Assembly: GCA_951406725.2 (NCBI GenBank)
Contig: OX597814.1
Span: 188,852,001-188,916,000 of the forward strand
Length of the DNA stretch: 64,000 nt
Reading direction: 5' to 3'
Origin: Octopus vulgaris
Taxonomy: Eukaryota
Positions 1-64,000 of the stretch are shown here, piece by piece. Below the pieces are notes generated by a model, which was not told the DNA's origin, made no database searches, and worked only from the letters and a program-made list of their open reading frames with translations. A program made the position numbers and the translations under genes. The stretch's first letter is position 1. Each line of letters opens with the position of its first letter.

Positions 1-1115
1 TAGAATCCATCAGTTAAAGCTCCCGTCTTACATACAGCCAATACTTTGTTTCCTGTTATTTATTGTCAGGCAGACAAAACTACGTGAAGGGCTGTTAGGT
101 TTCAAGTCTCCGATCAGTCTGCCCTATCGTGTTAGGACTGATTTCCGCAACTGATACAGAAAGACCAACAGTTTGTCCAACGGCTTTAGTTAATAAAACA
201 AATTCTAATAACATAACGAGACACTTCAAACATCTAGCCATCCACTGCACTCAGAACTAACATCATCATACTCGCCTCAATCTTGGTTCCTGATCAAAGG
301 AAGTCTGGACAAAGCAGTAAGGCTGGTGATGCGATACTATCCCTAACTTCAATCCAGTAGAGTAAAAAGTCAACTTAAATTATGTCCCGAAACATCTCTG
401 TTCTGAATGGGTTGTTGTTTCACTGTCCATTTTCATGGAAACACTCCATTGTGATTGGCGTCGAATGAGAGGATTCATTCAAGATTTTTTCAAATCGCCA
501 GAGAACAACAGAACCAATGAATAGTTTTTTCTCTTGACCTACTTATCTCCCAACATTCGATCAAAAGACCTAAAAACATTTTGATTAACTTCTATCGACC
601 AGAATACATCAGTCGCTGGATGTTAATATAACTCAATGCCTTTAGTGTGTAAAATTGCTCATTCATGTTTCTTCATACCCTGAATAATATACAGCTTATC
701 ATAGTTCGTTCCACTAGTTATGTCGAGATAAACTTTGCTGCTCCACATAGCGAGATGGATGAAATGAGTAAAAGACTAAAAATACTGTGTTGATATATTA
801 GACGAACACACTTGAGAGTGATGCTGCAGTCTTCTTCTTCTTTCATCCAGTACAACTAAAATCGCCAACATTTTCATGGCACTATAACAATTTGTAGCTA
901 ACCAACAAACCAGCTGAATAAACAGTGCCTAATATAAAGATATATCACGACCAACATACCTTGCTCCACCGACAGATTCCGGACAAACTGATCACTAAAT
1001 TTTACAAATAGTACCATAAATTACTAATAGTGCAACTACTACAACTGCTGTTACTGCTGCTGCCCCGATGCTGATGCTGATCTAACGGTACCACTGCTGC
1101 TGCTACCGCTTCTAC

Positions 1116-1152
<37 letters not shown>

Positions 1153-1210
1153 CTTCTTCTTCTTCTTCTTCTTCTTCTTCTTCTTCTTCTTCTTCTTCTT
1201 CTTCTTCTTC
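1116..1210. repeat. (TTG)n/(TTC)n microsatellite
   Basis: Perfect trinucleotide runs read directly; source of the poly-K/N ORF. Confidence 0.95.
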
Positions 1211-1504
1211 TCCTTCCAATCTGGACTCACGCCATTAGTCACAAAGAATAATCTCTAATTCGAGCTTACTCTAAGCTACTAAGAATGCGTGTGGCAACTT
1301 GAAGATCCACCCACCACACGCGATAGACTGGCGGTTTCACGGGCGCGAAAGCTACGTTGTTATCCTCATTCCGTAACCGGTGGCTTTTATTCTTAACGGG
1401 TGGAGAGCTGAACCATCCTGGGGTACAGAGGATTCACAATCTAGACTAGGGCCTGAAAGTTTACCATAACATAGTGGGTTACACCATGGTTCCTCTGCTT
1501 TGTG

Positions 1505-1700
1505 GCAGAAGTAGGGAGAAAGAGTGAGAGAAAGTTGTGGTGAAAGAGTACAGCGGGGTTCACCCCCACCCCCGCCGGAGCCTCGTGGAGCTTAGGTGTT
1601 TTTGCTCAATAAACACTCACAATGCCCGGTCTGGGAATCGAAACCGCGTTCTTACGACCGCGAGTCCGCTGCCCTAACCACTGGGCCATTGCGCCTCCAC
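1505..1700 (-). mobile_element. tRNA-derived SINE family A, 5' half only
   Basis: Reverse complement of the head seen at 36088 (ggaggcgcaatggcccagtggttagggcagcggactcgcgg...gtttcgattccc; Pol III A and B boxes). Confidence 0.85.
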
Positions 1701-2042
1701 TGATGCTGTAATAGGAAGGCACTTCAATGATTGAAAGTAAGGAATAAAATAATAAAGGGCAGCTATTTAAAAATAAGAAATATGTTTGGAAGTAATTAGT
1801 GTAGATATTTTAAAACGGTTTCAATCCCGTTGAACTTGAACATTGATATAAAGAGTTCTGGTGGAAGACCGATTTATCTCATTGGAACGGCAATTAGTTC
1901 TTAACATGCACCCATCTCTACAGTTTTCTTATCTTGCAAAATCATTCTAGCTAGGCTTGAGCAATTGATTATAGTGAGATGTAGAATATGGAGAACGACA
2001 GATAAACAAAATGAAGGAGATGGTAAAAAGAGATAATTAACA

Positions 2043-2077
<35 letters not shown>

Positions 2078-2418
2078 GTAACAGAAAATACACAAACGCG
2101 GAGGAAATAGAAGTAAATGTTTAAAGATAACGGGAAAAAAAACTAGGAATATAATATAAGGAAAATTTAAACGAAAAAAAGAAAGAAGGGTATTGAAAGA
2201 AAATATGGTGAAATATAAATGAATGGTGAAGCTGGGGCAGAGGAAAGAGAAAGAAAGAAATAAAGATGTGGACTGGAAGAGAATAAGATTACAGATAAAT
2301 AAATTGATAGACAAAATAAGAAAGATGAGGAGTGAAAAGAAATGAGAGAAAAAGAAAGTGAAAGAGAAAGAAGGAGGAAAAGAAAGTGAGTGACCGAAAG
2401 AAAGTAGAAGAGAAAGAA

Positions 2419-2426
<8 letters not shown>

Positions 2427-2473
<47 letters not shown>
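2427..2473. repeat. (AG)n microsatellite
   Basis: Direct reading. Confidence 0.95.
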
Positions 2474-2480
<7 letters not shown>

Positions 2481-2929
2481 AGAAAGAGTGCCAGAAAGGT
2501 TGGCAAAGATATACGTGGCTTTGACTTGTGAATCGTTATACAGTCACATAGATTCTTGTGAATTTTGGACAGAAACTTCTTCACACACCATATCTGTTAA
2601 TCTTCAGTTTCCAGGATAAGAAATTAGGTCAAAGGATTCAGTACCGATTAGTTTCTTCTCTTTGAATATATTTCATCCCACCATTAGATTTCAAGCGCGT
2701 ACAGGAATTTCTGAAAACCTCTTATCGCTCGTTCCTGGTTGTCGAATCGTATTGAAAAGATTTATCTTCAATGTTTGCTGTAATATATCATTACTAAAGA
2801 TTCCACGAGATTTTCCCCAAGAAATACTCCACTAGCAATTAGTAGAGTTCTACGGCAACCAATCCGTTAAGTGAGTTGATAGTTCATAACCCATCCTAAA
2901 TCCGTAATTTAACCATCACTAATCAGAAG

Positions 2930-2930
<1 letters not shown>

Positions 2931-2963
<33 letters not shown>

Positions 2964-3003
2964 ATATATATATATATATATTTGTGTTTTCATGTTTGGA
3001 TTA

Positions 3004-3065
<62 letters not shown>

Positions 3066-3072
3066 CATATAT

Positions 3073-3167
<95 letters not shown>

Positions 3168-3168
3168 G
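2931..3168. repeat. (TA)n-rich microsatellite cluster (representative of many such tracts)
   Basis: Direct reading; gives YIYIY pseudo-ORFs. Confidence 0.95.
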
Positions 3169-3589
3169 TTTAGATATTCACGTATGTTGTGTAAAATTTG
3201 TGATGGCTTTGTTGTGAGCCCGTGGACCAAATTCTGATTTTAAATATCATATGGTCAAGCAAAGTACATACGCACACACACACAAAATCGTATATATATA
3301 TATATATGGAAAAGGTGCGTAAACATACGCAAAGAAACACATACCTATACGCACAAAACTCTGTGTGTGTGTGTGTGTTGAAAGATAACGTAGAAGAAAT
3401 CAGGAAAGCTGCTAGAAGTGTACAGTACACACACTATTCGCAATGATAAAACACGCCCCACCACTATATTCCTCGCTGAGAAGTAGGTGAATTCGTTGAT
3501 TGAAAGGTAAATAAGTGCATTGTTGGCGTGTAGAAAATATCAGCTGATCCTTCTACAGGGTGAACGTCTATATATATATATATATATAT

Positions 3590-3806
3590 AGTAATGGTGA
3601 GACGACAAAAGAATGAATGAGACCTCGATATTATGTAAATAGAGGAATTTATCTGTAATATAATATGTGACAATTATTCGGTTGTCCATAATAAGACTCG
3701 GAGCTTCGGATGTCGGGGTGGAAACCTGCTCCGGCATCTCGTCAGTTATCAACATCCGAAACTCGGAGTCTTATTATGGCAACCGAATATTTGTCACTTA
3801 TTATAT

Positions 3807-3810
<4 letters not shown>
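3590..3810 (-). mobile_element. Penelope-like terminal-repeat remnant with inverted duplication, between (TA)n tracts
   Basis: About 60-bp inverted arms 3655-3712 / 3752-3810; contains a hammerhead motif. Confidence 0.6.
3690..3750 (-). ncRNA. Minimal type I hammerhead ribozyme motif (GAAG in place of GAAA in this copy)
   Basis: Minus strand reads gataa CTGACGA gatgccgg..ccgacatc c GAAG ctccga GTC ttatt: stems I, II and III with a GUC triplet. The opposite arm keeps GAAACTCGGAGTCTTATT. Confidence 0.65.
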
Positions 3811-3846
<36 letters not shown>

Positions 3847-4034
3847 CAAATAAATAAATATATATATATATAAATATATATTATCAATAATAATAAAGGG
3901 TAAAATTAATTAATTAATTAATAATTAATAATTCTACCAAGTAGTATTCAGCATATTAAAAGGACCATTATCGGTCCTATGTGAATTGTTTTTGAGTATA
4001 TATTGTCTGGGAGATTTTCTTATAGTAAAGAAAT

Positions 4035-5845
4035 GTTAGTTAGTTAGTTAGTTAATTTGGCTCAAAAGCAAATAGCAAGGCCATGTAGGGGGGCATGGAG
4101 TTAAGTACAGGGTGGTGTTCATGTAAAGAGTTCAGGCCACTTGAGGTCCAGGGACGCTTTGAACAAAGCGGTCGTCGGCATCTTCACCATCTCGTCTGGC
4201 AGCTTGTTCCACGGATCCGCAACCCGGACGGAGAAGGCTCCTCTCCTTCGATTGAGATGAAATCGTCGCAGGTAGAGCTTTTCGGAATGACCCCGCAGCC
4301 GACGCTCCGGAGCAGGAGTGAAGAACAGCTCTTTCGAGAGGTTACACTTCCCGCTTATGATGTTGTGGGCGAGAATGAGATCACCACGGCGGCGGCGTTT
4401 TTCAAGAGAACAAAGGTCGAGCGTCCTCAGCCTTTCTTCGTAGGACAAATTTTTGAGACCATGAACCATGCGGGTAGCCAGCCTCTGGACTCTTTCGAGG
4501 TGCTGTATGTCTTTGAGGAGATAAGGAGAAGAGGCTTGAATCCCATACTCCAATATGGGTCTCACCAGCGTGACATAGAGTGGCAGGAATATGGCTGCTG
4601 TGAGCATTCCGAATGACCGTCGAATCAAAAACAGAATTCCGCGCGCTTTGTTGGCAGCATGGACGCACTGGGCCGAAGGCGAAAAGGAGGAATCCACCAA
4701 GATACCCAGGTCCTTTACCTGATCGGTCCTCTCCAGCAGCAGACGACCCGGCTCGAAATCAAGTTGAGTTGCAGGAGTAGAGCCGACAGGCAGATGACAG
4801 CACTTTGACACGTTCAGACACAGGTCCCAATCGTTAGACCACTTCCAAATTTGGTGGAGGCATCGACGAAGATCCTCTATACTACCGCGAGGAGCGACCA
4901 GTTTGATATCGTCGGCAAATAGAAGGGTGTGTTGCGTGAGGTCGTCGGGCAAGTCATTTATGAAGACTAAGAACAACAAGGGCCCAAGCACTGAACCTTG
5001 AGGCACGCCACTGCTCGCACTGGAGACGTCGGACCGCGAACCATTAACTTGAACTTGGAAGGAGCGATCTGAGAGGAAGGCACCAACCCATCGTACAATA
5101 TCCGGATGGAAACTATATGCTTGAAGCTTGACAAGTAGTAGGCGGTGGTTTACCGAGTCAAAAGCTTTGGCAAAGTCCAATAAAACGATGTCAACAGCAT
5201 CACTATTATCGAGGATGCGCGTCACCAATTCTTCCATTACTAGTAAGTTGGTCAAGCATGATCTCTTCGGCACGAAGCCGTGTTGGGAATCAGTGATCGA
5301 GGCTGTGTTTAGGAGGTGGAGCATCATACTTTTCTTAAGGATGGTTTCGAACATCTTGCTGATTATTGATGTAAGGGAAACCGGTCGGTAGTTAAGCGGG
5401 TCTTCGCGGCTCCCTTTCTTGAAAATTGGGCAGATTATCGCTGTTCTCCAGTCTGCAGGTATAACACCCGTCGCCAATGACATATTGAATAGTCGTGTTA
5501 AGGGCTCGCAAATGACCGGAGCCAACGCTTTGATAACCAGTGGGTGTATGCCGTCAGGGCCGTGATCCTTGTTGACATCGAGGCCTTGAATAACACGTTT
5601 GACTTGGTCCCGCGTGATGATCAATCGAAGCATTGGAGGTACCGATCTATCAAATGGAGGGGGTTCACGACCATCATCTTGTTTGAAAATAGTTGAAAAA
5701 GCCTCGGCAAATAATTGACTCTGTTGATAAGGGTCCTCAATCGATACGCCTGTTGAGTCTACCAACGTTGCAATCTGGTTGTTCAAGCGGGAATTCCGCT
5801 GGACATGGGCAAAGAAGGTTTTTGGATTGCTACTGGCATAGCTAG
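4035..5845 (-). mobile_element. 5'-truncated CR1-group LINE with (TAAC)n tail
   Basis: RT ORF, short 3' UTR and (TAAC)n tail at 4035-4053; GC content well above the flanks. Confidence 0.9.
4119..5845 (-). CDS. LINE ORF2 reverse transcriptase, uninterrupted but lacking endonuclease and true start
   Basis: Motifs GPDGIHP, NYRPVSLTS, QHGF, LDFAKAFDSV, GVPQGSVLGPLLF, FADDIKL and C-terminal FSVRVADPWNKLP. The first ~20 aa of the listed ORF (to 5909) appear to be flank. Confidence 0.9.
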
Positions 5846-6329
5846 TTTCTTTGGTTGCTACTTCTAAATTTCGGTATGTGGTGAAGTAACTTTTTTTGTC
5901 CAACCCCAATTATAATTATACTCATAATTATGAAAATTATTGTATAAATATATATATATTTACTTATTTACACCCCCCCCACGTATATATTCAAGGGAAT
6001 CGCCTGCAAGTTAACACGGGACCACTTAACGACAATGTAAACTTCATTTGATTAAGGTATCGCTGGCCCGACGAATAGAGTACCCCTCGTTTGGGCAATT
6101 ACTACTTCCGAGCTTTTTGGTAGCTATGAAACATATGTAGCCTGCATTTTATCTACTCCATTCTCTAATTCTGGCTATGTGTGTGTGTGTATTACTTGTT
6201 GTCGGCATTGAACTGAAATCAAGCTGGGGCTCTGCTTTAAACTAACTGACCCCAGTACATATGTCTTTAAGTCTAGAAAGACCAATTTATACATTAAGCA
6301 CTTTCCTAGAAACTGGTATTTACATATTG

Positions 6330-6470
6330 ACCTGCGGTTTCGTGCGAGAGAATCAGTCGATTAGACCGACCCTAGTACTCAAATGGTGCTTATTTTATCG
6401 ACCCCGAAAGGATGACAAGCTAAGAAGTATTCTGCCCGGCGTGCTAACGATTCTGCCAGCCCGCCGCTTT
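6330..6470 (-). mobile_element. SINE family C, degenerate fragment
   Basis: tatcgaccccgaaaggatga...cccggcgtgctaacgattctgccagc matches family C. Confidence 0.65.
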
Positions 6471-6609
6471 AAACTGGCACCTACATATTGGTTGCTGTGA
6501 AGAACACATTAATTCGTCTTTATAACAATAATATACTACCGAGTTTATTAAAGGTTTACAAGATAATATTGTCTTAACCTGGTTTCATTTTTAAAATTCT
6601 TCTGTGTGT

Positions 6610-6670
<61 letters not shown>

Positions 6671-6698
6671 TATAGCTGTGTAGACATTTATATATTGT

Positions 6699-7207
6699 GA
6701 CCCCCTTCGGTCATGAATGTTCATGGGATGGCACCTAGAAAGTTACCCTCCGAGGCACAAGTCTGGGCAAGGTTGTTTATGGAAGATCAGCAGTCGCCCA
6801 TGCATACCAGCCTCCCCTCTCAACCACACCGATGTTATCCAAGGGAAAGGCAAAGGCCCATACGGCTTGACACCAATGATGTCGTAGCTCATTTATTAAC
6901 GTGCAAGTGGCTGAGCACTCCACAGACCCGCGTACCCTTAACGTAGTTCTTGGGGAGATTCAGCGTGACACAGAGTATGACAAGGCTGGTCCTTTGAAAT
7001 ACCGGTACAAGAGAAACAGGAAGAAAGAGTAAGAGAATGTTGTGGTGAAAGAGTACAGCAGGGTTCACCAGCACCCTTTGCCGGAGCCTCGTAGAGCTTT
7101 AGATGTTTTCGCTCAATAAACACTCACAATGCCCGGTCTGGGAATCGAAACCGCGATCCTACGTCCACGAGTCCACTACCCTAACCACTGGGTCATTGCG
7201 CCTCCAC
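6699..7207 (-). mobile_element. Chimeric SINE: family A head/body fused to family D 3' half
   Basis: 7207-6895 matches family A; 6894-6699 matches the 3' half of 26890-27223; near-perfect TSD agacatttatata (6682-6694) / agatatttatata (7208-7220). Confidence 0.8.
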
Positions 7208-7270
7208 AGATATTTATATACGGAGTGACAAAATAAAAACACTACAATTAAATAATTGTCTCATCATATA

Positions 7271-7674
7271 CTCTTTTTACTCTTTTACTTGTTTCAGTCA
7301 TTTGACTGCGGCCATGCTGGAACACCACCTTTAATCGAGCAACTCGACACCGGGACTTATTCTTTTGTAAGCCCAGTACTTATTCTATCGGTCTCTTTTG
7401 CCGAACCGTTAAGTAACGGGGACATAAACACGCCAGCATCGGTTGTCAAGCAATGCTAGGGAGACAAACACAGACATACAAACACACACACGCATATATA
7501 TACATATATACGACGGGCTTCTTTCAGTTTCCGTCTACCAAATCCACTCACAAGGCTTTGGTCAGCCCGAGGCTATAGTAGAAGACACTTGCCCAAGGTG
7601 CCACGCAGTGGGACTGAACCCGGAACCATGTGGTTGGTAAACAAGCTACTTACCACACAGCCACTCCTGCGCCT
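7271..7674 (-). mobile_element. tRNA-derived SINE family B (CORE-like segment, internal TA/TG tract)
   Basis: Head aggcgcaggagtggctgtgtggtaag..gggttcagtccc, accttgggcaagtgtc segment and gtaaaagag tail; many copies in window. Confidence 0.9.
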
Positions 7675-7829
7675 ATGATATATAATAATATAAAATAAAT
7701 AAGACAGTGTTCTGGATAGGTTTGAGTAACATTGCACAGTCAATAGACGCCAGTTCGAGTATTTACGAAATGAAACCTATTAAAATATAAAGAAATTGTA
7801 AGGTAAACCTATTTTTGAACCATCCTGTA

Positions 7830-8000
7830 TATACGACGGAATTCCACACAGTTGCACAATTTTCGTCTACCAAATTCATTCATAAGGCATTGCTTAGCCC
7901 GGGCCTATAGTTGAAGACATTTGCCCAAGGTACCATACAGTGGATTGAACTCGAAACCACGTCGTTGAAATGCGAACTTAAATACACCATATTGCCTGTG
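7830..8000 (-). mobile_element. SINE family B, old degenerate 5' part
   Basis: cgtctaccaaattcattcataaggc...gaagacatttgcccaaggtacc similarity. Confidence 0.6.
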
Positions 8001-8129
8001 CATAATTTTTAGACTATTTTACTGTGAGGCCACTCATTCATTATGGCACATTTTTCGTTGCCATACGTTCTACACATCCGTCGTTGATAGAAGTAGAAGA
8101 GAGACTAACTAGAAAGACAAGACGTATAT

Positions 8130-8655
<526 letters not shown>

Positions 8656-8747
8656 AATTCCCAGCTTGCTAGAAATTCAATTCGAATCTCTCGAAACAAC
8701 GAGAGATCTGCAGCCTACGTAAGAGCAGCAAATGTTTCTTTAACTTT

Positions 8748-9843
8748 TCATAACTTAGCATCTTAAAAATGAATTATAGATTAAATAACATAGTCCAAAA
8801 TATTGTATAACTGAAAGAAAAAATAGCAAGAAATATATGATGGTCAAAGGTGAGATTTGTTTAATCAGAGCTAACCTGGAGCAAAGCAATATCTTATATT
8901 GAATATTAAATAAAAGATGGCTGATTTAGACCATAGGCTTTCAGGTTTGTCCAATAAAATAGAATTGTTTTTTATTATATTTTCTATGTATCATAGATTT
9001 TCTATTGCATAAGTTAAAGTTTGATATCAGATTTTACGATTATTCATGAAGGCAGCTTGTTTATAATTTCTAAGACTGTAAGCGAACAATGCTATTATTA
9101 ATTATTATGTCTTTCTTTCTTTTTTTTTATATATTTTTCTTTTGTAATCTCTTCCTATCCAACTATCAACAAAGAATGCCTGGTCGAATGCATCGTGCAG
9201 TAACAATATATTTTAGAAATAGCATTTATCCAACTTACTACTTCTGATTATATTTATCACTTTAGTTCTAACTTCGAATTTCATTCAAGAAAATAACACC
9301 CATGTATATATACATACATACTCATAACTTAGCATCTTAAAAATGAATTATAGATTAAATAACATAGTCCAAAATATTGTATAACTGAAAGAAAAAATAG
9401 CAAGAAATATATGATGGTCAAAGGTGAGATTTGTTTAATCAGAGCTAACCTGGAGCAAAGCAATATCTTATATTGAATATTAAATAAAAGATGGCTGATT
9501 TATATATATATATATTTTCTATATTTTCTATTGCATATTAAAGTTTGATATCAGATTTTACGATTATTCATGAAGGCAGCTTGTTTATAATTTCTAAGAC
9601 TGTAAGCGAACAATGCTATTATTAATTATTATGTCTTTCTTTCTTTTTTTTTATATATTTTTCTTTTGTAATCTCTTCCTATCCAACTATCAACAAAGAA
9701 TGCCTGGTCGAATGCATCGTGCAGTAACAATATATTTTAGAAATAGCATTTATCCAACTTACTACTTCTGATTATATTTATCACTTTAGTTCTAACTTCG
9801 AATTTCATTCAAGAAAATAACACCCATGTATATATACATACAT

Positions 9844-9845
<2 letters not shown>
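8748..9845 (+). repeat. Near-identical tandem duplication of ~575 bp
   Basis: 8748-9321 is repeated at 9323-9845; copy 2 has an internal segment replaced by a TA run. Confidence 0.9.
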
Positions 9846-9897
<52 letters not shown>

Positions 9898-10003
9898 GGG
9901 ATATAACTATGCATATGTATGCCTCTATAAATATATATATATACATATATATATATGTATTTATATATATATATATATATATACATAATACTTACATATA
10001 TAT

Positions 10004-10076
<73 letters not shown>

Positions 10077-12134
10077 CACATACATACATATATATGTACA
10101 TATATACATGCATACATGCACAAAACTTGGTATTTTAGACAAAAGATTGTGGGTGGTGAAAGATTAATTTACTTACTTATTCAATCTAGCCTCTAGTGGC
10201 TGAGATAGTGTACAGGATAATTCTAATTTAATACTAACACTCTTTATTTTTTCTTCTTTTTTGTTCCACAGATATAATGTTAAATTTCTTGGGGCTGTAA
10301 CATTTTAACAATCCTCTCGAATTTACCCAATGACATTTGTAGAGTGTCTTATCCTCATGCTCGATCTCTTTTTCTTCCAGTACGTTACATTTCGTAGATG
10401 TCAATCTCTGTTTGTTATGTTCTGTTTCGTATCTTTCTCATTTAAACTTTACCCGACATTTCATACCCGTCCCTTTAATTCTCATCTATTTCAGTTTCGT
10501 TTACAAGAAAGCCATCAGCATATATTTATGTTCTCTTTAAGGATATTTGGATTAAAGGGGGGCAGTTTACAGCAGATCCGTTTATTCTTTCTCTCATTCA
10601 GTTTTATTTAAGTGACAGTTTTTATGTTTCCCAAATTATTTTTAATAAAATATTTGAAATAACTTTGTGTTTGTTGTTTTGTCTTTCATTGATATATCCT
10701 ATTTTCGAACAATCATCTTATTGAAACCGAGGAGCAGTATCTATAGAAAATTAATTCTTGTATCTAACGGATATATAACTTGTTATGTAATCTTTCCCAT
10801 CCATCGCTTCCACATAAATGCATGTTGTTTTATTAAACTTAAGGTCAATTTTGTTTAGGTGGTGCTAATCTCTTTTAATCAACCAAACAATACGACAATT
10901 CTTGAATTTAGCTTTCTCAGTATAAAAGGTAAAGTTGTATACTAATTTGACTCTAAATCCGAGACGTAAATCATCAGAGACTTATATATTACAACAGTGT
11001 CTCTACCATAGCAATCATTTACTTTCCATAAAAATGTCAGATAATTTATGTTATCACATGTATCTGCAGAAGACGAACTGTTTTTAGCTGTTGCAATTAT
11101 TTCTTACTTTTCTAAATTATTTGTTTTACGTAGGAACAGTAACCTTGTGTCTTTGTCTGACTCATTATCATTTGGTGGTCGTGAAATAAACTACAACTTA
11201 CTTTTGACGTCAGTAGCGGTAATAGCGGTGTTTGGTTTATATTATCAAGGATAAATAATGGTCACGATGTAGGGTGAACTATGCTCTTGATCTATCTTTA
11301 GAAAGCTTTAAAATTTTCTAGTTACAGATTCTTTTTAACATTTCACTAACGACAGTGGATTAAGAGAGTCAGATGATCGGGAAAATGGCTTCCGTATTTG
11401 TTCTGACTCTTAAGAATCCGGGTTTATATTTCGCCAGGTCACCTTTGCTTTTGCCTTTCAGGGGACTTTGAGTGCATTTAGTATCCCTTTTCAAGTATGT
11501 ACAAACACTAATGAAGGAGGTGTTGCTCGGAACATTTCTAGGCGTTAAAAAAAATCGTCCCTAATCTTGCAGATCACATACTTGCTCATTCCAAAATGTC
11601 TAAGAAAGATTTGACTGTTGGGATATCCAAAAAAGGGCTCATGTACTAGTTATGGCTCACGTAAAATCGTTCATAGAATTAATCAAAGATCTTATGAGTA
11701 TCTTGTCTTTTATAAGCTGCGCATAATTGAAGACATTCTCCACGGCAATCAGCACTTAAGTTGTATCGAGATAGCCATGCAAATTCGTTAAGCCTGCCAT
11801 CAGAATTCGTTTGTCGTGCGAAGAACTGTGAATTTCATCGCGATATTTCAGAAATGAGCTCACCATCCCAGTTTTGTTAGTCCTTGCTTTTCTGTTTCAG
11901 AATAGGAAACATTTCTATATTTTTACTTGTTCTGTTGTTTATAGCAGCTTGTTGAAACTCTTTGCTTTTCAATTTCTCATCATTTTCACACATATATATA
12001 GTACCTATGAGGATATTTAGACCTCTTATAGGTATATTTTTGCCCACGATACACTGGTTTAATATATTATATATTCAAGACATATTTCTTCAATGAATAT
12101 ACTACATAAAATATCAAATATTATTATCAAGCAC

Positions 12135-12248
12135 ATTATTTACATTCGATGGATATTTGTCCTCATCTTGTTTGATATACATTTCAGCCTTCATCAGGTG
12201 TCTTGGGGAAATTTCGAACCTGGGTTCTCATTCCTAAGTAATTTTCGA

Positions 12249-12328
<80 letters not shown>

Positions 12329-12610
12329 TCGCTCTTAACCACTACACCATATGCTCGTGGGCAATTATGGAGTGAATGTTAGGGCTTATAAATCTAATAT
12401 TTTCCTATCCTTCCTTAAATATTAGATTTATAAGCCCTAAAATTCACTCCATAATTGCCCACGGGAAATTTCCTCAAGACACCTGATGAAGGCTGGAGGG
12501 TATATCAGCCGAAATGTTGTGTTAACAACAAACAAGATGAGGACAAATATCCGTCAAATGTAAATAATGTAAATAACGTACATAATTCCTCCTCTTGTAA
12601 GTATAGAACT
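12135..12610. mobile_element. Penelope-like inverted terminal-repeat remnant
   Basis: 12135-12215 is an internally deleted inverted copy of 12466-12570; ~47-bp-arm hairpin at 12356-12463; (TTA)n at 12252-12323. Confidence 0.6.
12478..12523 (+). ncRNA. Minimal type I hammerhead ribozyme motif (canonical CUGAUGA core)
   Basis: gacac CTGATGA a ggctg gagggtatat cagcc GAAA t GTT gtgtt. Confidence 0.7.
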
Positions 12611-12744
12611 GCATTATTATCATGTTTGAAAATGGAGAGATCTAATGGATACAAATTAATTTAGTAATTAATTAACATCTTCACCCTCAATTGTTTCATT
12701 TTTCTATCAAAATTAAGATTACAAAACACATAAATACGCCGGCC

Positions 12745-13215
12745 CAATGGTTTCACGTCATGACAGAATTAATAGTCAAGACTATTTAAGCATTTTATGT
12801 GATCAAATTCATACTATGGCTGCGGAATTGTTTCCGGAGATAAACACAATCTTTCAGGGCTCTAATGCACCAATTCACACAGCTAAAGTGTTACTGAATG
12901 ACACGAGTAACATTCCAGTGAAGTTGAACACTTTATCTGGCCACCACAGTCCCCAGATCTCAATATTATTGAACATTTATGGTGCATTTTAGAAAAACAA
13001 GTAAGGATTTGATAACCTCCAGCATCACCACTACAAGAACTGGAAACTGTTTTAGCCGAAGAAGGGACAAAAATTCCTTTGGAAACAATTGAAACCTTGT
13101 CAGTCCATACCTCGTAGAATTCAAGCTGTAATTATTGCAAAAGACAGTCCTACTCCATATTAAAATAAATTTGCTTGAAATTTTAAGGTGTTTCCATTAT
13201 TTTGTCCAACCCCTG
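12745..13215 (+). mobile_element. Tc1-family (DD34E-type) transposase pseudogene 3' part with terminal repeat
   Basis: Frameshifted IFQ..NAPIHTAK / WPPQSPDLNIIEHLW / SIPRRIQAVI; ends ttttgtccaacccctg. Confidence 0.8.
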
Positions 13216-13236
13216 GGTATGCATATATACATACGC

Positions 13237-13470
13237 GAAGGCGGCGAGCTGGCAGAAACGTTAGCACGCCAGGCGAAATGCGTTGCCGTATTTCGTCTGC
13301 CGTTACGTTCCGAGTTCAAATTCCGCCGAGGTCGACTTTGCCTTTCATCCTTCCGGGGTCGATAAATTAAGTACCAGTTACGCACTGGGGTCGATGTAAT
13401 CGACTTAATCCGTTTGTCTGTCCTTTTTTGTCTCCTCTGTGTTTAGCCCCTTGTGGGTAGTAAAGGAATA
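13237..13470 (+). mobile_element. tRNA-derived SINE family C (Deu/Nin-like central domain)
   Basis: gaaggcggcgagctggcag head, gagttcaaattcc B box, gcctttcatcctt.cggggtcgataaattaagtaccag domain. Confidence 0.85.
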
Positions 13471-14192
13471 TATATACATACGCATATATTGGTGTATGTA
13501 TACGTTTGTGTTTGTTTGCGTATCAGGGCTGGTTTTAAGATGAAAGCAGGGTTTGAGCCTGTCGATATTTCAGATTTGGCACATAAGCATCTAGTTCAAA
13601 TCAAGTTATGGTTTAATATTTTGAAATAGCATATTCTGTAATAACACCATTAAAGGCTTTTCAAATGAATTATTGTTAAAATATATGAAAAAAAAAAGGT
13701 TTTGAAATAGTGTCAAAAATGCGAAATGTATAACACATGCAGCAGAAAACGACAAAAGAAAGAAAAATTTTACATAGTAACTTTAATAAACACGCACACG
13801 TACACACATACGCAAACACACACACACACACGCACACACACAGAGAGGCAGACACAGACACACACACACACATGCAGTTACACATTCACATACTCACACA
13901 AACAAACGCAAAAGAAAAAATATCAAGAGAGAATGTAAGGTTTTCATAGAAACGTAACAGCACCGCCATGTTTAGTTTCAGATGTACACCATTGACTGTG
14001 CATAAGCATATATTAATATACGTTGCAATCAATTTTCGTGCGCGCTCAAACATACGTACAATCACGTAAACACCTCGTCACACACACACACACATATATA
14101 TATCTGCATGTTCATCTCTCTATATATGTATATAAACACGCTTATATATATATATATACAGATGCATATATATGTATATATGTATATAGATA

Positions 14193-14246
<54 letters not shown>

Positions 14247-14394
14247 TATGTATACATACAAACACATATATGTACATGTATATATTAGATATACATACAT
14301 ACATATATATATATATGTATATATATATACATATATATATGTAAATATACATACATATATATATATATATATATACATACATATATATATGTAA

Positions 14395-14427
<33 letters not shown>

Positions 14428-14445
14428 CATATATATGTATGTATG

Positions 14446-14476
<31 letters not shown>

Positions 14477-14629
14477 ATATATATATATATGTATGTATAT
14501 GTATATGTATGTATGTATATCTAATATATACATGTACATATATGTGTTTGTGTGTATACATATTCATATATTCTTTTATTCTTTTATTTCTTTCAGTCAT
14601 TTGTCTGTGGCCATGCTGGAGCACTGCAT

Positions 14630-14691
<62 letters not shown>

Positions 14692-15291
14692 GAACACAGG
14701 CATAACTACGCGCTAGCTGTATTCCTGGTGAAATCGTAAGGTGGCTGTATGCTTTCTCTCGTTTTTTCTGCATTGCTATTTCACATGTGTAAACTATGTA
14801 TTTAAATTTTGCTGTAACATCTAGATGTGAAACAGATTTTGATATTTAGTAAAGGAACTGAAATATCTAACATTCTCTTATAGATTCAGAAAGTAAACGG
14901 TTCCAGAAATCCAAGAAAGATTTCTTTGCTTTTGACACTCATTCAGATACTATTAAATCGAATGCATGTTTCTATTTAGGAATTTATAATATTCGCCATT
15001 TTAGCTTTTCTTTTTTCTGTATCCTTTTGCCATTTCATGCGTACACAACCTATATACGTGTACATACGTGTACATACATTCATATACACAAACGTATGTA
15101 TATGTACGTATATTATATATACATATACATATACATATATATATATATATAAATACGTACATATATATATGTGTGTATATATGTATATATATATATATTT
15201 ATATATATATATATATATCTGTATGTTTATGTATGTGTGTATACATATATATCAATGAATTTATCTATATATCGATAAACCTTCCCGTTAT

Positions 15292-15328
<37 letters not shown>

Positions 15329-15352
15329 CACATGTATATATATATATGTATG

Positions 15353-15386
<34 letters not shown>

Positions 15387-15811
15387 TGTATGTATGTATG
15401 TATGTATGTATGTATGTATGCATGTATTTCAGCTATAAAGGCCACCTTTAGAGAAAATCCCACGTGAATGTGTAGTATGCATGAAAAACGTTAGAATACT
15501 CGTGAATTTTATAACCAATGACTTTTTGGTTCTCAGTACATGGAATGAATTTCATATGATATGTGTACAAGTACTGTGTATTAGTTTAAATCTTTCGTAT
15601 GCAACTGTTTCTTTCTATCTACCACCATACATTTCGTTCATTTACACACATACTGCAGTACACATATTGTAATAGAAGTAATTATACAAGCATACACGCA
15701 ATTGGTGATGTATGTAAAAATACCTGATCTCTTATGAATGTGTGCATGTCAATATGTAATTCTGTCGTACATTAAAATACTTGCATATTGCAGAACATAA
15801 ATGCCTACATG

Positions 15812-16670
15812 TACAGGGTGAGATCAGTAAATTGTCTAATCGCTCTTATAAGAAAATAACGCCTGGATTTGGTGATGAGATCCAGGCCACGATAGACAAC
15901 GATTCCTCCAAGTCAATCAGGTCTAGCACCAGGGATTTGGGTGTGCTTGTGTTTCTTATCAGGCAGGTAGTGCATGAAGACATTCAGTATTCCTCATACA
16001 AAATGGGAAAGAGTAAATTTTTATCCTAAGTCAACAAGGACAAGAGGAAAGACCGCGCTACGAAGAGTTTGAACGATCACAAGCATTCCCTGCAACCGAA
16101 CATACTTTGGTTTTTCTCAGACGACAAAAAATTCATACCAGGGTCATATGGTGAACACACAGAACAAGCGTCGGCTTGCCGTGTCCCCAAAACATGTATC
16201 GAAAGTGATAAAAATCAAACATTCCGTCAACATCATGGTGTTTGGAGTGATCACTAGTGATGGTGACGTTATGCGTCCATTCATCTTCCCACATGGCCTC
16301 AGACTCAACACAGTAACCTACATCAAATCCCTGGAGAAGGATGTGCTGCCCTGGGTCAAGAGAGTGGCTGCTGGAAGACCCTATATCTGGCAACAGAGCT
16401 CTGAACCATGTCACACAAGCAGGAAGACAGAGTCATGACTGTCAGACAATTTCTGCGACCACATTACTCCTTACATCTGGCCACCAACATCAAGTGCCCG
16501 GAGAAGATGTCAGGGGTAATGTGGCAGCATTCATCACCTTAAACAAGGGGACCCTTCAGAAAGATTGCAGGAGATTCCGAAGTCATCTCGAGAATGTGGT
16601 TGAAACCAATAGCAAATTTACTAAATAAATTTACTCTTTAGTATTTCAAGATATTTTTGCGTAATTTAAA
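15812..16670 (+). mobile_element. maT/DD37D-like Tc1-mariner relic, copy 1
   Basis: tacagggtg terminus; WFFSDDKKF, MVFGVITSDGDVM and PYIWQQSSEPCHTS in shifted frames. Confidence 0.75.
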
Positions 16671-16693
16671 CGTGAGTTTATTCACAAAACCCA

Positions 16694-16743
<50 letters not shown>

Positions 16744-16942
16744 ATTCGTTAGCTACTGCACGCATTTTTTTTCTCTCCTTCTTTCTGTGTTTTTCTCTCT
16801 CTGTGTATCTTTCTGTTGAAGAGCGTAGGCTCGAAACGTTAAAGACTTGTTTTATTTATATTTCCTGAGCGCCATACTAATACAATTGTTCGTTTGTTTT
16901 CCACCTGCCTTCGTCTTTTGTTTATTTTCATAAAGCTTCCCG

Positions 16943-16944
<2 letters not shown>
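16744..16944 (+). mobile_element. Penelope-like terminal repeat (family P1), solo copy in (TA)n
   Basis: Nearly identical to 55638-55838 and 56256-56453; its 3' part is joined to the RT/GIY-YIG ORF at 18306-18400. Confidence 0.8.
16808..16845 (+). ncRNA. Hammerhead-like motif, variant core CUGUUGA
   Basis: tcttt CTGTTGA a gagc gtag gctc GAAA c GTT aaaga. Confidence 0.6.
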
Positions 16945-16986
<42 letters not shown>

Positions 16987-16988
16987 AC

Positions 16989-17023
<35 letters not shown>

Positions 17024-17142
17024 AATATATATACAGGTATGTATATATAAAGGTATATATATATACATATATATATATATATGTATGTATATATATATAT
17101 ATATAGATATATATATATACACCCATATATATATATATATTT

Positions 17143-17175
<33 letters not shown>

Positions 17176-17385
17176 CGTATATATACATGTATATATATAT
17201 AAATCAATATATACATATGCATACATATATATATAAATAAAAATACATACACATACACACCCACACACACATACGTATATACATAAAGATAGATACATTA
17301 CATACACATTACATACACACACATATACATACATGAACATATATGTACATATATATCCAAAAATATATATTTGTACGTATATAGT

Positions 17386-18250
17386 TTGCGATGGGTAAAT
17401 TGTCGCTTTATTACGCTTTTAATTTCGCGCATGCCCTTTGTTTCTTCTTGGGTTTTTCGAGTACAGACTATAGTAGGGTCGGTTGGGCACAGTCTGTGGA
17501 TAAAACAACACCATGAAGCAATTTACTCTGCCAAGAATTTGGAAACAACTTACTTTACTGCTTGGCATTCGCGCCTGCAGCTCCAATACGAACAGATGAT
17601 GAACATGTACGTTGGCTTGCCGTGTCCCCAAAACATGTACCGAGAGTGATAAAAATCAAACATCCCTACAACATCATGGTGTTTGGAGTGATCACTAGTG
17701 ATGGCGACGTTATGCTTCCAGTGATCTTCCCACACAACCCCAGGCTCAACACGGAGGCCTAGGTCAAGTGTCTGCAGGACGTAGTGCCGTCCTGGCTCAA
17801 GAGAATGACAGCTGTAAGATCCGATGTCTGGTAACAGGATTCTTCACCATGCCACATACACAGGAGGACCGAGTCATGACTGTCAGACAATTTCTGCAAC
17901 CACACCGCCCCTAACATCTGGCCACCTAACTCCTCAGAGTTATTGTGTGAGGGAAGCAGTTGTGCAAGAGACCAACAAAAACCCCTTGTAACACCATAGA
18001 TGAACTGAAAGCAAGGATTATGGCAGCATTCACCAACTGAAGAACGAGAACGTACAGAAGAGTTCCAGAAGATTCCAAAGTTGTTTTGAGGCATGTTTGA
18101 AGCAAATGGCGATTTTATTGAATAAATTTACTCTTTAGTGTCTCAAGAGGTTTTTATGTAATTTTGGTAAATATACCTTTTAAAATAAGATGTCAGTGTT
18201 ATTTTCATTGTTGCGTAATTTATACGACAGTTTGTTCACTGCACCTTGTA
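17386..18250 (+). mobile_element. maT/DD37D-like relic, copy 2, with 3' terminus
   Basis: Homologous to 16148-16670; QDSSPCH..WPPNS motif region; ends caccttgta. Confidence 0.75.
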
Positions 18251-18305
18251 TAAGTATGGATATGCATGTGTATGCATGCATGTATATACATATATATATA
18301 TATAT

Positions 18306-19441
18306 AACGGGAAGCTTTATGAAAATAAACAAAAGACGAAGGCAGGTGGAAAACAAACGAACAATTGTATTAGTATGGCGCTCAGGAAATATAAATAAAA
18401 CCTCTGTGTAAGGACAAACCGAACACAGATAGGTGTTGCAAGGAGTGACCGGTGGAGCGGAAATGGCGTGAGACCGGTGTGTCGTTCGCAAGGTGGATGT
18501 CACGAAGGTGTTCCGCGAACCGGTCAGCCAAGCGGCGTCCCGTTTGTCCGATGTACAAGGAATTGCAGAGAGAGCAAGAGATGCAATAGATAATATTGCT
18601 GGAGGTGCAGGTGAAGGAGTGGATGATGGGATAGGGTCGATGGTGGGTGCTAGTGAGGCGGGTGGTATTGGAGAGGTAAGGGCAAGTGCGGCAACGTGGG
18701 CGGGAGCAGGGGAACGAGCCGGGTTGGGAGGTAGGGTCAGGGAAGGAGCTATGGACCAAAAGGTCTCGAAGGTTGTGGGCTCGTTTGAAAGAGGGGAGGG
18801 GTCGGTTAGGGAAGAGGTGTGAAGTGGACGGGTCGGACTGGAGATGACGGAAAGCTCGAAGAATGGTGCGTTGGAGACGTAGGGTCGTGGGGTGGTAAGT
18901 GAGGGGAAAAGGGAGGCGGGAGACTACAGGGCGGGTTCGGGGAGAGAGAGCAGATACACGGTCCACGGACCGTGCTCTGGCAAGGGCGGTGTGGATAGTG
19001 GTGAAGGGGTATCCACGTAGGGTGAAGTGGTGAGCCATACGTTGAGACTGAGTCTCAAAGTCATGGTCGTCACTACAGAGCCTACGTAGACGGAGGAATT
19101 GGGAATAGGGGATGGAAAGCTTGGTGTGTTCTGGGTGGGAGGAAGAGAAGTTGAGGTATGAGTGTGAGTCTGTGTGTTTGTAGTGAATGGAGGTGGTAAG
19201 AGTGGAGTGAAGAATGCTAACCGAAATGTCGAGGAAGGAGACAGAGGTGTTGGAGATAGTGGAAGTGAAGTGGAGGGCTGGATGGAAAGATTGGACGAAA
19301 GAGAGGAAGGAATCTAGATGTTCGCGGGAGAGTGAGGTGGCACCGATAATGTCGTCAATATAACGACCATATAGTTCAGGAGTGGGACCAGTGAAATTAG
19401 AGAATATTTGGGCCTCAACATAGCCAACGAACAGGTTCGCA
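18306..19441 (-). mobile_element. 5'-truncated Penelope-like retroelement (Neptune-type)
   Basis: RT/GIY-YIG ORF joined to the 3' part of the P1 terminal repeat; flanked by (TA)n on both sides. Confidence 0.9.
18382..19440 (-). pseudogene. Penelope RT C-terminal half + GIY-YIG endonuclease, truncated at both ends
   Basis: Frame extends upstream of the listed ATG: ANLFVGYVE..YGRYIDD..FLD..YKHTD..SSSHP..LRRLCS; CSRPRCRTC linker; NIIYCISCSLCNSLYIGQTGRRLADRFAEH. Confidence 0.9.
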
Positions 19442-19684
19442 ATATATATATATATATATATCAGTATTTAAGTAATCAATAACGCATGTGTGAATGCGTA
19501 AGTATGGGCAATTATATCTGTGTATGTGTATTTTTGTGTGATGTATATTATACAGAAATCAGTACATTACTATATATTTGATTTCATTTTTCCAGTTTAG
19601 AGATATTTCTCTGGTTATAATATCACTCAAAGATTGTTCACAGGCATGGAGAATTTAATTTATTAAATACATATAAAGTCATAA

Positions 19685-19936
<252 letters not shown>

Positions 19937-19975
19937 GTGTATGTGTGTATTTGTATGTGTGCGTGTGTATATGCA

Positions 19976-20008
<33 letters not shown>

Positions 20009-20151
20009 CGTTTTATTTATTATTTTGCAAACTACTAATTGGTATATGTTTTTATCTTATATTTAATTTTTTCTATAGGATGTAATTTTTTTCTATAATG
20101 TATAATTCAATTTTTTCATTGTTGAATTGATAAAAAGTGTTTTTTTTTCTA

Positions 20152-20202
<51 letters not shown>

Positions 20203-21678
20203 GAAATTTGATTTCGTATTTCTAAATTGAATTTTTCCCCATAAGTTTGGAATAATATTCCCTAATATTATGTATATATATATATATTGCTTCAGTCAAT
20301 TATGTATATATATATATATATATATATTGCTTCAGTCATGGGAATGTGGTCATGCTAGAGCACTGCATTAATTTGTTTAGTACTTATCGACCCCAGTACT
20401 GTTTTAAATTCCTCTCGTCACTCTATATTGTCTTCTGTGGATGGCGGACAGTCTGAACTCTTACTTCATCATGAAGACAATGATGACACATTGCTTGTAC
20501 ATGAAACGCATTATTTGTAATGAAGAACAGGAAGAAAAGTTACTCGAGGGGAAACTTACTCTAACAACGTGTGCAATCTGAACGACCAATGTCAGTTAAT
20601 AAAAAAAAATGTTATGCTCAAATTTGCCATTGATTTTAGTACAGCACTCGCATAATATGGACTGTTATACTGTGCTCGATGAAATGCGACATTATAGGGA
20701 GGTTTCTAAAGCAATATTTTACATGAAACAGAACATAGATAATCTAGAACCCTGTTATTCGGCAAATACTTAAAACGGTACTTCAAAGATCGCTGATATA
20801 AGATGCAGAAACGTATATTGTAGAAATAATGATATTGAATAAAATATCACTTTGTACTCTATATATAAAAGTTATACCTCTCTGTAGTATATATGCTGCG
20901 TAGTATTACACAAAAGATAGTAGTGCACAAGTTAATAAATACTATATATAATACCATACCATGTACAATAGGATACAATAAAGTATGAAACACTGCACTG
21001 TATATATAAAGAACAGTATAGGAATGCCAGTAAAAATAATAAATACAGAGACATCAATCAAGCTTAGACGTGTCGAATTTTGAATAACTGAATTTTGTTT
21101 TTTCACTGACATAGTGATAGAGGAAGAAAAAGAAACAAAGAGTGACGGTGTGGGGGGGGGGCAGAGAAACAAGAATATATATATATATATATATATACAA
21201 TAGGAGGAGGAGAAGAGAAAACGAGACAGGCAAATTGAAAATCAATGCTTCTGAACCAAGCGTAAATTTTCTAGAATTCCTGCCAATTCCATCATCAGAT
21301 ATGTGTCCATGATTTCATAGAAAATTAGAAAAAATTGGCATTGAATCAAATTAATTCATAGTAATGATGTTGGGCCTCATAAGAGTTTCTCTTGGCAGCT
21401 TTTCGTTTTCGTTTCGTTTATTTCTTTTAAATGTTATTTGAAGTGCTGTTTGTTTTCCTTTAGTTTCACCACATAATCATCAATAGTTAAACTAGTCGAA
21501 AACAGTAAGGAAGTTCTCCATTGCGTTGTATTTTATCCAACCATAATGGGCAGACGTCAGAACTATCTGTACTAAGTATGTGTACCTTCCTATTGGGATA
21601 TGGGAGGTCCATTGAACAGCTGTCTATCACCGGTTTCTGTTGGGGTAAGTGAATAAGAGATATTTTCCACACCTTAAT

Positions 21679-22072
21679 GGAGTTTTTGGAAGCACTCCGT
21701 CGGTTACGACGATGAGGGTTCCGGTTGATCCGAATCAACGGAACAGCCTGCTCGTGAAATTAACGTGTAAGTGGCTGAGCACTCCACAGACACGTGTACC
21801 CTTAACGTAGTTCTCGGGGATATTCAGCGTGACACAGAGAGTGACAAGGCCGGCCCTTTGAAATACAAGTACAGCAGAAACAGGAAGTAAGAGTGAGAGA
21901 AAGTTGTGGTGAAAGAGTACAGCAGGGATCACCACCATCCCCTGCCGGAGCTCGTGGAGCTTTAGGTGTTTTCGCTCTATAAACACTCACAACGCCCGGT
22001 CTGGGAATCGAAACCGCGATCCTATGACCGCGAGTCCGCTGCCCTAACCACTGAGCCATTGCGCCTCCACCA
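21679..22072 (-). mobile_element. SINE family A, full length
   Basis: TSD acaccttaat at 21669-21678 / 22073-22082. Confidence 0.92.
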
Positions 22073-22193
22073 ACACCTTAATATCGTTGCTAACTTTTCC
22101 CATCGGAGAGATTGAGCTTAGCATAGAAGAGATTGAGCTTAGCATAGAAGAGCATTGTCAGTATTTGGTTGATAGAAACTTAGAGTGGCCCGT

Positions 22194-22236
<43 letters not shown>

Positions 22237-22304
22237 CTGGTTTCTAAACATATATATATATAATTATATACATGTACATATATGTATATATACATACATA
22301 TCTA

Positions 22305-22405
<101 letters not shown>

Positions 22406-22446
22406 TTATAAACAAGGGCTAAAGAAAATTATTTGTTTCTATGCCA

Positions 22447-22447
<1 letters not shown>

Positions 22448-22540
<93 letters not shown>

Positions 22541-23600
22541 TGTGTACAGTGCTCAGGTGCACTACAACTCATCTAAAGTGTATATATAATCAGGTGAAGT
22601 TTCGGCGGATTTCGGAAAGCATGAGGGCCTTAAAAGATGCAGTGTCATGGCAGTCAACAACTGACGCAGGCAGTTTATTCCATGCTTCAGCAACTCTGAG
22701 CGTGAAAAAATGTTTCCGAAAGTCATGGGAGCTGTATTGTTTTCTGACTTTGTAGGCATGTCCACGTGTGTTAGACACATGGAGATCAAAAAGGTGTTCA
22801 GTGTTGTTGTTGGTGAGGTGGTTGATAACTTTGTGGGTGTTTACCAAGTCCGTCGCCAAACGCCGGAGCTTCAGTGAATCCATGCCCAGGGAAACAAGGC
22901 GCTCAGAATATGGTAGGTGTCTGATGGAGGGTATGCGTTTGGTTGCACGTCTCTGGACAGATTCCAGGAGGTCAATGTTCTGTGCAAGATAGGGGTTCCA
23001 AACTGATGATGCGAATTCCAAGTGTGGTCGTACCATAGCTGTATACAGTTTTAAATAGATGGCTGGAGAGCGGCTAACAAAAGACCTGCTGAGTGATGCC
23101 AAGACACCCTCGGCCTTCCTGACAATCTTAGAGATATGCTTTGACCAACGCAAATCACTGCTGACAGTGATGCCTAGGTCACGCTCGCAAGAGGATTTCT
23201 TGATATCAGTGTTGTGGAGGGAGTATGTGAACGCAGGGTTTTTTCTCCCAAAATGCATGGTGGTACACTTGTCCACAGCCAGTTTCAGTTGCCAGTCTGT
23301 GATCCATTGCTGCATTGTGTCTAGGTCTGATTGCAGGAAAGAGTTGTAGACATCAGGATCTGTCCTCTTGATTTCAAGGTACAGCTTGATGTCGTCTGCA
23401 TATTTCAATACTGTGGCATTCTCCAAATTGGCATCTATGTCGTTAATGTATGCCACAAACAAGAGGGGGCCAAGGACAGATCCCTGTGGTACACCCGATG
23501 ACATCTCATATGGTGTAGAGTGCTGTCCTAGAACTGTGACTACCTCCTTTCGGCTGAGGATGAAGGATTTCAACCAGTTAAAAAGGTCATCCCCAATATG
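22448..23600 (-). mobile_element. 5'-truncated CR1-group LINE (second family) with (TTA)n tail
   Basis: ORF 22590-23600 with SGVPQGSVLGPLLF, YADDIKL, ERDLGI and FFTLRVAEAWNKLP; short UTR; tail 22448-22540. Confidence 0.9.
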
Positions 23601-23877
23601 CTGATAACAGACTTTTAAATCGTCAATTTCCACATATTATTTACTCGCTACAGAAAACACGTAGAGCTGAAATCGAGGAAAGCTAGCCAACATAATTTTT
23701 TAAAAAAGCTCGTTATTTCTATATTGAATCAATTTCAGAATTAATCTCATAATAGATTTTTTTCCTCTTCAGTAGAAAATACGAAAAGAAATAAATGAAA
23801 TAATTACACGCGCCCATGGAAAAAGCCGAAGCAAGAATCATGAGTACATATAAGTACCCTAGATATATCTAAATATA

Positions 23878-23936
<59 letters not shown>

Positions 23937-23939
23937 TCT

Positions 23940-24313
23940 CCTTTACTCTTTTTACCCATTTACTTGTTTCAGTCATTTGATTATGGCCATGCTGGACTAC
24001 CGCTTTTAGTCGGCCAAATCAACCCCAGGTCTTATTCTTTGGAAGCCTAGTACTTATTCTTTCGGTCTCTTTCGGGGACGTAAACACACCAGCATCGGTT
24101 GTCAAGCGATGTTGGGAGGGGAACAAACACAGGGACCCAAACACACACATACATACATATATACGACGGGTTTCTTTCAGTTTCCGTCTACCAAATCCAC
24201 TCAGAAGGCTTTGGTCGGCCCGAGGCTATAGTAGAAGACACTTGTCACGTTGTGGGACTGAACCGGGAACCATGTGGTTAATTAGCAAGCTACTTATCAG
24301 ACAGCCACTCCTA

Positions 24314-24316
<3 letters not shown>
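23940..24316 (-). mobile_element. SINE family B
   Basis: Homology to other B copies; a plus-strand B tail follows at 24381-24440. Confidence 0.85.
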
Positions 24317-24384
<68 letters not shown>

Positions 24385-24673
24385 CGGTGCTCCAGCATGG
24401 CCGCAGTCAAATGACTGAAACAAGTAAAAGAGTAAAAGAGAATATATATGCGCGTGTGGTAGCCGATATAAATGTTGACTGATAGGCTTATTTCTTCAGT
24501 TACACATTACATCTAAAGAGGAATGGAGGGGAGTGATAGTATTTAGGCCAATAGAGTTAACATCAGAGGTGGAAAATAGGTGCAGCAGGCTTCAAGGCAG
24601 AAGTTTAAATGAATGCTACACACAAACACAAATACACGGCTGGAATGAAACAGGGAGAGAATGAGAGGAAGCG

Positions 24674-24749
<76 letters not shown>

Positions 24750-25192
24750 GACAGAGAGACAGAGAGAGAGAAAGGAAGAAGGAGTGGGAGAGGGGGAGAG
24801 AAAGAAGTACAGTGAGTGTTATATAGATCTTTTGATTTTACAAATTGTAATATTTCTTTGGCTGTATATAGGAAACAGAATTTTCTTCTAGGAATATTGT
24901 AAATTAAAATTTGATAGTGTATGCGCATTTATGTATGTACATAGAAGTACTCTAACAATAACGGCTCTAATATTTCGGACGTTCTATTCGTAAATCTGCA
25001 AAACTCCACTTTATTCCCATCTCTACATCTAAGTCGATGTACTTATCTAAATCAATACCATATACGTATATTCATCTGTCTGTCTGTCTGTCTCACTGTC
25101 TGTCTCTCTTCCCCTTCTCTTCTTCCCCAAAAGAAAAGCTCTACTTTGTATTTTGTCCCTTCTGTGTTTAGCCCTGCGTGGCCAATAAAGAA

Positions 25193-25239
<47 letters not shown>

Positions 25240-25252
25240 ATCTATCTACCTT

Positions 25253-25485
25253 CCTATTTCTTTACTACCCACAAGGGGCTGAACATAGAGGGGACAAACA
25301 AGGACAGACAAACGGATTAAGTCGATTACATCGACCCCAGTGCGTAACTGGTACTTATTTTATTGACCCCGGAAGGATGAAAGGCAAAGTCGACCTCGGC
25401 GGAATTTGAACTCAGAACGTAGAGACAGACGAAATACGGCTACGCTTTTCGCCCGGCGTGCTAACGTTTCTGCCAGCTCGCCACC
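25253..25485 (-). mobile_element. SINE family C
   Basis: Full monomer, reverse complement of the 13237 copy. Confidence 0.88.
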
Positions 25486-25769
25486 ATCTACCTACCTACA
25501 TACATACCTACCTACCTACCACTTCGTATGTCTCAAACTGTTTCCATATATCTCCGTACGTCTATACGTCTATACGTCTACAGACTTATTCCAGTCTGTA
25601 TTTACAACCAGCTTCCATATGAATCGAGTAATCTCGCTCTCTGCCCCCCTCTCTCTCAGTGTATATGGTTGTGCTTTTTTTAATTCTCTCTTGTATACGC
25701 TAATTTTTAAATAACCATCTCTTCTCCGGTATGATTGTACATATAGTTCGGTATATACCTTTTATCGTT

Positions 25770-25992
25770 TATCTTTTACTTGTTTCAGTCATTAGACTGC
25801 AGCCATTCTGGGGCACCACCTTGAAGTACTTTTAGTCGAATGTATCGACCCAATAATTACTTTTTAAAATCCGGCACTTATTCTATCGGCCTCGCTTACC
25901 GAGGCCACCTAGTTACGGAGACAAAAACACTCAAGCACCGGGGTTGTGAAGCGGTGGTGATGGAACAAACACAGACACAAAGACACAACCCC

Positions 25993-26000
<8 letters not shown>
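25770..26000 (-). mobile_element. SINE family B-related 3' part, diverged
   Basis: cttttacttgtttcagtcattagactgcagccattctggggcaccacc. Confidence 0.65.
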
Positions 26001-26040
<40 letters not shown>

Positions 26041-26279
26041 GATACGTTGTACATTTAAACACATTAAGAGTTTTCCATCATAGGAATCCTTTACGCTAGA
26101 AGGAATAGCTAAAGTCCAAAGCACTAATTAGAGATAAATTCTCGAAGGGAATGAAAAACAAAAACATTTAATGAACAATATATAGTCTATTGACAAAGTT
26201 TTCTATACGCTCTAGGCCACTGATAGTAAATATTTCTAAAATTTTTATTACCCTGACTTTATATATATATATGTATATA

Positions 26280-26341
<62 letters not shown>

Positions 26342-26460
26342 CTCTTTGTCTCTTTGTCTGGCGCCTTAGACCACTTTGTCATCCTGACATAAGTATAAAT
26401 TAAAACATAATTACATCCTCAATCCCAATAACATTTACTACTTAGAAAAATATATACAGG

Positions 26461-26873
26461 AGGCGCAGGAGTGGCTGTGTGGTAAGTAGCTTGCTTACCA
26501 ACCACATGGTTCCGGGTTCAGTCCCACTGCGTGGCATCTTGGGCAATTGTCTTCTGCTATAGCCTCGGGCCGACCAATGCCTTGTGAGTAATTTGGTAGA
26601 CAGAAACTGAAAGAAGCCTGTCGTATATATGTATATATATATATAGACATGTATGTTTGTGTGTCTGTGTTTGTCCCCCCACCATCGCTTGACAACCGAT
26701 GCTGGTGTGTTTACGTCCCCGTCACTTAGCGGTTCGGCAAAAAGAGACCGATAGAATAAGTACTGGGCTTATAAAGAATAAGTCCCGGGGTCGATTTGCT
26801 CGACTAAAGGTGGTGCTCCAGCATGGCCGCAGTCAAATGACTGAAACAAGTAAAAGAGTAAAAGGGTAAAGAG
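26461..26873 (+). mobile_element. SINE family B, full length
   Basis: Head to gtaaaagag tail. Confidence 0.9.
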
Positions 26874-26889
26874 ATATATATTTGTATGT

Positions 26890-27223
26890 GAAGGCGCATG
26901 ACTCAGTGGTTAGAGCGTCGAGCTTATGATCATGAGGTTGTGAGTTCGATTCCCGGACCGAAATGCGTGTTGTGCTCTTGAGCAAGACACATTATTTCAC
27001 GTTGTTCCAGTTCACTTGTCTTTAGAAATGAATTGCGACGTCACTGGTGCCAAGCTGTATTGGCTCATTTGCTTTTCCCTTGGGTAACATCGGTGGTGTG
27101 GTGAAGGGAGTCTTGTATGCATGGGCAACTGCTGGTCTTCCATAAACAACCGCGCCTGGACTTGTGCCTCGGAGGGTAACTTTCTAGGTGCAATCTCATG
27201 GTCATTCATGACCGAAGGGGGTC
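26890..27223 (+). mobile_element. tRNA-derived SINE family D
   Basis: A box tgactcagtgg, B box gagttcgattcc, ttgagcaagacac core-like segment; 3' half shared with 6699-6894. Confidence 0.85.
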
Positions 27224-28431
27224 ACCCTATATATTTGTGTATAATTATATACATATATGAAATTTTCGTTTCCAGGAGTCGTTAAACTGTCAGAGAAAAG
27301 GCTCTGTGATAACATTTTCGGCTCTGCGAAATCAATTTTGCTTTTTATTCTTTCAACTTCGATAAATATAGTACCAGACCGGTGATTACTTGATTATTTT
27401 CCTACTTCTTTCTCTCTTTCGTTTTTACTCTCTTTCATCCTATTTCTCTCTGGAAAAAAATTGAGTTGTGTTCAAACAAGGAGAGGAATAGGCTTCGAAA
27501 ATATTTTCTGTGTAATGGGCGAAATTGTATATGCTTCATTCTTTTTCAGCCTCTAGATGCTGCATTTTTTTTGTGCGATTTGTCGCTCGTCTCTACAAAG
27601 AGGTTCAGTTGTATTTTTTCCAAGCACGAAATGGTGATCCGATGTGATATTTGATCTCTTCATTGTTCGAGTGTCTGTCAAACTTCGTCTTGTTTCTTCG
27701 GATTTGTGCGATTGGTTTAGATTTCTATTTTCATATCCAATGACTTTCATAACACATTCATACTATCTCCGATAACAATAACATTAAGACAACATTAATA
27801 CAAGTAAAGTTAGGCAATTTTTGCATTACAACACTTAATTTGACATTCAAAACTCTCAAAAATATATCGTCTTGATTTGTAGCTATAAAATTTTCGAAAC
27901 TACAAAAACAAAAGATTACCATATAACTTCGGAAGAAGCATCAGTTGTAGCACACATGAAGGAACCAGGCCATGTGACACATGAAAAACTTATCAACAAT
28001 AAAAGGCAAGAGGCATGAAAAATATATTGCATTCGAGTGTTAGAACTCTATGAGTATAGATGAGACAGGAGTGGAGAGAATAAAGTAGCTTTTGGGGAAA
28101 AGATGTATTTCAGCCATGGAAATGAAGACACCAAGCGCAAGGAAGGTGCCACCATCAAAGGTGACATGTGAGGTAGTGAAAATGATGATCGAATGGGAAG
28201 CGATTCCATTCAATGCAGGAAGGAAGACAGAAGACACCATGATCGCCCTAAAAAATAAAGCGTTTGGAAAGTGTATAAAAGAACAGCTGCAGAGTTATCA
28301 GCAAAATGAGATGAGGATACACCTTGGAATTAATGCGTGCGTCCACACACACACACACACACACACACAAGCACATGCAAACAAACACACGCACACATAC
28401 GCAAAACACACACGTGTGAAAATATGCACAT

Positions 28432-28595
28432 AGGAGCAGGAGTGGCTGTGTGGTAAGTAGCTCCCTTACCAACCACACGGTTCCGGGTTCAGTCCCACTG
28501 CATGGCACCTTGGGCAAGTGTCTTCCACTACAGTCTGGAGCCGACCAAAGCCTTGTGAATGGATTTGATAGACGGAAACTGAAAGAAACTCGTCG

Positions 28596-28639
<44 letters not shown>

Positions 28640-28867
28640 CGTGTGTGTGTGTATGTTATGTGTGTCTTTGTTTATCCCCCAACATCGCTTGCAAAGCGAT
28701 GGTGGTGTGTTTACGTCCCCGTAACTTAGCGGTACGGCAAAAGACACCGAAAGAATAAGTACTAGGCTTACAAAGAATAAGTCCTTGGCTCGATTTGCTC
28801 GACCTAAAGGCGGTGCTCCAGCATGGCCGCAGTCAAATGACCGAAACAAGTAAAACAGTAAAAAGAG
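28432..28867 (+). mobile_element. SINE family B
   Basis: Full-length homology. Confidence 0.9.
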
Positions 28868-29459
28868 TATATGTCTATAAAAGTAAATATCTATACACAT
28901 ACATATATTCACACACTCACGCACACACATAAAAACACACACAACCATCTTCCCCTTTATGCCCAAACAACGTCATACGCATACCCATTTACATCCACCC
29001 AGTAATAGCCAATGACTACTTCAGCAATGCAAATAAACAGTACAACAGTAGATCAATCAGTTACCCTTATAATAAGCACTTGTAATTATATACATTTATG
29101 TTACAAGTGATTATTTATTGCTTAGCATTTCTTCCGTATTTATTCTAATATTCATGTACACTTCATACTAAATATCACTGACGCAAAATTTCTCAGCTTA
29201 GCTCTCTATTAGAGTCTAATAATTAGACCACTCGTATTGTCTATTCTATTCTAAGTGCATTTGTGGACATAACACACTGCTGCACAAGGCCACACACATG
29301 CATTTCGACCGTTTCTCTACCCACGTCTCGCATATCACTATGCTTACAAAAATACCCTAAATTTCATAAAGTATTCCTGGTGATTCATGTAAGCTGTGAT
29401 GCCTGCATTTCTGACTCTCTATCTGACGACATGCATTTATCCATCCTATCGTCTATGTA

Positions 29460-29770
29460 TCATCAACATCATTGTTCGACCGTGGTCGAGACAATGGAAT
29501 TTACCATACTACGCCAGACTTCACGGTCCATCATGGCATTACGGAGGTCCTGTTGCTGGATGCCTGTATCCCTGGAGATTACATCAGGGTAGGAGAGTGT
29601 GCGCCTTCTGGTATTGCGAGTAGATGGCTTCCAGAGGAGAAGAGTAGAAATTACTTCTTTTTCAGCTCTACAACAATATCCAGCAAACTGGACTCTCCTA
29701 CCTTTCACAAGAGATGACACAGGTGGTAGTTTCCCATATATTTGCATTTTGGTTGGATGGCGCCATATAT
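29460..29770 (-). mobile_element. RTE-group LINE 3' end
   Basis: RRVQFAGYCCR..LLLWKP..YPDVISRDTG..AMMDREVWR then stop and (TGA)n tail; second copy at 49522. Confidence 0.8.
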
Positions 29771-30641
29771 CACACTACCACAAACACAAGCTATTTATTT
29801 ACAAATACCCATGGACAAATAAGACTTCAGCTAACAAAATTACCACTATTACATAATTATTTAGAATATTCTTTTTTAAATTTGGTATTTCCTATGTACA
29901 AAGATTGCATAGAAATGACACTGTCTGAAGAGATGTGAGATGAAACGGAGAAATACTGAGGAATACTGAATTCCAAATACCTTATCAAAGTGTTATCCTA
30001 TGCATAGCCTTGAATTCTGACTTTCGTGGCATTACACCTACACGGTTGATAAACCATATTTTTTTACATGTATACATGCACCCTAGTCACACACAAGCAC
30101 ACACGCAAACACACACACGATATATATATGTATGTACGTATGTATATATATATATAAAAAGCAGAACAAATCAGTGTACATAAAGGATTGTACATAAAAA
30201 AGTGTACATAAAAGAGTAATTTATATTTAACCCTACAGTCTCTTATGTGGTGGTTTAATAAAGTATGTGATTGAGTATTATCTGGTAATTGATATTTGAT
30301 TTAGATGTATTTCTCCATTTTCTTATCTTGTATTAGTAATTTGTGGTAAATCATTTTACCTTTGCCCATATAATACAGTAAATGAATTGATTGCATCGCA
30401 ATCATTAACATTTATGTATTAACTTTGTTGGGTACTTCACAAGCAGTATATTGGATATATGTTATCCCATGGGGGGTTGCATTTACAACCCCTATCTCAA
30501 TTTGTATATATATATTTAAATAATGAGGGTGATAAATTACATATTAATTTAATTAACATCAATTTAAAACCAATGGCCTAGCATATAGAAAAATCTGAAA
30601 ATTCAGAAAAATTGTATTACATGCATCCCTTCTTATATACG

Positions 30642-30687
<46 letters not shown>

Positions 30688-30732
30688 TGTATGTATGTAT
30701 GTATGTATGTATGTATGTATGTATGTATATAT

Positions 30733-30910
30733 CGTTGGCGAATTACTTCCTCTGTCTTCCTTCTTTTGGACTTTCCTCTATTTCGGAAGAGCTATGCTCG
30801 AAACGTTAAATCCTCTTTCCTTCCTTTCCTGAGCTTCTGATAATACAGTACTTGTACTGCGTTCTCGCGTTATTGTTATTTCTTGCTTGTTCTTTTTTGG
30901 GATTCATTAT
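30733..30910 (+). mobile_element. Diverged relative of the P1 Penelope terminal repeat
   Basis: gaagagctatgctcgaaacgttaaa...ttcctgagc..taatac; hammerhead 5' core eroded. Confidence 0.55.
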
Positions 30911-30923
30911 ATGTATATATATG

Positions 30924-30994
<71 letters not shown>

Positions 30995-30998
<4 letters not shown>

Positions 30999-31470
30999 GC
31001 CGGGGTATCTTTCCACTAACAAGTTCCCCATATACCATCTGATTAGGAATCTGCTATTTTTTATTCTAGTAAGATGCCCTGCCCAACGTAACCGGTGCTT
31101 GTGCACCATCAACTCAGTGCTCAAGATATCAGCTTTACTCAGGATTTAAGGACTGTGTCAAGTCCTCATTAAAGGCCTGTGATATGCAGGAGGCCCACTG
31201 GGAGGGCAATGACTGTGATCGCCACAGATGGAGGAAGCAGGTTAAAGAGGGTTATCAACTTTCAAAGAGCACGTATTCTGCATGAAGAATTTAAGCGGGC
31301 AGCTCGAAAGTGCCCTGCTAGCATATTGAATGGGAAAAGATTGCTTTGCAGTGTTTGTAGTCGTATCTGCTTGTCATGAGTAGGTCTCATTAGCTACCAA
31401 CGGAGCCGTAACTGCAAAATATAAGTTAGTCCTAGAGCGCACAATGTTCCTAAAGGTTAGCAATGGTCTT
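30995..31470 (+). mobile_element. RTE (BovB-like) LINE 3' end with inverted 5' segment
   Basis: Minus 31143-30995: RLRWAGHLTR..YGELVSGKIPRH. Plus 31142 onward: FKDCVKSSLK..WE..DRHRWRKQV..KRAARK..CSVCSRICLS. Confidence 0.8.
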
Positions 31471-31553
31471 TCTCATATATGTATATGTGTGTGTATGCAT
31501 ACACGTACATTTATTACATTTTTGCATATATATGTATTACATAATTAGATTCA

Positions 31554-31885
31554 CGTATGAGGCCTTGGGATATTTTTGTAAGTGTCTCATTTATAACTAC
31601 ATATTGACCTATCACACATGGCTAATATGAGCATAATGAGACACCCATATCTACATGGCCGAAACAGCTGTAAGATGTAGTTTATATTTATATTTATATT
31701 CACTTATACATACTGTACTTATTGTATCATATTACTCTTTCATGTACATTGCTTTGTTCTATATTATTATGTTTGACCTTAATGTTCATATGTAGTGGTT
31801 TAATAAATTATGTGATTGGGTATTATCTGGTAGTTGATCATTGATTAAGATGTGTTTCTCCATTTTCTTATTTTGTATTATATAT
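31554..31885 (+). mobile_element. Penelope-like terminal repeat with degenerate long-stem-II hammerhead
   Basis: cgtatga ggcc..[~90 nt stem]..ggcc GAAACAGCTGTA; downstream part homologous to 30240-30335. Confidence 0.5.
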
Positions 31886-32627
31886 ATGTATATATATATA
31901 TATATATATAACCGTACATACATGCACTCACACACGCATGTGTATAAGTATGTATCAAATACATGCATACAAGCATACACAATCACACACGCATCTCTCC
32001 TGAACACTTGTGGTCCCTTATATGTGAAATAGTGTGCGTTTCTATGTACACGGAAGAATGTATGAGTGTATTTGTGATGCAGCTCACAGCGATCTATATA
32101 TTTTGGTTTGACAATGTTACAACCAGCTTTACTAAAAAATTAGTTAGCATCGAGACTTTGTTTGCAATACCGGGTTTAATACACGTTTTTCACCTATCTT
32201 TTGTGTGATGTATTTAACTTTATCATTTATTATAAGTAATTACTCTTCATTAACACTGATTAATGTTATGTTGGCAGCACACAATGGTTTCTTAAATAAC
32301 ATCTTGTACTCGGAAGTATCCATGATATTCTAAGCAAGTATTAAAGGTTATTTTCAATGAATTCACTAATTCAACAATTTAATCTTCTGAACTTGATATA
32401 AAACCCATGTAAAAATTCTGAGATTAAATGTGAGCCCTCAAATCCTATATATGGATAACGCAATGCCATTTTAATACTAAGGCGTTCTTAGATTAAATAT
32501 AAGTGTAACTAAGTACATATAAATACTTTGGTAAAAACACAGTTGATGTCTGCCTTTTTGCAGTATTTTCTAGCGTTCTGCTAGAGAAAGAATATCACAC
32601 GGTTTTTGCTAGTTGTTGCTATCGTTG

Positions 32628-32628
32628 T

Positions 32629-32704
<76 letters not shown>

Positions 32705-33025
32705 ACCGCTGCTGCCGCTGCTGCCGCTGCTGCCGCTGCTGCCGCTGCTGCCGCTGCTGCCGCTGCTGCCGCTGCTGCCGCTGCTGCCGCTGCTGCCGCT
32801 GACGCCACCACCACCACTTCTACCACTATTACTACTACTACTACCGTCGCCGCCGCCGTCACCATAACCACCACCACCACCACCACCACCACCACCACCA
32901 CCACCACCACCACTACTACTACTACTACCACTACTGCTGCTACTGCTGCTGCTGCCGCCGCCACCACCACCACTTCTACCACCACTACTACTACTACCGC
33001 CGCCGCCGCCGTCACCATAACCACC

Positions 33026-33090
<65 letters not shown>
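32628..33090. repeat. Compound trinucleotide array (ACT/GCT/GCC/ACC/AAT)
   Basis: Direct reading; includes (GCTGCTGCC)n and an internal duplication. Confidence 0.95.
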
Positions 33091-33091
<1 letters not shown>

Positions 33092-33104
33092 AACCATACA
33101 ATAC

Positions 33105-33786
33105 AATAACCATACAATAACCATCAGAGCATCACAACAAATCACAGCACATACCCAAGGCACACAGAGCTGCGCTCGGTAGTGAAGTGAAAGCACGCTA
33201 TAAAAAATATACTACTGAATGATAATAATAAATGCCCTGATGCAGTACAAAGTAGTGGCTCTCATGGCTTATGATCTTAACTGATTGGAAGTGTTATCGT
33301 GTACATTGTTTTGTCTTGGTATAAAAGATGGCCTACAGCAAATATTCTGCTTAATACCACAGATTTGCTTGTCATTTGTTGACCATAACCAGTTGACCAT
33401 GTCCTTTAGTAGCTGACGATATGTGCATCTCTGACCACGAGCAGAAGTAGTGGGGAAGCATAATAGCCAAGTGTTGAAAGGTATTCTTGGAGATTTGGAT
33501 AATTCAGCTTTGGAAAGATTGGTTTTTCATTCGAAATCCTTAAACAATCCTTATTCAATGACCTTTTGTGCGGGATGGGCTACTCGACCAGAAGAAAATT
33601 CTAACTAGGACCCACCTGCAAGGTCATGCGCTGTTTATCTTGATATGAGATCACCATATCGCGCACATTTGGTTGTGATGCATGTGCCTGGTGTACCCTT
33701 ACCAGACGTGTAGTCATGATGGGTATACTGGGCTTCGTATATTTTATCCCAGTGTCACTTTGATGGCATGCACTGCTCTCTCACTC

Positions 33787-33790
<4 letters not shown>
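33105..33790 (+). mobile_element. Sequence blocks embedded in (AAT)n, possibly 3' UTRs of microsatellite-targeting LINEs (R4/Dong type)
   Basis: Two complex blocks (33105-33220, 33232-33787), each bounded by AAT repeats; no ORF support, so family assignment is inference. Confidence 0.35.
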
Positions 33791-33861
<71 letters not shown>

Positions 33862-35583
33862 TCTTTGTACTAAATGCACAAGGCCTGAAATTTAGGGGTA
33901 GGGGACTGGTCACTGGTACTTAGTTTATCAACCGCGAAGATTAAAGGCAAAGCTTATCTGGGCGTATGTTGGGGTGGGGTGTCAATGATCAGTGATAGCA
34001 AGGGCCACAACTTTCTTTCGTATTCTCATTTTCAAAGAAGTCATATTTTGATTTCATAGAGCTTTGACAGTTATTTATAGAAGGTCGAGCCGAGCAACTC
34101 CGTCGAGTGTCCTATGATGGGTCTGAGACATACAGTTGAGCCTACAATTTTCGATCTTACCAATATACACTTCACAAACGTAAAGATGCGCCATGTGCAA
34201 ACATTCGTTATACCTATTTGATGATAGAATTAATGTAAAGATCCTTCTCCCACACTCCAATTAATAACTGGTTACTGACTTCTGAGAAACTGTGATATCA
34301 AAGGCAAGAATTCCAGTTGATCTCATGCTATATTACTGATCTGTGGGAAATAGCGCAATAATGCATATCCCGGTTTTCTATATGCCCGGATATTCCTCAG
34401 TCATACTAATATTTACTGTTCAAAGGTGACTCATTTGAGTTATCTCTTGGCAGCCGCTGGTAATGGAAATATCACAGAGCTTAAAACATTTTGTTGATTA
34501 CCTGCTTTGTTTGTTATGATAGAGACTTATATATTCATACGTGGATGATGTTTTGTACGTTAGCGAAATCTAATTGCAGATCGAAAAACTGCAGACGATT
34601 GCCGTTCTTAATGATAAAAAAGGAGAAGCAAAATTTAAAACAAAATCAAACATGCATTATGCTAGTTGTACTCTTGATGAAAAAGAAATACTAAGTCTAA
34701 ATCTGTGAGTGAGCAATAATATGACAGTAAAGTTAGGACAAAATAGAAGCGCTAGAGTTAAATACAGAGATACCAACTACAAAATACGCTCACTCACTCA
34801 GACCTACAGACACACATCAAATACACTTGTGTGCAAACAGAAACGCACATACATATACGCATGTTTTATTTTCTTTGTGTGTACGAGTTTCTACAATTTT
34901 AGTTTCCTTATTTGAATTTTTATCAGCTATGTTATTGGTTACCTTCAAAACTAAACGGCAAAAAATTGTATTTACTTATTTATCTATCTACCATCCACAA
35001 AACACACAAGTAAGCACATGTGTGTATATACTCACGCGTACACATATATCGGTATTATACAGAGACACAATTTCATACACAAAAGAAAAAACATGAAAAG
35101 TGTTACAGCGTTATTGTGTGTATTAATTTCTGGCGGTTATTTCAGCCAGTCGTTTGTAGACAGGTATTATGGATACTAATGGTTATTTTGTTCTCTGAAA
35201 ATGATACTGCCTTTGATTATTTCTATGGAACATCAAAGTTAGTATCTATTATCTGAATATAGATAGTTAAAGGAGGAAAAAAAAAGAGCAAAGAAATAAT
35301 GCTGAATAAGACGAAAGCAAAACGATGGAAGTGAAAACTATTTCGTTATCTATTGAAAAAAAAAAGAAAAAGAAAAATAGGAAAAAGACACCAATTTATT
35401 TCCCTGTGTGTGAAGAATTCCGTCTGTTTTTCTGGAGTGATCTGAATCTTTGAAATAGTGGAGAGAAGTTTCACTACAATGCTCAGTGGACTGCTATTAT
35501 CACAAACTATAGTTGAAATGTAGTTGAAATATATATATATATATAAGTATATATATATATATATGTATTTATGTATGTATATA

Positions 35584-35652
<69 letters not shown>

Positions 35653-35764
35653 GTATATATATATATATATGTATATATATACATATATATAAATGTATAT
35701 ATATATATATGCGTGTGTGTGTGTGTGTGCGTGCATGTATCTTTTTTGTGTGTGTATATGTGCG

Positions 35765-35799
<35 letters not shown>

Positions 35800-36087
35800 G
35801 CACATATCTATATGGTTGTATTCGTGTGATTCTGTGCGGTTGTGTGTATGTGTGTGTGTATGCATGCTTGTTTGTGTGCGCGCATATGCAAAAATGCATG
35901 CACTCATAAAGAAATGGATCTCCGGCGGTTTCGACGATAATGTATTGAGTTTTTAGATTAGCAGAGCTGAATATTCTGCTGACACATGCACTCTTAACGT
36001 TTTCAAAGGCGTAATAAGCGTAACACATTTTGCAAAAGGTTTCAATTATTGGCATACTCCATACGACAAGCTTCTACTCAGTAACTG

Positions 36088-36474
36088 GGAGGCGCAATGG
36101 CCCAGTGGTTAGGGCAGCGGACTCGCGGTCGTAGGATCGCAGTTTCGATTCCCAGACCGGGCGTTGTGAGTGTTTATTGAGCGAAAACACCTAAAAGCTC
36201 CACGAGGCTCCGGCAGGGGATGGTGGTGATCCCTGCTGTACTCTTTCGCCACAACTTTCTCTCACTCTTACTTCCTGTTTCTGTTGTACCTGTATTTCAG
36301 AGGGTCGGCCTTATCACTCTCTGTGTCACGCTGAATATCCCCGAGAACTACGTTAAGGGTACACGTGTCTGTGGAGTGCTCAGCCACTTACACGTTAATT
36401 TCACGAGCAGGCTGTTCCGTTGATTCGGATCAACCGGAACCCTCATCGTCGTAACCGACGGAGTGCTTCCATCC
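36088..36474 (+). mobile_element. SINE family A, full length
   Basis: TSD actcagtaactg at 36076-36087 / 36475-36486; A and B boxes. Confidence 0.93.
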
Positions 36475-36671
36475 ACTCAGTAACTGATTTGTTGAAGAAT
36501 TCGGTTTGTCATCACAAAGTTCCGAGTTCCATTACATTGTGTGCAACTTTGAGCAATTGCTATGTATCATAGCCTGTGGCCGCAGAAAAAGGTATGGATC
36601 ATTCCAACTGTTCTTTCAGTTCATTACACACATTAAATCATGACTGCTCTTGATCTTCCGTGAGCATGTAA

Positions 36672-37072
36672 CTCTTTTTACTCTTTTACTTGTTTCAGTC
36701 ATGTGACTGTGGCCTTGTAGGAGCACCGCCTTTAGTCGAGTAAATCGACCCCAGGACTTATTCTTTGTAAGCCTAGTACTTATTCTATCGGTCTATTTTC
36801 CCGAACCCCTAAATTACGGAGCCTTAAACACACCAACATCGGTTGACAAGGGACGTTGGGGGGGGGGGGGAACACAGACACACAAACATATATATATATA
36901 TACATATATACGAAGTGCTTCTTTCAGTTTCCGTCTTCCAAATGCACTCACAAGGCTTTGGTCGGCCCGCGGCTATGGTAGAAGACACTTGCCTAAGGTG
37001 CCACGAAGTGGGACTGAACCTGGAACCATGTGGTTCATAAGCAAGCTACTTACCACACAGCCACTCCTACGC
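36672..37072 (-). mobile_element. SINE family B
   Basis: Full-length homology. Confidence 0.88.
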
Positions 37073-37440
37073 TTATGTGAGGCACAGATTTTGCTGCAAC
37101 TCTTTTCATTCGCAATTTCTCGCTTAAAAGTCCTTACCAGGAGCTCCAGATCACACAGGTCATATCAACATGTGAGTCAATTTTTCGGCGATCAGTTCAT
37201 GAATTTCCGTGATGTTTCCATTCGTTCGGGAGGATGATGGTTGTTCTGAACGAGGTTGGTCATCAAGCGACAAGTGACTCTTCCTAATTCGTAGAAACCA
37301 GTCGTAAACTTGTGTTTTGCTCATGGCACAGCTTCCTTATAACCTGTCTGAAGCATGACAATTTTTTTTGACCGCCGTTTTCGCCAGCAATTGCTATTTG
37401 CTATTTCTCACGAACTGTATTTTTTTCTGATGCCGAGGAA
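37073..37440 (-). mobile_element. Mariner transposase N-terminal (HTH) relic
   Basis: QVYDWFLRIRKSHLSLDDQPRSEQPSSSRT...EKLRMKRVAAKSVPH. Confidence 0.65.
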
Positions 37441-38593
37441 AGCATCGTTTCTTCCGTCACCCAGATTCATAATTAATTTCCTTAAGATTTTTTATAGATA
37501 AAGATAATGTTTGCTAACCAATAATTGTAATTTTTTCTCATAAAGGTTGGAAAATAAGTTTCGTTGGAAAACAAAGGATGACATGGTTAATATATTTTAT
37601 ATCTTTTAGACTTATAGTAAATAATAGAATTATTGTTGTGCTTTCTGTGGAAATCAAATACGAGTTAGGAGTGTTCATTTCAGAGGATGTAGTTGTCTTG
37701 TTTCTAACTGTGTTTGCTTTCAGATAGAAATATCAGTTCATAGGTGAATAAAATTTTGAAGAATTTTTATTGACGGACTGTTATAAATACTGGGCGGAAA
37801 AGAAGAACAAGAACCAAAGGAAATAAATTTTTTCCCTATTTTATTCACTCTTGAACCGATTTGCTTTCTGCAACCAAGTAGTGCCAATAAATAACCAATG
37901 TTCTTTAAACCAAACACTCCCAAACTAATCTGATTTCCATAAATACACAAATGTATTTCTACTATGAGTTTAGAGCAACATAGATTAACCATGGTGTTAT
38001 TTGTTTGACGTTGAATTTTACTTTTCAAGTTTCCTAAACAAAACAAAGAGTTTTAAATTATATTTTCACCTATAAATATCAGGTAAGTAAATAACAAATC
38101 CGAACTGTATAAACATTCATGTGGATTGGTTAAACTGTGTTTGGAAGCAAAAGGAAGAAAAAAAAAACATTCCTCAACGTACAAAAATGATTATGTATAT
38201 TACATTTCAAGTAAATATGAAGCTTCTTGAAGTGTAAGTTTCACGTTGCCGATTATTTGAACGATTGACGTTCAAATAACTGGCAAATAACGTCAAAATA
38301 AGTGACGAAGGCAATATGCTTTCCAAAATATACCTAGACGCATAGAGGACAGATTAGTCATTGAGATTCGATTGATTGCCACATAATTTACCAATTCATT
38401 TGGAGTGCATAAAAGAAAATAATGATTATATATTCTGAGTATATTGGAGTATTTCAACGGATCATAATGCAATCCTCGTCTTGTCTCTTTGTACACCCTG
38501 AGGCTGAGAAATGAAACAATTGTAAGTGAAGATGTTAATTAATAAATTAATTTGGATCCATTAGATCTCCCTACTTTCAAACTTAATTTTATA

Positions 38594-38638
<45 letters not shown>

Positions 38639-38747
38639 TGAAAGAGAGACAGAGGAAGAGAAAGACAGACAGATAGAGACAGGAAGAGAGAAAGAGAGAA
38701 ACAAACTTATGTACGTGTTTGTGCGCGTCTTTGTATATATATTGGTA

Positions 38748-39544
38748 TCTTAATATAAATTTGAGTGATGTTTCTCTGTCCGTTACGTTTTTATGTTCGT
38801 TAATTCTCCTAGATCGGTGGTGGAAGGGCAACGAAACTCAAACCAGCAACTCCCCTAATCTCAGAGAATGTCCCAAGGCGATCTTTTTGTTTAAGGGCCG
38901 CCTAATTGGGGCCCACTCACCCCCTATTTTTACTGCATTTTAAACTAAATACATGGCGTTGAAGACAAAATCGGAGCAATGACTGTGAATTTTATACCAT
39001 AAACTACTAAAGAGTAAAGTAGGGAGGTTCAATTTCCGAAGGGCTGCTTAAATGGGGCCCCACTGACATTCTCCCCCTATTTTTACTGTGCTTACTCCGC
39101 TCCTACACGTTTTGATTAAACTATGGTCAGCATCAGTGCTTAGCATATTTGCAGAACTAGAAACTAGCTGTATGTCTATTGGTAAAGCTGGTAGAAAGCG
39201 GTCCAAGTGTTGATAAACCGAGACATTGTTACAGAGATGGAACTCAGGTTACATGTTGAATGAACAACAAATTAATGGGACATGGGGTTTAGGTATGGGT
39301 GCGAGTGAAGTATAGGTAATGCGTGTAAGGGTATGGGCATGTGGATGTATGTTGGGTAGGGAGTTTGGAATGGAGTATAGCATAATTAATATCAGGAGAT
39401 ACGTATACAATGAATGTGACCGAGTCCATTACATTTCAGAAGGGTAGAGGGCCGCGAACCATCCCGATATTGAGGCCGAAGGCCTAAAGAGAGCCTCTGC
39501 AGGAGCGAACCTGAATGCCGTCCGTAGGGCGGCTTCAAGGCTAC
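38748..39544 (+). mobile_element. Probable non-autonomous Helitron
   Basis: A|TC start, ctgtccgttacg near the 5' end, GC hairpin gccgtcc-gta-gggcggc at 39517-39533 followed by CTAC|T; no TSD. Confidence 0.55.
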
Positions 39545-40110
39545 TATAAACACACACACACACACACATACATATAACCCTGTTTACACACACACACACA
39601 CACTCACGCTCACAGACTCACGCACACACACTCACGCACCCACATATATACATATTAGTTGTCTAAAAGATATATGTTTAAATATCCACATTTGACACTA
39701 TTTTGTAGGAACTTCGAGTTTTCCATTTAAATAGCTTCAAGTTTTCACTCATTGGCGGTTAATGAAGTGGTCAGCCGTTAGAAGTTTAACGATTATTTAA
39801 AGTCTTAGTTTGTGTTTCTGATCTAGAAATATCCTGTTTTTCCTACTTTTAGTGGAAATATTCTTTAAAATTGTATAATACCCTGAAAACTTTACGATAT
39901 GGTGTTTTGTCAGTGTTTTACATGACCCTGTTTCTCATTTTAGGGAAATGAGATTTTTCAATCCTTTGCCGTATCGGACCACATCTTTTCTCTTTCAAAT
40001 TCCGTATATCGTGGGATACACATACAGAAGCAGAATTCCATTCGCTTGTATATTTGCAAGTCATTACCAAGGAAGACCGTATGGTACCAAGGAAGACCGT
40101 ATGTAGTTTC

Positions 40111-40147
<37 letters not shown>

Positions 40148-40425
40148 TGAAAAATTGAATATTTGATTTGATTAATACCAATTTAAAACCAGTGGTCTAG
40201 CAAATTAAAATCTGAAGATAGAGAAAAATTATGTTACATACATATAAGAGGGATGACAACTAGGGAAACTGTGATTAATCTATATTTTGTTTCTTTTCAT
40301 TTATCTTACTCGCTGATGTTCTGGCGTTTTCTTGAGAACATTCCTTTCTTAGTGGTAAGACCAGAGCGGATCTACTTTCAGCATATGGATGTCCACGTAG
40401 AGTTCATCCCTCTTATATGTATGTA

Positions 40426-40461
<36 letters not shown>

Positions 40462-40502
40462 CTCCGATCTCTGACTTCCTCTGAAATCAGAACGCCGTGT
40501 TG

Positions 40503-40693
40503 GATCGTTAGCCCCTACACGCAATTCTTTTCTCTCCTTGTTTCTTTTCTGTGTATCTTTCTGTCGAAGAGCGTAGGCTCGAAACGTAAAAGACTTGTTT
40601 TATTTCTATTCCTGAGCGCCATACTAATACATTGTTTGTTTGTACTCCACCTGCCTTCGTCTTCTGTTTATTTTCGTAAACCTTCCCGTTATA
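40503..40693 (+). mobile_element. P1 Penelope terminal repeat; hammerhead-like motif at 40556-40593 (CUGUCGA)
   Basis: tcttt CTGTCGA a gagc gtag gctc GAAA c GTA aaaga. Confidence 0.75.
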
Positions 40694-40753
40694 TATAGGT
40701 ATACATATATATGTTTATATATATATACATATATATGTGTGTATGTGTGTGTG

Positions 40754-40845
<92 letters not shown>

Positions 40846-40867
40846 TATATATATATATATATATATA

Positions 40868-40919
<52 letters not shown>

Positions 40920-40982
40920 TATATATATAAATATAGATATACACATGTATACACACATATAGCTATACACAGAAACACAGAT

Positions 40983-41017
<35 letters not shown>

Positions 41018-41182
41018 AGTAATTATTTCGACATTGGGTTAATAGTATGCTGATTAAAGTATATTTACTGTTTAGGCTACTTGATGTCATCCAGAAGTTT
41101 GATATAACTGTCACTAGATCTACATGAGGAATTCTGCAATGTTGATTGACTTTATTAAGAATAAAAGAAATGGAAAATGGTA

Positions 41183-41332
41183 TTCGCAAAGAATTTTATT
41201 CAACGCAATGATCGTTTCGACCCATTCTGCATTGGAGGTTGCAACACAACCAGTTGTACAGTATCCTACCTGCAAGGGACAGATGCAGGATGGGTCGAAA
41301 CGATCGTTGTGAAGAATAAAGGTTCTTGCGAA
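41183..41332. repeat. Imperfect inverted repeat carrying hammerhead 3' halves
   Basis: Arms 41183-41232 / 41283-41332; gggtcGAAACGATCGTT followed by aataaa. Confidence 0.6.
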
Positions 41333-41363
41333 CTCAAATCCATCTTCCCTTTCCCTTGTTTAT

Positions 41364-41405
<42 letters not shown>

Positions 41406-41637
41406 TAACAAGCGTAGAAATTGATGTTAATCAATTAAAACCAGTGTTTTAGCATATTTAAAAATCCGAAGATTAAAAATTGTGTTTTGTTTTGTCTTGA
41501 GTAGACATTCTTCATGGTAATGGCGATTTGACGTCTATGTTTAGCATATAGGGTGTCCACTTTAGTGGTCATTCCTCTTAATTTTATGTATATATAAATA
41601 TACCTTTATGCACGCGTATGTGTGTGACGTGAGTGGC

Positions 41638-41695
<58 letters not shown>

Positions 41696-42660
41696 TTGCT
41701 CATTCATAATTAATTTATGAATAAAGGCATATATCATAGAGACAGATAATACACCTACACATACATATATACGGGATTTTGCCTAACTGTATATTACTGA
41801 TATAAAAAAAATAGGAAACTAACCAAATTTATATGGACATTCGAAAGGAGGCGGTAAAAAACGATTGAGTGTGGTTGGAATCTTATGAAGGAGCAAGGAC
41901 TAGAAAAATAACCAGAACACGATTAAAAGTATTCTTATCCATTACATAATATAGTTATATTCTCTGTCCTTGCTGAGAGTTAGCACGGGAATGAACACGA
42001 TCGGAATAAATAGATAAAATATGCATAATATGGGAAGAAAAATATCATTTTATGGAAATCAATTATGAGGCATTTTGTGATTTGACAAAACTTTTTGTTT
42101 TTTTTTCTTTGCGCAGGATATTTCATGGAATCTTCATTTAGTAAATTCCATGAATAAGATTAAATGTAATGGAACTGCTTACATAATCTACTAGATTAAA
42201 TATATAAGCGGATGTAAATATCTAGTTAGAGTTCTCCAATATCAAGGAAGGAATATGCTACCATCAGTATCATTAACGTTAATGGAGGATAATGCGACTG
42301 TGGCATATTAATTGGTATTAGTTGAGATGCTGTAACGAAACTGCTCCATTACTCGATTGCATGCGTTGTGCATATGTTATGCTTTTATTCTTATATTCCC
42401 TCACTTGTTTCAGTCGTTAGACTCCGGCTGTACTGGAGTATTTCAAGACTAAATCTTTAGAAACTTAGTACTTATTCCATCTGTTTGGTTTACCGAACCG
42501 CTAGGTGACGGGGACTTAAACACACCAGCATCGGTTCTCAAGCAAAGGTGGGGGACAATTGCAAATACAAAGTGTTTGCACACACAAATATATATGCATA
42601 TACATACATACCTACCTACCTACATACACACATACATACATACATACATACATACATACA

Positions 42661-42691
<31 letters not shown>

Positions 42692-43174
42692 GTATACGTA
42701 TATTAGAAGGTTTGTAGGTGATGTACAGGTATTATATATTAGAAGAAATAAGGTACTCAGAAATCTGGATGGTTTTACATTTACAGATTTTTATTAATAT
42801 GTCACATGTTTTTATAAATCATATATTAGCGCTAGTATCTACTCTAGTAGAATCTCCAGATTTTATGTATACATACATATATACATATGATGATTTCTTT
42901 TGAATGAAACAGTTCTAGTCCTGTAGAAGCTCCTTCTATAAAATAAATTAATTTACTCTGCTATGTATTGAGTACCTTATTTACTGTGGTTAACCCCGAC
43001 TCAACCCGGGACCTACATATATATATATATATATATATACCACAACAGGTTTTGGTTTGTGTAAGTATATGACCATGCATCCACATATTTATAAGCATTT
43101 TTATAGACACACATACACATATATATATATATATACACATACATGCATATGTATATGTTCACACACACACATAT

Positions 43175-43528
43175 ATGGTAGTGTGGTAAGAAGCTTCATT
43201 CACAACCACGTGGTTCTGGGTTCAGTCCCTCTGCGTGACACCTTGGGCATGTGTCGACCCAAGTCTTGTGACTGGATTTGGTAGACGGAAACGGGAAGAA
43301 GTTCGTCGTGTATATATATATATATGTATATATTTATGATGGCGCCTCTTTGTGCCTGTGTTTATACCCCGCTCCCACAGTTTGACAACTGGTGCTGGTG
43401 TGTTTATATTCCCGTAAACTAGAGGTTCGGCAGCAAGATGGACCGATAGAATAAACACCAGGCTTAACGAGAAATAAGTACTGGTGTCGATTAATATGAC
43501 AAAAAATTGGCCGCAGTCTAATGACTGA

Positions 43529-43532
<4 letters not shown>
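43175..43532 (+). mobile_element. SINE family B, diverged
   Basis: Homology to B consensus. Confidence 0.8.
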
Positions 43533-43588
<56 letters not shown>

Positions 43589-43593
<5 letters not shown>

Positions 43594-43873
43594 TGCAGCG
43601 TGGAAGGTGTTTATAAGCCATTTAAGAAACACACAAAAGCCGTTCGATTCACTTCAACATTTAAGTTTAATTTGTCAAAATATTTTCGTCGCTAAAATCC
43701 GCGACCTGTTCACTGACAAAAATCCGTGCTGCATCCGGATTTTTGTCAGTGAACAGGTCGCGGATTTTAGCGACGAAAATATTTTGACAAATTAAACTTA
43801 AATGTTGAAGTGAATCGAACGGCTTTTGTGTGTTTCTTAAATGGCTTATAAACACCTTCCACGCTGCAATTGT
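43589..43873. repeat. Perfect inverted repeat, 138-bp arms, 9-nt loop
   Basis: 43589-43726 is the exact reverse complement of 43736-43873; the mirrored ORFs in the track confirm this. Confidence 0.97.
43742..43791 (+). ncRNA. Hammerhead-like motif with swapped G3-C8 pair (mirror copy on minus 43671-43720)
   Basis: tttgtca GTGAACA g gtcgc ggatttta gcgac GAAA ata TTT tgacaaa. Confidence 0.6.
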
Positions 43874-43926
43874 TCTCGTTTCAGCACACGATCTCAGATC
43901 AAATTACTTGCTATGCGAGTACATCT

Positions 43927-43962
<36 letters not shown>

Positions 43963-43966
<4 letters not shown>

Positions 43967-45030
43967 TTTTATTCTTTTACTTGTTTCAGGCATTTGACTG
44001 TGGCCATGCTGCTGGTGCACCTCCTGTAGTCGAGTAAATGGACCTCAGGACTTGTAAGCCTAATATTTATTCTATCGGAATCTTTTGCCGAACTGCTAAG
44101 TTACGAGGGAGTAAACACACCAGCATCGGGTATCAAGCGATGTTAGCAGAGCAACAGAGACACACAAACACACACACATCCCCCCAAACACACACACTAG
44201 CGGCTTCTTTCATTTTCCTTCTTCCAAATACACTCAGAAGTCTTTGGTCGGCCCGAGTAGGAGACACTTGGTGCCACTCGGTACCCAAAGGCCACGCAGT
44301 GGTACTGAACCCGAAATCATGTGGTTGGTAAGCAAGCTACTATATTATTCATTAAATTTGCCATATAGGCAGCACATAGATAAGTTATCTTTGGGGGCTG
44401 GACACAGATATTGATGAGGCGAATGATTATGATACAAAAATTATAAAGATGGGAGAAGACAGAAAGCTTCTCTAAAACATTGTTCTTTAAAAATACATAT
44501 ACAGAGGTATTAACCCTCTTACAATTTTTAGATACCATATATTTGGACTAAAAAGTCCATACAATTATAAAACACAATTTATACACAAATTGGAGGCAAT
44601 AAACCTCTACAGTCCTTCGGCGAGTAATTTTCTTGCAATTCGGAGCTCAAAAAAAAAAAAAAAAATTCTATAATTCTCGTTTTTACACGAGCCAATTGTG
44701 AGATCACAATACTTTCTTTCCAGCACCATAGCAGCCACCTGCGTAGACCACTCTGGGCTGTCAATACAAGTCGGGTCCCCCAGGACCCGACTATCCATAT
44801 TATTTTCCACGAAATTGTCAATAGCCACTCCCTTGAGATTGAAGAACATATATCCTTCACCACTTTCACTGGGAGGGGCCTCAACTCCCTCGCCCGGTGG
44901 AATACCTCCCACCGAAGGGGTTTCGGGACATGCGGTCGCCGGCATTGCCCCGTTTTTCATTTTACCTTTCTTTTTCCTTTTACGACGGGAGGGTGGAAAG
45001 CTACTAACCACACACCCACTCCTGCGTTTA
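43963..45030 (-). mobile_element. SINE family B split by a 655-bp insertion (44343-44997)
   Basis: B body 43963-44342 and B head 44998-45030; duplicated aagctacta on both sides of the insert. Confidence 0.8.
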
Positions 45031-45043
45031 TATGTATATGTGC

Positions 45044-45117
<74 letters not shown>

Positions 45118-47149
45118 ATAGTTGAAAAAGTTTTAAGAGTCCATACAAATCAAAACTTACAAAAAAGTAAATGAAGTTGGAAAAGCTCAGAAGTATATTT
45201 AAAGAATGTTTAATATATTTGTTACAATGGATGGTTTATAATATAATCGGTTTCGATGCATCTATCTGATCAAATATTAAATGGAATTTTGGGAAGTGAA
45301 AGAGGTAAATATATAGGGGTTAACGCTTTTTACTCATGTTCTTAGTTCAGATATCGGATTTACTATGGGTTAAATAACATCATCATCACCACCAACAACG
45401 ACAACAAAAGCCACGTACCACGGACACTGTTGAAGTATGTATGAGATGTAATAGATATGAGTTTTAGAAACTACTACGGCAATAAATAAAGGCTTGTTAA
45501 AATATAGAGTAAAAGCTGAAGACGTTCAGAGTTTACACTGATACATAAGTAATGTTAAATTACTGATACATAAATGCGTCATCAACCTCTATTGATATAT
45601 TTAGTCTTGTATGTATCAACAAAAACAACAGATAATTAATTGGTTCTTACTTTTGTTCTCAGAGTTGATACTTTCATCTTTATATATGCATGCTTGTATT
45701 ATTACTCAGATAAATACCTTTGTATAATCTCTGTAAACTAGTGCAATTTCCGTTTTCTTAGTAAACTTCCAGTTGGGAATTTTGTGAAATACCTAATGTT
45801 GACTCATTGGTAGCGTTTTGTGTTTTAGACCACGGATGAGCGAATAGTTACATTAACACCACTTTGACTTTAAGAAGTCAATAAATACAAAAGTGAATGT
45901 TTGTTTGAAACACTATATATATTTAAATAAGATTCTTTATTTTGTGAATGAATACTTTCATGGTCTATGTAATTCTTTACAAACTAAGAAGGTGAACGTT
46001 CCGGATGATTCTCACTTTCGATAGTGTTATACTTTTCACAAACAACATTTGAAATCACCTTTTTATTTTCATGCGTTGAGATATCTATGGAATACAATAC
46101 AGAATTGTAGAAGTACAATGCTTTAATCCAGCGCCTATATTTTACTTATATTAGGTCAGATCGGTAACCGAGTTATATACATTAGTATAGATAGTAACAT
46201 CACCTATCGGTTCAAACTATGCTATGTTTGACTGCTTTCAACCCTGTGAGATCAATAAAATAAGAAACTATCAAATATTGGAATCGATTATATCGAGAAA
46301 ATCTTCATTCTAAATTCGTAGCATTGTGCCAATATTAGAAGACATTAGTAGTCAATGCTTGAATATTTAGACATGTCAAGGAAACTTGCAAAATTTGGGA
46401 AAATTATTAATTTTTATAGAATCTAAGTTGCTGGGGTTGTTTCATTGAATTTTGAATTAAACGCATTTCTGTAAGGATTACCAACCTACTAGAGGTAATA
46501 CTTGACAATTATAAACTCTGACAAATTAGCAACACTTCGGTACTCTTGTCATAGGAATGCTGAGAATTTTCTATGGTTCATGTAGTTGGTTCAACGGACC
46601 ACAGTTTCCGAAGGGAACCTATTATCAGAAGCTTTAGATGCAATTTTTGGTGTGAAGTATATACGGGAGTATTTACGGTGGTCATTATTTCGTAACAGAT
46701 ATTGGTGAGGATGATAAAGAAACTATAGACACACCAGTCATGAGAATAACTCTTGAATATTTCAAAATATGAATGTTTCAGGTGCGAAGTACCGAGGTGC
46801 AAACTAAATCACTGTATATTGTTTGAAGGATTGTAATTGCTCTGCGGTGTCCGATACTGAACAGAAGTACTGCTTCGTTTCAGCTTCATTCTGCTGAGTT
46901 ATGTGTAAGTGAACGGAATACAAAGGGCGAACTTCAAAGACTACTTGAAGAGGTGAAGCTATATTAATAGTTTATAGCAGCTTCTTAATTTAGTTGGTAC
47001 TGAGTGTATACGCAAAGAGAATATTTGTCATGACTCCATGGTCTACTCTTTCAATTTCTCCGAACACATTACACTGTCATGTATCTTGCTTGTGTAGCGG
47101 ACTGGAAAAGCATCGCCAGTTCTCAGTAGGAAAATAGTCGCATTTCCAA

Positions 47150-48400
47150 AGAAGGCTATACCAATAAATGTACAGTGGAAGATTTGGGCCATGGTTCTAT
47201 TGATCCTTGTGGCACTTGTTCTGGATAGTGCCATTAAGCTCCAAGAATTCAAATCAGTCAAATGCGTCCAATAGATCTGTTCATCGCTAACTGGTTGATG
47301 ATTCTTGCGTAGATGGTTTTAATCCTGTTTTTAAAAGTTTTCATAAGGCATCTTTTTGATGGCCGGAGTAAATGGATATATAAGCGAGTCGTTTCGTAAA
47401 TGAACCGTCTGGCATCATCATCTCAACTGGTTTTGGCTCCTGAACAGTTTTTATGGAAGCTGGATGAATTGAATAATGCAATTCTCGAAGCGGGATGCAA
47501 TAAGGTAATGTTGCATGTGTGGGTGACGTTATCATCTCTTTATCAGATATATAGAAATTAGAATTAATAGATTGCATTTGTAGAAAAGGCAAACTCCTTT
47601 CGTGAGAAAACCAGTCTGGTATCCAGTCTGGTATTAACATTTAAGGAGAATTTTATGATGATTTCGCTAATAATGAAAAGCAAACACTGAGGCTGCGATA
47701 TCTGCAGAGGTTTTCCGGCGACCGGCATTTGTGCTATACGTTGTATGAAATACTTTTCCGAACCTAATGTAGTTGAGCTGCTATCCTGAAAATCAGAGAA
47801 TTCTCGACTTCTGTTGAATTGCCATATTCTTACAGACCTCTGCGAGCTTGGCTATGCGAGCCATCGCTTTCACTCTTACATTCACTATAGATTTGGAATT
47901 GGATTATGAACAATAGCTTGCTTATGTCTTGATTTTCGATGATAATGGCTTAAGTAAATCTTTTGAAGGATGGCACCGGAATTTCTGCAAGTTTATTACA
48001 AAGACGACACAGCTGACTTCCTTTGTGAAGGAATCGCAGGTAGATCCTTTCACTTGATAGCTGCTTTTGCTGAAAAGCTGAAGAATAAAATTTCCTCTAC
48101 TTTTATAAGTATTAATCCATAAGACAAACGGGAAAGGAGCTGTGTGTCTTCAGTAAATCTCTTGAGAAATGTATGAGAACTGCAATTATAATGTGGAAAG
48201 AATCGTAAAATCTTTAGACTGTATTGCTGCTTGGAGTCGGAAGAAAAGTGGTTGTGATTTGGGGTGGGATAAAAGGCATTATTATCCGTAGCAATCTTTA
48301 CATAAGTTTTATTATGTACTTTGTATATTGAAAATATTTGAAATACTTGCATCATATATGCTGCATACATCCTTGAGCAGGAAGACTGAATTTAATGTGG
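47150..48400 (-). mobile_element. Possible ancient RTE-like LINE relic
   Basis: Only weak residual motifs (MPDGSFTKRLAY; LAMNRS); heavily decayed. Confidence 0.3.
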
Positions 48401-49009
48401 ATGGCAAAAATGTTAAAGTCACGCAACATCATTTGCGGTATTTAGTAGTTTCCCTTCCATAAACGTGCGTTGAAAAAGTTTCAGACAGAAAATATCTAGG
48501 ACTATATTATCCAATGTAGTATATTTTGTTTTAATTTCAAAAAGACGAGGTTGGTTCTATTGGAATTTTCTGAGCCAAGGTCTGCATATCGAGTGATTAT
48601 GATAAGATTCCCTCGTGTAATATTCCAGTGTGCCCCGTTTGAACAGGTGGAATAATTATGATAATATCACATGATTTAGATAAATGAAACAAAAGATGTG
48701 TAAAGAATAGTAGTTACAATATAGACATTAGTCACATTGTTTCTGAAAGCTACTTTGGTTTAAAAATGGAAATAAATTAAATCTGGGAGAAATGTGTTTC
48801 GCCGATGGCAATACTTAATCAAGGAAAGAGAAGCAGAATTTAAAAAGGAATCGTTAAGGCCAACACCAACACCATCACCAACACCAACAACTGATTAGAT
48901 TAGAATATGAGCGGAAACAAAAACAAAATTTCATCCAATGATTAATTTGTATATACTGATCTTTCCTATTTGAGGAAAAAAAAAAAGCACTTTGTACATT
49001 GAGTGGAGG

Positions 49010-49225
49010 CAATGTTGGTTTCAAGTTTTGGCACAAGGCCAGAGGTTTTGAGGGCGGTGTTAAGTTAATTACAACAACTCTAGTGCTCAACTGGTATTTT
49101 ATCGACTCCGAAAAGATGAAAGGCAGAGTCGATTGCGGCAGAATATGCACTCAAAGCGTAAAGGCGGTTGAAATATCACTAAGTATTTTGCTCGGCGTGC
49201 AAACGATTCTGCCAGCTCGCTGCTT
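49010..49225 (-). mobile_element. SINE family C-related, diverged
   Basis: tatcgactccgaaaagatgaaaggcagagtcga...acgattctgccagctcgc. Confidence 0.75.
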
Positions 49226-49521
49226 TATTGCTGAAGCAGTATCAAAATGTGTTTGCTCAAGGTGATACGCATTAGGATGGAAATCGGGACTTCATGTGCG
49301 AAGAAGACTTTTTATCCATTCGAAGACACATACTATACTTATCATTCAGTCAAATTATCTCCCCTTACGTCAATGTCAACTTCGCATTTTGCATCTTACA
49401 AAAGAAATGTAATAAAGGGCAGACAAAATACTGAGTTCTATTTATTCAGCCTTTGAATGTAGTAATATAGTATACACGCAGTCCAATTACATAAACCAGT
49501 AAAAGAAGGATGAAAATGATA

Positions 49522-49772
49522 TATCATCATCATCATTGTTCGACCGTGGTCGAGACAATGGAATTTACCATGCTACGCCAGACTTCACGGTCAATCATGG
49601 CATTACGGAGGTCCTGTTGCTGGATGCCTGTATCCCTGGAGATTACATCAGGGTAGGGGAGTGTGCGCCCTCTGGTATTGCGAGTAGATGGCTTCCAGAG
49701 GAGAAGAGTAGAAATTACCTCTTTTTCAGCACTACAACAATGTTCAGCAAACTGGACTCTCTTACCTTTCAC
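49522..49772 (-). mobile_element. RTE-group LINE 3' end (same family as 29460)
   Basis: Near-identical peptide and (TGA)n tail. Confidence 0.82.
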
Positions 49773-49886
49773 AAATGATATATACATCCATCCATCCATC
49801 CATCCATCCATCCATCCATCCATCCATACATACATACATACATTCATACATACAACATAATTGATAGATACATACATACATATACG

Positions 49887-49937
<51 letters not shown>

Positions 49938-49939
<2 letters not shown>

Positions 49940-50170
49940 GCGCGTGGCTTAGTGGCTTAGTGGCTAGGGTGTCAGCATTATGATCGTAAGATTGTGGTTT
50001 CGATTCTTTGACTGGGCGACGCGTTGTGTTCTTGAGCAAAACACTTCATTTCACATTGCTCCAGTCCACTCAGCTGGCAAAAATGAGTAAAGCTGGGGAA
50101 CACATACGCCATAGAAACCGGGAAACCAGGCCCATGAGCCTGGCTAGGCTTTAAAAGAGCGCAAGAAGAC
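49938..50170 (+). mobile_element. tRNA-derived SINE related to family D, with a different tail
   Basis: tggcttagtgg A box, gtttcgattc B box, gttcttgagcaaaacacttcatttcacattgctccagtccactcagctg core. Confidence 0.7.
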
Positions 50171-50206
50171 AAGAAGAATATGTATGTATATATATATATA
50201 TATATC

Positions 50207-50620
50207 CTTGTAATGTTACTGGCCCTGATGTATCTTTTGAATTGGATTCATTCTCTCGGCGTCGTGTGGCTCTGTCTCTTTTCGTTAAGTATTTTCATGG
50301 ACATTGTTCAGCTGAGCTCTCTTTTCTGGTTCCTCCTTTAAGAACTTACCAGTTATTAACTAAACTTGCATCCAGTTCTCAAGAGTATACTGTGCAACCT
50401 CCTGATTGTCGTAAAGCACTTTACAGCACCAGTTTCATCCCTCGCACCTCTTAACTTTGGAATTCCCTTCCACAGAGTTGTTTTCCCCTTCAATATGACC
50501 TCCTCTCTTTCAAGTCTAATGTACATTGTCACCTATTGACTTCTGTCAAGTGTCCATTGTATTCGAGTAGCTCTTACGCTTTCAGTGTTCTAAGGACCTT
50601 GTAACGAGCGAATGCTTAAT
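50207..50620 (+). mobile_element. CR1/Jockey-group LINE 3' fragment
   Basis: RRRVALSLFVKYFHGHCSAELSFLVP...YSTSFIPRTS*LWNSLP. Confidence 0.7.
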
Positions 50621-51468
50621 ATATATGCATATATATCAACTAACGTAGCCGGTAATTCTCGGAAAAGCGGGGCTTATGCCTTGGTTCCTTTCTCATAATT
50701 GCTTCACTAATCCAATAACAACAATACAAAGTATGTAGCCCATGAAAACGGTTTTTGTGCAATTACAGAGAATACCCAACTGTCTTACACAGGATCTTGC
50801 TTTTAGGAATTCTGTATAAATTATAAAAACACAAATTGTGAAGTCAGTTATGTAGTAACATGAAATTAGTTACCCGATATTAAGAATTCAAATAAAGTAG
50901 CCCCCAAAAGGGATTTAATGCGCTCCCAGAGTATATAGATCATGGGAGGAAATACCAATAAGGTATGCATACTAAAATCTTGAAGTATGTTACGTAATAA
51001 CAGACTAATCAGATATGAGATAATAACAATTCAATGTAAATAACTCTGAAGAGTGCTTTTATACGTTCACAGAGAATATTACCCTCAGGGGCGCTAGTGT
51101 TGGTATATCCGTTAATAAATCACTAACCGATATAGGTGGATCTATTGTTAAGGAAAATACTATTTACATGCTTAAGGGTTGTACTGCAAAAATATCTCTA
51201 ACAGTTCAAATTCTAAGAAAAGAAATAGGCAAACTCAATTTGATTTATATCAAATAATCTAGGAAAGCGTATGGGTTATTTCCCTTGGTTATATACAATG
51301 ATCCCTTCCAGGAACCCTATTACCAATTTTTTTTCAACAAACTGAGTACGCCGTAAGGTTTCCATACATGAATTCTACTCACGTGTCAAGTTTCAATAAC
51401 ACGACGTAGGAGGATTTAGTCAAGAACTCCACAAACACACCCACAGACAAGAATTTCCCACATATGTA

Positions 51469-51507
<39 letters not shown>

Positions 51508-51529
51508 TACATAATACTTTACATTTTAG

Positions 51530-51578
<49 letters not shown>

Positions 51579-52190
51579 GTATATCCCAATAGTAAATCTA
51601 AATAGTAAAGTGAAATCAATGATAAGCAGTTTCTCCATGAAAAGTATTAATTACAACCATGTTTCTGTTGATGAAACGTGTTTCTCTGTCTACCTACTTA
51701 CCCTCTTTGTGATGTTGGTAAATGGAATAAGTATAAAAATGAATATTTTCAATCTTTTCAATTTAACTAAATTCTATATCTATATGCAGCTGAAGATTGC
51801 TCTACATTTTAAAACTGATGTAATACTTGAATTGTTTAATTAAATGGAGTCGCATGAAACGATCGAACTGCATTACCTTTGGATATACTTGTTGCTTAGT
51901 TTGATTATATATATAAAAAATTTGTAATAATGAAGTCAGACCAAATATTTATACTTTGATAGCACTTAAGTATGTTTCAAATCTTGCCTAATATTTAATA
52001 GGAAATACAACCCCTTATAGGAAACCTTCTTCAGTTATTGCATTTCAAAATATTTTGAAATGTTTTAACTGAAGATCTGGCGTAAAATGATACATTCCCT
52101 CCATATATATTACGCATGATCTGAAAAAAACACGTATTGAATACATTCTAAACACATGTCTTAGGTTTGATTTCATTATCAAAAATCATG

Positions 52191-52405
52191 TGAAAGCGGC
52201 AAGCTGGCAGAATCGGTCGCACACTGCACAAAATGCTTAGCGCCATTTCGTCCGTCTTGACGTTCTGAGATCGAATTCCGCCCAAGTCGACTTTCATTCT
52301 TTCGGTATCGATAAAATGTATAATATTTGAACACTGGAGTCGATGTAATCGACTAACCACTTTCCCTCAAATTTCAGGCCTTGTGCCTATAGTGGAAAGT
52401 CTTAT
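52191..52405 (+). mobile_element. SINE family C-related, diverged
   Basis: Head and central-domain homology; another fragment at 52620-52750. Confidence 0.7.
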
Positions 52406-53287
52406 TGAAAATTATGTGACTTGTAAGCCCAAGCTTGTCTCTCTTCATTTCATTTACGCGGATTCCCTAACAAGGATTCGTTGAATTTATTGAATGTCAC
52501 TCGAGTCAAAAATCGTGGGGCCGTGGAGTTGTTTCGATTCAAAGCACGATATATATATTTTAGGAAAAAAATTATTTGGTTTCTTAATTCTGACTGCATA
52601 GCTATGCATATATAAATATCTCAAATTCGACATTGCTTTTCATCCTTTCAGGATTAATAAAATGAGTACCAACTGAGCATTGGTGTCGAGGTAATCGATT
52701 TAGCCACTCATTCAAAATGTACTGTCCTCGTGCCTAAATTTGAAACCATTATATGTTGTCATTTCATACTATTGAATTTTTTTCCTCTTCATTATAACTT
52801 TGAATATTTCGTAATTTTGAACTTAAATTCTTTCCTTTTGGTCGTCGCTTTCGATCTATGGCGAACTATATAAGAAAATTTTCATGATATCTTTCTACCT
52901 TTAATATAGTAGTATGGTTAAACATGTCATTATGATATTACTGTATTTTATTTTCTAAGTTATTAGATTCAACATTGAATTAATTGTATTGATTTTCTAC
53001 ATAACCCAAATATATTTTTTCCATGTTCTTACGTATTTAGAAATTGGATTTTGTTACTTTATTTTGATCGACCTTTTTTACTGTGTCTCTGTCTCCAATT
53101 TCTTTTTCCATTCTTTTTTTTTTGTTAGCCTCCTTTCATCCTTCAGTAATGATACCTTTAGGTCTCTAAATAAAATTTCTAACTACCACATGCTTTCTAA
53201 TCGCTTCTACTTAACCTGACTTTTGTAATTGCTTATCTGTATTTATTACAAATTACCAACTGTAACTTATAATATCCTTAACGTACA

Positions 53288-53511
53288 GAAAGCGGCGAGC
53301 TGGCAGAAACGTTAGCACGCCAGGCGAAATGCGTAGCCGTATTTCGTCTGCCGCTACGTTCCGAGTTCAAATTCCGCCGAGGTCGACTTTGCCTTTCATC
53401 CTTTCGGGGTCGATAAATTAAGTACCAGTTACGCACTGGGGTCTATGTAATCGACTTAATCCCTTCGTTTGCCCCCTCTGTGTTTAGCCCCTTGTGGGTA
53501 GTAAAGAAATA
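53288..53511 (+). mobile_element. SINE family C
   Basis: Full monomer. Confidence 0.9.
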
Positions 53512-54026
53512 TATAATATCCTTAAACTACTGTCTGCTCTTCTGTTTGTTTTTACTTTTTTCCTCCTTTTCCGTCTCTTTTTCTCTTGTATGTGTTTCTC
53601 CTTCTCTGACAAGCAACAAAGCAAACCCCACTCGACCGTTTTTATAGGAAGTATATTTATGTATAAAAGTCTTACTTGATTTCTGTGATACTCATTCACC
53701 CTTGTCTTTGAAATTCATAACTGTAAGGGACATAGTTCTCAAACTCTTGGTTTTCAAAAGAGTTATAGCGTTTTTATTTCGATAATATTTATACATATTT
53801 TTGGCCAATGGTCAATCGTTTTCATCCAGTTATGTTCCTGTAATTTTGAAATGTTTAGTCAGGTTTAAAATTTTAGCTCACGTGTTACTAAATGATTATC
53901 ACTGCATCATTCATAAACATTCAGAAGCCATCATATTGCTCGAGATACTAACGACGCTATCTCATATTTGGTCGCGTGAAAATCTCAGTAATATTCCTGA
54001 ACAGTTTCCAGTTTCCATAGCACACT

Positions 54027-54262
<236 letters not shown>

Positions 54263-54264
54263 TC

Positions 54265-54562
54265 TTCCCACGGATAAACCTTACTTGCTTTCCCCTTTAC
54301 ACCATACATCATGACACTGTGATACACGATCCCTATTGATCGTTTCTTTTCCTCTCCCCTATTTTCCTCTTTTTTCTTCTTTTTTCATTTTTTTTTCCCT
54401 TTTCCTTTTTTTTCTTTTCCTTTTTTTCCTTTCTTTCTTTTTTTTGTTCTTTTTTCCCTTTTGATCGAAAACCTACGCCATTTTTTTTTCTCCCCCAAGA
54501 CAAAAGCTCTACCTTGTAACTTGTCCCATCTGTGTGCAGCCCTGTGTGGCCAATAAAGAAAC
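54265..54562 (+). mobile_element. Probable LINE 3' UTR embedded in (CTAT)n
   Basis: T-rich tract then aaaagctctac..tgtccc.tctgtgt..agccctg.gtggccaataaagaaa; the same end occurs at 25125-25193. Confidence 0.5.
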
Positions 54563-54994
54563 TTATCTATCTATCTGTGTGTGTGTGTGTGCGTGTGCGT
54601 GAAATATACATAGATGTCACTATACTAATAAGCAAGCTTTGATTGAAAGTTCATTTTAGTTAACTTTCTCAATATTTTTTTATAATGCTCTATTAAATAG
54701 CAGTTAGCCTCTAACCTTTGACCCCTGTGATATGGACCATCCTATTAAACTCACTCCACAGCATCTTACCCTCGCTAGTTCCCCCACTAAAACTGAAATA
54801 GGATGTAACTCTCATAACCTGTGGAAATTACTCTTGGGAGTCACTTTCTTTACAATAAGATTTAACCCCATGGATTATGCATATCACCTTGGAATTGACT
54901 TTTTTTTACCATTCCTTACTATTTCTATTATGTTATTATTTTATTTTATTATTTTACCCTACATCCTCACATGTTAGATTCCCAACATTATGTT

Positions 54995-55138
54995 CTCTCT
55001 GATAAAGCTTTGGGGTTCAGACATTGTCCAACCCCTGTCCAATGTTTGTTCAACCTTTGTAAAATCCCTGTATATTACTGGCACGATGTGGAAAAGTTGG
55101 CAGATTGGGCAACCCCATAGTAGAAACGGCTGTAAGAG
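54995..55138 (+). ncRNA. Degenerate type I hammerhead with long stem II (G8A in this copy)
   Basis: ctct CTGATAA a gctttggggtt..aaccccatagt a GAAA cggct GTA agag. Confidence 0.5.
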
Positions 55139-55519
55139 CTTAGTATTTTTAAACTCATTTATTCTTATTCATTTGTTTATTTTTATTTATCTATTCATTT
55201 ACTTGTTTCTTTGCTTATTTCATTTGTTTATTTTGATTACTTATACATATAGGATTGTAACCAATTAATAAATAGATATAAATGAATGTCTACAGGCTGA
55301 TGCTTGTCGATTCATTATCCTCTCCATTTTCTTATTTGTCTTATAAATTCTGGGTAAATTTCTGTTTTACCCCCATTCATAGCTAGTATTCAATTGCGAT
55401 ACTACCCTGCAAAAGTAAGCACTTAGATATAAATACGTAGGTATACACCCAGTTGTATATTGGATATTTATTATCCCTTCGATGGTTACGTAACCTCCAA
55501 CTCATACAGACATATATAT

Positions 55520-56455
55520 TCCACTTCCACCCTGCTCTCCACTCGGATTCTTCCATCTTACCCATACTCCGCACCACATCTTACCGCCTTATGCGGGCCA
55601 CCATTCGCTCTAATCTCTCCAAACTACATGCCATCATTCGTTAGCTACTGCACGCATTTTTTTTCTCTCCTTCTTTCTGTGTTTTTCTCTCTCTGTGTAT
55701 CTTTCTGTTGAAGAGCGTAGGCTCGAAACGTTAAAGACTTGTTTTATTTATATTTCCTGAGCGCCATACTAATACAATTGTTCGTTTGTTTTCCACCTGC
55801 CTTCGTCTTTTGTTTATTTTCATAAAGCCTCCCGTTATATATTATGCGCTCACGTGGTCTCACTTTCATCCTATATTCTACCAATACCACTATCAACACT
55901 TACCTCTACCTTGGATTTTCTTTACCTCTTGGATACTTACCATTGGCTGCACCTCTCTTTCGCGGATCAAAGTGACTTTGCATTGATGTGAAATCCTTAA
56001 AAAATATACCACGACGTCTACACATTTCTCACCTTGAACTTTCAACCTTGAACTTGTTCGCATAAACTGTCCCGTTTGTTGTATTTTTATTTAAGCCGCT
56101 GCCTACATCACCGACTCATCCCTAAAGGTTTCCGCCTCCACTTCCACCCTGCTCTCCACTCGGATTCTTCCATCTTACCCATACTCCGCACCACATCTTA
56201 CCGCCTTATGCGGGCCACCATTCGCTCCAATCTCTCCAAACTACATGCCATCATTCGTTAGCTACTGCACGCATTTTTTTCTCTCCTTCTTTCTGTGTTT
56301 TTCTCTCTCTGTGTATCTTTCTGTTGAAGAGCGTAGGCTCGAAACGTTAAAGACTTGTTTTATTTATATTTCCTGAGCGCCATACTAATACAATTGTTCG
56401 TTTGTTTTCCACCTGCCTTCGTCTTTTGTTTATTTTCATAAAGCCTCCCGTTATA

Positions 56456-56457
<2 letters not shown>
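55520..56457 (+). mobile_element. Internally deleted Penelope-like element in partial tandem (non-autonomous)
   Basis: About 320-bp direct repeats 55520-55840 / 56137-56457; PLE ORF N-terminus YLSRCLHHRLIPKGFRL fused to the P1 repeat; hammerhead-like motifs at 55700-55737 and 56316-56353. Confidence 0.85.
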
Positions 56458-56488
<31 letters not shown>

Positions 56489-57000
56489 GTAGATTGTTAG
56501 AGAGATATGTAGATAGATAGAAAGATAGGTAGATATTGGTATATGGAGAGAGACAGAGGAGAGTTATTGAATGAGAAAGAGAGAGAGGAAGAGAGGGAGA
56601 GGCCGCTTCTTTACGTTGAAAATCAAAGGACACCGTACGAAAATTTTGAAAATTTGCTACGTCAGTAAATGTTTCCACGAGAAAAAAAACAAAAACAAAA
56701 CAAAACATGACATTACAAAGAAATAAGCAATTACTTTTCTCGACTTTTTTTCATATATAATAGGTGTTATTTATTTCTGCTGCACATTAATTTCCAGCTA
56801 GAGAATATTATCAGTAAAATATATGGTTGTAAAATTTTGTATATTATTACTTATTTTAAAGACAAAAAAGTTATGAATATTAGTGGTCCAATCTGACCTT
56901 TATGAATAATAGAAATTTCTGCCAAAATAGCTAAAAAAAAATGCATGTATAACACAACGCACACACATACACACATATATGTATATATCCATATGCATAT

Positions 57001-57035
<35 letters not shown>

Positions 57036-57299
57036 TATGTATGTATATATAGAAACTCGAAAAGAGCTGCAATATTCTGTGTCACTCCCCTATGAAATAC
57101 CAAGCATACTAAAGTAATAGGCTAAGAATAGATGGAAAGTATTATATATATTGTTAATATGAAAACAAAGAAATATATAATGGCTAGGTGATTTTATTTT
57201 TTGTTCTCGAGTTTGTTTTACCAAGAGTAAAGGTTAAATTCAAATAATATGATGCACGAGTAACAATCAATATTGATATCAGTAATAATATTCAGTAGG

Positions 57300-57625
57300 A
57301 TGAGAAAGAAGAAAGAAGAAAGAAGAAAGAAGAAGAAGAAGAAGAAGAAGAAGAAGAAGAAGAAGAAGAAGGAGAAGAAGATGATGAAGATGAAGATGAT
57401 GAAGATGAAGAAGATGAAGATGAAGAAGATGACAGAGAAGAAGAAGAAGGTGAAGAAGGAGGATGAGGATGAGGGGGAATAGAAGAAGAAGAAGAAGAAG
57501 AAGAAGAAGGAGAAGAAGAAGAAGAAGGAGAAGGAGAAGAAGAAGAAGAAGAAGAAGACGAAAAAGAAGAAGAAGAAGAAGAAGAAGAAGAAGAAGGAGA
57601 AGACGAAAAAGGAGGAGAAGAAGAA

Positions 57626-57656
<31 letters not shown>

Positions 57657-57660
57657 AAAT
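57300..57660. repeat. (GAA)n-rich polypurine tract
   Basis: Direct reading. Confidence 0.95.
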
Positions 57661-57930
57661 AGGTGATAATGACGATATTGTGGAAGGCGAAAAGAACGAT
57701 GAGAATAGTGAATAGGACCAGTTTGAGCAGTATGAATATAACCGTGTTCGAGTGTGTGTGTGTGTGTGTGTGTGTGCATGCGCATATGCGTTTGTTGTGC
57801 GTATGTGTGTGTGTGTGTGTGTGTGTGTGCGTATGTGTGCGCTCGATTACACAAATACATCCACACCTTCGAACGTATAATTGTTCTGTCGAGATATACG
57901 TATAAAATTACATTTACATGTGCTGTATGC

Positions 57931-58000
<70 letters not shown>

Positions 58001-58307
58001 GAGTGGGTACTGAAAAATTCTTATCTTTGGGTAACAGAAAATACAGGAGGATTAGTTAATTATGATTTTATTCAAACTACTGCTTTTACAGATACAAACA
58101 TTTATTGCAAGGGTCCTGTAAAAGAACTCGAAAGTTTGGGCCTCCAGCCAGGCCTTTCCCGATACCATTAAAGCCAGTTACTTTCGAACCCCATCTCGCA
58201 TACATATTTACGTAGATACTATTACTCGCTAGATGGATCGCTTTCTTTGTCTCTCTACACATATATTTATAAGTATATATATATATGTATATCTGTTGCC
58301 ATGATAG

Positions 58308-58500
58308 ATCGTTAGCTACTACACACATTTTTTCTCTCCTTGTTTCTCTCCTTGTTTTTTTCTGTGTCCCTTTCTGTAGAAGAGCGTAGGCTCGAAACGT
58401 AAAAGACTTTTTTCTATTCTTGAGCGTTATAATAATACATCGGTTTGTTTTGTACACCACCTGTCTTCGTCTTTTGTTTTTTTCGTAAACTCTCCCTATG
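58308..58500 (+). mobile_element. P1-related Penelope terminal repeat; hammerhead-like motif at 58370-58405 (CUGUAGA)
   Basis: cttt CTGTAGA a gagc gtag gctc GAAA c GTA aaag. Confidence 0.75.
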
Positions 58501-58517
58501 TATATTTGTATACGCTT

Positions 58518-58548
<31 letters not shown>

Positions 58549-58771
58549 CACTAACATACACACGCACGCACACACACCCACACATACACACATATACACA
58601 CACATACACACATACGCATACATATAAAATGGCTTCATGTAGTGGTGCACACTCAACGGCGTTAGAGAGCATAAACATGAAAGTTATACTTGAGAAACGT
58701 TAACAGACATGGAGGCGATGAATACTAGAAAAAGGCCCCTTTATCGTGATGATACGCGCCGGTTATCAAAA

Positions 58772-59154
58772 AGGAAGCACTCCGTCGGTTACGACGATGA
58801 GGGTTCCGGTTGATCCGAATCAACGGAACAGCCTGCTCGTGAAATTAACGTGTAAGTGGCCGAGCACTCCACAGACACGTGTACCCTTAACGTAGTTCTC
58901 GGGGATATTCAGCGTGACACAGAGAGTGACAAGGCCGCCCTTTGAAATACAAGTACAACAGAAACAGGAAGTAAGAGTGAGAGAAAGTTGTGGTGAAAGA
59001 GTACAGCAGGGATCACCACCATCCGCTGCCGGAGCCTCGTGGAGCTTTAGGTGTTTTCGCTCAATAAACACTCACAACGCCCGGTCTGGGAATCGAAACC
59101 GCGATCCTATGACCGCGAGTCCGCTGCCCTAACCACTGGGCCATTGCGCCTCCA
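58772..59154 (-). mobile_element. SINE family A, full length
   Basis: TSD cggttatcaaaa at 58760-58771 / 59155-59166. Confidence 0.93.
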
Positions 59155-59284
59155 CGGTTATCAAAATGCCGACACCATGACTGCTGTTCAATGCTCTATG
59201 AACAGTGTAAAGACTGTCAGACGTGACATGAACAGGTTCAACGGAGACTACAACACGGTGACCTGCGTCATAGCAGTCGCTCGG

Positions 59285-59286
<2 letters not shown>

Positions 59287-59377
<91 letters not shown>
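59287..59377. repeat. (AG)n microsatellite
   Basis: Direct reading. Confidence 0.95.
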
Positions 59378-59380
<3 letters not shown>

Positions 59381-59697
59381 AAGAGTACATATTTATTTGG
59401 AAATAGCATTTCGTAGATATAAAGAGCAATTGTTTTTTTCATTATGCAATGGTTAGTAGCAGAGAACTCAATGTTATAAAGAAATATTCCTATTCAATTG
59501 TTCTTAATGTTAAACTAAAACCGAATCTATACTCGAAACAGACACAACCAACCGCGTACTATCTATTACGTACATATATTTTATATATATTTTATATATA
59601 TTTCCGATAGAGTCTATGTTCTCCTACTCGTGAAATATTGATGTCCTTGTTTTTTTTTTTTTTTTAGTTTTAGTTGTTTATGAATCAAGCAGACCGA

Positions 59698-60120
59698 AGA
59701 TCTTTTCGGTTTGAACGGCAGTTTTTAACATAATTTCTAGGTAACTAAAAAATTTTAAACTTCGTATATTGGTAGAATTTGTTTATAAAACATCTTTTTC
59801 TCTTGGCTTTATTGAAAAAATTCTATAGTGTGTAAGATATTTGTTGTTTTTTTCTTCAATTTCTGCCATTTCAACCGATCACTGACGTCCATTGAGGTAA
59901 ACAACATTCTGTGCCGTATGAATATGTCCCTCGTTTAAGAAACAGATTGGATTTATTTACATTTCTGAAGAAAAAAATGATACCCTTCCCCCCACCCCTA
60001 ACCCTAACCCTAAACCTAAAACATATCGAAATGCAATAGATCGATTCTAGGGTCATAATCATGGGTGACAATTTCATATGACACCGCTAGAAAAAACTGC
60101 CGTTCAAACCGAAAAGATCC
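59698..60120. mobile_element. MITE with 28-bp TIRs and 8-bp TSD (Merlin- or hAT-like)
   Basis: gatcttttcggtttgaacggcagttttt / aaaaactgccgttcaaaccgaaaagatc; TSD cagaccga / cagaccta. Confidence 0.85.
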
Positions 60121-60388
60121 CAGACCTATGTTCCAAAAGGTTTTTTTGTCTTAACGGTTTAAATATGAATATTTTATCCGATTGAAACTGTTCTTGTTTT
60201 TTAAGGAGATAGGAAGTGGTATAATGGATAACTAGTTATTATATATATTGCAGTTTATGTAACCACATATAAGCAACTTCAAATGTAAAATGTATTTAGT
60301 GGTTTGTTAGAGTGTATAAACTTGAGATAGCATACGTTCCACGTGCAAAAGACATAATTATTATTGACGTTGCATTCTTTCATAATTA

Positions 60389-60806
60389 CCTATTTCTTTA
60401 CTACCCACAAGGGGCTAAACACAGAGAGGACAAACAAGGACAGACAAACGGCTTAAGTCGATTATATTGACCCCAGTGCGTAACTGGTACTTTGATAACC
60501 GACCCCGAAAGGATGAAAGGCAAAGTCGACCTCGGCGGAATTTGAACTCAGAACGTAGCGGCAGACGAAATACCTATTTCTTTACTACCCACAAGGGGCT
60601 AAACACAGAGAGAACAAACAAGGACACACAAAGGGATTAAGTCGATTACATCGACTCCAGTGCCTAACTGGTACTTAATTTATCGACCCCGAAAGGATGA
60701 ACGGCAAAGTCGACCTCGGCGGAATTTGAACTCAGAACGTAACGGCAGACGAAATACGGCTACGCATTTCGCCCGGCGTACTAACATTTCTGCCAGCTCG
60801 CCACCT
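60389..60806 (-). mobile_element. SINE family C tandem dimer (184-bp period)
   Basis: Full monomer followed by a headless second unit. Confidence 0.9.
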
Positions 60807-61155
60807 TTTTATACACGATTATAGTTACTTTGCAGTAATCTTCGCTAACAAGTATTTGAAATTTTCTCCAATAAAAATATCTACTTTACATGAGTATATA
60901 CTACTTGCATAAGAAATGAAGATAAAAGCAAAGTTTTCATTTCTTGCATTTGGCACTTTATTCTATCCATCGTTCAAATTTTCTACAATAAATTTTAGCT
61001 ACATGCTTTTATATAAGAAAATAGATTTTAGTGGCCTCAGAATTCGATCAGTAATGTTTTACTGTTTTTCAAGTTTCACTACTTCGCGTCATTTGTTCGA
61101 TTAAAATAATAAAAAACGAAAAAAATCCTTTCAAATAATTTCAATTTATAGTTAT

Positions 61156-61671
<516 letters not shown>

Positions 61672-62143
61672 GTTAAAATTGAACTATATGTATTACATGG
61701 AGAGGTTTGTGAGGAATATATTTCAAAACTATTATTTGCATATAATACAACCAATTTTATAGCTGGACAATATTAACCTTAACTCTAACGTCTATTGTAT
61801 TTTAGAGAAAGAAAATAATATTCGTAAGACTATTGGCATATCATAAATAGAAGTCAAGTAAAATATACAATGTTGAGTTAAATTGAGAAACACTTTGGTT
61901 CTTCAAATCGTATCTTCACACAGTATACGCTGTACGTAAATGTACGCGTGTATATACGTTTGAAATTTGCAGATAAACACCTATGTATAGTGTGAGTGAG
62001 TGTGCGCGAAAGAGAGAGAAAAAGAGAGGAGGAGAGAGAGATTGCAATGGTCAAACATATTGTCTCAGTTCTTTTAAGCTGGCAGTACAAGACAGATTAC
62101 AATCCAAACGTTGAACATTTGGTTACGCGATCTCACTCATTGT

Positions 62144-62474
62144 CGCGGTTTCGATTCCCAGACCGGGCGTTGTGAGTGTTTATTGAGCGAAAACACCTAA
62201 AGCTCCACGAGGCTCCGGCAGGGATGGTGGTGATCCCTGCTGTACTCTTTCACCACAACTTTCTCTCACTCTTACTTCCTGTTTCTATTGTACCTGTATT
62301 TCAAAGGGCCGGCCTTGTCACTCTCTGTGTCACGCTGAATATCCTCGAGAACTACGTTAAGGGTACACGTGTCTGTGGAGTGCTCAGCCACTTACACGTT
62401 AATTTCACGAGCAGGCTGTTCCGTTGATCGGATCAACCGGAACCCTCGTCGTCGTAACCGACGGAGTGCTTCCA
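62144..62474 (+). mobile_element. SINE family A, 5'-truncated
   Basis: TSD tcactcattgt at 62133-62143 / 62475-62485. Confidence 0.92.
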
Positions 62475-62559
62475 TCACTCATTGTAAAGGGAACATCATA
62501 AGACATACTATTTTCAGGGAATTTACTGTTGATCTCGAAATGATTTTAAATGAAATATA

Positions 62560-62960
62560 TATTTCTTTATTACCCACAAGGTGCTAAACATAGAGGGGAC
62601 AAACAAGGACAGACAAACAGATTAAGTCGATTACATCGACTCCAGTGCGTAACTGGTACTTAATTTATCGACCCCGAAAGGATGAAAGGCAAAGTCGACC
62701 TCGGCGGAATTTGAACTCAGAATGTAACGGCAGACGAAATACCTATTTCTTTACTACCTACAAGGGGCTAAACACAGAGGGGACAAACAAGGACAGACAC
62801 ACGGATTAAGTCGATTATATCGACTCCAGTGCGTAACTGGTACTTATTTAATCGACCCCGAAAGGATGAAAGGCAAAGTCGACCTCGGCGGAATTTGAAC
62901 TCAGAACGTAGCGGCAGACGAAATACCGCTAAGCATTTCGCCTGACATGCTAACGTTTCT
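62560..62960 (-). mobile_element. SINE family C tandem dimer (184-bp period) with TSD
   Basis: TSD gaaatgattttaaat(g/a)aaatata at 62537-62559 / 62961-62983. Confidence 0.9.
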
Positions 62961-63264
62961 GAAATGATTTTAAATAAAATATAGCATAGCAAAAATCCAA
63001 CAACCAAATATGCTAGCTACATGCATGCAAAAAACACCAAAGAAATAAAGATACAAAAAACCCGAATCTCAATCTCTTTTGTATATCAATAAAATTAAAT
63101 ATTTAAGACCTGAATATAAAATTCACATCAATAATTTTTCCTCAATAAATTAAATGAACTGAAACTAATTTCTGGCTTGATACAATGGATAATAAATTAA
63201 AGAGCATCTACACGTTACACAAAATTTACTGTAAGAATATGCACACCTTTTGGTGGAATCTGAC

Positions 63265-63898
63265 TGTGTCAGAAGTAAATGAATTTGAATAACACCTACG
63301 TTTAACTCCATTTATATATATATCACAAATGTTATATTAACGACAGCGATTTTTGAAACTATTACTTAAGTATATTGTATGAGCTGACAGCTATTAGCTA
63401 TGATTCTTTTACGCTTTATATGCGGATATGCTATAAAAAATGTATTATAGATTAGAAACCGCGTACACTTCTGAAGAATATTAACTCACCTCTTTTTTAA
63501 TAAGAAATGGGTCTCACTGAACACGTTACCTTTTTCTATATTGCATGTAACCGTCGGTGTGCTACGGTATGGGATAGTATACGACTCCTTTTTTGATATT
63601 CACCCTCAACGTCAAACTTTCTAATTTTAGACTAGATAGGTTGATAACTTAGACTTCCATTGGAGGGAATGATTCAAAAGTGACAGCCAATATTGTCAAC
63701 AACTAAAAAGAGAGGTGAGTTAATATTCTTCAGAAGTGTACATGGTTTCGCATATAAATGGTAAAAGAATCATAGCTTATAAAATATCCTTAAGTAGTAG
63801 TTTCAAAACGATCTCTGTTGTCAATATAACATTTGTAATATATATATATAAATGGAGTTAAACGCATGTGTTATTTAAATTCTTTTAATTCCGACACA
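63265..63898. mobile_element. Old foldback/MITE-like element with long imperfect inverted arms
   Basis: 63265-63500 versus 63704-63898, e.g. gtacacttctgaagaatattaactcacctct / agaggtgagttaatattcttcagaagtgtac. Confidence 0.75.
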
Positions 63899-64000
63899 TG
63901 TTTCGAAGATATAACTGATATTATTCCAAATGAATAAAATGGTGTAAAACAATGTAATCTTCTCTTCAGGGAAGGGAAGAAATGAAACTCGTCAATAAGA

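What the first reader, a model, noticed from the sequence alone, without database searches (positions are those of the whole stretch)
55520..56457. 616-nt ribozyme-to-ribozyme mini-Penelope: candidate retrozyme-like non-autonomous element
Seen: a partial monomer followed by a full monomer; the ~320-bp repeats are almost identical, and the predicted cleavage sites (after 55732 and 56348) are 616 nt apart. The monomer contains a leader plus the first ~60 codons of a PLE ORF (LSRC..RLIPKGFRL) fused through attcg microhomology to the terminal repeat. Both repeats carry the deletion junction, so the deleted form itself was copied. Known: partial-tandem structure is typical of PLEs, minimal hammerheads act as tandem dimers, and retrozymes produce monomeric circular RNAs. 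Inference: a PLE deletion derivative becoming a small self-processing (possibly circular) RNA parasite that uses the variant CUGUUGA ribozyme and the RT/GIY-YIG protein in trans.
Basis: partly seen in the sequence, partly recalled or inferred. Interest (0 to 1): 0.85.

Follow-up and report, generated by a model that had tools for sequence, protein, structure and literature searches.

The report
Rolling-circle mini-copy of Penelope retroelement
Two hammerhead ribozyme motifs lie 616 bases apart in a one-off, shortened copy of a Penelope-like jumping gene, likely made when its reverse transcriptase went more than once round a short piece of its own RNA; similar one-off arrays recur in this genome and would show how ribozyme-bearing repeats ('retrozymes') can be born.

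Summary
The repeat, the two minimal hammerheads and the 616-nt spacing are real. The retrozyme family is not supported: both internal junctions occur only at this locus in the 2.8-Gb assembly.

The source is a young ~4.5-kb RT/GIY-YIG Penelope-like element that inserts into (TA)n. Of 92 leader-bearing insertion events examined, 12 are similar mini-copies, each with its own back-joint. Ten of 12 leave the leader at unit positions 445-510. All 12 rejoin at -81..+27, around or just upstream of the site where about half of all copies begin (a likely RNA 5' end). None rejoins at the ribozyme cut (+98). All six events that carry the joint twice or more repeat it exactly, and none is joined to the normal upstream tail.

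Best reading (0.7): more-than-unit, rolling-circle-like reverse transcription of a short 5' transcript closed near its 5' end, without needing the ribozyme. Cleavage is doubtful (U6, GUU triplet) and no RNA evidence was available. This is a new variant of a known kind, useful as a testable route for retrozyme birth.

The parts
55507..55519 (.). 5' flank, short (TA)-type target run; insertion begins at 55520
   Evidence: sequence; parent match starts at 55520 = unit position u1015
55520..55636 (+). ORF fragment B, copy 1 (parent unit u1015-1131), 5'-truncated; where the last pass of copying stopped
   Evidence: L157
55636..55636 (+). junction J2, copy 1 (u1131|u1), 1-nt overlap
55636..55842 (+). 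terminal repeat (pLTR), copy 1, u1-207
55700..55737 (+). minimal type I hammerhead, copy 1: 5-bp stem I, core with U at position 6 and an extra A before stem II, 4-bp stem II, palindromic 4-nt helix III, predicted cut after 55732 (GUU)
   Evidence: anatomy as in PMC4209133; activity untested
55843..56092 (+). leader (5' UTR) of the parent, u208-457, single copy
56091..56092 (+). junction J1 (u457|u970): 512 nt missing, including the ATG; 1-nt overlap; not GT-AG; present once in the genome
56092..56253 (+). ORF fragment B, copy 2 (u970-1131); 54 codons, no start, residues 50-103 of the parent protein
56253..56253 (+). junction J2, copy 2, identical to copy 1
56253..56458 (+). terminal repeat, copy 2, u1-207; ends at the family's fixed 3' end, where reverse transcription likely started
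   Evidence: 30 of 30 sampled copies end at u205-207
56316..56353 (+). minimal hammerhead, copy 2; predicted cut after 56348
56452..56488 (.). (TA)n target microsatellite, 3' flank

Best explanation
This is a single, locus-private insertion of a young Penelope-like retrotransposon family, likely made when the element's reverse transcriptase copied a short 5' piece of its own RNA more than once round, with the template likely closed near the RNA's 5' end rather than at the hammerhead cut. SHOWN: the architecture B-J2-TR-leader-J1-B-J2-TR in a (TA)n run; private junctions; a full-length 4.5-kb parent family; a fixed 3' end at u205-207; a pile-up of 5' ends at u-19..+12; 11 analogous events elsewhere whose repeated joints are identical within each locus. 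INFERRED path: the protein, made in trans by a full-length copy, nicks (TA)n and primes at u207 inside the 5' terminal repeat. RT runs to the RNA's 5' end near u1. It usually stops there, giving ~220-bp solo repeats. Rarely it continues onto a downstream part of the same transcript, here u1131. It then copied back to u970, skipped to u457 (J1), went through leader and repeat again, crossed the same joint a second time and stopped at u1015. The form of closure is unresolved. I favour an RT jump held in register by the first cDNA strand (about 0.4 of the 0.7) over a covalent, non-ribozyme RNA circle (about 0.3). The locus now has the layout of a retrozyme monomer but has left no daughters in this assembly.
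For: J2 matches 2 places, both here; J1 matches 1. Of 148 leader-start matches, the 100 listed were all fetched and classed: 93 loci, 92 events after merging L158/L174, which are 96.9% alike over 3 kb including flanks. They comprise 78 ORF-bearing loci, 13 mini loci (12 events) and 2 others. Leader-side breaks lie at u445-510 in 10 of 12 events; the window's J1 also falls there. Rejoin sites are u+1 (5 events), u-67..-81 (5), +10 and +27, and 0 of 12 at the cut u98. Six of 12 events carry the joint 2-5 times, identical within each locus; a seventh two-joint locus, L256, lies outside the sample. Five of those six begin inside the leader or ORF, which unequal crossing-over between terminal repeats cannot produce. 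The normal tail precedes the first repeat in 71 of 78 ORF-bearing loci by the script's test. That test flagged 3 of 13 mini loci, but all three start inside the repeat: two behind CA runs and one behind an older diverged copy. 5' ends: 534 copies start in the 18-nt window u-6..+12 (only rows whose first letter is A/T were counted), against 3,111 that extend past it. Of 30 of the latter, 15 start at u-8..-19. A same-size control window ~35 nt upstream with the same ATGTT start holds 43. The joint u493|u1 arose in two different subfamilies (C8 array and L255). Internal RT initiation without need for hammerhead cleavage is shown in vitro for an Anolis PLE (PMC11167929). Exact repeated jumps on a linear RNA are shown for DRT2 (PMC12039810 passages).
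Against: No RNA data bear on it. The RNA 5' end is inferred from where copies stop, and AT/TA microhomology with the target shapes the exact positions. Five of 12 rejoin sites lie ~50-60 nt upstream of the main pile-up. L174's upstream joint reads differently from its downstream one; I set it aside as an error-rich duplicate of L158, which is a judgement. A hammerhead cut followed by religation leaves no scar, so it cannot be excluded from DNA. J1 is seen once, so whether it lay in the template is unknown. Neither J1 nor J2 appeared in the joint table of the four laid runs (contigs only, tables cut), so this locus has no independent confirmation. Privacy of joints was tested genome-wide only for the window and for the u1 joints of C8, C2:437 and C5:640. 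48 of the 148 leader matches were not examined.
Confidence: 0.7

Rival explanations
1. One reading: a deleted donor element carrying J1 and J2 was transcribed, cut twice by the hammerheads into a 616-nt RNA, circularised at the cut and rolled into this site. The donor is missing from the assembly.
For: The architecture is exactly what such a circle would give. Cuts are 616 nt apart, and a ribozyme seam is invisible. Circularisation is the published proposal for PLEs (PMC4209133). Five single-joint, two-repeat loci (L148, L154, L192, L019, L039) show that donor-like structures do form, three or four of them with both hammerheads whole.
Against: No donor was found for the window, C8 or C2:437 joints in genome-wide searches. 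No two of 12 events share a joint. The sub-lineage's leader-bearing members lack both deletions. The core has U6 and the youngest subfamily a GUU triplet. Metazoan minimal hammerheads cut weakly in vitro, and 8 of 9 Xenopus retrozyme dimers gave no product. Copies starting at the cut are scarce: 100 in a 13-nt window, about 30 of them by eye at the cut itself, where TA microhomology also favours joining; 0 of the 30 C-variant loci fetched start at u96-100. The 616-nt circle folds less stably than shuffles (z +1.6), unlike the highly paired retrozyme circles.
Confidence: 0.15
2. DNA-level rearrangement: a resident partial-tandem element suffered two deletions, then a local duplication or gene conversion copied the B-J2-TR block upstream.
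For: Microhomology-mediated deletions are reported in PLE copies (PMC3846280 passages). Internal deletions occur in full-length copies here (L187, L207, L009, L213, L215). Later unequal crossing-over may have lengthened arrays such as C8.
Against: It needs three events at one very young locus that is within 1 substitution of 16 full-length copies. It does not predict breakpoints clustered at u445-510 and -81..+27, the absence of upstream tail, or arrays that begin inside the leader.
Confidence: 0.08
3. Assembly artefact: the repeat was created by mis-joining reads of a 3,000-copy family.
For: Homopolymer differences suggest residual assembly errors; L174 looks like an error-rich duplicate; the junctions were not seen in laid contigs.
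Against: The two copies differ by a substitution and both carry a rare variant found in 86 copies. The joints are novel sequence with consistent geometry across 12 events. A contig of another DNA run shows a back-joint of the same kind, about u435 to u3 (table 5c; one contig, weak).
Confidence: 0.04

Closest known systems
EN+ Penelope-like elements of the Neptune/Nematis type with minimal hammerheads in their pseudo-LTRs (PMC4209133; PMC8557442)
   Same: Parent ORF of 1,079 aa with RT (PF00078) and a weak C-terminal GIY-YIG hit, a Cx4CxxC linker between them, partial tandems, (TA)n targeting, a minimal hammerhead with an extra nucleotide before stem II and a palindromic helix III.
   Different: This copy is non-coding, 940 bp, with two private junctions. 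The core has U at position 6 where related motifs in the fetched loci have A. The clade was not placed on a tree.
Animal non-LTR retrozymes (PMC7229834; bioRxiv 10.64898/2026.07.22.740005)
   Same: Non-coding head-to-tail units of a few hundred bases, each with a type I hammerhead, derived from the pLTR region of a PLE; the preprint reports family lengths of 51-972 bp.
   Different: Described retrozymes are multi-locus families, and those in PMC7229834 have canonical, efficient hammerheads and abundant, highly paired circular RNAs. Here each unit is private to one locus, the ribozyme is a minimal variant, no RNA is shown and folding is weak.
Internal initiation of reverse transcription by the Anolis Poseidon PLE (PMC11167929)
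   Same: A fixed genomic 3' end that marks the RT start inside the RNA, AT-rich targets, and hammerhead cleavage not needed for insertion in vitro.
   Different: That study does not describe back-joints or multi-unit copying of 5' fragments in the parts I read (parts 1-2 of 4); its start site lies inside the ORF, here it lies 616 nt upstream of the ATG.
DRT2 concatemeric cDNA by repeated template jumps (PMC12039810)
   Same: Exact tandem cDNA made from a linear RNA, rolling-circle-like.
   Different: A bacterial defence RT with a programmed jump; here the jump would be rare, vary between events and come from an unrelated RT. An analogy only.

Membership tests
Penelope-like element (EN+), as source family | single ORF with RT and C-terminal GIY-YIG endonuclease | tested here: met
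   L062 ORF 1,079 aa: RVT_1 E 1.4e-7, above cut-off; GIY-YIG E 0.0065, below the curated cut-off
Penelope-like element (EN+), as source family | partial-tandem structure with pseudo-LTRs bearing a hammerhead | tested here: met
   hammerhead-to-hammerhead 4,501-4,573 nt in L056, L057, L058, L062, L063; tail upstream in 71 of 78 ORF-bearing loci
Neptune clade | CX2-5CxxC linker between RT and EN | tested here: met
   motif present in the L062 translation; shared with Nematis per PMC8557442 passages
Neptune clade | placement in the RT phylogeny | not tested
   no reference set was fetched; Neptune versus Nematis is open
Minimal type I hammerhead of PLEs | stems I and II, extra nucleotide after position 9, G10.1-C11.1 pair, palindromic 15.2-16.2 | tested here: met
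   against the description in PMC4209133
Minimal type I hammerhead of PLEs | canonical core CUGANGA | tested here: not met
   U at position 6 in nearly all of 189 motif contexts tallied; A6 only in 3 rows from diverged relatives. No paper on this variant was found; PMC5785218 was not held
Minimal type I hammerhead of PLEs | self-cleavage | not testable with these tools
   needs in vitro transcription
Animal non-LTR retrozyme | non-coding tandem units each with a type I hammerhead | tested here: inconclusive
   two hammerheads but only 1.5 units here; the C8 array has 4.5 units of 492 nt. The tandem finder's 500-nt period limit makes uninformative for 616
Animal non-LTR retrozyme | a family: the same monomer at several loci | tested here: not met
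   J2 2 matches and J1 1 match, all in the window
Animal non-LTR retrozyme | highly self-paired circular RNA | tested here: not met
   predicted circle -72.5 kcal/mol against shuffles -80.8 +/- 5.1 (40 shuffles), 41% paired; prediction only
Animal non-LTR retrozyme | monomer-length linear and circular RNA in vivo | not testable with these tools
   only assembled contigs were available

The most novel reading that the evidence does not exclude
Penelope-like RT rolls round its own 5' transcript fragments through a joint at the RNA's 5' end, with no help from the ribozyme, and so creates retrozyme-like hammerhead arrays de novo. Here that gives about 1 in 8 leader-bearing insertions. These loci would be the birth stage of animal retrozymes, and the same end-crossing may be how pseudo-LTRs are regenerated.
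Probability: 0.45. Interest if true: 0.72.

Novelty: new variant of a known kind. Interest (0 to 1): 0.5.

Why it matters
How PLEs make more-than-unit copies, and what their hammerheads do, are open questions. [quoted passage not shown] PMC4209133 proposes ribozyme-made circles, while PMC11167929 finds cleavage dispensable in vitro. The 2026 preprint derives retrozymes from pLTRs but leaves the mechanism open. This family leaves scarred joints whose positions can be read: they point to the RNA's 5' end, not the cut. That gives exact substrates (u1-457, u1-493, u1-1131) for an existing type of in vitro assay. The single locus is a dead-end copy; the value lies in the genome-wide pattern. I found no description of such joints in paper searches; the library lacks most subscription journals.

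Tried and rejected
- J1 or J2 as splice or back-splice junctions: no GT..AG on either strand against the parent.
- 'attcg' microhomology: the overlap is 1 nt.
- Rfam at gathering thresholds: no match in the window.
- Pfam on the 54-aa fragment: none.
- Repeat finder on the whole window: swamped by microsatellites.
- Cofolding two hammerhead copies did not return the catalytic dimer fold, so it is uninformative.
- Sequencing runs: no RNA holder listed, contigs only. Laying four runs on the parent's 5' region listed no J1 or J2 joint and no start or end peaks; contigs cannot show these.
- Using differences between a parent's two terminal repeats to test for a ribozyme-type chimera: L056 and L057 each differ from the window by one private change, which may be later mutation or assembly error, so I drew nothing from it.
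- The junction script failed or mis-walked on 8 of 21 loci (L158, L174, L211, L088, L217, L218, L219, L222); where used, their breakpoints come.
- The uniform-breakpoint probabilities printed use a window chosen after seeing the data and are not relied on.
- The 'A6U' paper hit concerns twister ribozymes.
- Earlier scan notes on this genome or sequence: none.
- No supplementary files were read; those of PMC4209133 may list U6 variants.

Full report
COORDINATES. The window is G000:C1:188852001-188916000 of a 2.8-Gb assembly. Its size, microsatellite load and ~30 large contigs recall an octopus; that is recalled, not tested. I use unit coordinates u on one natural full-length copy (L057): u1 is the first base of the terminal repeat as it appears in the window, the predicted hammerhead cut is at u98, the family's 3' end at u205-207, the ATG at u823, and the unit is 4,509 nt.

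OBSERVATION. The repeat is real: 55520-55842 against 56137-56458, 99.4%. Each copy holds a minimal type I hammerhead, with predicted cuts after 55732 and 56348, 616 nt apart. The anatomy fits the PLE minimal hammerheads of PMC4209133 (parts 1-2 of 4 read): short stem I, extra nucleotide before stem II, palindromic helix III. Two features cast doubt on activity. Position 6 is U rather than A, and the youngest subfamily has a GUU triplet where older ones have GUA. That GUU is a poor triplet and A6 a conserved base is from my own knowledge. The paper most likely to cover such variants (PMC5785218) was not held.

Against full-length relatives the insertion reads u1015-1131, u1-457, u970-1131, u1-207. 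So there are two junctions. J2 (u1131|u1) occurs twice and J1 (u457|u970, 512 nt missing including the ATG) once. Each has a 1-nt overlap; neither is a GT-AG intron. The ORF piece is residues 50-103 of a 1,079-aa RT/GIY-YIG protein with the Cys linker of Neptune/Nematis elements (PMC8557442 passages).

IS IT A FAMILY? No. With one mismatch allowed, J2 matches only the two window copies and J1 only the window. Both window repeats carry a rare C near u194. That variant has 86 copies; only three are followed by leader: the window and two full-length elements without the deletions. The source lineage was therefore intact, and the junctions most likely arose in this insertion event.

THE WIDER PATTERN. 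The repeat-to-leader boundary has 148 exact matches. I fetched all 100 listed: 93 loci, 92 events. Of these, 78 loci continue into the ORF, 2 are inversion-type, and 13 loci (12 events) jump back to the terminal repeat and, except L039 (u410) and L161 (u193), end at u207. Ten of 12 leave the leader at u445-510; L211 leaves at u299 and the window at u1131, although its J1 leaves at u457. They rejoin at u+1 (5), u-67..-81 (5), +10 and +27, never at u98. Six events carry the joint two to five times, always identical within the locus. L256 is a seventh outside the sample. L174 is the exception in reading, but it is an error-rich duplicate of L158. None of the 12 is joined to the normal upstream tail, against 71 of 78 ORF-bearing loci; the script's three flags among mini loci trace to CA runs or an older neighbouring copy. 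Five of the six multi-joint events begin inside the leader or ORF, so their uppermost unit has no terminal repeat to misalign with. One search adds three more leader|u1 joints; one (L255) repeats the C8 position in a different subfamily.

WHERE THE RNA LIKELY BEGINS. All 30 sampled copies end at u205-207 in (TA)n. 534 copies start within u-6..+12 (a lower bound; 14 of the first 23 rows start at the GTTGA motif by eye). Of those extending further (3,111), 15 of 30 start at u-8..-19. That is roughly 57% of ~3,650 copies, with a wide margin because it rests on 30 loci. A control window of the same size and the same ATGTT start holds 43, about 3% of the ~1,350 copies estimated to reach it (13 of 30 keep its anchor). 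The window over the hammerhead cut holds 100; by eye about 30 start at the cut, where TA microhomology also helps, and none has leader joined there. The simplest reading is an RNA 5' end near u-19..+1, in line with the internal pLTR promoter of Drosophila Penelope (PMC2377424 passages). This is inference from DNA.

MECHANISM. RT primes at u207 inside the 5' repeat, as internal initiation in the Anolis element suggests (PMC11167929, parts 1-2 of 4). It runs to the RNA's 5' end and mostly stops. Rarely it crosses to a downstream part of the transcript and then behaves as on a circle. In six of seven sampled events that clearly reached their joint again it crossed identically; L039 stopped at u7. 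Either the RNA piece was covalently closed, or the first cDNA held the two ends in register; DRT2 shows that exact repeats can come from a linear RNA (PMC12039810 passages). Because J1 was passed only once, the template may have been 1,131 nt with one skip, so a 616-nt RNA need never have existed. It also needs a ribozyme class that cuts weakly (8 of 9 Xenopus dimers inactive, preprint parts 1-3 of 5), and the predicted circle is poorly folded compared with described retrozyme circles (PMC7229834, part 2 of 6 and passages).

LIMITS. No raw reads or confirmed RNA runs were available. In four contig sets J1 and J2 were not listed; one DNA run shows a back-joint of the same kind (about u435 to u3) in a single contig, and two RNA-guessed runs hold 1.1-1.3-kb contigs across the intact leader and ORF start. 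The locus itself is thus unconfirmed outside the assembly. Other papers seen as passages only: PMC6765202, PMC3846280, PMC6155905, PMC11662667 (irrelevant). No supplements were read. Earlier scan notes describe hammerhead pairs elsewhere as ordinary PLE parts, and ribozyme-free tandem units inserted in the PLE manner; I did not test them.

VERDICT. The locus works like a retrozyme precursor but fails membership on spread and folding. It is one of at least a dozen private, rolling-circle-like mini-copies whose joints point to the RNA's 5' end rather than the ribozyme. Novelty: new variant of a known kind. Interest 0.5; the bolder reading, a ribozyme-independent birth route for animal retrozymes, has probability 0.45 and interest 0.72.

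Noticed in passing
G000:C8:18600222-18602450 (L059): 4.5-unit array of a 492-nt mini-monomer with five hammerheads and five identical joints, units differing only by one T; an inverted terminal-repeat fragment sits at its 5' end. It is the best retrozyme-like case here, yet its joint is found at no other locus of that subfamily.
   Followed up: yes
window 16744-16950 (+), 40505-40696 (+), 58297-58506 (+): Solo terminal repeats of three ages; position 7 of the core varies (U, C, A) while U6 is kept. By extrapolation, roughly half of ~3,600 copies are such ~220-bp solos, which could be SINE-like self-propagators.
   Followed up: partly
window 18290-19460 (-): 5'-truncated copy with RT thumb and GIY-YIG coding sequence joined directly to the terminal repeat about 9 nt downstream of the predicted cut, so tail and hammerhead are missing.
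   Followed up: no
L057 ~2941; L056, L058, L063: An A-run early in the ORF is frameshifted in several assembled copies, while all four laid runs show the extra A; probably homopolymer error in the assembly.
   Followed up: partly
L062 ORF, last ~120 aa: The ORF runs past the GIY-YIG domain into a long Pro/Ser/Leu low-complexity tail.
   Followed up: no
G000:C10:7331876 and 7336330 (L215, L007); C6:117391922-117400869: Full-length tandems; the C10 pair repeats an internal deletion starting near u509 in both units, again within the leader hotspot.
   Followed up: partly
G000:C1:190144843 and C2:193575711 (L158, L174): The same mini-insertion with the same flanks on two contigs, 96.9% alike with many indels; duplication or assembly redundancy.
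   Followed up: partly
window 4119-5909 (-), 22590-23636 (-): LINE-type reverse transcriptase ORFs by eye.
   Followed up: no
window ~53290-53510 and ~58630-59160: SINE-like repeats that also occur in flanks of other loci (by eye).
   Followed up: no
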